From Octopus sinensis (lineage: Eukaryota), in contig NC_042999.1 in NCBI RefSeq assembly GCF_006345805.1, positions 86,366,001 to 86,430,000 on the forward strand: a stretch of DNA of 64,000 nt, written 5' to 3'. Within the stretch, counting starts at the first letter, position 1; each line of letters begins with the position of its first letter. Both the position numbers and the translations under genes were made by a program. Of the stretch, positions 1-64,000 are shown piece by piece. The notes under the pieces are model-generated. The model searched no databases and was not told where the DNA came from. It saw only the letters and a list, made by a program, of their open reading frames with translations.

Positions 1-1402
1 ATCTATGGAACTGTCTTCAGTTTCTTCATTTTTCCTCCTTATTCTACTTTTCCTTCTATAAATAATTTATGCCATTATTCTGAATCAACAGATATTTAAT
101 AAACAAATTGACATGCCAAACCGAGTTACATTGTGACTAATACTAAAATTACTTGTACTGGCTCAGGTTCAAAGGTTACTGGAAATAGTTCATTAAAAAG
201 AAATAAACTTAATTTATCCATGATTCAACTTTACATGTAATTTTATAATTTGTGATTTCCCTCATAAAAACAGAAATTAATTTCTTATCTGCTCATTTAA
301 GTATGTTTTGTTACGCAATCCCAATGTTAACCATTGTCTTTGAATAAATAAATAAATAAAAACACTGAACCTATTAGATAGTGAAACAGGCAAGTATCTG
401 AAGATACCCATCAAATTAGGAATTCAAAGTTGGGTTCGGTGGAAAACTCTAATTAGATTTTATGCTGTATGAATTCGATGATAACAAAGAAGACTGGCAT
501 GATAAACATGTCGATATATTATTTTTAGGGCTAGTAATACTTCTATGTTCTGTTATCTGTATATTTATTTCTGTTTAGTGACACTTCCTCTGACCCATGT
601 TTCATTTTACGTCATCCATTTTAAATATATCTTATCAGATGCTGCACTTGTTTCACTGACCATAAATGATTTCTGTTTACCTATTGTATTACATTTCATA
701 TCTTGAATTAAGATGAAATCTGATGTAACTCTAGTTAGAATTTCAGAGGGTAGTCATTCTTTTATGAACATTAGGTTTTCTCAGGTGATCATTGGTCGTA
801 AAATCTTTGGGTGAAGATAAGGCATTTTCATTTGTTTATTTATTAAAGCACTATCTTTCATTTGATCTTCAATGACATTAGACAGTAATTTGACATGATC
901 ATTTCGCCTGTGTTACTGCTGAAGTTATTTGATATGTATCTAGTTTATATTCTTTCTGCGTGACGATATGTGACGAGCGTTTCAAAACAATGTGTTGGTA
1001 CTGCCTTTATATTCAAACGGAAATAGCCACATGTATCCAATTTCTTCTATAGCTGCAGACTTCACTAACTTTCTACGCAATCTCGTAAACACATTTATAC
1101 ACACAAAAGATGTCCTTGTGTGTTTTGTGAGTAATGCATGAGGAAGCACTTATATTTTATAGTGCTTACTTACTTTAACAAAAGTCCAATATATTACTTT
1201 CTAATTTTAATTGTTCAAGACAAAGAGAAAAAATTGTTAAAAACAAGTAATTTGCTTAAATAAATACATCAAATGTTTAATATACTACATATTTTCAAAA
1301 TACATAGGCATCTCAGTTAATATTTTTATCATTTCTATTAAAGATTTCCTCGCCCCAGTTCATAAGTTTGGATTTGATGATATCTAAGCGGGTGAGTTAC
1401 AT

Positions 1403-1443
<41 letters not shown>

Positions 1444-1968
1444 ATCTCTGTTAGATGTCAACCCATCGTTGGTATAGGAACAGAATTAACAAGTATCCTG
1501 TCAATGTTACAGTATTACTATTCATCCATCAATAGATTCTACCAGTCTGTCTCAGACGTCTATCTAAGTAGACTGTATCGACTCGGTTGACTTCACAACA
1601 AACAATTACAGATAACGGAACACCAGCCTTTCATCCATTTGTCCGGTACACTACAGGGTTTTCTCCGGTGGTATTCAGGAAATGATAAATTATGAAAGGC
1701 AAATTGCTAGCCGTTTTAAAATGAAATTTTGCTTGAATAATTTTGCTAAACACATAAAATAATTTACCATTTTCTTGTCCTGAACATATTTGTTAATCAA
1801 CAATGTGATTATATAGTCTAACTCATTATAGTTTAATAATGATGCTTTTCATTTTCATGTGGAATCCACTTTACAACCAGGTTGCATGATAATATTAATG
1901 ATAATACGACCTGGCTGTATTTAGAAAATATTTCTGTCGAAGTGTGATATTGACTTTACTACTTTGAG

Positions 1969-2079
1969 TTCGAACCCTTGAATGGAATATAAAAATATGA
2001 AAATACAGGAAATGTAATTTGTTTCGAACCCTTGAATGGAATATAAAAATATGAAAATACAGGAAATGTAATTTGTTTC
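1969..2079. repeat. Perfect 54-bp tandem duplication
   Basis: ttcgaacccttgaatgg...aatttgt starts at 1969 and again at 2023. Confidence 0.95.
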
Positions 2080-3827
2080 CAAAGATGTACTGGAATAAAC
2101 GAAATTGAAATAAACAGCATTCATATTTATCTTTCAATTTACTCAGGCGTAGTAAAAAGAACATAAAACATATAATAGAATGTAGATTGAATAAATGAAT
2201 GAATTTTTATTGTTGATGTTATTGTTTCGCTCTATTTTCACGAACACCACCATTTCAATTTTACTTGCTTTTACAGTTTTCTAAGACGGCGTGACTATGT
2301 CAGAAACAATTATTCTGTCTTACCGAAAGTTACATTTTATCATGCATCTCTTACTAAAGATTAGAAATCTTGCTAGCTCTAAATGAATATTTCAAGGTGT
2401 CATTTTTAGAAAGCGGACAGGCTACTGGGATAGCAGAGATAACCTATGTTGACCCAGAGATTTGGCTAACTACGTTCGAGACAAACCATACAAAGGTCAA
2501 ATCATTGCGAAGAAGGATCAGGTCATGAGATGGAGATACCTGAAAATTATACATCTCCTGTACTACTTACTGTGAATAAGAACTTTATATCGCTTACAAA
2601 GCTAACATGAATGCCAACAGATCCTTACTGTCAATTAGTTTTATAACTGTGAAAGATAGTGGCTGTCAATTTGAAATCAGATAAGATTTTGATTATTGCG
2701 GTAGTAGTATGTCATTTTATAAATACCTAAACGGAACATTAACATGTCGAATAGCTTTCAGTAAGTTCACAAAAGTGAAATAGTTTCTGCTGTTTCATCG
2801 AGACAGAATGAAAATCAATTAGATACACTCTATGCCTAAAATGTGTAGCTTTGTATTAAACTGAGAAACTTTTTTTAAAACTTGATGATAAATGACCGAA
2901 TCAATGAAGTGTCTAACAATATTGCTTTACATTATTTTATATGTCCTTTTATATTGTAAGTTCAGATATTGTTAAGGTCGACATTGTATTTTATCTCCGT
3001 AAGGCTGAGAAAAAAGTAAGTCAAATATATGTGGCCAAATATATTTGTGTATAGTCTTGTGTTAATGATAAAAATAATAGGTAATTTCTGTTAAAGATTT
3101 ACTTATTTTTTGGTTTCTATTAAAAGTATTTACAGTTGCCGATATTTACTTCTGACCTATATAGTCATAAGGTCAGAGCTAATTCGCATTTTCAAGGTAT
3201 TCGGACTGAGAGTACAAGGTCTGCAACTTTAATCTACTTCTGGGTATCACAGACACTCATTTTTAGCTGAGTGCACCGTGTTAACGTGAAACAAAATGTC
3301 TTGATGAAAAATCGAATCCAACACCTAACGATCCTGAGACCAAAATCTCAGCCAATATTCCATCTACCTTCACGGTTGCGTGACAAGCTTTCAAAGTAAA
3401 AACATTAGCATTCATTTACTCAATATTTTAAGTGACTTCATATTCTGTGAGTGTTCCCCACGATCTGTAAAGATTTCAATTGAAGTAGTATTTCGACTCA
3501 AGATTTACTGATATACATACATGTATGTATGTATGTATGTATGTATGTATGTATGTATGTATGTATGTATGTATGTATGTATTTATGTATGTGTGAATGA
3601 ATGTGTGTATGTGTGTGTGTGTGAGAGAGTATGCATGGAGGTGTATATATGTATATTGACAAATACAAAGTGAGAAAAATTTATTGGCATAAACTTATAT
3701 CAATCGGTGCATACATACTGGAATTTTAACAGGTTTTTGATTATCTGTTTCTAATCAATAGAATTTTCCCATAGAAACTATTTTGTATATTATACCTATA
3801 ATTATCATTTGTTGATTGTTACTCCAG

Positions 3828-3878
3828 ATATTGAACACAAAAATATTTTGCTAAAGCAGCTGCGGAATTTAGAACAAG
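3828..3878 (+). CDS. Possible 51-bp internal exon of an unidentified host gene
   Basis: ttactccAG acceptor, aagGTaatt donor, length divisible by 3, open frame (D)IEHKNILLKQLRNLEQ; no homology recognised. Confidence 0.2.
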
Positions 3879-4903
3879 GTAATTGTCTTGTCAGCTAGTG
3901 CTTTAAACTACTTATCAGATGGTCACTGATTCAACTTTTCTTTGGAAGAAGAGTAGTTTTAGGACGTCTGGTTTTCTTTTCTTAACCTATTCCTGTCATT
4001 CAGAAGGGAAAAAAAATCTTCCTCACATTCATTTTTTATCAAGTAAATCCAGATTATGAAGCTACAAATGTTGACGTTTACCTGTACGTGTTTAACAAGG
4101 AAAGTGGAAATTGCAACAAATATATCGAATGAATAGAGAGACAGTTGCAAACGTACAGAAATCTAACCACTAGATGCCTTCTTTTATTTTATGCAAGTAT
4201 CGTGTAGTGACCATTTGCGATGATTGTAATGACATAAAAACAAATGGGATACAGAATAGTCCTGTGATCACAGTATTTTATTTAATTGAACATAAAATCT
4301 AAATTCGATGTTTGATAATCACAAATAAATGATTGTTATTTACGCTAGTAAACCTATGAATTGCATACATTGATTAATCCACCTAGTTGGTTATTCTCAA
4401 AAAACAAAAAAAGAAAATCTGAGTTATTTTCGACCTTTCGTCACATGTCAAAACCTCTTTTTAACATTAAATGCATCTTCCTGTTGCTTGCGATGTTTTG
4501 AATAATTAACTGTTATTTATTCTCTTATTGCCACTAGTGTTTACAATCGTCGAACTCGGAATAGCTGTTTGTAACCTTTATGCATGGATTTATAATTTTA
4601 CTTAACACACACGGACAAACAACATATAGACACACACTCATGCAAATCTAATTTCATTATCATCCGGTCGTGCTTATTGCACGGCTTGCTGTGACTCGTT
4701 CACGCTATTCTGTTCGGTCTGCCATTGCACAGGGTAGGTCTTTTCGGTTGCATTCGGAGTCCTCCCACAGTTGCTTTATATAACTTCAATGTGGTCTGCA
4801 ACATTTGCTGCGGTTCTGTCAAATCCAATTTACGTGTAAAGTATTCCAAACATTTTCCATTCGCATTTCTGGCAATGATAACATACATGATTACTTATGA
4901 TCA

Positions 4904-4937
<34 letters not shown>

Positions 4938-4959
4938 CAACAATAACAACAATAATATA

Positions 4960-5506
4960 TGCCCTGATGCAGTACCATTCAGTGGCACTCATGGCTTTTG
5001 ATATTAAATGATCGCAAGTGTTATCATGTACATTGTTTTGTCTTGTTATAAAAGCTGGGCTACAGCAAATATTCTGCTCAATACAACAGATTTGCTTGTT
5101 AGTTGCCTGACCTTAACCAGTTGAACATGTCCCTTAGTGGCTGACAATATCTCTAATCACGAGCCAAAATTGTGGGGGAACATCATAGCCATGTTGAGAG
5201 GAATTCTTTGGGATTTGAATAATTCATCTCTGGAAACATGATTGTTTTGTTCATCATTCTTAAATAAATCTTATTCAGGGACCTTTTGAGCGGGATGGGC
5301 TACTTGACCAGAAGAAAATTCTAACTGGGCCCCACCTGCAGGGTCATGCGCTGTTTATCTTGATATGAGATCACCACGTCGCGCTCATATGGTTGTGATG
5401 CATGCGCATGGAGTACCCTTATCCGACGGGTAGTCAGGATAGGTATTCTGGGTTTCGTATATTTTACCCCAGTGTCACTTTGATGGCATGCACTGCTCTC
5501 TCACTC
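4960..5506 (+). mobile_element. ~550-bp non-coding TAA-associated repeat, copy A (putative non-autonomous Dong/R4 passenger)
   Basis: Aligns by eye to 6589-6805, 23529-24050 (rc) and 52595-53144 (rc); ends directly in (TAA)n. Confidence 0.85.
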
Positions 5507-5544
5507 AATAATAATAATAATAATCATAATAATAATAATAATAC

Positions 5545-6552
5545 ATTTGCCTGGACTGTATCGAAGCAGAGGCAAAAAGCTTAGGGTGGTATATAAAAAA
5601 TTTCCGTGAAGCCACTGTTGAAACACGAAGAAGGCTGGCGTCATCAAAACTGAAAATTGTGTAACGAAAGAAAAATTTAAACAAGAAATGAACAAATAAA
5701 AAGAAAAAGCATGGAAGGATAAATAATATACGGTCAGTTTGCAAGAGATGTAAACGCCAAGACAAATACAAAGGTTTTTGGATGAGGAGGAGTGACCTGA
5801 AGGTAGAGACAGAAGTACTCATATGCGCAGCTCAGGAACAAGCCCATCTTTTATACCAAGTGCAGAATAGACAACATTGCCGATAGCGACAAATGCAGAA
5901 TATGTGATGAGAGGGGTGAAACGATATGACACATCGTTAGCGAATGCCCGAAATTGGCACAACGCGAATACAAAACAAGCCATGACAATGTGGCAAGAAT
6001 GATCCATTGGAAGCTCTCTGGAAATCACGGCCTACAAAGAGCAAAGACATGGTATGAGCAAACTCCAGAAACAATCAACGAAAATGAGAATTGCAAAATC
6101 CTGTGGGATGCAATGATCCAGTGCGATCACCCGACCAGACATCGGAAACTGGACATCGTTGCGGTGAATAAAAAAGAAAGAACATGTATGATAATCGACA
6201 TAGCATGCTCCGGTGACAACAGGATCAATGTGAGAGTAGAAGACAAAGTAAACAACTATGACGATTTAAAGTGGGAAATACGAAGGTTGCCGTCAATGAA
6301 GAGAGTAGTCGTGATACCAATAGTAATTGGTGCACTTGGAAGTATCAGCACTCAACTACCAATATAGCTGAAAAAAGATTGGTGGAAGTGTGAAGGTAGA
6401 ATACCTACAAAATCAGCATTGCTTGGAACTGAAAGAATTCTGCGCAGAGTTCTTGAAGCATGACCAGTAAACAAGTGTCACCTTAGTCTACTGGCTGTGG
6501 ACAGCTGACACTTTCCATCATACCCAGCAAAATAAGCTGTAAGTTTTCATAT
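5545..6552 (+). mobile_element. 5'-truncated R4/Dong-type non-LTR retrotransposon (CCHC + restriction-like endonuclease), degraded
   Basis: ICAAQEQA, CRICDERGETI*HIVSEC (CX2CX7HX4C), ILWD..IQCD..RKLDIV..IIDIA..K..Y..L, PIVIGALG, ALLGTERILRRVLE*; (TAA)n on both sides. Confidence 0.9.
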
Positions 6553-6556
6553 GATA

Positions 6557-6587
<31 letters not shown>

Positions 6588-6588
6588 T

Positions 6589-6805
6589 TGCCCAGATGCA
6601 GTACCAGGCAGTGGCTCTCATGGCTGTTGATATTAACTGATTGGAAGTGTTATCATGTACATTGTTTTGTCTTGGTATAAAAGATGGGCTACAGCAAATA
6701 TTCTGCTCAATACCACAGATTTGCTTGTCAGTTGTTTGACCATAACCAGTTGAGCATGTCCCTTAGTGGCTGACGATATGTGCATCTCTGATCATGAGCA
6801 GAAGA
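6589..6805 (+). mobile_element. ~550-bp TAA-associated repeat, copy B (5' part only)
   Basis: Matches 4960-5170; follows the (TAA)n tail of the Dong fragment. Confidence 0.85.
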
Positions 6806-6948
6806 GACCATCCAAAGCAAGCGATTTACTCCTCGGGAATTTAGCTATCGCTTCCCTTATTTCAGCAGCATTTATCGGCCTTTTGCAACACTCCACCTCT
6901 ATCGTTGAAAGCTGCGGCAATCTGTCGAAGTAGTAAGGGAAGTCCATG
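6806..6948 (-). mobile_element. Tx1/L1-like ORF2 fragment
   Basis: Minus strand reads DRLPQLSTIEVECCKRPINAAEIREAIAKFPRSKSLALDGL, like the L1/Tx1 pre-RT motif (PI..EI..A...KSPG.DG). Confidence 0.65.
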
Positions 6949-6949
6949 C

Positions 6950-7170
6950 ATAATAATAATAATTATTATAATTATAATTATAATAATAATAATAATTATA
7001 ATAATTATAATTATAATAATAATAATAATAATTATAATAATAATAATTATAATAATAATGATAATAATAATAGTTTTGTGATTTATAATAATAATAATTT
7101 TTATTATCATTATCATATTATTATCATTGTTGTTGTTATCATTATTATTATCATAATCTTGTCATCATTA

Positions 7171-7222
<52 letters not shown>
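6950..7222. repeat. (TAA)n then (TTA)n compound microsatellite
   Basis: Direct reading. Confidence 0.95.
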
Positions 7223-7223
<1 letters not shown>

Positions 7224-7878
7224 TAAATTTTCTGTTGTTGTTGTCGTTGTTGATGTTGTTATCTACATCATCCTATGGAGGGGATGGTGCCTCACATTTC
7301 AAATGTTGCCACATTTCTGAATATAGAGTCAAGTAACTAGCAAATCGTCGGTTGTCAAGTTTACAGCTGCATTCAGCCTCCAGCTGTCTTCAATTACGCA
7401 GCCACCGAAGTCTCAGGTGTATACGTCAGTCTGTACAAACATCAACACAACAAACATCGTGCACAGCCTTCAATAGGCGTCTATCGTGCAAGTGTTTATT
7501 TATTGTTTTTAGTGCAGAAATGGACTCTGAATGAAATAGGCACTAACCTGTTCTCACATTAGAGAACTCGAGTGTTTGGCACAAACAACCCGTTCTATCA
7601 TTCCAAATATATAATAGCTGTAATGTTCTCTCCTACCATTTACTTGAAAAGGTTCGCTTTCTGCTCTTAACAGCGTTCTCATTACATGAGTGGAAGCATT
7701 TTAAGTCCCTGATGTTCTCCAGGTGATTTCAGTATTTACTGAAAAGCCATGTACTAATGTTTAATAAGTTTGCAAATAGCCACTAATAAGATGGACATGG
7801 CGTGTGGCTGTTTTTACTTCTTATATAGGTAGTAAGTTTTTATTGTCTGGAACCATTTCAGCTTTCTTAATAAAGAAA

Positions 7879-7945
7879 AAAATCATCATCCTTAGCGGTT
7901 TCTGAAATGAAAATCATCATCCTTAGAGGTTTCTGAAATGAAAAT
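7879..7945. repeat. 31-bp tandem duplication
   Basis: aaaatcatcatccttagMggtttctgaaatg x2. Confidence 0.9.
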
Positions 7946-8077
7946 ATGTAATAGGTTATCTGACAGTACTAGGGTTCTTATATGATAGATTTCTGGAAAT
8001 CTCGTGCATAATCAAGATCAATTAATTTTATTGTTGTTACATTGTGCTGATCTTAACTGCGTCGTGGATTAATACCG

Positions 8078-8290
8078 ATTTCAAATTATGGCACAAGATC
8101 AGTAAGTCCGAGGGCCTAGGTTAGTCGATTAAATTGACCCCAATGTTCAACTAGTACGTATCTTATCGACTCCGAAAGGATGAAAGACAAAGTCGACCTC
8201 GGAGGAATTTGAACTCAGAACGTAAAGATGTACGAAATGCCGTTGAGCATTTTGCCCGGATTGCTAACGATTCTGCCAGCTCGCTACCTT
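8078..8290 (-). mobile_element. tRNA-derived SINE, family 1 (Meta/MESC-like core)
   Basis: rc of ggcgagctggcagaatcgttagc...gagttcaaattcc...gactttgcctttcatcctttcggggtcgata...agtacc; ~20 copies in the window. Confidence 0.85.
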
Positions 8291-8505
8291 ACGTCGGTGA
8301 TTAATATTGCTTTACACATCTTGAAAGGAACTATTTAGCCATAATTCTGCTGTATTATTGATTATTAACAAAGGTAAAACATCTCATATTTCTTGGGAGC
8401 TGGGTTGTCGATAAAAGAAAGTATCAAATGTACCAGTTTTTGATTTTGACTGCGACTTTATTGCACCGACTAATGTTTACATAACGTCGTTCTGTTCACT
8501 GGTTA

Positions 8506-8665
8506 GAAAGATAAACAAGTTTTAAACGTAACTGCATTGAATAAGCGATCATACAGCTCATAACATCTAGTATATCAGTGAATGTGAAAGATAAACAAGT
8601 TTTAAACGTAACTGCATTGAATAAGCGATCATACAGCTCATAACATCTAGTATATCAGTGAATGT
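8506..8665. repeat. Perfect 80-bp tandem duplication
   Basis: gaaagataaacaag...cagtgaatgt at 8506 and 8586. Confidence 0.95.
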
Positions 8666-8848
8666 ATAAGATAATGAAATGGACAACGATCTTATTCTAT
8701 ATTTAAATTTAACTTGAATAACTGTTTAGAGCCAAGGAATCAAAACTGGAGATGTTAGTACAAGCCGAGAAATAAATACTTTTCAGTTAGAGCAGTCAAC
8801 TATTAGCAATATGTAACATATTTGTTAATATCAAGCATCTGTAAAGCA

Positions 8849-9050
8849 ACGAGTCAGCAGAATCGTTAGCACGCCGAGCGAAACACTTAACGGCATTTCG
8901 TCCGTCTTTACGTTCTGAGTTCGAATCCCGTTGAGGTCGACTTTCATAACTTCGGGTTCGATGAAGTAAGTATCAGACGTGCACTGGTATCGATGTAATC
9001 GACTTGGCACTACCCCGAAATTGCTGGTCTTGTGCCAACATTTGAAAACT
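8849..9050 (+). mobile_element. SINE family 1
   Basis: Same head, B box gagttcgaatccc, core and tail A. Confidence 0.8.
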
Positions 9051-9967
9051 ATATCGAGCATCTGTGATTCAAAGATGACAATCCTTTGAAGATGGACATG
9101 TTACAGGCTTAATAAAACATTTCAAATCCAGATTTTAAGTCAAGAAGATCATGATTAGTAAATAAAACTTCCCTATCCAGCTATCATTGGAATCGCTTGC
9201 ATATCAGAACTAATTTTAGCTTTGTATCTCTGTGTAATTCATTCCTTGCAATCAAAGCTTGCTTATGAAACGCTGTCAGTATCTTTCATCGGTAGATTGA
9301 TAAGATGTTTAGTGAAAAAAAGAATGATCACAAAGCAATTGACATTTAGTTGCTTTGAGTATTTACAACTTTATATCTTTGCTTTAGTGTTTAAGAAAAA
9401 TTTATTCCCGAGATAATTTGGATATACAGTAGATATTTAGTTACACCCTTTCTTGTGTAATGCGAGGCCGGTAAATGTAGCAATAAATCTCGCTCTATCA
9501 TAAGTCAACTTCCTAGAAGCCTTGAAGAGTTACGTATCTTGCCAAACAACATGACACATCTCTACAAAGAAATATGGCGTCGAAATAGAAAATTCATTGT
9601 AAACGAAACTGTTAGTGCAGTTTAGAATATAAAACCAACTACTGTATAAAGACAAAACAAAAGAAACTTTAAACATAAATATTATTTATTCATATTGCAA
9701 GGAAATAAAAACTCGTGGAATGAGCTATTAATGCTCTTTTTTTTGCTAGCAGTTTGTCTCTCAACTAGATCTAGGTTAAAGATATAAAAGAAACGAGACT
9801 GCTCCCGCAATTCTGTTTTGGGCAGGGAAAGTAATAACCAAGGTCACAATTTGGTTATAATGTAGAGTAGAGAAAAATACAGAATATCTACCAAAACACG
9901 AAAAATGGATATATACATTTAGTTAACAAATTATTATTGGTTTCATCTTCAAGGGTTATATATGTTT

Positions 9968-9969
<2 letters not shown>

Positions 9970-10039
<70 letters not shown>

Positions 10040-10275
10040 CTATATATATATATATTATATATATATATATGCTATATATATTCACATTTATATATATATA
10101 TATATGTATGCTATATATATTCACATTTATATATATATATAATATATATATATGCTATATATATCACATTTATATATATATATATATATATATATATGCT
10201 ATATATATTCACATTTATATATATATATATATATATGCGCTATATATATTCACATTTATATATATATATATATAA
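9970..10275. repeat. TA-based minisatellite with repeated gctatatatattcacattt unit
   Basis: About five copies of the unit separated by (TA)n. Confidence 0.85.
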
Positions 10276-10373
10276 CATTATATAAGGCCAACTCTGGAAT
10301 TCTTGCAAAAATTGTTAGCCTATTATTTAAATTAAATGGCAGAAACTTTAGCATGCTGCAGAAAATGTTTAAC

Positions 10374-10572
10374 GCGACGAGCTGGCAGAATCGTTAGTAT
10401 GCATAGTGACAATTCATCCAACTTTACGTTCTGAATTCAAATTCCGCCAAGGTCGACTTTGTCTTTCGTCCTTTCGGATTCGATAAAGTAAGTACCAGTT
10501 GAGTCCCGGGGTCAATGTAATCAACTTACCCCTATGCTGAAATTGCTAACATTATGTCAAAATTTGAAACCA
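10374..10572 (+). mobile_element. SINE family 1
   Basis: gcgacgagctggcagaatcgttag...gactttgtctttcgtcctttcgg...agtacc. Confidence 0.8.
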
Positions 10573-10976
10573 ATATGATATGGGCCTAAAATTTTCTTAA
10601 CGGATAATATCTAAGTAAACAATGGATATATTTATACTCTTATGCATTTATGATATCGTAGACATGCAATTTACCAAGCTAGTTACGCAGTTTTGATAAT
10701 TCGCTGCAGTAATTTCATTCAATTTAAGCTCATAATACTTTAAAGTCTACAGTAATGCAGTTTCTTTCCAGTCTCCCTTAAATTTGAGTTCAATAAAATA
10801 TCAATTAATATTTTGAAGATCATAGAAATGAATTTTGATAAATAATGAATTGATATATATATATAGTTGTATTTACATGCATAATGCACGCACAAGCACA
10901 TACACGGGGGTCATAGAAATACACTTCCACATCCGTAGTCACTCAGTCTAACACATGCTTACATGCATATACTTTA

Positions 10977-11022
<46 letters not shown>

Positions 11023-11066
11023 ATGTGTGTGTGTGTGTGTGTGTGGTGTGTGTGTGTGTGTAATTT

Positions 11067-11179
11067 TAGCAGAAGCAACAGAGTGACTCAAGGTCCGAGA
11101 GTTTCATGCGTTGGCTAATTTCATAAGTGTCAACGCATGAAACTCTCAGACCTTGAGTCTCTCTCTGTTACTTCGGCTA
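11067..11179. repeat. ~47-bp-arm inverted repeat between (GT)n and (TAT)n
   Basis: tagcagaagcaacagag..gactcaaggtccgagagtttcatgcgttg pairs with caacgcatgaaactctcagaccttgagtc..ctctgttacttcggcta. Confidence 0.85.
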
Positions 11180-11227
11180 TTATTATTATTACTATTATTA
11201 TTATTATTATTATTGTTATTGTTGTTA

Positions 11228-11564
11228 TATGTTTGACTTTTGCTTTGTATTTGTACAAGTTGACTCCAAGTCTCACCCAAAGACCTCAAGAGACAACAAG
11301 CTAGAAGTTCATGCTGGTGTTATGCCTAGGGTGGCATATATTTGGTTTTGTACATAGTCTTGTTCTAGAGAATGTTTAAGAAAACATAAGAAAATTATGA
11401 GTTTGTTTTAAAATTTGAGATTACATAGAGAGTATTTTACCTAGGATATGGGTAGTTCCTATGAGTATTATCTTTTGAATTTCTGCCATTTTGGGGTTTC
11501 CTGGTATCTGAGCTAGGTAGCAATCAGCCATTTTGCTATCATTCCTAGGTACCTATGACAACAG

Positions 11565-11567
<3 letters not shown>
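11228..11567 (-). mobile_element. R4/Dong-type LINE 3' end
   Basis: PVVIG.LGMIAK..DCYLAQIPGNPKMAEIQKIILIGTTHILGKILSM* plus 3' UTR; TAA tracts on both sides. Confidence 0.85.
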
Positions 11568-11604
<37 letters not shown>

Positions 11605-11619
11605 CATCATCTTATGGAT

Positions 11620-11664
<45 letters not shown>

Positions 11665-11859
11665 ATCCACTTTAAAACTTGAATAGTACGAAAGATCAAT
11701 AGTATTTAGAACTTCACGTATATTGCCGTATATCTTATACGCGCATCATTTGACATGAATCCAGAGTTAGTGCACCTAAAAAATAAGACAAAACATGGGA
11801 GATTATTATAAGATATTTAGTGACACTATACTACGCCCGTTCCATTAAATTAATCATAT

Positions 11860-12273
11860 TCTTTTCTACTCTAAGCGCAAGGTCCGAAATTTTGGGAGAG
11901 GAGGCCAGTCGATTAGATCGACCCCATACGCGACTGGTACTTAATTTATTGACCCCCGAAACGATGGACAGTAAAGTCGACCTCGGCGGAATTTGAACTC
12001 AGAACGAAGCGGCAGACGAAATACCTATTTTTTCACTACCTACAAGGGGCTAAACACAGAGGAGACAAACAAGGACAGGCAGACGGATTAAGTCGATAAT
12101 ATCGACCCAAGTGCGTAACTGGTACTTAATTTAGCGATCCCGAAAGGATGAAAGGCAAAGTCGACCTCGGTGGAATTTGAACTCAGAACGTAGCGGCAGA
12201 TGAAATAGCGGCAGATGAAATAGCGCTAAGCATTTCGCCCAGCGTGCTAACGTTTCTGCCAGCTCGCCGCCTT
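11860..12273 (-). mobile_element. SINE family 1 tandem dimer
   Basis: Tail-B unit joined at 12025/12026 to the internal ggtatttcgtctgcc site of a tail-A unit. Confidence 0.9.
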
Positions 12274-12773
12274 AATTATATAATGTAATTAACATCATTA
12301 AAATGTATTGTCAATTAATCAGAGACTTGTAAATCTTTATGCATGACATTACTGGATTGTTAAACTTTTGATAAAAATAACCACTGTAGAGATAGAGACT
12401 GTCTGTGAAAAATTCAGTTATGAAGGCTGTTTATATTTAGGATTTGGTGAGAGAAAGTTACATAAATAAAAGAAAAGTTGATAGACAGGAGATTAAATGT
12501 GGTCGATGAGGTGAATGAAAGAGATAAAAAGGCTATGTGCCTAATTACTTTATCGGGGCGATACTAGAGGGTAAGGGGTACATAGATACATAAAATTAGG
12601 GACCAATATATGTTATCCATTTATTTATGTATCATATGTACCGATACATACTTATGCACAAAAACATATTCATATGTGTGTGTATATATATATATATATA
12701 TATGGCAGACGAATTTCGTCTGCTACAATCTACGTGTATTCTATATATCGTAGCTGTATGATTTGACTGGTGC

Positions 12774-12819
12774 TTCCTTCTGATGAGGTCCATTAGGCCG
12801 AACTCACGTGATGTGGGAA
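12774..12819 (+). ncRNA. Degenerate minimal type I hammerhead-like motif in a short TA-flanked repeat (12704-12850)
   Basis: ttcctt CTGATGA ggtc-catta-ggcc GAA c tcacgtga(palindrome) tgt gggaa; one A missing from GAAA. Confidence 0.5.
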
Positions 12820-13545
12820 ATATGACACCTATGACAGACGAATTTCTTTAGATATATATATATGCGCACATAAACAAAGCTGGCAGTATTACAATTATAA
12901 ATTAGTTACAATCGTTTCGATAATTAGTGGAAATGTTACATCAATCAACGTGTTAGGTATTACAAATAAAAAAATATTTTAGTAAAACCTCACTATATTA
13001 TATGAAGACTATCCACGTATCATCTTATAAGACTTGGCATGAATGCAGTACTAACGTATATAGCTACATACATTCCTCTTTTTGTGTGTGTGTTTTCTCT
13101 GCATGTTTATGGACCATTAAATTCATTACTAAAAACATCGTTTGCAATGCTGAGTACTACTTCCCTATCACATAAATTTATATTTATATTCAATTACATT
13201 TTGTTTTGAGTATGTGTGCGTGCGTGTGTGTAATAAAAGTGACCTAAGAAAAACAACTCAGAGTGGCCAGTGGTATTTATATGAACATCATAGATATAAA
13301 TACACGTATATGAAATGTCGTAGAGCATACACTGATTATGTGTGTTGATGTATTTGCATGTCTGTTTGTTTGAGGCTCGTATTCTGCTGACTAACCTATG
13401 CCATGATTTGATGCTACGTCTCTTACCACACAGTATGCAAGAGTAGGTTGCGGGATGTCCACCGAGCCCGAAAGTTTGGCTAAGAATCATTTTTACAGCG
13501 CACACACGCACACACGCGCGCACGCACGCACGCGCGCACGCACGC

Positions 13546-13594
<49 letters not shown>

Positions 13595-13704
13595 CACACA
13601 CACCTCACACAATGCATCTATATTCTTTGATTCACCACACACTGTGTGTGAAAGTAGGTGGAAAAGACCTGTGCAGAAGCTCTTCGGATGGATAGTGACT
13701 TATT

Positions 13705-14255
13705 TTTTTCTACTCTAGGCTGCAGACCCCAAAATTTTGGGGGAGGGAGCCAGTCATTTAGATCGACCCCTGTTCGCAACTGGTACTTAATTTATCGAAC
13801 TCGAAAGGATGAAAAGCAAAGTCGACCTCGGCGGAATTTGAACTCAGAACGAAATAAAAGAAACTTTTCTACTCAAGGCACAAGGCTCGAAATTTTGGGG
13901 GAGGGGGCAAGTCGATTAGATCGACCCCGATACACAATTGGTACTTAATTTATCGACCCTGAAGGAATTTGAACTCAGAACGTAAAGAGAGACGAAATAC
14001 AGCTAAGTATTTCGCCCGTCGTGCTAATGTTTCTTATTTCTTTATTGCCCACAAGGGAGGGAGCAAAGAAGGACAGACAAAGGGATTAAGTCGATTACAT
14101 TGACCCCAGTGCGTAACTGGTACTTAATTTATCGACCCCGAAAGGATGAAAGGCAAAGTCGACCTCGGCGGAATTTGAACTCAGAACGGAAAGGCAGACG
14201 AAATACTGCTAAGCATTTCACTCGACGAGCTAACGTTTCTGCCAGCTCGCCGCCT
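13705..14255 (-). mobile_element. SINE family 1 tandem multimer
   Basis: Three successive partial or complete units with gtcgacctcggcggaatttgaactcagaacg. Confidence 0.9.
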
Positions 14256-14561
14256 TTGGATACAACCGTGTCATAATGACACCACGTAAGAATTACACTT
14301 TAATCACATTTCCGCTAATGTAATGAACCAGATATTTTCGTAGATCGAATAATTGAACATTCATAGTCAGAAATTCTCTCCAAGATTCAGTATATATATA
14401 TAATGGATCCTCTACATTGTGGGGGTGGGGAGTTTCTAAGCACAAATGGATACTGGACTACAGTGGAGCATCAGTGAAACACTCTATTGTACTATGTTAC
14501 AGAGATCAAATTCGAAAATTGGCCATATGGCGAGAGATTTTATAAGTAGGTTCAGAGTTAG

Positions 14562-14730
14562 AGTAGGAGTGGCTGGGTGGTAAGTAGTTTGCTTACCAAC
14601 CATATAGTTCCGGGTTCAGACCCACTGCGTGGCACCTTGGGCAAGTGTCTTCTACTATAGCCTCGGGCCGACAAAAGCCTTGTGAGTGGATTTGGTAGAC
14701 GGAAACTGAAAGAAGCCCGTCGTATATACG

Positions 14731-14765
<35 letters not shown>

Positions 14766-14962
14766 ATGTTTGTCCCCCCCCCAACATCGCTTGACAACCG
14801 ATGCTGGTGTGTTTACGTCCCCGTAAATTAGCGGTTCGGCAAAAGAGACCGATAGAATAAGTACTAGGCTTACAAAAAATAAGTCCTGGGGTCGATTTGC
14901 TCGACTAAAAGCGGTGCTCCAGCATGGCCACAGTCAAATGACTGAAACAAATAAAAGAGTAA
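14562..14962 (+). mobile_element. tRNA-derived SINE, family 2 (CORE-like, internal TA/TG tract, CR1-like 3' tail)
   Basis: A box tggctgggtggt, B box ggttcagaccc, ccttgggcaagtg, tail gcggtgctccagcatggccacagtcaaatgactgaaac; several copies. Confidence 0.85.
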
Positions 14963-15481
14963 AAGAGTGAAATAAGTAAAAAGAGTAAAATGTTAGAGAG
15001 CAAATGGCCGAAAGAAAGAAAGAGAGAAACAGTGGAAAGGGAGGGAGAGAAAATGTCGGGAGAGGACAGAATTGTAGTTAAAGATAAAATGGACACAGAA
15101 GCCGTAACGGACGGATCTCGCTATCCAGCGATATAAACACGAGTGCTTTTATGCAGTACAAGCTCATATGAGAGGTCCTCTCAGGATAAATAGCGCAATA
15201 TTCTGTGTTCTAACTCAATATCCACTTTAATTGAAAGATAAATATTGCTTTTTGGTATTAATACTCTTTCTGTCGTTATTAATTATTTTTTATAAAAAGA
15301 TATATACTCTCATTCCTAAATTTCCCTTCCTCCAAATTGCATCTCTTTCAAATTTTCGGCACGATATCAGCAATTTTCCGAAGCGGGGTGAGTCGGTTTC
15401 ATATATATATATGTATAATATATTTTTATTATACATATATAATATGTGTGCGTGTGTGTCTACTGATTATATATATATTCT

Positions 15482-15942
15482 CTAGTTTCAGCTTAGAGCT
15501 GTGGCCATGTTGATGCACTGCCGTTTTGCTACACTGTTAGAGCCTCCTCTAATATGTGGCACTTGGTGAAGCATGGAGTTTGATATAGCTACCATCATTT
15601 GTACCTCTTGCCGTGAGGTAGGTTCATCTGGGACTCTCGACAAGAAGAGGTCCAGCTTTGATTCAAAAACCCCTACATCTACTTTGTGCAAGTTCCTCAG
15701 ACTCTTTGGGAGGATATTAAAAAGCTGTGGGCCCTTGAAATCCAGGCTGTTGCAGTAACTGGTCCTGAAGCGTGATGACATTGCTGGGGCCTTTGGCACT
15801 ATGCAGTGTCGCCTCGTTCTGGCATTGGTGTAGCTTTCACTGCCAAAATTTGGCACAATTCCTTCCAGGATCTTCCAGATATATATTACTGCATACCTCT
15901 CCCATCTTCTCTCCAGGGAGTAGAGTCTTAACTGTTTCAACC

Positions 15943-15947
<5 letters not shown>
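15482..15947 (-). mobile_element. CR1-group LINE 3' fragment
   Basis: [33 protein letters not shown]...[15 protein letters not shown]...[13 protein letters not shown]; homologous to 26552-26905; TA flanks. Confidence 0.8.
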
Positions 15948-15982
<35 letters not shown>

Positions 15983-16032
15983 CAATATAGGGAGGCAAAA
16001 AAATTTTGTAGAATTCTTTCCGTTCCTTGATT

Positions 16033-16109
<77 letters not shown>

Positions 16110-17079
16110 AAGAAGAAGAAGAAAAACGTTTATAATTATGAACAAGTCACAATTATAACTAAGAGGATTATAAAACCCTTACTTGTTAAAAATAGCGGCC
16201 AAAACCGCTATAAAGCCATCATATCACACATATCATTTCTCCTCACGGTAAAAACACTCCTCTCTACTTATACACACACACATATAAATATACATACATA
16301 CATACATACATACATACATACATACATACATACACACATATATATATATAAATATATATGTATATATATGGACATACACAACTCTCACTCACTCTTTCTG
16401 TATATGTGTGTGTTTCGTATATATGTGTTTGTGTGTTTGTATGAGTATCTGTTTGTGTAGATGTGTTCGTGCGTAATTACATTTTATATTGAAAATAATA
16501 GTGCACACGAAATCTATCTTACAAAGCATGCTATAAGTATCAACTCCAAAAGAAAAAGAAAGGCGAAATAAAAGGTTTCACCGTTCTAACAATAGCGAAA
16601 CATTATCTTGCGCCATGTGTTTAGACAGGTACTTAATAGTTAACTTCTAAATTATTTACCTTATATTTTACAGAGCTGCAATTTGGAGGAAAGGGAATTT
16701 ACGAATAAATCTACGGCAATAAATTCTCGAGTCCACCTATCGCAAATTTAAAATTTATTACTTGGTCCTTGTTACTTATTATGAAACTGCTTTGATGATG
16801 GTCACATTCAATATAAATCGCTATATATAATTAAGATTTTCTCTTTAAATGAATAGAAGTGTATACAGGCAAACATTAATGTACAAATTCTTTGCTGTTT
16901 GACGACTAGCAACGAAAATATGTTTGCTTTAGCTATTTGAGCATATAAAAAATATGTTTGTATATCGCCGTTACACATTCGCGCATACAAATAAACACAC
17001 ACATATGTAGGTATATATGTGTATGCGTATGTATGTATGTATGTATGTATGTATGTATGTATGTATGTATGTATGTATG

Positions 17080-17111
<32 letters not shown>

Positions 17112-17185
17112 TGTATGTATGTATGTATGTATGTATGTATGCATGCATGTAAGTATGTATGTATACATACATACATGCATATATA

Positions 17186-17557
17186 CGTCGTCGTGGCACT
17201 CCGTCGGTTACGACGACGAGGGTCCCAGTTGATCCGATCAACGGAACAGCCTGCTCGTGAAATTAACGTGTAAGTGGCTGAGCACTCCATAGACACGTGT
17301 ACCCTTAATGTAGTTCTCGGGGAGATTCAGCGTGACACAGTGTGTGACAAGGCTGGCCTTTGAAACAGGAAGAAAGACTGTGAGAAAATTGTGATGAAAG
17401 AGTACAGCAGGGTTCGCCACCATCCCAGCCGGAGCCTCGTGGAGCTTTAGGTGTTTTCGCTCAATAAACATTCACAACACCGGGTCTGGTAATCGAAAAC
17501 GCGATCCCACGAGCGCCAAGTCCGCTGCTCTAACACCACTGGGCCATTGCCTTTCCA
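17186..17557 (-). mobile_element. tRNA-derived SINE, family 3 (tail type 1)
   Basis: rc head gcaatggcccagtggtg..gtttt cgattacc; head shared with 27410-27596; tail also at ~31485-31670. Confidence 0.8.
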
Positions 17558-17580
17558 CAAAATACATACATACGTACATA

Positions 17581-19208
17581 CAGTTGCGGCAAAAATGTTC
17601 AGAACGGCATTGTTTTCGTCAGAAAAGTAAGTATAAGTTTTTATTAAAGTTGTTTCATATTCTATAATTTTCACAAACAATAAATACGATATTAATTGGT
17701 ATTGTCTGAGATTTTAGTGTAATTTGAGAGGATAATACAAAAGTTATGGATGATATAGTGATTTACTGCAAAACCCATGGTGGCCAAAATGATCAGAACG
17801 GTTGAAAAAATAACAAAATAATCAAAAAGTGACAGAGAATGCTGGAATTATTTCATATTTAGTGTGAAGCCCTTTAGCTTCAATCAAAGATTGACATTTT
17901 TGACTGCATGGGGAAATTAAATTTTCAATTTCTTGCTGGGTGATCTTATTCCATTCTTCCTGAAGGGCATTCCATAATTGCTCGGTTGTTTTAGGATTTC
18001 TGGCTTTCAAACGTTCTCCTAGAATACTCCACACATTTTCAATAGGATTGAGGTCTGGGCTTTGAGCAGGCCAATCCATTACAATAACCTTTTCAGCCTT
18101 GAAGAAGTTCATGACCACCTTAGCCTTGTGACATGGGGCATTGTCCTGCATGAATATGGGTGGTCGCTTAGTTGAATTTCTTATCACAGGCAAGACATGA
18201 TCTTTTACAAGTTGTTTATAAACTCCAGCATTTACCTTTCCATGTAATCGCAGCAAAGGGCCCACAACATCTCCAGATATCATCCCCCAAACCATGACAC
18301 TTCCTCCACCGAATTTAACACTAGTCTTAAGGCATTTAGGTGACAATTTTTCACCTGCTTTTCGACGAACCTACCTTTTCCCATCTGAGCCAAATAACAT
18401 AGACTTAGATTCATCACTGAAATGCACCGTTTGCCATTTTTCTTGAGACCACAACACATGTTCGGTTGCAAAGGTAAGACGACACTTTTTATTCTTGGAG
18501 CTGATCAGTGGCTTCACTGCAGGTGCTCTTGCTTGTAGGTCATGTTCAACTAAAGGACGAGACACAGTTTTTCGAGATAAAGTTTTCTTCAGTACAATGC
18601 TCATTTCCCGAAAAACAGCAGCAGCAGTTTTAAATCTGTCCTTTTTAACCAACTTTACCATAGCACAATCTTCTCTCTTGGTCGTTTTTCTGGCCTACCT
18701 GTAGACTTTCTTGCTTCACACGAACCACAATCATCGTAGTCCTTAAGAATACCGTGAACAACACTTTTTGACTTGTTAACAATCTTTGCAATAGACCTAA
18801 TACTTAAATTATCCTTCTTTCGAAGCTTAATAATCTGCTGACGAATTGGTAACGGAGTAAGTGGCATTATATTAACAAAGTACACTGCAGATATTCTTAC
18901 TAATGTTTAGTAAACGAACTGTCACGTAAACAAATTCAAAACATTAGAGTTCGACGGTTAAATATACTAAAACATGGAGTAAAAGCAACCGTTCTGATCA
19001 TTTTGGCCGCCATGGGGTTTGCAGTAAATCACTAAATCATCCATAACTTTTTTATTATCCTCTCAAATTACACCAAAATCTCAGACAATAACAAATAATA
19101 TCGTATTTATTGTCTGTGAAAACTATAGAATATAAAACAAGTTTGATAAAAACTTATACCTACTTTTCTGACAAAACAATACCGTTCTGAACATTTTGGC
19201 CGCAACTG
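17581..19208 (-). mobile_element. Full-length Tc1-family DNA transposon with ~224-bp IR/DR terminal inverted repeats
   Basis: TA|cagttgcggc ... ggccgcaactg|TA; TIRs 17581-17804 and 18986-19208, each with two ggccaaaatgNtcagaacgg direct repeats. Confidence 0.97.
17822..18867 (-). pseudogene. Tc1 DD34E transposase, split by two frameshifts
   Basis: HTH (MPLTPLPIRQQII..GRP), VHFSDESK, VMVWG, FMQDNAPCH, WPAQSPDLNPIENVW, KGLHTKY across three track ORFs. Confidence 0.95.
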
Positions 19209-19622
19209 TACATACATATATACATATGTGTGCATGTGTGTGTATGTGGGGCGGGATTTCGAGGGATTTATTATCCGGGAGGATACCGTATTGGCTCTCA
19301 GTTAAGTTCCAGTTAACGGCTAGCCACTTCGATCAGTATTTAACATCTGTGATTACTATTTGTTGCTAGTCACTCCGTGGGTAATTTCTTCCAATGGGTA
19401 ATTTCGTATACGCTTTACTGAACGCTAAAAACTTGTTTGAAGTACATATTATTATTAATGATAAAGAGTATGAAGACTTGTTCATCCACAAAATTTATTT
19501 ATTTTGTAATTTTATAAAGCATATTATAATGACTTACAGGTGTTTCTGCTGCCCCGACTACTTACGCTTGGAGATGCGACCTTGCATTATTATCAGTGCC
19601 ATACTATTCTCCATAGTTATCA

Positions 19623-19678
<56 letters not shown>

Positions 19679-19680
<2 letters not shown>

Positions 19681-19890
19681 GGCGGCGAGCTGGCAGAATC
19701 GTTAGCTCGCTGGACGAAACACTTAACGGTATTTCGCCCATCGCAATGTTCTGAGTCCAAACTCCGCTGAACTCGACTTTGCCTTTCATCCCTTCGGGGT
19801 CGATAAATTAAGTACCACTGGAATACTGGGATCGATATGATCGACTGCCCCCCCCCCCAAATCCAGGTCTTGTGCCTATAGTAGAAATGA
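19679..19890 (+). mobile_element. SINE family 1 (tail A) within (ATT)n
   Basis: Complete head, core and tail. Confidence 0.9.
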
Positions 19891-20076
19891 TTATTATTAT
19901 TATTATTATGTGAAGTATATTTGCCATTTAAATGTGGCTAACCACTAAGGGTGGATGCTACTCTAGCTTGTAACCCCAGGAGAACATCTTCTCCAGCTGG
20001 CTATTGACACACTTTCTGTGCCCTATCAGTATTTGCAAAGGGAAGCCATCCTTCTCATCGTCGACCTGAGTGATAA

Positions 20077-20119
20077 GCACGGACCCGGGTTTCTGAGTAT
20101 TTACCCGTCGTCAGCGCAC
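20077..20119 (-). ncRNA. Minimal type I hammerhead ribozyme motif in a ~280-bp repeat (19908-20185)
   Basis: rc: gtgcg CTGACGA cgggta-aa-tactca GAAA cccggg TC cgtgc; palindromic stem III. Confidence 0.75.
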
Positions 20120-20236
20120 GACAATCACCGGTCTTCGATGCGAAGAGAGTCCTTACAAACTCTCCACTCTTCTCCATTCAATCATATATGTATATATATG
20201 TGTGTATGTATATATATATGTGTGTGTGTGTATGTC

Positions 20237-20269
<33 letters not shown>

Positions 20270-20550
20270 TATATATGTATGTACGTATGTATGTATACAC
20301 ACACACACACACACATATATCACGGGCGTCTTTCAGATCCCGTCTACAAAATCCACCCAGAAGGCATTGGTCGGCACTTGTATAAGATTGAACTTACAAT
20401 GTAACTGAACATAGCCAGACACTTTGTCGAACCTTTCTTACAGTAGCCTTAATTCATTGATAGAAGCTAAAGCAATGTGTAACATGTGTATTTATATTTA
20501 TATGTTTGCACACATATATGTGTGTATCTGTCTCTCTCTGTCTCTCTCTG

Positions 20551-20649
<99 letters not shown>

Positions 20650-20689
20650 CTATATATGTATACATATATATGTGTGTGTTTATATATAT

Positions 20690-20738
<49 letters not shown>

Positions 20739-20883
20739 AGCAATAAAGATTCAAGTTAATTTAAATGAATTTACTTGAATATGGTACCTAACTTAGATGC
20801 ACCAAAAAAAAACTATACTGATTTAACAATACAGTAATGTGGGGTGATTATAAGCGAGAAAGAAGCAACAAGAATGGATAGGT

Positions 20884-20974
20884 TTTTAGTACGATCGTTT
20901 CATACAAGGACAGGTTTTATTAAAAGTTGCAAAGATTACAGCATATAAACGAGTCCCGTACTCATCAGCTAAAA
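20884..20974 (-). ncRNA. Type I hammerhead ribozyme motif (mirror copy)
   Basis: Reverse complement of 21056-21146. Confidence 0.8.
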
Positions 20975-21055
20975 TACATGTGAGTTCTCTAGACATCCTA
21001 CATTACTTCATGAGTATAGCCTCAAATACTAGGATGTCTAGAGAACTCACATGTA

Positions 21056-21146
21056 TTTTAGCTGATGAGTACGGGACTCGTTTATATGCTGTAATCTTTG
21101 CAACTTTTAATAAAACCTGTCCTTGTATGAAACGATCGTACTAAAA
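21056..21146 (+). ncRNA. Type I hammerhead ribozyme motif with extended stem II
   Basis: ttttag CTGATGA gtacgggac...gtccttgtat GAAA cgatcg TA ctaaaa; predicted cleavage after 21140. Confidence 0.8.
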
Positions 21147-21176
21147 ACCTATCCATTCTTGTTGCTTCTTTCTCGC

Positions 21177-21212
<36 letters not shown>

Positions 21213-21317
21213 GCGCGTTCCGGCTTATGTGACTCATTAGTACAAATGTTCTTAAATTTTTGGAAAAACTATAAAGAACATAGAGCATAATCATTTCTCG
21301 TTTATTTATGTCCCGAA

Positions 21318-21364
21318 ATGTCAAAACTTTCGTCGCACCACTGTGATCTGATCATGATCACAGT
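21318..21364 (-). ncRNA. Degenerate hammerhead-like motif of the C8 variant type
   Basis: rc: (a)TGATCA g atcaca-gtgg-tgcgac GAAA gt tt tgacat; resembles 55016-55066; 5' side replaced by a short inversion. Confidence 0.4.
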
Positions 21365-22116
21365 TCCATGGCCTCTCTTTGAAATTTAGTTTCTGGCTTT
21401 CAGGTAGGTTCTGAGAGCCTCAGAATTTAAAAAAACTTTTTTTCTTGGACTCACAGACATGTGAATTTGCTACATAAACGGTACTTAACCTCTTGACACC
21501 AGCAGTGGTTAGCCACTTAGCCTCTTAACATTCAGATTTAATCTACCAAATGCAGTACTTATTTATTCACGTTGTTTTGAATTAATCAGATATTATCTTG
21601 TAGCGTCAAGATTTCCATGATATGATTATTTACCTTAGAATGACATTGTAGGGTTGGCATAAGAGGTCAGATCTGTTTGGTTTGAGCAATAAAAGACGGA
21701 AAATATTTGGGCCAAATATTGACGGTTTAAATGTCAAAGGTTTAGCAAACATTCCATTCATTTGTCTGTTACAACTTAACATGTATATATCATTATCACC
21801 GTTCCACCTTTTTCATTCTCCCTTTCTTCTTTCTCTCTTTTTTATTCTTTTGTGTTTTCACATATCGTAATGGTCATATATACCCTGCTTGTTATATACA
21901 CATATAAGGTGTTTTTGGTATATCATTTTATGGTTCAAGTGTATAAAAATGAGATTCTTATATGTAGATTAAATTATATTTTAAGTATGTGGAGTAAAAA
22001 ACGGAGGGTAATGCCAATCTAGAAATATCGATAAAATTATACCTATATGCATCCATCGATATAAACACACACACAAACACACATACACACACACACATAT
22101 ATATATACACATACGC

Positions 22117-22157
<41 letters not shown>

Positions 22158-22695
22158 TACATATATACTTGTGTACATGCACTCACGATTGTATGTATAT
22201 AAACTAATTCTACGTGGAGAGACGAAGAAAAATATACCCTTCCTGTGTTTATCACCTTAGTATAACCCCATTGAAACTATGCTCGTATTCTCATACACAG
22301 ATTGATTCAATTGTACCGAGATTGTATGGAAGTGATCATATCTATACAAAATTTATTCACTGAACTAATGTGATTATGGGGTACAAATTGATAGAAATAA
22401 TGGAAGCTTCTTTGCAGTATAATTGTTCCAATGCTCGTATAATCTATCACTAATTCGCTAACACTTGCATAGAAACTGTTTTTCCTACGTAAATTCCAGG
22501 GAGTCCTGCACATGGTCCATCTTGGCATGTTATAAAGTATACGGTATTTGTTATATTGCAGCTGAGAGCACGATCTGCTTGTGTTATTTTCTTTTAACTA
22601 TTAGAGCAGAATAGTTGGAAGTAATAATATGAATATAGTGAAGGGTAAAGCATGGTACAATAACAACAGATTTGAAGGTGTAATATTTATGGATG

Positions 22696-22937
22696 TGGAG
22701 GCCCGTGGCTTAGTGGTTAGGGTGTCAGTATCATGATCGTAGGGATTGTGATTTCGATTGCTGGACCGGGCGACGCGTTGTGCTCTTGAGCAAAACACTT
22801 CATTTCACGTTGCTCCAGTCCACTCAGCTGGCAAAAATGAGTAACGCTGCGATGGACTGACGTCCCGTCCAGCTGGGGAACACATACGCCATAGAAACAG
22901 GGAAACCGGGCCCATGAGCCTGGCTAGGCTTTAAAAG
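22696..22937 (+). mobile_element. tRNA-derived SINE, family 4
   Basis: tggcttagtggttagg A box, atttcgattgc B box, cttgagcaaaacacttc, ctgcgatggactgacgtcccgtccag. Confidence 0.75.
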
Positions 22938-23200
22938 CACCCCCACCCCAAACAAATATTTATGGATATCACACCAAATAACGAATTACCTAATAAATTT
23001 AGGAGGACCTTACGTGAATTTAACCGTATATTCAAAGTCATAGAAGATGATAAACAAGAATATCTATCAAATCCATCAAACACACATACACACAAATGCG
23101 CGCGTACGTACATACATACAGACTCTCGCGCGCATACACACATCTGTATAGTGTGTTTGTATGCATTAAATATCGAACAAAACGTATATGGCAGTATATA

Positions 23201-23250
<50 letters not shown>

Positions 23251-23283
23251 TTTTTTTTTTTTATTATTATTATCATTATTATT

Positions 23284-23470
23284 GCCTTTGCACAGCTTCT
23301 AACGCTGGAGATGTACTACGGTGTCAGCTGTTCACTAAAAGTGAACTAAGGTAACACCTCTTATTTTTCGAGCACCTTCCGGAGTATTCGAGCAGTTCCA
23401 AGCAGTGCTGTTTTCTGCAAGTGCTCCACCCTTATTGCAGCCCCTATTTGTTCCACGTACTTCTCGAAAT
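23284..23470 (-). mobile_element. R4/Dong-type LINE 3' end
   Basis: FEKYVEQIGAAIRVEHLQKTALLGTARILRKVLEK*; 3' UTR resembles 6470-6545; TAA flanks. Confidence 0.85.
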
Positions 23471-23479
23471 TAAAGAAAA

Positions 23480-23528
<49 letters not shown>

Positions 23529-24049
23529 GAGTGAGAGAGCAGTTCATGCCATCAAAGTGACACTGGGGTAAAATATACGAAGCCCAATATACCCATCATG
23601 ACTACCCGTCTGATAAAGGCACACCAGGCACATGCATCACAACCATATGTGCGCGACATGGTGATCTCATATCAAGATAAACAGCACATGACCTTGCAGG
23701 TGGGGCCCAGTTAGAATTTTCTTCAGGTTGAGTAGCCCATCCCGCTCAAACGGTCCCTGAATAAGGGTTGTTTAAGGATGTTGAAAGAACCACCCATGTT
23801 TCCAGAGGTGAATTATTCAAACCCCAAAGAATCCCTATCAACACATGGCTATGATGCTCCCCCACTACTTCTGCTCGTGATCAGAGATGCACATATCGTC
23901 AGCCACTAAGGGACATGCTCAACTGGTTAAGGTCAAACAACTGACAAGCAAATCTGTGGTATTGAGCAGAATATTTGCTGTAGCCCATCTTTTATGCCAA
24001 GACAAAACAATGTACATGATAACACTTCCAATCAGTTAAGATCAGAAGC

Positions 24050-24050
<1 letters not shown>
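23529..24050 (-). mobile_element. ~550-bp TAA-associated repeat, copy C
   Basis: rc of copy A, lacking ~30 bp at its 5' end; (TAA)n on both sides. Confidence 0.9.
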
Positions 24051-24126
<76 letters not shown>

Positions 24127-24130
<4 letters not shown>

Positions 24131-24697
24131 TAGTTTTATTTTTATAGCGTGCTTTCACTTCACTACCCAGCGCAGCTCTGTGTGCCTTGGGTATGTGCTG
24201 TGATTTGTTGTGATGCTCTGATGGTTATTGTATGGAAAGTGTTCTGCGTAGGATGTGTGCAGTGCCTAGTAGTGCAATTTTCTGTATGTTATATGTGTTT
24301 GTAAGTCCTGGTGTTTTTGTTATGTATTTGTCTGAATATTTTTTTATCATGCCTAATGCACCTACTATGATAGGAATTGTTTCTGTTTTCAGGTTCCACA
24401 TTCTAGTTATCTCTATTTCCAGGTCTTTGTATTTTGAGAGTTTCTCCATTTCTTTTAGAGACACGTTGTCATCTGCCGGTGTTGATACATCAATTAGAAA
24501 GCATTTTTTTTCTTCATGATCTCTGACAACTATATCTGGTCTGTTGGCCTTAATTTCTCTATCTGTGTGTATCGGCATATCCCAGAGTATGGTTGCTTTC
24601 TCGTTTTCTGTGACCTTTTCTGGTGTGTGCCTATACCATCTTTTTTCTGTTGTTATTCCATAATGTTGGCATAGCTTCCAATGTATGTAGGTTCCAA
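24127..24697 (-). mobile_element. R4/Dong-type LINE 3' fragment (restriction-like endonuclease domain)
   Basis: ILWDMPIHTDREIKANRPDIVV..LIDVS..EKLSKYKDL..PIIVGALG..ALLGTAHILRRTL; TAA flanks. Confidence 0.93.
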
Positions 24698-24698
24698 C

Positions 24699-24735
<37 letters not shown>

Positions 24736-25133
24736 TTATTATTATTATCATTATTATTATTATTATTATATTATTATTATTATTATTTTATTATTATTAT
24801 TATTATTATTATATATCAAGCCTAACAAAACAGCAATGCATTTGAAATGTATAATTATCACAGAAACGTGATGATATAATTTGTAGCGAAAGACAAGCGG
24901 CAAAAAAAATCACAACAAACAAAAGCAAAACAACTTTACTGCAGTTCTCGGTTGTATACAAATACTTTGGTAAATCCATTATGTCATCGTCGTAAAAGCT
25001 ATGATTGTCGACAATTTTGTACAAATAAACAAGAAGTCAAAAATGAAAAATTGATTTCTGTACGCTAGATAAATTAGTTAGTAATGTAAAAACGCGCTAT
25101 TTCGTAGTACTCATTGAAAATTAAACATTAATA

Positions 25134-25753
25134 TCTATCAGAATATATACTTGTATGTTCTGACTGGTCTGTATGTATGCTCAAGTGTAAGATATGAAAG
25201 AAATAACTCAAGATACGTGGAGAATTCTTCTTTTTCTTGTTTCTTCGTTATTTAGCCCGTCCGTAACGTTTTCACGCGATTAGTTGAAAGGAAGGAGAGG
25301 GAGTGAATAGTAGGAGAGAGAGTGGAGATGGAGGAGTGATATGGGGAGGGTGAGAGGGGATAGAGGAGAGGTGGTGGTGACTGAAGTGTGTAAATTTTTT
25401 AAACTAAGTTTTTTCTCCCCCGTTACTTAGCCCGTTTATAACACTTTCACGTCATTAGTCGAAGGGAAAACAAAGAGCGAAAGAAAACGGAGAGAGTAAA
25501 AGAGGGTAAGGCGAATAAGAAAGAGAGATAGAGCTGTGTATGAAGTCTATAAAATTGTGCATAAACTATATAAAGTGCATTAAGTAATCATCGTATTCCA
25601 ATTTCCTTCACTTTTGAATGATTAGCAAATGGGCGACTACCTTTTGATACAGACACAACACAGGTTACGTTTTCAGGATTTTTGGATAACGTTTTCAAAA
25701 ATAATCCAAAGGGTTGACTATTAATTCCGTCTAATATTAACGGGTCCCACTAG
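25134..25753 (+). mobile_element. Non-autonomous Helitron-like element
   Basis: A|TCtatc start, subterminal hairpin ccgt-ctaatatta-acgg, CTAG|T end; internal ~45-bp direct repeats near 25247 and 25422. Confidence 0.5.
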
Positions 25754-26551
25754 TAATAATTATTAAAATAAGCTAGTATTGTAAATGTATGTATTACGTC
25801 ATAGCTATGTATGTTTTCTTCTATTTCTAAAATATTTGAAATCTTCAAGGTACCTAACAAAGGGGTGTAGATACCAACAACAAATTCATATCGTGAACTT
25901 GAGAAAGTCTAGCATACTTTTAGTGTTCCACCTACAGATTGTATTTGTATCTAACTAGTAAAGTGCAAGTTTGTTGATTTCTTTTTCTGAAAATCCCAAC
26001 TTTTCCAGATTGTCACAAGAATTTATTCACAAACCCAAGAGCGCCAATTATTATATTTGTATGTATACATATGCACTTACACAGACACAGACAAACACAC
26101 ACACAAAAACGCGCGCGCACACACACACACATACATACATACATACATACATACATACATACATACATACATACAGGTCTTAGCAGTCCAAAACTAGTCA
26201 TCGTCAATACAATAATAATTTCGTATTCTACAAAAAATATTAAGTAACCCTTCATTCAGTTTAATACAAAATTGTTTTCATTATAACGTAACATAAAGAC
26301 AAATATTAATATGCGTGTATATGTACGTGTGCACACTTGTGTGTATTAATGTTACGAGTAAGTGGACAAACGAAAGAAAAGGGCATTCTACACACTTAGT
26401 AGGAGTTACGTGTATTATTTAAAACAGTTTAATTCGACTCCTAGCTACTTTTGCGGGCCTCTAACATTAGCCCGTCTCTTATATCTAAAAGTAGTTTTTG
26501 ATAAATATATATATACATTTACTATATTAAATCTCTGAGCGAGATGTAAAC

Positions 26552-26905
26552 AGTGCCAAGGACTCCAAATTTGCCATCAAGATGTAGGACGAGATACTGT
26601 GATAGCCTGGGCTTCCGAGGCCCTCAGGTCTTCAATATCCTCCCGAAGAACCTAAGAGACCTGCATGGGGTGGATGCAGATGTCTTTAAAATAAAACTGG
26701 ATCTCTTCTTGTCAGGTGTCCCAGATGAACCAACTTCACGGCAGGAGGCGCAGATGAGGGCAGCTGCATCGAACTCTCTCATGCACCAAATGGCAATTAC
26801 TAAAAAGCATTCGTGAAGTAAAATCATGTAGCAACACCAAATGGCGGTGCCCCAGCATGGCCAGAGCTTGTGAGCTGAAACTAGATAAAAATAAAAAAAT
26901 AAAAA
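26552..26905 (+). mobile_element. CR1-group LINE 3' fragment
   Basis: RTRYCDSLGFRGPQVFNILPKNLRDLHGVDADVFKIKLDLFLSGVPDEP; tail ggcggtgccccagcatggcc..ctgaaactag followed by A-rich repeats. Confidence 0.8.
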
Positions 26906-26941
26906 AATAAAAGTAGCAATACTGTAACATTGAATTGCAAC

Positions 26942-27030
26942 ATTGCCAACCAAGTGTGGCGTCCTATCGGGACAGTGCTACTGGCGTTTATAGCACTCCC
27001 CCGTATAGGACGCCACACTTGGTTGGCAAT
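26942..27030. repeat. Short palindromic element (~38-bp arms)
   Basis: attgccaaccaagtgtggcgtcctat..agtgcta / tagcact..ataggacgccacacttggttggcaat, next to (TA)n. Confidence 0.9.
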
Positions 27031-27052
27031 TATATAAATATATATATATAAT

Positions 27053-27211
27053 AGGCTCAGGCGTGGCTGTGTGGTAAGAAGCTTGCTTCCAACAACATGA
27101 CTCCCAATTCAGTCCCACTACGTAGCACCTTGGGCAAGTGTCCTCTACTATAGCCTCGGCCGACCAAAGCCTTGTGAGTGGATTTGGTAGACGGAAACAG
27201 AAAGAAGCCCG

Positions 27212-27280
<69 letters not shown>

Positions 27281-27815
27281 TATATCACCGTGATCACCGT
27301 AACCGACCAGGCTATCAGATGTTGCTACACATCGCTGGTCACAATGTGCTTCGCATTGTTTTAGCCTTCAAATGACGCCACCCCGCTGGCTAAGCGAGCA
27401 GGCCAACAGAAGAAAGAGTGAGAGAAAGTGGTGGCGAAAGAGTACAGCAGGGATCGCCACCAACCCCTGCCGGAGTCTCGTGGAGCTTTAGGTGTTTTCG
27501 CTCAATAAACACTCACAACGCCCGGTCCGGGAATCGAAACCGCGATCCTACAACCGCGAGTCCGCTGCCCTAACCACTGGGCCATTGCGCCTCCACATAT
27601 ATATATGTATATATTCGTGTGTCTGTTTGTCCTCCCACCATAGCTTGACAACCAATGTTGGTATGGTTACGTCCCCGTAACTTAGTGGTTCTACAAAAGA
27701 GAGCGATAGAATATGTCATAAGCTTACAAAGAATAAGTCCTGGGGTCGGTTCGTTCGACTAAAGGCAGTGCTCCAGCATGGTCGCAGTCAAATGACTGAA
27801 ATAAGTAAAAGAATA
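27053..27815 (+). mobile_element. SINE family 2 interrupted in its TA tract by a family 3 SINE
   Basis: Head 27053-27212 and tail ~27615-27815 match 14562-14962. Confidence 0.85.
27285..27596 (-). mobile_element. SINE family 3 (tail type 2), nested
   Basis: rc ggaggcgcaatggcccagtggttagggcagcgg...ggtttcgattcccgg; ends in cacggtgat repeats. Confidence 0.85.
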
Positions 27816-27827
27816 AATGAATATGTA

Positions 27828-27910
<83 letters not shown>

Positions 27911-29037
27911 TGTATGTATTAGTCTTCTTTCTGTCCTTTTAGAATTAGTGTGGGCTTTTCTGAACCTTTGTACGATCATGTAATATGTTGTAACTGTTTT
28001 ATTTTTCTATTAATTCCGAATATTTGATATGTCATACAGATGTATAAAATATCAATTACTCTTCTATATTCTTTTCCACTTTATCTCAACGTAGATTTTA
28101 GTGTATCTGGTAAGGGGGAAATTTGTGATTCTAGTAAATAGGAAAATGAATATATAAAATGAGGACTTTTAAGCTGTAATTCCTATATGCTTTAACTTTC
28201 TTGAACTCATTTAACCCAAATATCTTTAAAATCTTTAATTTGGAATCCGAACATTTTGATGTCCTTATTTATCCATTTGAGAGTATTCGTTGCACATTCT
28301 TGCAAAGAGTCATCTAGAATAAGAGGAACTCATTTAATATCAATTTCTCCTTTATGACCGTTGACGTCAGCGAAATTCTCTCGAAATTCTCTCGGCCCGC
28401 ACATCTGACAAAATTTGTAAGAAGAAAAGAGTTAGAATGTCCTCGTTGTTGTTTACTACTGGTTGAGGGGGCATGTTGGTGGTTACGCTGAATTTAATCA
28501 AAACTCCCATAAAGCTTGAAATCGTGATAGTCTCCTCGTTAAACTTGAGTTTATACCAAAAATGTTAATACAGCATGACTAAATACATATATGACTATAC
28601 ATTTATCCTTGCGCTATAATCACTTGGGAATTATTACATCTCGAGATAACATATGTTTCTGACAAACGAACGGTTGCAATTTCGATCTAGTTGAGTTTCA
28701 TTCATCTTCTGCCAGACAAAACTCACCATGCCCTATTAATCAGGCAGTTTTATAAATAAATATAAATTCTATATGTCTTTTTTTTTTTAAATAAATTCAT
28801 AAGCTCAAATTGTACTTTTCTCGTCGAAATAGCGCAAGATTTACACGACTGGATCACACACACACACACACACACACACATTCTAATTGCAGAATAAATA
28901 AACAGCTTATGAAAGTATATATGATTCTGGCTATACCACAGTCGAATGAAATCCAACTGGGTCAGAGCTGCATGTTATCACTTGGTTATAGTTACCAATT
29001 TTAAACCCAGTCTATGATATCTATCTAACTATCTATC

Positions 29038-29150
<113 letters not shown>

Positions 29151-29161
29151 CTACTCTCTCT

Positions 29162-29234
<73 letters not shown>

Positions 29235-29274
29235 TATATATATATTTATATATATGCATATATTTATGAATGTG

Positions 29275-29305
<31 letters not shown>

Positions 29306-29580
29306 CCGGAGTAAACACATAATGTGAAACAAGGTGGAAAAAAGAGTACTCAAATACCAGTGGTAGAGTAATATGCTTTATTTTAAGCAGCAGAAAATTC
29401 AACAAAATCTGTTACTCTGAGTTTCTTGTTGCCGTTCATCAGACAGTTTTTGCTAGAATGGAACATATATATAAATTTATATATATGTTCCATTCTAGCA
29501 AAAACTGTTTGATGAACGGCAACGAGAAACTCAGAGTAACAGATTTTGTTGAATTTTCTGCTGCTTAAAATAAAGTATAT
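29306..29580. mobile_element. Palindromic hammerhead-bearing element, family P2
   Basis: 105-bp arms 29371-29475 and 29476-29580 with no spacer, 65-bp extension, TA flanks. Confidence 0.85.
29409..29446 (-). ncRNA. Minimal type I hammerhead motif (mirror copy at 29505-29542 +)
   Basis: ctgt CTGATGA acggcaacaa GAAA ctcagag TA acag; the + copy has TTGATGA; stem II is weak in both. Confidence 0.65.
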
Positions 29581-29742
29581 ATATATATATATATACAAAG
29601 AGCAATAAAGATTCAAGTTAATTTTAAAAATTTACTTGAATATGGTACCTAACTTAGATGCACCAAAAAAAACTATACTGATTTAACAATACAGTAATGT
29701 GGGTGATTATAAGCGAGAAAGAAGCAACAAGAATGGATAGGT

Positions 29743-29831
29743 TTTTAGTACGATCGTTTCATACAAGGACAGGTTTTATTAAAGTTGCAAAGATTACAGC
29801 ATATAACGAGTCCCGTACTCATCAGCTAAAA
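29743..29831 (-). ncRNA. Type I hammerhead motif (mirror copy)
   Basis: Reverse complement of 30024-30113. Confidence 0.78.
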
Positions 29832-30023
29832 TACATGTAAGTTCTCTAGACATCCTAGTGTTTGAGGCTATACTCATGAAGTAATGTAGATAATTAAACA
29901 GATTTCTAAAGTTCATTAAAGTTCTTTAAAGAACTTTAATGAACTTTAGAAATCTGTTTAATTATCTACATTACTTCATGAGTATAGCCTCAAACACTAG
30001 GATGTCTAGAGAACTTACATGTA

Positions 30024-30113
30024 TTTTAGCTGATGAGTACGGGACTCGTTTATATGCTGTAATCTTTGCAACTTTTATAAAACCTGTCCTTGTATGAAAC
30101 GATCGTACTAAAA
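30024..30113 (+). ncRNA. Type I hammerhead motif
   Basis: ttttag CTGATGA gtacggga...tccttgtat GAAA cgatcg TA ctaaaa. Confidence 0.8.
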
Positions 30114-31022
30114 ACCTATCCATTCTTGTTGCTTCTTTCTCGCGTATATATATATATATATTATATTATCATATAATATATATATATATATGTACATATG
30201 TATATATTCTCATATATTATTAAATAGTTCAAATGCTCTAATGGTGTGTTATATAACTCGTGTCATAAATAAATATTCTCCAGCTGAAGATCCTTTCCAC
30301 TGAGTTGTTTCAAATTATCTCCCATAGATTATGATCTCTGTGTCTAATACTCACAAAGCTAGCAATCTGGCATTTCTGAGATATTTATTCTCAAAACAGT
30401 TCTATGTTTCTAGGCCAACTAATGTATAAATCTTGTACACTGGTGATTCTCCCATCACTATTTTGGCAAGGGCGATGGAGTCTATGTTCCACTGTCGCTT
30501 ACAATCTGTTATTTTTTTTACTGGTTACAGTCACTGGACTGAGACAGGCTGGGGTACCACCTTCAACGCTTTCAGTCGATTATAGAGACATTTCTACTTA
30601 TTTTACGCTTATTGACATAACACTGCTTTTTACCACCGGTATTCATAAACATATAAACATAAACACTGACAAGGACAAAGCTAGACGCACAAACACACAC
30701 ATATACACGCATATACATACACATACATGTGTGTATATTTACATACATACATACACACACATATATATATATAACATTTATATTTATATATATATATATA
30801 TAACATTTATATTTATATATATATATATATATAACATTTATATTTATATATATATATATGTATAAATTTATAACAATATGTGTATGTGTGTGTATACACA
30901 ACGCCCATCTGCATACATATGTGTATATAGATGCATGTGTATATTGTGTATGCGAGAACACGCACACACACACACACACACTCACACACATGCTCACACA
31001 CACATGCTCATACACACACATA

Positions 31023-31231
31023 CACAAGGTGGGACTGAAAAATTCCTGGCTTTAAGGGTATCATAAGAGTTCTTTTACAGGGCTTAGAAAAACTGAAAGA
31101 TCACTGCAATAACTGCGAATCTGAGAGGGGAATATATTGCATAACATTATAATCAACTGTATTTTATTTTACCTGTATGCAGCCTAACCTTAATTTATCC
31201 AAAGCCAGGAACTTTTCAGCAGCCCCTCGTA
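31023..31231 (+). mobile_element. Internally deleted mariner (MITE-like)
   Basis: TIRs caaggtgggactgaaaaattcctggcttt / aaagccaggaacttttcagcagcccctcgTA; interior resembles a transposase C-terminus (GLEKLKDHCN..LRGEYI). Confidence 0.75.
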
Positions 31232-31297
31232 TAAAGAAATACACTACACACACATATCCGTACACATATCCATGATATATATAAATATATATACAGT

Positions 31298-31333
31298 CTT
31301 TTACGTTTCGAGCCTACGCTCTTCCGCAGAAAG
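31298..31333 (-). ncRNA. Variant hammerhead-like motif, family P3 (left arm)
   Basis: Identical rc of 32296-32331. Confidence 0.55.
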
Positions 31334-31386
31334 GAACACAGAAAGAAACAAAGAGAGAAAAAAATCTGTTTAGTGAAGGAGAGGGA

Positions 31387-31450
<64 letters not shown>

Positions 31451-31739
31451 ATATATATATATATATATTATATATATATATATGCGGTGTGGTGGTGGCA
31501 GTGGATCTCCGTCGACAACTAAGTGGATTTAGTTGTTTCGCCTGCTGAACAACCTGCTCCTGAATTAGTATGTGAATGACTGAACATTCCATAGACTCGT
31601 GTATCTTTAACATAATTCTCAAGCCGAACCAACGGGATACAATGCGTGACAAATCTGTGGAGTTTGAATTACAGGTACTTTAACCTATGGACTTCTATAC
31701 AGTTTCCGTCAACCTACATTCATTCACAAATTATGGGTC

Positions 31740-32040
31740 AACGAAAGAGGAGATCCGAAGAGAGAGCAGCGCTACAGGAGAGAGAAAAATGCTTCGAGAA
31801 TGTAACCTAAATGCTGTTAACAGATTTCAAGCTATCAACACCCGAGTAATTCCCGAAGTGATGCTCAGCAACTGGAAACTGAACGATATCAAGAATTTGG
31901 AAATCAAAACAAAATTAGGTGCCGATGAGCGGGTAGATAGGTCTGTAACTTGGCGTTTCAGGAAAAAGAAGCTGATAGGACATATTATAAAAAAAAAAGA
32001 CTTAAAATAACTGGTGGCGTGGATTTGATTGACAAAACTA
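31740..32040 (+). mobile_element. Degenerate R4/Dong-type RT C-terminal fragment
   Basis: LRECNLNAVNRFQAINTRVIP..NWKLNDIKNLEIKT..RVDR, then a GG.GLI-like stretch. Confidence 0.5.
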
Positions 32041-32239
32041 ATTCAAGTCTACATTTGACTTAACAGCGAAAAAGAGAGAAATGGAAAGAGAAGGGCGAAG
32101 ACGAGAGAGAGAGAGAGAGAGAGAGGGAAGAAAGACGGGCAGAAAGAGGGTAGACAGAGTGGTAGAAAGAAGGAGAGGGAAGGGATATATAGATACATAT
32201 ATATATATATATTATATATATAATATATATAATATATAT

Positions 32240-32420
32240 CACTTCCCTCTCCTTCACTAAACACATTTTTTCTCTCCTTGTTTCTTTCTGTGTTCCTTTC
32301 TGCGGAAGAGCGTAGGCTCGAAACGTAAAAGACTTTTTCAATTCCCGAGCGTTAAACTAATACATCTGTTTGTTTTCTACACCACCTGTCTTCGTCTTTT
32401 GTTGTTTTCGTGAATTCTCT
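32240..32420 (+). mobile_element. Hammerhead-like repeat family P3; motif at 32296-32331
   Basis: cttt CTGCGGA a gagc-gtag-gctc GAAA cg TA aaag; inverted partner at 31296-31390. Confidence 0.65.
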
Positions 32421-32465
32421 GTCTCTCTGTCTGTCTGTCTGTCTCTCTGTCTGTCTGTCTGTCTC

Positions 32466-32561
<96 letters not shown>

Positions 32562-32772
32562 CTACACAAGCATTCACTTGGTACACGTTTTTAGTTGAGT
32601 AAACTGGAGCAGAGTGAAATAAATTACCTTGCTCAAGGGCAACTTGCGACCCGAACAATGGAACACTCGACTTTATGCTTGTGAGCCTAGTACAGCTGAT
32701 CAAATCTCACCTGCTTCGAAACCAGCAAGAATTGTGAAGGTTATGTGGTTATAATTTATGCGTTTGTTCCCG

Positions 32773-32824
<52 letters not shown>

Positions 32825-33523
32825 GAGAGGGAGAGAGTGAAAACGAGGAAGTGCAGGTATAGCTAATGTCTTTCGGATCATTCCCACAGTGACCTACCTT
32901 GAATATGACTTCTGCTATCGTTTCGTACTGGCCAATACTTTGTGAGTGGAACTTGGTTGATGGAAACTGTACAGAAGTCTGTTGTATATGTAGGCGTGTT
33001 AGTGTCTGTGTTTATATTGTTTCTGAAGTGACTCTTTATGTCCAGTAATTTTGTGGCTTAACAAATAGCAAAGGGTAAAATTAGTACTTTTCTGAATTAA
33101 GTTATGTGGTCAATATGATTAGTTAAAACCGTGAAGGCAGTTCACCGACATGTCTGCGGTCTTGTGTCTGGCTAAAGGCAGTAAACGAAAAATATGAGAA
33201 TTAAAGAATGCTCTAAAAAGGAGAAAAAAATACGAGGTAAATCAGCTTCTTCTCGATTGTTCTTGAGCTCAGATCAACAGCTTTCTTTTTCTGTTAATAT
33301 CCAGAAATTTAGGAACGGATCCATGCTGCCTTTCCAAACTCGTAACTTTCGTCTATTTTTCTGCAGATTTACTAGAGGGCGGGTTTTATTCCTGCAGCCA
33401 TATCATACATTTCAACTGGTACTTTGATAAATTGTCTGGATAATAGTCTGGAAAAGTTTTTTCCACACTATTCCTGAAACCGTATTTTTTTCCGAAGAAA
33501 GGCAACAGAGCATTCTTCACACC

Positions 33524-33748
33524 GGCGAGCTGGCAAAAACGTTAGCACGCCGGGCGAAATGCTTAGCAGTATTTCGTCTGCTGTCACGTTCTAAGTTCAA
33601 ATTCCGCCAAGGTTGACTTTGCCTTTCATCCTTTAGGGGTCGATTAAATAAGTACCAGTTACGAACTGGGGTCGATATAATCGACTTAATCCGTTTGTCT
33701 GTCCTTGTTTGTCCCCTCTGTGTTTAGCTCCTTGTGGGTAATAATGAA
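33524..33748 (+). mobile_element. SINE family 1 (tail B) with target-site duplication
   Basis: agagcattcttcacaccggc at 33507-33526 and 33749-33768. Confidence 0.93.
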
Positions 33749-34864
33749 AGAGCATTCTTCACACCGGCTTCGAGTGATAGCCGAATCGTTCCTACATATA
33801 CTAACAGCCGTTCATCATAATTCATCAATACTAATTTTCGAACACTGAACGAGCGTGAACGAAATTGTGTTGGACGTGAGTCATCTTTGAGCTAGCGAAC
33901 ATCGGTTATTACAGAGCTGGTGAACGTTTCCAACAGCAAAATATATTCTTAATTCTCTCTCATACTTGTATTATGGAATCTTCAAAAGTTACTGCATTTA
34001 TCTAAAGCTCCTTCAGATACAAGCCCTCACGTCTTATAGCTGTTACCTTATCAGGACACTCCCAAATAAACGTTATCATTTAGATTTTCGTAGGGGTCAA
34101 ATATGTATGATGAGTAGAACTATCTTCGTTGGTGTGATTAGTTAGCTCGTTATCAGTTACATTCACATTTAAATCTGCATGTTTCTTGATTTATCAAGTG
34201 ATAAGATCATTTACTTCTAATCACTACGCCCTTTACTAACAGAACAGATTGATTAATTTATCTCTCCAGCCTGGGACCCGTATGTGTATGTAGGTGTGTG
34301 TGTGCATGTATGTGTGCATTAGATACACCACACACAAGCGGGAATATTTCGTAAATGTAATGAGAGAACTTATTCATGTAAGTTTTAGCAAAGGGCTCAA
34401 CAGAGCAAAAATATTTCAAATAAAATAAAATATATTGTTGACATGTTAACAATAAAGCCGGTCTCTTGTATAAATACAGATAAATTCTAGATATTTTCAG
34501 TAGAATCGATACATTTTCTGGTGATGGTATGCCAGCAAATTCTATATAAACACCAACTTATCACAAACAATAACAGAGAAATGAATCCGAGAGGGAAACT
34601 AGCTTTATACACGCTGATTGTGCCATAAAATAATACCAAATTCTATCGAGACCAACCGAAAAATCATAAACTTCTCATACAGCTTTCTGTATGCCTGTTG
34701 ATGATATCCTGATATGTTTGTATAATCTCTAGATTATACAATCTCTTGAAAAAATTGCCTGTATAATGTACCTTGCTATATTTTTCATGTATCTATGAAG
34801 TCATTCTAAATGTATGTATGTGTGATCACATCGTACACACACACCACACACATTAAAACTGCAT

Positions 34865-36014
34865 TACTGAATATAATGCAAAAGTGGGAATAACTTTTTA
34901 GTTGATATGATATTCAAATTGCACATGTGGCCAGTGTAATTATTTCCCTATAACATAGACTCCATCGAGTTCTGTGTTGAACTCAGTTCTCGAATCATCT
35001 TTGAGAAAATCTATGTGTGCATTGTTGTACCCCTTCATCACTACCACTTTTACATCGTGTTTGCTATCATGTCGTTGTCCCCCAAATTGTCCTTCATTGG
35101 ACTGACGAGATAATAGGTGAAGGATGCCAGTTCTGGGCCGTACGGTAAATGAAGGAAGCAGTAACTATACAATTTGCTGATCGCCTGATTTATGGCTAAA
35201 GATGTATTTGGTCATGCAGTGTTGAAATGAAAGTGAATTGTTTTCAGATTCTTTTTCAATCTCTCCCTCCTAAGAGCTTTTCAGTATCTCAATGTACCAT
35301 TCACTGTTCACGGTATAGACATGTTCCAAAAAACTAAGGAGAATGATACCTTTATGACCCCAACAAAATAGTCACCATAACATTCTGTGTAGATCACAGG
35401 ATCTTTTTATTTTCTGAGGTCTTAGACTGAGATTTTGTTTCTAGATCTTAAACATACAACACACATCATCCTCTATCACCAGATCGAAAAAATCTGTCTC
35501 TATTGGCTTCAAACCCTTCTAATAGATCAAAGCAGACTTCCACATTTCCCGCTTTCAAATTGGAAATACCGAAGTACCCCCATTGCACACACTTTCCGAT
35601 ACTCAGAGTCTTCCGTCATCTTTTGTAAAGCAGTGTGACTGCAGTCTAGTTGTGCAGCACACTCTCGGATTGTAACTTGTCAGTCTAGTCACAGGTGATT
35701 CTTGTCAGTGGTTGCAGTTGGTGAATACCCACGACAGGTTTGTTCTCCATGCTGGTTTTGCTTTCTTTTAACTTTATTATCCATCTCTACACATTACTTA
35801 GTGATGTCATCTCCGTAAACAAACTGTAGCCTTCTATGGGTGTCGGATACTTTGCACCGTTTTTCAAGAATTCAAGTATTGCATGTTGTTTCCAGTTGAA
35901 ACCTATTATTTACCTACAATGAAGAACATATGTACTAACATGCGTAATTTCAACGACCTATGTCACTAAATAAAAAGACATGCCTACTGTTGCATTACTT
36001 TTGAACAGTATCGT
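34865..36014 (-). mobile_element. Old, highly degraded full-length mariner element
   Basis: Minus-strand remnants KQHAILEFL, QVTIRE, KGIILLSFL..VNSEWYIEILKKL, HLPYGPELAS (cf. PYSPDLAP), DGVYV; TIR-like gttcaaaagtaatgcaac end. Confidence 0.7.
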
Positions 36015-36166
36015 GTGTGTATGTATGTATGTATGTGTATGTGTGTATGTATATATGTATTTATATGTGTATGTATGTATGTACGTGTGTATTTATGTGC
36101 GTATGTATGTGTGCATGGGTATATATGTGTGTGCGTATGTATGTGTATATATGTGTATATGTATAT

Positions 36167-36200
<34 letters not shown>

Positions 36201-36308
36201 GTATGTGTATAATATATATATATATATATACATGCATATTTTCTTGTTACCACTTTCATCCTCCGCAAAAGATTCAAAATTTTATTTAATTTGCTTTGCG
36301 GGTAGGAT

Positions 36309-36387
36309 TGTTTCATTGAAGTCGCGTCTTGTCCTTGCTTTCGAACTGTGCAGTAGATGAAACAGGGACAACTGAAGAAGGGGAATA
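36309..36387 (+). ncRNA. Type II (permuted) hammerhead-like motif
   Basis: tgtttcatt GAA gtcgcg TC ttgtccttgctttc-loop-gaaacagggacaa CTGAAGA aggggaata; 13-bp stem I, 8/9-bp stem II, non-canonical GAAG. Confidence 0.5.
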
Positions 36388-36578
36388 TTATTTATGCTGT
36401 ATGTCTCGCTTCTCTGTTTGTTTTTTTTTTTTTTCGTTGTTCGAAAAAATGTTCGTTTCTATGTTTTTGTTTTCATGTTTTCGTTTCTCATTGTGTTCAA
36501 CGTTTTTTTGATATCCTGTACCCATATACGCATGTATATATACATATAGATGTAGGTATGTACATATATGTATATATT

Positions 36579-36610
<32 letters not shown>

Positions 36611-36622
36611 CTGTGTGTGTGT

Positions 36623-36685
<63 letters not shown>

Positions 36686-37267
36686 CACCATGCACAAATA
36701 TAAGAGATTCTAAGAAGACTGGTAGTGGTCTGGTTTGGCAATACATACTGTATTGTTTGTTTGCAGAGCTATCATTATTGATATGTGAACAGAAATGACT
36801 TTGCAGACATTATTTATATTATTTACTCTTGTCTATCTCCACTACCCTTTCAAATCCCAGCAACGTTTCGTTTTGTTATCATCTCTTTGGAGTCTGTTGA
36901 ATGTGTACCGTACCAGTAATATACAGGTTTGACTTAAACGACAATATCTCTCCCATAAATATTCTAGCAAACCTTTCCCGATAAACAACAGTATGCATAC
37001 ACTGTAAACATACTTATTATTTAGAAGTATTTATAGTGAAACAATATAAGACGCGACATTGTGATTAAGGAGGTTATATATACATACATATTTACTGAAA
37101 GACACAGACACAAACACACAAATACACATGTCTATATGCATGTGCTGTGCATCAAGTGCATTTCTGCCCGTGAATTCTCAGATCTAAACATGCACCTTTC
37201 TTCACTTCAGTACAAGCACATGAACAAGATTGTCTCTACACTTCCCTTCAAGGGTATAAAGACGTAT

Positions 37268-37490
37268 AAGGCGGCGAGCTGGCAGAAACGTTAGCACGCC
37301 GGGCGAAATGCTTAGCGGTATTTCGTCTGCCGCTACGTTCTGAGTTCAAATTCTGCCGAGGTCGACTTTGCCTTTCATCCTTTTGGGGTCGATTAAATAA
37401 GTACCAGTTACTCACTGGGGTCGATGCAATCGACTTAATCCGTTTGTCTGTCCTTTCTGTGTTTAGCCCCTTGTCGATAGTAAAGAAATA
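37268..37490 (+). mobile_element. SINE family 1 (tail B) with 15-bp target-site duplication
   Basis: ggtataaagacgtat at 37253-37267 and 37491-37505. Confidence 0.93.
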
Positions 37491-38245
37491 GGTATAAAGA
37501 CGTATGTCAAGTGAATACATTTTAAATGGGAATCTGCACTGATTTGTTGATTCATCTCACAAAAAACTAAAAGTATTTTTTATATATATATTTTCAACTC
37601 CCGCTACTAAAATGAGTATTTACTGTAATGGTAAATACTCATTATCTTGTATCTCTGCCTCTACAATAGTTGATCTTGCGTCTTGATAGATATAACCAAT
37701 ATTTGATAAGTAGAGTGAAATGCAGGATCTACAAAAGGACCCTGTACGCTGCTGCTCAATCGGCTAAAATTATGAACCAAATTTTCCTCAAATTACATCA
37801 TGACCTCTTTAAAAAATGAGGAATATGCTGAATAATATAATTGTAGATCCACCAAGTTTAAATAAAAGATGATGTCACAAGTGGAATACCTTTAACTAGA
37901 AATTTTCATGAGCTCTGCATCAGCACCGAAACCTGGAGTCTTATACCAGTCAGGCTGTCCTTTAATTGCAGCTTGGCCCTTTTCCCTCATGGGATATGGA
38001 TTAAGTAGCGTCAACATTTCAACTAACTAATGGAACTATATATAGTTAACAAATATATGGTATGACAGTAAAGTCGAAGAGCTTGATTCAGACTCACTGC
38101 ATGGTGCTTTGAGCAAGTATCTTTCACCAAGGCCGCGGGTTGTTCAATGCACTGTGGATATGATATATTGTATTTGTGTATATATATATATATATATATA
38201 TCTATATATATATATATATTATATACACATACATATATATATATC

Positions 38246-38277
<32 letters not shown>

Positions 38278-38278
38278 A

Positions 38279-38368
<90 letters not shown>

Positions 38369-38580
38369 TAAAAAATGGAGTTAACGCAGGTGTAAACAAA
38401 TATTTTTACGTTCGACACATGTTTCGAAAATTCCACTGATACTATTCAAAAGAATAAATGGTATGAACAATGCAATCTTCTCTTTGCTGCCCTGGTAACT
38501 ATTTATTTATTTTTCCGTGTTAATTGTTAACAAGGTAAAAATACACTCATCTATTTATATATATAATATAATATATATAT

Positions 38581-38625
<45 letters not shown>

Positions 38626-38821
38626 AGGTGTGTAATAATATGGCACAAAGGAATCTAAAAATCTAGGTTTCGGTGATGTAGCAAGTCTACAGTGGTAATG
38701 GTAATATGTATTTAAAATAATTCGAGTCGTGGCAATCCCATCTATTACTGACACATAGTGTATCGAAGACTACATTCTCCAGTGCGTGTTTACTATGTGT
38801 TTGTGTTTAGCAGTAAGAAAG

Positions 38822-39063
38822 ATTGGTTTCAAACTTCGAAAGAGTGAAGTAAATCGATTGAAGTAAATCGGTGAAGTAAATCGGCGCAAGAGTGACTGTG
38901 TGGTAAGATTACTCAAGTGCTCACTGGTACTTATTTTATCGACCCCGAAAGGATGACAAGCAAAGACAACCTCAGCGGAATTTGAACTCAGAACATAAGG
39001 ATGGATGAAATGCCGCTCAGCATTTTGCCTGGATTGCTAACGATTCTGCCAGCTCGCCGCCTT
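38822..39063 (-). mobile_element. SINE family 1, rearranged tail
   Basis: Head and core match the family. Confidence 0.8.
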
Positions 39064-39230
39064 AGAAGTATGTAATATTGATATGTCAAATAATATGGAA
39101 AGCAAAATTACTTATATTGTTTATAGCCTCACTGCTTTTGCAGAAGTAAACATGGATTACAAGCTGATGAGTCGGAAGTTCAAATTTGCTACATGTATTT
39201 CATAGTATTTCCAGCTAGATGAACTAAAGA

Positions 39231-39486
39231 TACATATTTTACTGTAGTTGCGGCTTGTTAATGTCACATACACGTGTCACTTCCGAAACGAAATCGAATC
39301 AGCCAGTCTGAAGTATATAGAGTTAGTTTATCCACTATACACCGGTTTGCAAAGGCGCAGCATCAGCGGAGTAAAATTCTAATTATGCAATAGAAGTAGC
39401 TCTATAGTAAAAACTTTACAACAGACTGGCTGATTCGATTTCATTTCAGAAGTGACACAAGTACCACAACTACAGCAAAATACGTA
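39231..39486. mobile_element. MITE with ~65-80-bp terminal inverted repeats
   Basis: tacatattttactgtagttgcgg..tgtcacttccgaaacgaaatcgaatcagccagtctg / cagactggctgattcgatttcatttcagaagtgacaca..ccacaactacagcaaaatacgta; TA ends. Confidence 0.8.
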
Positions 39487-39489
39487 CCC

Positions 39490-39830
39490 GGCGCTCTCGC
39501 GGTGACTTCTGGGACGATTTCGTTTTGCTGAATTATATTGTGTTTTTTAACCCTACACGTCTTTACAGGTATTTTTCCGGACGAAAACCGCAGCTTTTTT
39601 ACTATAAAGTTACGTCCTCTTACTTGTATGATTCGGGAACGTCAGCTCAGACTGTTTGGTTATGTTGCGCGATTTTTCGAGATGGATCCTACGTACCGTG
39701 TTCTCTTCTCTGAGGATCCGACTGGGGTGACGACTCTTGTCGGCCGGCCACATGCTACACGTTCGCGGTGCACGAGAAAATATCTCGGTGAGATGGAGAC
39801 TGACTGCATACTACTCGGAGGCCAAGAGTA
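39490..39830 (+). mobile_element. RTE-type LINE 3' fragment
   Basis: LTCMIRERQLRLFGYVARF.EMDPTYRVL.SEDP.G....GRP matches the RTE R.LR.FGHV.R...GRP motif. Confidence 0.75.
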
Positions 39831-39879
39831 GCAAGAGCATTTTTGTTTTTTGCTATGCATGCTGAAATTATCACCACAT

Positions 39880-39897
39880 TTATTATTATTATCATCA

Positions 39898-39964
<67 letters not shown>

Positions 39965-39991
39965 CATTATTACTATTATTATTATTATTAC

Positions 39992-40027
<36 letters not shown>

Positions 40028-40078
40028 TATTATTATTATTATTATTATTATTGTTATTATTATTATTATTATTATTGC

Positions 40079-40127
<49 letters not shown>

Positions 40128-40128
40128 G

Positions 40129-40171
<43 letters not shown>

Positions 40172-40187
40172 TATTATCACTATTATT
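39880..40187. repeat. Long (TTA)n/(TCA)n microsatellite
   Basis: Direct reading; source of poly-N/I/L track ORFs. Confidence 0.97.
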
Positions 40188-40980
40188 AAGGCGACGAACT
40201 TGTAGAATCCCTTGCATGTTGCCGAAATTGCGTTCTAGTTTCACATTCTGGAGAAGTCGCATTTACCCTCCATTTTTTCGAGGTCAATAAAATAAGCGCT
40301 AGTTGGACACTAAGGTCGATGTAATCCAATATTCCTATCCCCACCACAAATTTTAGGCTTTCTGCCTCTAACAAAGAATTATTAATAGAAAAGCTTTAAT
40401 TTGTGTGAAGTGAGTATATTACAAGTTAAATATGGATTTTATAAAGTACTTCTAAAACATGATAGTATTTAAATCAAACATCCTTCTTAATATGTTTCTG
40501 TTTCTCAATGATATTAACCTTCAAATATATATTTCTTTTTTCGGTCTATATGTCTTACATTATTTCTATAGGATCTGACTTGTCAAAAAAAAAAAAAAAA
40601 AAAAAAAAACCCCAAAAAAGACGAATGCACAATCCTTTATATTTAAAACTTGCATTAATGCTGGTTTTATCTGTAAGCTTTTGTGTGAACTTAGAATACT
40701 TTCAGTTTCACAGACAATATTAATACCATCCATAACTAATTCTATTACTCTATTTTTCCACGGGGAAAATAGTATTACTTTTCTTTGTTGTACAAACTCA
40801 CAATCTCTCTCTCTCTCTCTTTTTCTCTCTCCCTCTCTCTACCACACTTTCTCTCTCGCTCTCTTACTCGCGCTCTCTCGCTCTCTTACTCGCGCTTACT
40901 CACTCACTCACTCACTCACTCACTTCGCTCGTTCAGTGTCTGCCTCAGTCTCTGTCGTTATCCCTTTCCCTCTCTCTCTC

Positions 40981-41011
<31 letters not shown>

Positions 41012-41324
41012 TGTATGTATGTATGTATGTATGTATGTATGTATGTATGTATGTATGTATGTATGCATGCATGCATGTATGTATGTATGTATATATAGAT
41101 AGACAGACAGATAAATAAATACATAGATAAACACAATATGTGCATATACATATATATATAAATATATATAGATATACACACATGTATATATATGTGCATA
41201 TATATAATGTACATATTTACATTATTCATATATGTATAGAATATGTATATATATATACACACATGAGTATATATACACATATATATATATACACACACGC
41301 ATAAGTATTTTGTATATGTGTATA

Positions 41325-41530
41325 TTCTTTTATTCTTGTTTCATTCAGTCAACTGACTGTGGCCACGCTAGAGCATCGCCATTTACTCGAAAAAGTCGAC
41401 CTCTGAACTTATTCTTTGTGAGCCCGTTGCTTATTCTATCGGTCTCTTTTGCAGAACCGCTAAGTTGCGGGGACGTAAACGCACCAACATCGGTTGTCAA
41501 GTGATGGTGGTGGAGGACAAACACAGACAT

Positions 41531-41611
<81 letters not shown>

Positions 41612-41810
41612 CATATATATATACATACATGCATACATATATATATACAAGACGGGCTTCTTTAGGTTTCCGTCTACAAAATCCCTCACAAGGCTTCGAT
41701 CATCCCGAGGCTATAGTAGAAGACACTTACCCAAGGTACAACGCAGTAGGAATGAACGCAAAACCATGTGGCTGGGACGCAAGCTTTTTACCACACAGCC
41801 ACGTCTGTGC
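41325..41810 (-). mobile_element. SINE family 2
   Basis: rc of head, internal TA/CA tract and tail. Confidence 0.82.
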
Positions 41811-41852
41811 CTGTATATATATATATCTTTTTTTATATCTATCTATCTATTT

Positions 41853-41909
<57 letters not shown>

Positions 41910-42239
41910 TACATACATACATTTGAAACATATTAACATCTATGCATACATGTAACAACGTACGTATATGCGCACATAGCATGTGTTCACATACGCACGC
42001 ACAAATCGACACACACGCACCACAAACACCACAGACACACAGACATGTATACAACCACACACATTGTCTATGCATAAATGCACGCATGTACGTGTGTGTG
42101 CGTGGGATGCATCCTCAATTATAATTCGTTCAATGTCCTTGGGCGACTGAGTGACAGGGTGAAACGCTGAAGTTGTTGTTGATGGATGCTTTAAATATAG
42201 CTGAATATTGTAGGCGATGCCTTTTCTGGTTTTGTTAAG

Positions 42240-43240
42240 GCATTATAAGAATAGGAAAAAAAATGATTATATTCACACACAATCCAAACGTGTATCCAAG
42301 AGCGCGTTTTTGTCGTTCACTAGCACTAAAGAGAGAGACGCTCCTGGGAAAACCTGCAGACGCTTGCAGAAATCCAGCTGTACCACTTGACAACCCTTCT
42401 TGCTTTTTCAGTGTCTCTTTAACTGAAGAACTAGTCCCAGCCAAAACCCCTGGACTTTAACAGAACCCTCCATCCAATAATAGAAGCTGCCGCTGCTGCT
42501 GTGCTGCTGTTGGCCAGAATGCATTTGCGTCACCATGTTTCAGTGACAAGCCCATCGAATCGTCCCGGTTGATACGGGCCTCGTAATTTTCTGCTACTTT
42601 TCCAATAGAGTGCTGACTACCTCGATTTCTGAACTTTTGATACCTTGGGGTTGACATGGTACGCGATTGCAGAACGACAATCTTGTTTGAGTGGAATGCC
42701 ACTTAATTTCTAACTCTGTTGCAGTTAGTCAAGTACCAAAACATAGAGGATAGAGATGAAATAAGCGTCACCGATGAGCCAAATGTGCCATGCAAAATGG
42801 TTCCAAAAAAATTGTTGCTAAGGTTAAACCCCGGTACAGACACTGTGGTATATTGTAATCATGTCATCTCTGAAGACTGGAACAAAACTGAATTCTCCTA
42901 GGGCCGTCGCTATGTTGCGATATCTAACCTAATTGTAAACTTCGACTTGATCCAAATTGATGAGTGTCTCATCGAAGCCAGATGTATTGTTGACCCACCT
43001 ACAATGTATTGCACCCGACGTGGACAATGGGGATCAAATTTTTGCGTCTTCCACTATTTTGTGTCTGCCAACATTTTGTCTAACACCTTTACTAAGATCT
43101 TCAACACTTCATTTGACAAAGTTATGAGCCTGAGTTGTTTATCTCTTGTTCGAATTCGTTACTATCTCCCGAGACGAAGACTGGTGACACACTGTTGAAT
43201 CGGAATAAACTTGGTCTGCCGCAGCTGCAGTGGAAGCTGC
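42240..43240 (-). mobile_element. Degraded Tx1/L1-like reverse-transcriptase fragment
   Basis: ITLSNEVLKILVKVL, LINLDQ.K, ISSLSSMF/LYVLVL, IEVVSTLLEK, ARINRDDSMGL in order, with frameshifts. Confidence 0.7.
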
Positions 43241-43319
43241 CATGTTTATAGCGAGCAGTGTGGGATATGGCAAATGGCAAACCATCCACTCATGAATAAT
43301 TTGCCCAGCACACACCGGC

Positions 43320-43434
43320 TTTTATGGATGAAAAGCAAAGTCGACCTTGGCGGAATTTGAACACAGAACGTAAGGACGGATGATATACCGCTAAGTATTT
43401 TGTCCGGCGTGCTAACTACTCTGCCCACTCGCCA

Positions 43435-43485
<51 letters not shown>

Positions 43486-43705
43486 AACTACTACAGATGA
43501 TGATGATGATTTATACTGTAGATACAAAGCCTGAAATTAGGGGTAGGGGCTTTGTTGATTAAATCGACTCCAGTTACTTATTTCATCAAACCCAAAAGGA
43601 TTAATGACATAGTCGACCTCGGCGGAATTTGAATTCAGAACGTAAAGACGGACGAAATGCCGCCAAACATTTTGTCCGGCGTGCTAACAATTTTGCCAGC
43701 TTTCC

Positions 43706-43708
<3 letters not shown>
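43320..43708 (-). mobile_element. Two SINE family 1 copies separated by (ACT)n
   Basis: Units at ~43320-43434 and ~43515-43708. Confidence 0.8.
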
Positions 43709-43749
<41 letters not shown>

Positions 43750-44587
43750 TATTATTATTATTATTATTATTACTATTATTATTATCATTATTATTATTAA
43801 GATGGAAGAGGAGGGGAAAAGAAGACATCTGTTGTAAGAAATGAATAAGTTATGAAGAATGCGCATCAAACGAAAGAATGAACCTAGATTTATAACTTAG
43901 AAATAGCGAACAATTAATCCTCCAATATGTAACATCGGCTGCCAGTTTAGATTAGAATATCATAGAGAAGGAAAGCTGTTTATTTTGTTGTTGCTGATAC
44001 CACGAGGGAAAAAAAACTGTTTATGGCTTCTGTTTTATTTTTAGAACTCTGTTCGCATTTTGTAATACCCCTTCCACTGATAATTTCCTTCATATTTTTG
44101 TATTATTTTACTTCTCTTTAGTGTAGAATGTCGACTCTCTGCAATCAACCTGAAATACCTGATGTTTTATCAATCATGCCATATTATAAACTCATTTCAA
44201 GAAAGTCTTTTTTACTTTTGTTTTTTTTATTTAATCGTTTTTATAAAGGAAAAAGGAAAAAGAATAAATTTAGAATCAAATTTTGAAACATAAGCATATA
44301 ATGCCGGATTTACAGGTGAATAAAAATGAAAGGTTGCGACATATGCCAAAAAGTTGAACGACAGAAATGTAACATATCAAATGAGCAATTAGAAGACTTG
44401 TGGGCTTGTGTGGTTGGTTCACTAGATTCTTATTGCTGCAATAAAGCGGCTGCTCTGTAACATAAACTAACATTAAGATCACTTGACTGAGCAACAGCAT
44501 CACCTTTTTAATACAAGGAAATGTGTTGAAAAACATACAGTCATATTTTAGAATAATATACTACATGTTGAGTTCCAAGAAAAACTA

Positions 44588-44800
44588 GTTTCAAATTTTT
44601 AACCCAAGGCTAGCAATTTCGGGAGTGGAGATAAGTCGATTACATCGACCTTAAGTGTTCAACTGGTACTTATTTTATCGACCCGAACGGACGAAATGCA
44701 AAGTCGGCCTCGGTGGAATTTGAACTGAGGGCACAAATTCGGACGAAATGTCGCTAAGCATTTTGCCCGGCGTGCTAACGATTCTGCCAGCTCACCGTTT
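44588..44800 (-). mobile_element. SINE family 1
   Basis: Head, core and tail A. Confidence 0.82.
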
Positions 44801-45287
44801 TAAGTTCCAAGAAAATTAATGCTGATGCATATACATGATGGACTCTTGTCTCGTACAACAAAAAAAAAAAGGTGGTAGTGATTGAAATGATAATCGTAAA
44901 TTATATTCAGTTAAAATTTTTCTGTCATTAATTAGCAATGTCGAAATGTCCTGAACCCATTATATTTTATTTTTCCCTTCCTATCTAAAACTAATTCAAT
45001 AAACAATCGTGAATTAGAACAATGATGTTCGCTCAGTCACACACACACAATAAAAACGTCGGGTGAATTAGACTAAATCACTTAATGCGCCCGCTAACAT
45101 ATATAAACCCCACTGCTAACTTGAACAACGTAAACCATACTTCCACACAGACTATCTCAAGTGCTTCATTCTACTTAACTTGATTCCCCTTCACAACTTC
45201 AGTAGATTCACATCACAAAAAGCAAATACAAAGAAGATAGAAGAAAGGGGGAAAAGATGTAAGTTACTAAATTCTGAGCGTGTGTGG

Positions 45288-45368
<81 letters not shown>

Positions 45369-46190
45369 CCATCTATCTAATTAATTCAGTCTGACTATCA
45401 ATTCAATTATCTATGAATAAAAATATATATCTAATATATCTACAAATTAGTATGAATACATATACACCCACGCACACACACTCACAGTGACATATACTCA
45501 CACACACATATACAGCATACATATACAGGAATGTGCATATATGGGTGCGTGTGTATACACACACACATACAAAATACATATACATATGTACATACATACA
45601 TACACACTAAATATATACAGGTGATGGGTGTGTGGGTTTTATGTATTTATGTATATGTGTACATCGACGTGTGTATATAAACGTCCCTGGAAGTAATCAC
45701 AGACAGCTACTTCAGACTGTCAGGAATTACTAACGACTAATAAAAACACATTTTAGCATAGATATCACAACTGTCCAATGCCTTGAATTCTCTGCATGCC
45801 TCTTGTTAAAGAATAAAAGCAATGGAATGACAATGACAACGTCCAACCAAATACCAGTAACTATTTCTAGTGTTGTTATGCCCTTCATATTTAAGCTCAT
45901 TCTAAAACAGAATATTGTATACGTCCCACTGATTCATAATTTGCTTTCGTGTGAAGTATACTTTAGAGGGTGTATATCTAAAAACCCCATTCATCTCGCT
46001 GGAAGTACTGAGCAGTACCATTTTCATGCCTTACACGTCGCCCAAAAGATTCTTGGACGCTTCTTTTCATAAACCCACGCTATATTGTCTGACCTGGCAT
46101 AGTCAACTTGAACATTATTGCATCTGTTCTCAAATGCAACCCCGTCATAAAGAGTTGTATATGTGCAAAATTGTTTGGTTATGATCTGTG

Positions 46191-46237
<47 letters not shown>

Positions 46238-46789
46238 ACACCTTTGGAAATGCTCAGTGTTTGTTCAACGCTGTATGAAATTGATCAAAAATAATATCCA
46301 TTCTAAACGGTTCTATTTTCCACAAGTTGGCAAGTGGATTTAAATCGAGCTGTTGATGTACCGTGTGGGACAGATCCAGCTATCAGCCGAATCTATTCGG
46401 AAGATTGCCTTACTGTATTTCATTGATCAGGGAGGACAATAGGTTTTCTTCTGTCTGGTGTTTGTGGTTAAAGAGTTTGTCTGAAAAGATTCAGCATCAA
46501 TACTGTTGTTTTCAGACAAGTTCTCCTCTTTTTAATGCAACACTTGGAAAGTATGATTTTGGTTGGAAGAGAAATTCTGCTCTTCGGTCAGTTTGCGGAA
46601 AGTGGGGTTAAATTAGCATTTCTGTCCCGAATGAATAGGTAAAATCTCAGCAGTAGATCGATGACCATAATTTGGGAATCAATTTTCTAGGTAGAAAGGA
46701 TATTCCTGGATATGTGAGATTCTCAACTTTTCACATATTTTGTTTACTGTGTCTTTTTATTATATATATAATTTGCCCTTGTGACAAAG

Positions 46790-47830
46790 ATTTAGTATTT
46801 GCCAGGATTGTGCGTTGCACAAAATACCTGGTGGTATTTGTTTCAGCTCTTCATGTTATAGATTCAGATAAAACCGAAATCAACCATACCTTTTCCCTTT
46901 GCGGAGTCGATCGAATAAAGTCCTAGTAATTCTATTAAGGTCGATTTCATCAATTAATGGCCTTCCCCCAAATTTCAGGCCTTTTATCCAATAATAGAAA
47001 CATCTATTATTATTAAGAAGAGGGTTATTTCGCTCCCGCCCCCATCGCTACGTCGACTTTGCCTCTCATCCTTTCGGGGCCGATAAATTGTCAGGTACAC
47101 ACTGGGGTCGATGTAATCAACTAGTCCCCTCGCCGCAAACTTCAGTCCTTGTGCCTATAGTAGAGAGGATTGCTTCTACTCTAGGCACAAGGTCCTAAAT
47201 TTCTGGGGAGGGGGGGGGCAGTCAATTAGATCGACTCCAGTACGCAACTGGTACTTAATTTATCGACTCCGAAAGACTTGGAATGATTTTCCTTCTCATC
47301 GGTTAACATCATTTATGAATTCATACCAAATGATGAAAATATGAACACCGTCTATTTTATGAATCCCCCCACCCACTAGTGACGCTTCCTCGACTAATTT
47401 TGTTAAGTATTTCGTATTTTGAGAACTTGAATTTAATAATTTTGTCAGAAGTCACTCTATCGCAGTCCATCATTGTGAGTTGTGATGTAAAAACCCGATA
47501 TACAATTAATATTGCACCTGCAAAAGGCGGCGAGATGATAGAATAGTTATCAAACCAGACAAAATACTTAGCGGCCTTTCTTTCGGTTTTACGTTCTGAG
47601 TTCAAATTCCGCCGAGGTCGACTTTGCCTTTTATTCTTTAGGATCAATAAAATAAGTACCAGTCAAGTACTTGGGTTCACGTAAGCGACTGGTTTCTCCC
47701 AAACTTTCAGGCCTTGTACCTATAATGGAAGGGGGTTGGTAAATTAAGTACCAGTTGCGTACTGGGGTCGATCTAATCGACTGGCCTCTTCCCTCCAAAT
47801 TTCTGGCCTTGTGCCTAGAATAGAAAAGAT
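46790..47830. mobile_element. Cluster of SINE family 1 copies and fragments in both orientations
   Basis: Core and tail motifs at ~46790-47000, 47020-47170, 47175-47275 (-) and 47523-47830. Confidence 0.75.
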
Positions 47831-48142
47831 AACAAAATGTTTTCGCTTCAAACCCGAACATTCGCTTTCTATAGTTTCTGTTTGTAACTCTAGAAAATCA
47901 AATATTCCCGTTTTTATCTGTTATCAGACTGCAGTGGATACCAGCCATTCACGAAATAATAGCCACGATATGGTTCAATCATTAAAAAATAAATTACTTC
48001 CAAATGTCCAAGAAATGAGATGTCTCCATAAAATGACCGACACCTGTTCTTACTATAAGGATCAGTATTCCTTTTATTACTATAAGGATCATTCAAAAGC
48101 AGAACGTAGCGACGGTTGAAACAGAGTAGTAATAATAATAAT

Positions 48143-48840
48143 CCTTTCTACTATAGCTACAGAGCCTGAAATTTTTGGGGAAGGGACTAGTCGATTAGCT
48201 CGACCCCAGTACGTAACAGGTACTTAATTTATCGACCCCGAAAGTCAACATCGGCGAAATTTGAACTCAGAACATAAAGACAAACGAAATAGCGCTAAGC
48301 ATTTCGCCCGACCTGCTAACGTTTCTTATTTCTTTATTGCCCACAAGGAGCTAAACATAGAGGGGACAAACAAGGACATACAAAGGGATTAAGTCGATCA
48401 CATCGACCCCAGTAAATAACTGGCACTTAATTTATCGACTCCGAAAGGATGAAAGGCAAAGTCGACCTCGGCGGAACCTGAACTCAGAACATAACGGCAG
48501 ACGAAATACCTATTTCTTTACTACCCACAAGGGGCTAAACACAGAGGAGACAAACAAGGACAGACAGACGGATTAAGCTGATTATATCGACCCCAGTGCG
48601 TAACTGGTACTTAATTTAGCGATCCCGAAAGGATGAAAGGCAAAGTCGACCTCGGCGGAATTTGAACTCAGCACGTAAAGACAGACGAAATACTGCTAAG
48701 CATTTCGCCCGGCGTGCTAACGTTTCTGCTAGCTCACCGACTTGGGTGGGGATTGAATATTCTTTTCGTCTCTAGGCACAGGGTCCGAAATTTTGGAGGA
48801 GGGAGCCAGTCGATTAGATCGATCCCAGTACGTAACTGGG
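48143..48840 (-). mobile_element. SINE family 1 tandem trimer plus a tail fragment
   Basis: Junctions at ~48326 and 48510/48511. Confidence 0.9.
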
Positions 48841-49376
48841 TGGAGATTGAATATTGAATAAAGAATAGTTAAGTTTGGGAAAATATGGTCTAAAAGAAAT
48901 TTATCCATGCTAAATATGATCTCCGAAATTACCATATAATGTTAGCTCTATTTCTTGAAATGATGTTAACAGCACTGAAAAATTTGGTACTTTTTGAACG
49001 TCTCTTGGAAAGATTTTAATAGAATGAAATAAATGCTACTCAGCATAAAAACTAAAGATAGGTGGATATTAAACAATGAAGCTGACGGAATGACAAGCGT
49101 GGATACTGGAAATTTTCGCCCTCCCAAAGCTGATATGACCTGCTCACGAAAACCTGAGGCAAAAAGACTTACTGTTTCAGCATGTCAATCGTTCGGCCGA
49201 TGGATCCATTTAAATGTAATGAAACGTCAGACAACGGTGACGTTAATTGGCCAGTACGACTTGATGACCTTTCACCGTTGATATAGAATCAAAGGAATTG
49301 TCGACTACCTCGTGAAAAGGTCATTCAAATATTGGAGATTATCATCATTATTTTCATGCATACGGGGGTCGGCTCT

Positions 49377-49407
<31 letters not shown>

Positions 49408-50039
49408 TCATTTCATTATCTTCATCATCGTTGTTACCACCACCACCACCACCACCACCACCACCATCATCATCACTTTACTCATTTGTAACAAGATCAA
49501 GTGTATTAGTTGCAATGAACATATGAAGACAATTCTATAGTCAGCGGAAGATAGTCATTCAGCATCCCTGTTTGCGAAGTTGTAATTATTATTTTGGGCC
49601 GAGAGGAAGCTGTGCCTGAAGTAGTGTCGGGTAGAGGTGATCAGCACGTATATCGTTTCGGTGATGTACTACATCTTGACATTGGTGCCATGTCTGTGGA
49701 AATATGGACTGTCTCAGAGCTTTCTGCCCACACAACAAAAAAAGAAAAGAAGAAGGAAAGGCTCTTTACTGTTGCCAAAACCATTGCTACAAAAGCAGCA
49801 GCAGCAGTGTGCAATAACAGAAGCAGCACGATAAAAAAAAAAGAGCTACAACAGCAGCATCTGTACCAATGTGAACGATAGCAGCAACAACAACATCAAC
49901 GCACCACCTACAATCGCAGTAGAAACTGTGGAAACAGTAACAGCTTTAGCCCTCATCGACTCTTTAAATTTCACTTGAAAAAAGGTGAGCGTTGAGAGGG
50001 AGGTGCTGCTGATCAGTAAATTTTTTGAAAGGTGAGTGA

Positions 50040-50233
50040 ATGGGATGCGTCAGACAAAATGCTTAGCAGCATTTCTTCCGTCTTCACGTCCGGAGTTCAA
50101 ATTCCGCCGAGGTCGACTTTGCCTTTCATTCTGTCGAGGCCGATGAAATAAGTACCACTCAAGTACTGGGGTCGATGCAATCGACCAGCCCCTTTCCCCT
50201 AAAATTTCAGACCTTGTGCCTATAATAGGAAGG
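50040..50233 (+). mobile_element. SINE family 1
   Basis: Core and tail A followed by (ATT)n. Confidence 0.8.
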
Positions 50234-50314
50234 ATTATTATTATTATCATTGCTTTTGCTGCAGCTGTTGTTGTCACTGTCGTTGTCGTTTTTGTTATAT
50301 TATTATTATTATTA

Positions 50315-50352
<38 letters not shown>

Positions 50353-50364
50353 GTCATTATTATC

Positions 50365-52580
50365 TTCTTTCAATTCAGTTTCCATTTCTTGCCGAGTGTC
50401 TTCCTGACACCAAGCGCAGAGAAACAGGAGGCCATTAAAATAAACGCACCAGATTGTTCATTTACAAAGTCATATGATAAAGAAAACGGGGACGAAAGAC
50501 AGAGAGAAAAAGGAAAAATATAAAAACGTAAATAAAAAAAATAACGGAAGAAAAGGTAAGAAAATTCGGTGACAATAATCTTCTCAGTCCGTATGACGTA
50601 CCAGTTAAGGCAATCTTTTGCACTTCCTGCAAAGATGGTAAGCCAGGGATCATTCTTAAATAATTTTGAGCTCCTTTTTTGATCGTTCGAAATGTTCCTA
50701 CAATAACTGGTATTGTAGCCCTCTTGAGATGCCACATCTTTTCGATTTCGATCAGCAAATCTTTATATCTTCTGAGATTATCAAATTCTCTTGCCGAGAT
50801 ATTATGGTCACAGAGTATGCTCATGTCAATCAATAAACAGACTTTATTATTTGGCCTTCCATAATAATATCTGGTTTATTTGCTTTGGTGGTCCGTTCTG
50901 TACATACGGGAAAGTCCCAAAGAATCATTACATTTTCTCCCTCAGTTACAGAAGTTTTGATTTTATAATGCCGACACATGTCCAATGTAGATATTGGCCA
51001 GCTCTGTCAATGTCTTGATTTGTACTCTACAGGTGCTAAAACCTTACACTCAGAGATTAGGTGGTCCACTTTTTCAATCCCATCGTTGTAGTATCGGCAC
51101 CTTGGGTCAACTCCATTTTTCATCACATTGGCTTGATAGTTCGGGGTCAATAAACTCTGATCGTGAGCAACCAGGATAAAGCCTTCACTGTTGGGTGTGC
51201 TTCTGGTCTACATAAGCTTGTTTGCTACAGGCCACATATTTGCCATGCAGAGGTTTTTGTTTCCACCTTTCACCCAAATGTTCGAACGCATTTTGCTTTG
51301 CTATTGATTTCACCTTCTTTGCAACTACAGTTGCCGCATTTCCATCATGCTGTTCAGCTTGGGTATTATGCATAAACACACTAGCAAATTTTTTGCTCTC
51401 CTTCATAACAGAATGAAGCTTCTTACGTCTCTCTTGGTTTTCAACGAGATTTAGTATCCAGTCGTTAGATGTTGGAACATAGTTTGCCAGTCCAATTGTG
51501 GTGGTTTTGTTAAAGATTTCAAACTGGCTCAAGCCTAGACCTCCTTGAGCTTTGGGTAGGTAAAGACGATCCACTCCTGCATTTGGGTGGTGCATCTTAC
51601 TGCAAGTCAGCAGCTAATAGATTTTCCCGTCAATCTTCCTTATTTCGCTCATATTCCTGTTCAACACATTGAAACTGAAAATAACAACAGGAATTGCTAA
51701 GAATTTATAACTTACTCCTTGTTACGTGCATTTAACTCGGATTTTAGGAGTACTCGAACTCTCCTGTAAGTATTCCTCCCTGATCTCCTCTGTCATGCTT
51801 GCATGCTGAATGCCAGAGCCCTCATTTATTCCGAAGTAGTTGTAAGTTTGTTCCTGCACGAGTTTTTTTATAATTGTGTCAACATCTAACACTACTGAAT
51901 GTGAGGTCTTCAATTTCTCTTTCTGGAAAGTGGCGTTGGCACATTTAGCAAGACCAAATTCCATCCCGATGTCATGATTGAATGCTTTCACAGTACGTAA
52001 TATTCCTTCAAGCTCATTATCGCCTTTGCCATAGAGTTTTAAGTCATCCATATAAAATAAATGACTTACTTTCTTCTTGCTTGTAAGGGGTATTTGGGCT
52101 ATGTAAAAAAAGGTGAAAATGAGTCACCTTGGAAAATGTCGCAACTGATAATAATATTTTTTGTGGTCATTAGAGTGTTATAATTGGAGATTCGTATTCC
52201 ACACTAACATGTTATGCTTCAGGAAGTTTGAAATCACAAGAGAAACTTTGAAAATATCCAGTAATTTCAAGATCCATTAATGCGGTATGCATTTAAAGGC
52301 TTTTTTATAATCAATCCATGGGTAACTGAGATTTCTGATTAATGACAGGATCATGCGATTGATTGGTGTTTGCATCCATACGAGCCTCGTCGGCACCCTT
52401 TTTGTTCAGTGAGGGAAATATCGTTCTGTTTCATAAATTGGTATGTTTTCTCCACGAGGATAGATGTTAAAATTTTATACGAGAAAGATAGATAAGTTAT
52501 GGGCCGATAATTTTGGAGAAATTTGGTTTCATTATTCTCCAGGAGTAGGTAAGTAATACCTCTTGTTAACCAACCAGGTG
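50365..52580 (-). mobile_element. ~2.2-kb R4/Dong-type LINE (RT, thumb, endonuclease), degraded
   Basis: NYRPIT, IFQGDS, LFYMDDLKLY, DIGMEFGLAKC, HPNAGVDRLYLPKAQGGLGL, KPLHGKY, LIDMS, RYKDLLIEIEKMW..IPVIVG; TAA flanks. Confidence 0.92.
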
Positions 52581-52594
52581 TTATTGTTATTATT

Positions 52595-53144
52595 GAGTGA
52601 AAGAGCAGTGCATGCCATCAAAGTGACACTGGGGTAAAATACACGAAGCCCAGTGTACCCATCATGACTACCCATCTGATAAGGATACACCAGGCACATG
52701 TATCACAACCATATGTGCGCGACATGGAGATTTCATATCAAGATAAACAGCACATGGCCTTGCAGGTGGGGTCCAGTTAGAATTTTCTTCTGGTCGAGTA
52801 ACCTATACCGCTCAAATGGTTCCTGAATAAGGGTTGTTTAAGGATGTTGAAAGAAACACCCATGTTTCCAGAGGTGAATTATTCAAACCCCAAAGGATCC
52901 CTCTCAACACATGGCTATGATGCTCCCCCACTACTTCTGCTCGTGGTCAGAGATGCACATATCATCAGCCACTATGGGACATGCTCAACGGATTAAGGTA
53001 AAAAAACTGACAAGCAAATCTGTGTTATTGAGCACAAAATTTGCTGTAGCCCATCTTTTATACAAGACAAAACAATGTACATGATAACACTTCCAATCAG
53101 TTAAGATCACAAGCCACGAGAGCCACTGCCTGGTATTGCATCAG
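52595..53144 (-). mobile_element. ~550-bp TAA-associated repeat, copy D
   Basis: rc of copy A over its full length. Confidence 0.9.
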
Positions 53145-53155
53145 TAGTGAGACAT

Positions 53156-53267
<112 letters not shown>

Positions 53268-53284
53268 TATTATTATTATTATTA

Positions 53285-54200
53285 AGGTTAGGCATCTGGC
53301 GTCTGAAATGTCGTCGGGTGATGATCGCCCTCTGTCAGTCAGGTAGTGCGGTCAATGGAAGCTCCTCATTAGTAGCATATAATGGACTAGTGTTGGGGAA
53401 GTGCGTCGACATTCTAGGGGAAATTTTGAGTGTTGACATAAACGAGGTCTATTTTGGAGGACATATTACAGGCATATGACTACCATTAATAACTTCCTCA
53501 AAATGTTAACCTGACAATGGTACGAAGGAGTACTACTTGTTCGAAATAAACACTACAGGCACGCAAGTGCAGTGAACCAAAGCTGCCCGAGATATATGCA
53601 GACTAACAAAACCATTTTACAGGCACTCGTCCAGTGAGTGACCAAATATCGTTGATATGTAGTGTGATGGCGAATTATGTTTGTCGGGTGTAGGACGGAT
53701 AGGGTAACGCCAGAGTCTTTCCTGAAAATCGCCCTACTATTCTCCTTGAATAGAGCAGGGTGGGCAATTTTACCGGTGGACAAGCTGAAAAGACTAAAGA
53801 TAGGCACTTCCTTCTTCGGTCCAGCTCTCTTTGACTTTTCCAAGTTAAACTTATAGAAGGAGTAAAGGTGGAGAGAGAATTACTCTCTTCCAGTAAATTT
53901 ATCATACGGTGGGTGACTGTGACGAAAACAGTTAAAACAACTCTAAGCATGCACTGTGAGTCAGACTACAAGGAATGGGATAAGGCACTTGCTTAGGTGT
54001 TCAGAGTGATGTTGGATTTGCGTAATTCCGTTATTGACCCCAGTTGGAGATCCTCCTGTATAAGAAGGACCATGTTATCCACGTACTCATGCATTTATAT
54101 ACTGGGTATCTTCCTCATCTTCATCTTCCTCATCCCATTTTTGTAATTTGTCTATCTAATGTTCCCTTCCTTCGACACTCCTGCAACAAAAAAAAAAAAT
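53285..54200 (+). mobile_element. Degraded Tx1/L1-like ORF2 3' end with A-rich tail
   Basis: KVERELLSSSKFIIRWVTVTK resembles an L1/Tx1 C-terminus; pyrimidine-rich 3' UTR, poly-A, then (TCA)n. Confidence 0.5.
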
Positions 54201-54605
54201 CATCATCGTCATCATCATCGTCGTCGTCATCATTGCGGTTGTTTTTTCCTTGTTTGCTTTGACAAGATTTCTTTTTACGAGCCTCGAAGGTTTAGGATTA
54301 CTATGACATAATTCATGATTGGAAGTTGTTCCTTTTCCGATTATTTCAGAGGGGAACCCAATTTGGAAAGCTCAGAGGCACACTCCTCTTACTTGGGGAG
54401 TGCTTTGAGGTTTGTTTTTTAAACATATTCGTTTTGCTCACAAGCCCACAGCAAACAGGACAAGGTATATACAACAACAAAAACAGCAAGGAACAAGACC
54501 GATCCCCAAAGTACCAATGAAGGGAGCACATGTTATAATCATATAAAAACAAAATGAATATTAATAAATTCCCAAACACGCACACTCCAATAAAACGGAA
54601 AAGAA

Positions 54606-54648
<43 letters not shown>

Positions 54649-54919
54649 CATATACATGTTAACATCAACAACGAAAATGTATTAGGAGTAACAATAACAA
54701 CACCAAGGACGAGATCCAAGCGCACACACCTGCGCTCCGAACGAAAATGTTAAGAAAATTACATTTGAGAAAGACTTGTTTTCCCTGTGTTGTCAGCGTA
54801 ACAACATGGCTGAGCTCAAGTAAAACATAGTAAACTTGCAGAACTATATGAAGTAAAAATGTGTCTCTTTGCCTCTGTAGTAATCAGGTAAAGGATAAAG
54901 AGAAGAGCCATGTATTCGT

Positions 54920-55091
54920 TTTACGGAGATGTACTTGCATCGTGTGCTGAAACGAAAACAATTGCAGCGTGGAAGGTGTTTATAAGCCATTTAAGAAACA
55001 CACATTTAAATTTAATTTGTCAAAATATTTTCGTCGCTTTGAGACCGCGACCTGTTCACTGACAAACTTCTGTGCTGCATCTCATTGTGTT
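54920..55091 (-). mobile_element. Short hammerhead-bearing insertion, family P4, between 11-bp direct repeats
   Basis: catgtattcgt at 54909-54919 and 55092-55102. Confidence 0.65.
55016..55066 (-). ncRNA. Type I hammerhead motif with G3:C8 swapped core
   Basis: rc: tttgtca GTGAACA g gtcgc-ggtctcaaa-gcgac GAAA atat TT tgacaaa. Confidence 0.7.
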
Positions 55092-55454
55092 CATGTATTC
55101 GTGTTTACTGGAAAATAGCGAGAGCTTTTAAATGTTCTCAAGATGACATGTAGAGAAAAGCGTTTGCGATCCAACCTGCAGAATGTGTAGAGTTTGTTTT
55201 GTGTTATATTACTCATATCGATCTGCTTCTTGTCATGTGCCGTTTCTAGTACATGTTGATATCAATTCTTAACCATTTTTCACTCATAATAACGACATAT
55301 TTCCCAGTGAACGTAGTTGCCCATTCGATTGTATCTATGACTACTTGGACTTGGAAATGCTGGGGTAACTGGTAATAACACGGTTCAACAATCTCTGCGC
55401 TTGGTGTGAGCACCTATTTCGTTTTTCTTTTTGCTATTATTTGTAGTTCGATTT

Positions 55455-55667
55455 AAAGTGGTGAGGTAGCAGAATCGTTATCACGCTGGACGAAGTGCTA
55501 ATTGGCATTTCGTCCGTTGCTACGTTCTGAGTTCAAATTCCACTGAGGTCGACTTTGTCTTTGTTCCTTCAGAGTCGATAAAATAAGTACCAGTTGAACA
55601 CTGGGGTCGATGTAATCGATTCATTCCCTCCTCCAAAATTGTTGCCTTTGTGGTGAAATTTAAAACC
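55455..55667 (+). mobile_element. SINE family 1 with target-site duplication
   Basis: attatttgtagtt on both sides (55436 and 55668). Confidence 0.85.
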
Positions 55668-55787
55668 ATTATTTGTAGTTTGATACTGGTCCCGTGCATC
55701 TATAATAATCAAGCATATTTCTGTCTTTAACCTAGATCTGTTGAGCTATTGCTGGTTTTATTCTTACTCTGCTTGTCTGTCCGTCTG

Positions 55788-55859
<72 letters not shown>

Positions 55860-56084
55860 ACTCACTCTATCTATTTATCTATCTCTGAAGGTGTGTGGTG
55901 ATTTTAGTGTTGGGGTCACGATCTTCATAATATTCGATATTTTACGGTATCTCATATAATATATTCATTGAAGAAATATCTCTTCAAAATATAATATATT
56001 AAACCAGTGTATCTTGGATAAAGTATCCCTATAAGAAGTTTAAATATCTTCATTGTGACTAAATATGTGTGTGTGTGTGTTTGT

Positions 56085-56290
56085 GTATTTGTGTGTATCT
56101 GTGTTTTTCTCCTATCATCGCTTGACAACCGGTGTTGGTGTGTTTACGTCCCCGTAACTATGTGGTTCGGCAAAAGAGACCGATGGAACAAGTATGAAGC
56201 CTACAAAGAATAAGTCCTAGGGCCGATTTCTTCGACTAAAGGCGGTGCTCCAGTGTGGCTGCAGTCAAATAACTGAAACAATAAAAGAAT
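56085..56290 (+). mobile_element. SINE family 2, 3' half
   Basis: cgcttgacaaccg...ggcggtgctccag...actgaaac. Confidence 0.82.
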
Positions 56291-56519
56291 ACACACACAC
56301 ACACACGTATACATATACAGAGAGAGAGAGAGAGAGAGGTATATATATATACAGAGAGAAAAACAAAAATTTAAAAAATCGAAACTATTCAGATGAACAT
56401 TCATGTATAAGCATATAGATTTTTGTGAATTGACAACGGATTTATGTGTGTGTGTATACACATATGCATACGTACATATAAATATACATACTTACATACA
56501 TACATACATATACGTACAA

Positions 56520-56577
<58 letters not shown>

Positions 56578-56602
56578 GTATATATATATATATATATATA
56601 TA

Positions 56603-57100
56603 CTAGCAGTATCGCCCGGCGTTGCTCCGGTTTGTAAGGGAAACAACTATATAAACATTTTAGAGAGTTATTTCCTTTATAGATGCCAATTCGGGCTTTC
56701 TTGGCCATTTCTGTTTTGGTGTCTTCAAGCCATGAAGTCGTTGTTCTAAAAGAACGCTGGTCTCCTTGATAACGCATTACGACGTTGATTTCCTTAAACT
56801 CCCTTCCCCACAGCTTCACGAGGGAGGGAAGAAGGGGGAGAAGCAAACACAGGTGCAGGTGTTTGAGCGTGGACGCCAACTCCGCCGCCATCGACACACG
56901 AAAAATTATGCATTAAAATGGAATAAAAAATGATGTTAATTATTTTTAAAATCGTAGACTCATCGTAGACGCGCGCTAATAGCCAGACGGGCTTGATATT
57001 AATCACGACTATAAGATACCCGAATTTGGTTAAACTGCACCGCAAAATGTGGGAGGAGTTAGGAATCTAAATCGTAGGAGACAGACTACAGTTTTATATA
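56603..57100 (-). mobile_element. Non-autonomous Helitron-like element in (TA)n
   Basis: Minus-strand 3' end ccggagcaacgccggg hairpin followed by CTAG|T; 5' end tatataaaactgtagtctgtct. Confidence 0.65.
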
Positions 57101-57112
57101 TAATATATATAT

Positions 57113-57147
<35 letters not shown>

Positions 57148-57243
57148 ATATAATTTTAATCCAAAAGGGAAACAAAAAACAACAACAACAGGAACAATTA
57201 CAGTATTATTATTAATAGGCGCTCAGGAGATGGAAGCAGGGAG

Positions 57244-57278
57244 GTCTGACGTCTTCGAGCGAGCTCTTCGTCGGAAAC
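57244..57278 (-). ncRNA. Degenerate hammerhead-like motif related to family P3
   Basis: rc: gttt CCGACGA a gagc-tc-gctc GAAGA cg TC agac; local sequence looks noisy. Confidence 0.4.
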
Positions 57279-57449
57279 ATAAAGAAGGAAGAGAGAGGAA
57301 AGAAAGATCCCAGCGGGGCACAGGGAAAGAGAAAAAAAGACGACTGGTGTTTACGAGTTGCACATGGTGAAGGCGGATGTTGACGATAACAAGGGCAAAG
57401 TGGGTTTTTAAAGGCAAAAGAGTGGAGACAAGGTTGGTAACCCAACAGA

Positions 57450-58540
57450 TGTGTGGGTATGTGTGAGTGGTGCATGTGCGTGTGTGTGTATGTGTGTGTG
57501 TGAGGCGAGATGAAAAAACAAAAAATATATATGTGTGTGTTAGTGTGTGCGTCTGGTGTAGGCGTGTGAGGTAGGGCGAGACTGGTGGTCAGCTAGCAGA
57601 CGAGGTCAGTACTAAGAAAAAGAAGGAAGGAAGAGGGGAGGTCAGTAGTAAGAAAAGGAAGGAAGGAGGAAGGGAGGGAGGGGAAGGGGTGGGGGTATGT
57701 AGCGTGCCAGCGTGTGTTGAGTAGTAGTGTGTGTGTGGTCCAGTGTCGTGGTTGGTATTAATGAGTAGATTGAATGTGTGTAGAGTGATGTATATATATA
57801 GGCAAGGTGTGTATATGTGTGCGCGTGTGTGTAACGAAAAAGGGGGGGTTAAGGAGAAAGGACTCAGCTGAGGGAAGATGGAAGAGTGGTACGCGGAGAC
57901 AGGCGTGGGAAAACCCAACGACACGCGACGGTCCCAGGAACGGGCGGGAGGTCTCGTAGGTCCAAGGGCGAGGTGTATGCGACGCGTATGCAACGCGAGC
58001 CGGCGTAAGGCGTATGTGCGCGTGCCTGCGAGTATGCGCGTACGTATGTATGTGTGTGGATGTTGAGTGTGTCTGTGTGTATGTTGGGGGCAGTGTGTGC
58101 GATGAATGTATGTGAGTATGTGTGTATGTATGTGTGTGCATATATGTATGTCCGTGTGTGTGTGTATGTGTGGAGTGTGTATGTATGTACTGTGGGTGTG
58201 GGGAAGTGTGTGTATGTGCAGTGTGTGCGCGTACATACAGGTGTGTGGTGAGTGTGTGTGTGTGTATGTATGTGTGAGTGGTGTATGTATGTGTGTGTCG
58301 GATGCATGTAGTGTATGGGTGTATGTATGCGTGTGTGTATGTATGTATGTGTACGTGCGTGTGGTGTTGTATGCGTGTAGGTGTGCGCGTGTGATGCATG
58401 CATGCATGTGCGTATATATATATATATAATATATAACATATATATATATAATACATATGTATATAAATGTATGTATGTATGTATATCTGTAAGTGTAATA
58501 TATGATACACGTTATGTGTATGTATACATACACATATACT
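57450..58540. repeat. Irregular GT/TA-rich low-complexity tract
   Basis: Degenerate (GT)n/(GTAT)n; may be poorly polished sequence. Confidence 0.75.
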
Positions 58541-58977
58541 TCTGTTAAGGTATGATAAACAAAAACCGTACACCATCCAGTGAGAGATAAATATATATAT
58601 GCATATATATATAACCAAATACCAATCAGCTGAAGTAATTTAGTGAAGCCACACACTGATTGGTCAAAATACAGTTTGTAAAACTTAACATTCTGGAGCC
58701 TATAAAAATGTATAGGGACACATTTTAGCCATCTCACTACACTTGTAAATTGTAAAACATAACTGTTACCACAACTATATGAACCTGAAGATTGCATAGT
58801 TTAATGCATGAAAGTACTAGTTCAATCAGAATGGACATTTGATATTCTATCATTTCATTATATTATATTATCTTATATTATTATAAGTTTGTAAATAAAA
58901 CGTGCAAAGTTGGAATTCCTTTGATTAATGTGTGTGTGTGTGGTGTGTGTGTGTGTATGTGTGTGTGTGTGTGTGTG

Positions 58978-59009
<32 letters not shown>

Positions 59010-60522
59010 GTATTGTAGCATATGTATTAAGACAATGGCTGTATCCGAATCACTTTACATATTCTGATTATCCTGCTATGCTGTAAATCGTGGTTATATC
59101 ACTCATAATGAGATTATACCTACGTGTATAGAATAAGGATATAAACACGGTACTGCAACGGAGAAATTCCTAAATGTTTCTCTTAGATAGCTAAAAATAG
59201 TCATAGTAGAAATAAGGATCCCAGTAGGTCTTCAGAGAAAATAAAACGGGTTGTATCAGTATGAAACAAGGTGGTGGTGGTGGTGGTGGTGATTGTGGTG
59301 ATGGTAGTGGTGGTGTAGTTGGAATTTACCGCAGTACCTCAGCTGCGTTGCTTTCCAATGCAATTTTAATGGAGAAATTAAGAAATTAAACATAAATACA
59401 TACATGCACACCGGCTTTCTCGCGAGACATTTCGCAATACATCTAAATGAACTGATACTGTTGGTAGTGCAGCTACTAAACCTGCTTGAAAGATATTATA
59501 CTAAATGACTTTTGTCTGTGTGAGATCTGTGTTGATTTATCAGATAGAGTAGGTTTAACCTTTCTTCTCATCAGTTCTCTAAAAGTCAACAGAAGACGGT
59601 ATATTTATCTGAAGGAGGCTCACACATAAGTGCCACCAGGGAACTGTTACCAACCTATGTGTGTGTGTAAACGAAGGCATTTTATTTTTTCATAAAATTT
59701 AAGTAAAATTCCCGGTGGAAAAAATTTCATCTGATCTGAAGTAGATCACAGAAAGACAAATGAACTGATTACGTAAAAGGATTTTTAAAAAAAATCCTTT
59801 TTAAATGTATTTGATTATAAAATGACAGTGTAACACATGTGTCTAGCATTCAAAACTAATAATTTTTATATCTAGTTATTCAACCGTCTCACTTCCGAAT
59901 CCATAGATACTATGTCAATAAAGCTCAAAAGTTTTCAAATGAAAGGCGACTGATTTATGAGTTTGTATTCTCTAGCCTTTTCTTTCAAATTTATTTGTAA
60001 ATTATTCCAATCAAATGTATTCAATAAGAAGTACATGCGGGCAGAGAAATGATTTTAGTTGTAGAATTTGGATCAATTACTATGGTTTTAACATTTGTTG
60101 ATGACTGGTTGTACAAAGGCTTGGGAATGTATTTAACAACTTATGACACTTAATTACATAAAGATTATATTTGGTTGTAAATAAAAAAAGAGTTAGTCAC
60201 ATATGGCGTCAATAGATATAATTAAATAACATTTGTGCAAATTCTAGGAGCTTTTTTAAAAATTTGTTTTTGTATGAAAATAATCCCAAATATACATTGC
60301 TTACACGGCATAATAGTGAATTCACGTATTACTGAAGCCCACAAATTATAGAAAAGGATTATAATTCATTAAATGGGATTTCAGTTCTTGAGTGGCACAT
60401 ATTATATTCACCCCAGAATGATAAAATCGACTCTGGTACAGTTTGAACACAGAATGTGTAAGTATATAACTAAACACCACAAAATATTGTCCCGTCTTTC
60501 TTCTCAATATTAATTGCTAATC

Positions 60523-60770
60523 AAGGCGGCGAGCTGGCAGAATCGTTAGCATACCGGGCGAAATGCGAAGCCGTATTTCGTCTGCCGTTACGTTCTGAGT
60601 TCAAATTCCGCCGAGGTCGACTTTGCCTTTCATCCTTTCGGGGTCGATAAATTAAGTACCAGCCACGCACTGGGGTCGATATAATCGACTTAATCCGTTT
60701 GTCTGTCCTTGTTTGTCCTCTCTATGTTTAGCCCCTTGTGGGTAGTAAAGAGATAGGTATTTCGTCTCCG
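60523..60770 (+). mobile_element. SINE family 1 (tail B) followed by the ggtatttcgtct site
   Basis: Complete unit, then 60756-60770 repeats the internal site. Confidence 0.92.
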
Positions 60771-62365
60771 TGAATTGTACGAGCTTGTTTGTTTGGTTTG
60801 TAGTTCTTTGTGCTGCGTTTGCAGCGGTTTTTGAGTTGTTGTGCTGTCTCTCGGTAGTACTGAGAGATGATAGGTGGAAGTCGTGTATATTCGGACCTAA
60901 GCGAAACTGAGTTGTCCGCTTCGGAGGAAGAACTGGTTAAGGCAGTAAAGATGTTGGGCGCATGTCTGGAAAAGAAAAGTTTTGCAGAGGCAATCGAGAT
61001 GAGAAGGAAGAAAATAAACCTGGCAAATATGGAAAGAGACAGTAGAATGGCTGTAAAGATGGGGAACGATGTGAGGTTGTCCCCACCGCAGACAAGGATG
61101 GAAATCCAAAAGAAGATGGTAACGTACAAAGTTTATTCAGAAAAAGAGAGTCGACCACATGGAGGAGAAAGAGATAGACAAGGCGCTGATGACAGTCTGG
61201 CCAGATATTACCTACCTGGCCAGAGGTAGCATGTTCGGGACGATTATTGTTCATTATAAAACAGAGGAAAGAGCGATAGCCCACGCTGCCAAAGTGTTAA
61301 AAACGGAAAAGGTAGTCCTCTTGCAGTCTTACATGGGCAAGAGGATTGCCAAAATCAAAGTGGAAGGGATTCCCCCTGAAATCGATGCGGCTTGGGTGGT
61401 GGCGGCTCTCTTTGTTGAAAGAAAAAAAGAGGTGAAGGTAATTCAAGCAGAAGTGATGGAAGGAGCAACATGGAAGGGACAAATGATCGAGGTGGAGTTC
61501 CTCGAAGTGCTTCCCGAGAACCTGTGGATTGGGGATTTGATCCTGAAAGTGTGGGTGGAGGGCAGGATTCCTCGCTGCTTTAAATGCCCTCCACCACCCA
61601 AAATGGTAGAAGAGCGACAGCCACCACCACAGGAGAGGATACAAGAAGTAGAAAGAGAAACTCCAGTATTAGAAGATATGGAATGGGAAATAGCCGGGAA
61701 AAGAAAAAAAAAAGAAAAAGAACGGAAGTAAGTACTTGCGAACCCCAACCCACCCAGTGCCCTCCCGCTCCCTTTTCACCACACTCTCTCCATGCAAACA
61801 CCAAACCTACCCATTCCCCTCCAACAACAAAACAGAAAAGAAATACAAACACACATGATATAGATATGACTCCCTCTCCCCCTGTTTGTTTTGCTTGCGT
61901 TTTGTATGCGGACGCGGAGGACGAAGTTGTAAACCTGGTGAGCGAGTGGAAGGATGTGGTCGAAGTGGAATTCTTCGATGTAGATGGTGATCCTATTATA
62001 TGCCAATTGTTAAATAAGGCACAAATGGAGATAGTAAAAAAGTATGATAAGGGTATTGAGTTGTGGAAGGTGATCGGGGAAAGAGAGCAATGCCAAAACA
62101 GACCTGTCATACTGAACTAAAATTGACTGCGGTATTGAACTGCTGAATTTTAGATAAGTGTGATTGAACTGTAAAACGGTTTCAATGTAACCACTCGACT
62201 TCGGGGGTCGAGGGGGCATTCCGCCTCATTATGTCATCTTTTTCATGATTCATTCGTTTTTTTTTTTAATTTTGCTTCTTTCTTTATGCCTCCTTGTTAT
62301 AATTTTAGTTCCCCGATATTGTGCACGTACCTTCTATGTTGGTCCCTGGTGGGTAATAAAGAAAT
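60771..62365 (+). mobile_element. ORF1-only Tx1/L1-like retroelement (HAL1-like), ~1.6 kb
   Basis: 5' UTR, one frameshifted ORF, T-rich 3' UTR ending ccctggtgggtaataaagaaat; flanked by ggtatttcgtctccg / gatatttcctctgccg. Confidence 0.7.
60867..62120 (+). pseudogene. L1/Tx1-like ORF1 (RRM-like region plus truncated zinc knuckle), two frameshifts
   Basis: Joins track ORFs 60867-, 61159- and 61584-62120; IKVEGIPPEID, LKVWVEGRIPRCFKC, WEIAGKRKK, Pro-rich linker. Confidence 0.7.
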
Positions 62366-62800
62366 CGATATTTCCTCTGCCGTTTCGTTCTGAGTTCAAA
62401 TTCCGCCGAGATCGACTTTGCCTTTCATCCTTTCGGGGTTGATTAAATAAGTGCCAGTTACGCACTGGGGTCGATATAATCGACTTAATCCGTTTGTCTG
62501 TCCTTCTTTGTCCTCTCTGTATCTAGCCCCTTGTGGGTAGTAAAGAAATAGGTATTTCGTCTGCTGCTACGTTCTGAGTTCAAATTCCGTCGAGGTCGAC
62601 TTTGCCTTTAATCTTTTCTGGGTCAATAAATAATCATTATTATTATCATTATTATTATTAAGGCAGCGAGTTGACAGAATCTTTAGCACGCCGGACAAAA
62701 TGCTTTGCGGCATTTTCGTCTGGCTTTACCTTCTGAGTTCAAATTCCACCAATGTCGACTTTGCCTTTCATCCTTTCGGGGTTGATGAAATAAATACCAG
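62366..62800 (+). mobile_element. SINE family 1 array
   Basis: Resumes at the internal site; second junction at 62550/62551; another copy from 62659. Confidence 0.88.
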
Positions 62801-63129
62801 TTATTAGTTATTGTTGTTGTTTCATTTTTATCTGACTACAATTAGTCTCCCCCTTAATTTCCTCTTCGGGTAATGGAGCGTAACTACCTATATGTCACTT
62901 CTTTATAATGATTTTTGAAAGAAGAATTACCTGAATAGCCAAACTCATCGTTGTAATGAAAAATGAATGCAACCAGCTACACACACACACACACACACAC
63001 ACACATTTACAAACACACACTCATAGACATACATACACATATATGTGTGTGTGTGAATGTGTGAGTGAGTGTTTGTGTGTGACTGTGTGTGTGTGCGTGT
63101 GTCTATGTGCATTTCAATCTTTTTCTAAT

Positions 63130-63510
63130 CTCTTCCCCCACCGCTTGGCAACCGGTATAGTTTCTTTACGTCTCTATAACCTGGCGGTTCAGCCAAAGAA
63201 GAAACCGATAGAATAAATACCAAACTTTAAAAATAATTATCAGTACTACGGTTGATTTGATCGGCTAAAAGCCTTCTATGCATATGTGAGTGTGTGCGTG
63301 TGCGCGCGCGCCAGTGTTTGCCCCTTACCACCGACGGACAACCAGTGTTGGCGTTTTTTATGTCGTGTAATTTAGCAGTTCGGCAAATAAACCGATAGAA
63401 TAAGTATCAGGCCTAAACAATAAGAAATGGGGTTGATACGTTCGACTAAAAATTTTCCGAGCAGTGCTCCAGCATGGCCGAAGTTTAATGGCTGAAACAA
63501 GTAAAATAAT
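63130..63510 (+). mobile_element. Two SINE family 2 3' halves
   Basis: caaccg..gttc.gc.aa..accgatagaataa twice; the second ends gcagtgctccagcatggcc..ctgaaac. Confidence 0.7.
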
Positions 63511-63541
63511 TAAATAAGATACAGGTACATTAGTACAAATA

Positions 63542-64000
63542 CGAGGGACGTTCAATAAGTAATGCCTCTGACCCACTTGCAGTTGTTTGATCTAGCTGAA
63601 ATTTTGCATGTGCAATCATTTATATCTCTATAGAGTAAGTGGCAAATTACAGCCCTAAATTAATTGTGGTTTTTGATTTACAGGTGTTGAACCGAGTCAA
63701 GTGTGAAATGGAGCCTGTTGAGTGTCGAGCAGTGATCCGGTTTTTGTATTTGAAAGGACGCACACCACGGGAGACTTTTGATGAAATGAAAGTAACTTAT
63801 GGTGATGATGCCCCATCATATGACCTTGTAAAACGCTGGCATCGTGAATTCAAACATGGTCGGAACTCTGTGGAAACAGCTCCCAGATCTGGTCGCCCCT
63901 TCTGCCATTGATGAGGCATCTGTCCGTCAAGTTGAGGCTGCCATTTTGGAAGATCGACGCATAATTATTCGCCAAATAGCCCATGAGGTCAAGATTAGCG
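63542..64000 (+). mobile_element. Mariner element 5' end, cut by the window edge
   Basis: TA|cgagggacgttcaataagtaatgc TIR; ATG at 63708: MEPVECRAVIRFLYLKG..TYGDDAPSY..VKRW..FK.GR..APRSGRP, frameshift, EDRRIIIRQIAHEV. Confidence 0.92.

What the first reader, a model, noticed from the sequence alone, without database searches (positions are those of the whole stretch)
60756..62382. ORF1-only Tx1/L1-like element inserted inside a SINE and sharing its 3' tail
Seen: ~1.6 kb with one frameshifted ORF (~415 codons) and no endonuclease or RT. It is bracketed by two versions of the SINE-internal site (ggtatttcgtctccg / gatatttcctctgccg), after which the SINE resumes. Its end (ccttctatgttggtccctggtgggtaataaagaaat) resembles SINE tail B (ctctctatgtttagccccttgtgggtagtaaagagat). 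Known: HAL1 elements are ORF1-only L1 derivatives, and many Tx1 elements are target-specific. Inference: a three-part system of an unseen autonomous Tx1, an ORF1-only passenger and a SINE that is both passenger and target.
Basis: partly seen in the sequence, partly recalled or inferred. Interest (0 to 1): 0.72.

Follow-up and report, generated by a model that had tools for sequence, protein, structure and literature searches.

The report
Half-LINE homing into an octopus SINE
This broken 1.6-kb jumping gene belongs to a small family that carries only an RNA-packaging gene, and all twelve copies whose ends could be read sit at the same base of a very common short repeat, where a complete retrotransposon also lands, so it likely borrows that partner's cutting and copying enzyme.

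Summary
Confirmed and extended. Window 60768-62366 is a dead copy of a family of ~1.6-kb non-LTR elements with one ORF1 (tandem RRM + CCHC) and no ORF2. All 12 loci with a 3' end stop at one base of the SINE head. The predicted partner exists: a young 5.4-kb L1/Tx1-type LINE (endonuclease + RT) at the same base in 30 of 30 copies, and in 18 of 19 older ones. Three corrections. (1) The element is not a deletion of that LINE: it lies in an old clade in which no ORF2 was found, under purifying selection; grouping with the LINE is rejected (p 1e-6). (2) The tail is shared by sister LINEs with other targets, so it does not name the helper; the target does. (3) The SINE self-targets only partly (13 of 47). 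Clade relatives with another tail follow another LINE into another SINE, which suggests tail swapping. Some copies carry their own version of the landing site at the 5' end. The scan noted this system before at other loci of this genome. New variant of known kinds (HAL1/HeT-A; Tx1-Mar/SINEU).

The parts
60523..60755 (+). Upstream SINE unit with hairpin tail ('tail B'): head, internal target site 60573-60587, body, tail
   Evidence: tail homologous to LINE 3' ends
60756..60767 (+). 5' copy of the target site (about 12 bp)
60768..62366 (+). ORF1-only non-LTR element, dead copy, 2.6% from the family majority
60867..62120 (+). Broken ORF1, about 418 codons: tandem RRM-like core, half-deleted CCHC knuckle, Pro/Lys-rich linker, small C-terminal domain
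62186..62212 (+). 3' UTR hairpin shared with ORF1-only elements of a different ORF1 clade
62334..62366 (+). Terminal tail: short CCC/GGG hairpin plus AATAAA, shared with the autonomous LINE, its sister families and SINE tail B
62367..62378 (+). 3' copy of the target site (2 mismatches)
62367..62631 (+). Downstream SINE units restarting at SINE position 53-54 (one unit with tail B, then a partial unit)

Best explanation
This is a dead copy of an ORF1-only non-LTR family that sits at one fixed base in the head of an abundant SINE and was likely moved there in trans by the endonuclease and reverse transcriptase of the L1/Tx1-type LINE lineage that occupies the same base. Shown: family structure, absence of ORF2, identical 3' junctions, an intact LINE at the same junction, real target duplications for that LINE, an old ORF1 clade under purifying selection. 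Inferred: the element's RNA is packaged by its own ORF1p, is recognised by ORF2p through the 3' hairpin-AATAAA tail, and is copied by target-primed reverse transcription at a nick just 5' of (C/G)GTATTTCGTCTG, which lies between the presumed A and B boxes of the SINE head (box motifs recalled, not tested).
For: Nine long copies, 90-95% identical over aligned columns; seven are 1.56-1.63 kb, two are shortened by deletion; none has ORF2. 12 of 12 loci with a 3' end are followed by the site plus SINE body. Outer flanks share only dispersed repeats at 69-85% and the downstream SINE halves differ (7 run into tail B, 5 stop at SINE position 170), so the insertions are separate. An ORF1 search scored 150 of 10,908 candidates: 8 matches at 83-100%, all family copies, the rest listed at 58% or less. 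Autonomous LINE: 520-aa ORF1 + 1,134-aa ORF2 with Exo_endo_phos, RVT_1 and zf-RVT; 30 of the 30 best loci (of 151 matches) end at the site, about 99% identical; 18 of 19 older copies with a 3' end (82-99% identity, 20 fetched) too; 28 of 28 5' junctions follow the site, with the C/G first base and four private variants matching between the two site copies (one row looks like an assembly duplicate). ORF1 model pLDDT 81, best folds tandem RRMs. dN/dS 0.08-0.24 between diverged ORF1-only subfamilies; synonymous sites saturated between this family and its nearest ORF1 relatives. 5' site copy reads TATATC in 3 of 6 copies with an intact 5' end against 0 of 51 unselected sites; a head variant occurs only in two of these copies among 65 heads. 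An older sister LINE at the same site starts with the same 9 nt as the element.
Against: The tail does not single out this LINE: families that target another repeat or ORF1 coding DNA have nearly the same last 33 nt. Four 5'-shortened copies (L009, L010, L014, L018) have no site copy at their 5' junction, and three (L006, L008, L024) begin with a SINE tail joined at one shared point without a site. No copy of the nine has an intact ORF, and no expression was examined. Genome searches score only the best candidates, so a closer or different helper could have been missed. Pairs of close, decayed copies give dN/dS 0.36-0.64.
Confidence: 0.85

Rival explanations
1. The passenger's target is set mainly by its own RNA, not by which helper nicks: read-through or tag sequence from the previous landing site at the RNA ends pairs with the nicked target, so any sister LINE with the common tail could help.
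For: The tail is common to families with different targets, yet this family is 12 of 12 at one site; element-borne 5' site and head variants; off-site tail-B SINEs mostly start their flank with GGT, AGA or TAT, the first bases of known landing sites.
Against: The tail-B SINE, which often lies upstream of the site and could carry the same read-through, is at the site in only 13 of 47 cases. In the LINE the first base of the duplication follows the local target in 28 of 28. The 5' tag evidence rests on 2-3 copies and bears on the 5' junction, not on the nick.
Confidence: 0.25
2. One insertion happened once, and the element then spread as cargo inside a SINE transcript or by duplication, so the shared junction is inherited, not targeted.
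For: Shared head variants in L003 and L004; a shared SINE-element joint in L006, L008 and L024.
Against: Downstream SINE halves differ in type between loci; outer flanks are unrelated; the autonomous LINE makes the same junction with true duplications.
Confidence: 0.08
3. It is a recent internal deletion of the SINE-targeting LINE (a one-off or a simple HAL1-type derivative of it).
For: Same site, similar tail, homologous ORF1.
Against: DNA similarity is limited to the last 33 nt; AU test rejects a clade of the family with this LINE, p 1.2e-6; the family lies in a 100/99-supported clade of 42 rows in none of which ORF2 was found.
Confidence: 0.03
4. It is a processed or duplicated host gene for an RRM/zinc-knuckle protein.
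For: Some public homologues are annotated as host proteins in Octopus and Argonauta.
Against: About 15,000 first-look candidates in the genome; the same protein is ORF1 of intact LINEs; LINE-type tail and fixed target.
Confidence: 0.01

Closest known systems
HAL1 (half-L1) of mammals; HeT-A (Jockey clade) and Ag-Sponge (CR1 clade) (PMC5753468 and PMC5786205, passages read)
   Same: Non-autonomous LINE that keeps only ORF1 and a 3' end and depends on an ORF2-bearing partner.
   Different: ORF1 is of the RRM + CCHC type, not Transposase_22; the element is site-specific inside a SINE; it is not derived from its apparent helper but from an old clade whose members carry different tails and targets.
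Tx1-Mar LINEs and SINEU of crocodilians; Tx1L in Tx1D of Xenopus (PMC4494074, passages read)
   Same: Tx1-type LINE that targets another repeat; a non-autonomous passenger shares the target and forms tandem insertions around a duplicated site.
   Different: Here the target is the SINE itself, which also wears the LINE tail, and a protein-coding ORF1-only passenger is a third member; in the passages read the targets were DNA transposons, LTR elements, snRNA genes and microsatellites.
Kibi (TC)n-specific Tx1 of teleosts (PMC4494074, passage read)
   Same: A sister LINE family in this genome ends at (TC)n in 18 of 20 loci fetched; the other two belong to other families.
   Different: Relationship by RT tree was not tested.
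R2 co-transcribed with its rRNA target (as cited in PMC4494074; homology-guided 5' joining is recalled)
   Same: Element-borne target sequence at the 5' junction suggests transcription from within the target.
   Different: Different clade and endonuclease; evidence here is 2-3 copies.

Membership tests
ORF1-only non-autonomous LINE (HAL1-like) | Multicopy family with ORF1 and no ORF2 | tested here: met
   9 long copies without ORF2; Pfam
ORF1-only non-autonomous LINE (HAL1-like) | ORF1 homologous to LINE ORF1 and under purifying selection | tested here: met
ORF1-only non-autonomous LINE (HAL1-like) | 3' end shared with an autonomous LINE; target duplication | tested here: met
   duplication absent in 7 copies with an altered 5' end
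HAL1 in the strict sense | Derived from mammalian L1 with a Transposase_22 ORF1 | tested here: not met
   Pfam gives zf-CCHC and weak RRM_3, no Transposase_22, on intact relatives
ORF1-only non-autonomous LINE (HAL1-like) | Mobilisation in trans by a partner's ORF2p | not testable with these tools
   inferred from identical junctions
L1 group (helper LINE) | Two ORFs; ORF2 with APE endonuclease, RT and C-terminal zinc domain; nearest solved relative L1 ORF2p | tested here: met
   PDB best hit human L1 ORF2p E 2e-64, R2 1.6e-20
Tx1 clade (helper LINE) | RT groups with named Tx1 elements in a tree | not tested
   no named Tx1 reference came up among the homologues looked up
Tx1 clade (helper LINE) | RRM + CCHC (type I) ORF1 and target-sequence preference | tested here: met
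   feature as described in PMC5203782 and PMC4494074 (passages)
tRNA-derived SINE (target) | tRNA-related head with Pol III A and B boxes | tested here: inconclusive
   ARAGORN 0 genes, no Rfam tRNA match; box-like motifs recognised from recall only; which named octopus SINE this is was not determined

The most novel reading that the evidence does not exclude
Octopus genomes hold an old, free-standing lineage of ORF1-only retro-parasites that change host LINE, and so genomic target, by swapping 3' modules and by carrying tags of their last landing site, turning SINE heads into self-renewing landing pads: a natural system in which the passenger RNA helps program where a LINE enzyme inserts.
Probability: 0.25. 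Interest if true: 0.78.

Novelty: new variant of a known kind. Interest (0 to 1): 0.56.

Why it matters
A LINE that targets the SINE it appears to mobilise finds a harmless, self-renewing landing site, and a third element exploits both. The matched sets in one genome (helper, target, ORF1-only passenger, for two different SINEs) and young intact helper copies make two open questions testable: how a site-specific ORF2p picks a passenger RNA in trans, and why keeping ORF1 alone is selected. Site-specific LINE enzymes with defined 12-16 bp targets are also of interest for targeted gene insertion. The parts are each known from other animals; the combination and the apparent partner switching were not found in the papers searched.

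Tried and rejected
Pfam on the three ORF pieces of the window copy: no relevant family. Word-based protein search with a close ORF1 relative: no hit among 212 candidates; a profile search then found 1,515, and 5 of 10 looked up were named from Octopus or Argonauta. Rfam and ARAGORN gave no tRNA match for the SINE. No Tx1 ORF2 lay directly upstream of the 3'-UTR match in the 21 shortened or related loci checked (two had short ORF2 fragments further off). Following a 'TGTGAGTTG' start at the same site led to an older, internally deleted sister of the LINE, not to a progenitor of the element. The tail as a marker of the helper was rejected. Derivation from the helper was rejected. In the tree one row (L050) was mislabelled as the position-53 site; its junction is near SINE position 30. 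Five of 77 ORF1 rows were left out as too short or with more than four stops. The HAL1 paper of Bao and Jurka (PMC2923044) is not held and was not seen. Literature searches found no description of SINE-targeting Tx1 or ORF1-only Tx1 elements in octopus; Repbase, Dfam, subscription papers and supplements were not seen and may list these families. Expression was not examined.

Full report
Observation. The window shows a SINE unit (60523-60755), a copy of a SINE-internal site (60756-60767), a 1,599-bp insert (60768-62366), a second site copy with two mismatches (62367-62378) and SINE sequence resuming at SINE position 53-54. The insert holds one ORF of about 418 codons in three frames with no endonuclease or RT family. 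Compared with other copies it has a frameshifting deletion near 61138, in-frame deletions near 61488 and 61585 (the latter removes half of the CCHC knuckle) and an out-of-frame A-tract near 61711. It is a dead copy.

It is a family. A DNA search of the genome (40 of 415 candidates scored) returned nine long copies and several fragments. Seven are 1.56-1.63 kb and two are shortened; they are 90-95% identical over aligned columns and 2.6-5.2% from their majority. None has ORF2. All 12 loci that keep a 3' end are followed by the site and SINE body. Their outer flanks share only dispersed repeats, and the SINE halves downstream differ, seven running into tail B and five stopping at position 170, so these are separate insertions. 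A search with the family's ORF1 (150 of 10,908 candidates scored) gave eight matches at 83-100%, all family copies, and nothing else above 58% among those listed.

The protein. An alignment of 26 ORF1 cores including the window piece folded with mean pLDDT 81 for a close relative as lead sequence; the best structural matches are tandem RRM proteins, followed in sequence by a CCHC knuckle. This is the type I ORF1 described for diverse L1/Tx1 elements (PMC5203782, passages). Named homologues come from Octopus and Argonauta, so the genome is likely an octopus.

The helper. Among 20 ORF1 hits fetched with long flanks, five were one 5.4-kb LINE with a 520-aa ORF1 and a 1,134-aa ORF2, flanked by SINE positions 3-67 and 53 onward. 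ORF2 has Exo_endo_phos, RVT_1 and zf-RVT; its best solved relative is human L1 ORF2p. The 30 best loci of 151 matches all end at the site and average 99% identity. Of 20 lower-scoring copies fetched, 19 had a 3' end and 18 of them were at the site, at 82-99% identity, so the lineage spans the age of the passenger. All 28 5' junctions read follow the site, and the variable first base and four private variants match on both sides, which shows real target duplication.

Correction 1: not a deletion of the helper. DNA similarity between element and LINE is limited to the last 33 nt. In an ORF1 tree of 72 of 77 rows, the family lies in a 100/99 clade of 42 rows: 31 end in a recognised tail without ORF2 and 11 were unclassified, with no ORF2 in the DNA held; all 19 ORF2-bearing rows lie outside. 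Holding the family with the LINE is rejected, p-AU 1.2e-6. Between diverged ORF1-only subfamilies dN/dS is 0.08-0.24; close decayed pairs give 0.36-0.64. The sample is a small part of about 15,000 first-look candidates, so an autonomous member of the clade is not excluded.

Correction 2: the tail is lineage-wide. The short hairpin plus AATAAA ends the element, the LINE, SINE tail B and also LINE families that land in another repeat or in ORF1 coding DNA of relatives. The site, not the tail, ties the element to its helper. A different tail does track a different helper: a LINE family that ends at a second SINE in 30 of 30 loci (SINE body following in 28) shares its distinct tail and target with 13 ORF1-only rows of the same clade as this element. 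The element's 3' UTR hairpin is shared with ORF1-only elements of another ORF1 clade but not with its nearest ORF1 relatives. Both point to exchange of 3' modules (inference).

Correction 3: the SINE is only partly self-targeting. In 420 kb of unselected DNA, 47 SINE units end in tail B: 13 at the site, 4 at SINE position about 19, 30 elsewhere, many with 16-24 bp duplications. With 51 sites in that DNA, well under one hit is expected by chance, so the preference is strong but not exclusive. Slippage or unequal exchange may add to the arrays and was not excluded.

5' ends. Three of six copies with an intact 5' end read TATATC in the 5' site copy, against 0 of 51 unselected sites, while their 3' copies lack that change. 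Two of them also share a head variant found in none of 63 other heads. This suggests that some source RNAs began in the upstream SINE head and supplied the 5' junction. An older sister LINE at the same site begins with the same 9 nt as the element, a hint that it was the helper then. Against a tidy picture, four shortened copies lack a 5' site copy and three begin with a SINE tail joined at one shared point.

Mechanism. Most likely (0.85): the element's RNA, coated by its own ORF1p, recruits ORF2p of the SINE-targeting LINE lineage through the 3' tail; the endonuclease nicks 5' of (C/G)GTATTTC and target-primed reverse transcription inserts the copy and duplicates the site. Structure, junctions and selection are shown; trans-mobilisation, RNA binding and the nick are inferred. 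A compatible rival (0.25) is that RNA tags from the last landing site steer the choice.

Comparison. ORF1-only LINEs are known from the L1 (HAL1), Jockey (HeT-A) and CR1 (Ag-Sponge) clades (PMC5786205 and PMC5753468, passages). Tx1 LINEs that target other repeats and share the target with a SINE are known from crocodilians (PMC4494074, passages). A 2026 octopus repeat annotation lists 13 recently active L1-Tx1 families but its main text has no hit for target, nested, ORF1 or HAL1 (PMC13282606, first third read and term search). A mollusc SINE paper (PMC4758252, passages) names octopus OR2 but did not let me name this SINE. Seven searches found no account of this system; Repbase and supplements were not seen. 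This scan has noted the same kind of system at other loci of this genome, though no note matched this element's sequence. Tx1 membership rests on ORF1 type, target preference and a (TC)n-targeting sister, not on an RT tree.

Verdict. Observation confirmed, interpretation supported with three corrections. New variant of known kinds; interest 0.56.

Noticed in passing
L238-L267, L286, L077; ORF1-only L040, L042-L044, L049, L051, L053-L056, L058-L060: A parallel system in a second abundant SINE: a LINE family (30 of 30 at one site) and ORF1-only elements with its distinct tail at the same site.
   Followed up: partly
L214-L215 (G000:C6:70542500-70562500) and L216-L217 (G000:C5:48421500-48441500): Head-to-tail arrays of 9 and 7 ORF1-only units of about 1.75 kb; the C5 array has SINE position-19 site copies between units and lies upstream of a copy of the helper LINE.
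   Followed up: partly
L037, L050, L071, L141, L159, L169, L174: Other ORF1-only families land at SINE positions of about 9-30, so the SINE head has several hot spots; their helpers were not identified.
   Followed up: no
L268-L283, L285, L287: A sister LINE family that ends at (TC)n microsatellites, as reported for Kibi.
   Followed up: partly
L128-L135, L144: A LINE family whose 3' junctions often lie in ORF1-like coding DNA of relatives, forming mixed LINE and ORF1-only clusters.
   Followed up: no
L006, L008, L024: A whole tail-B SINE is joined to a 5'-shortened element at the same point in three loci, possibly a chimeric source copy.
   Followed up: partly
L308, L310: An older sister of the helper LINE with the same internal ORF1-to-ORF2 deletion junction in two loci.
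   Followed up: partly
L178-L213 and window: Off-site tail-B SINEs mostly start their flank with GGT, AGA or TAT, suggesting several helpers or short-homology priming.
   Followed up: no
window 63540-64000: Start of a likely mariner-type DNA transposon (transposase-like reading frame from about 63707; family recalled, not tested).
   Followed up: no
window 56001-60000: Strong GC skew (0.28-0.30), probably simple repeats.
   Followed up: no
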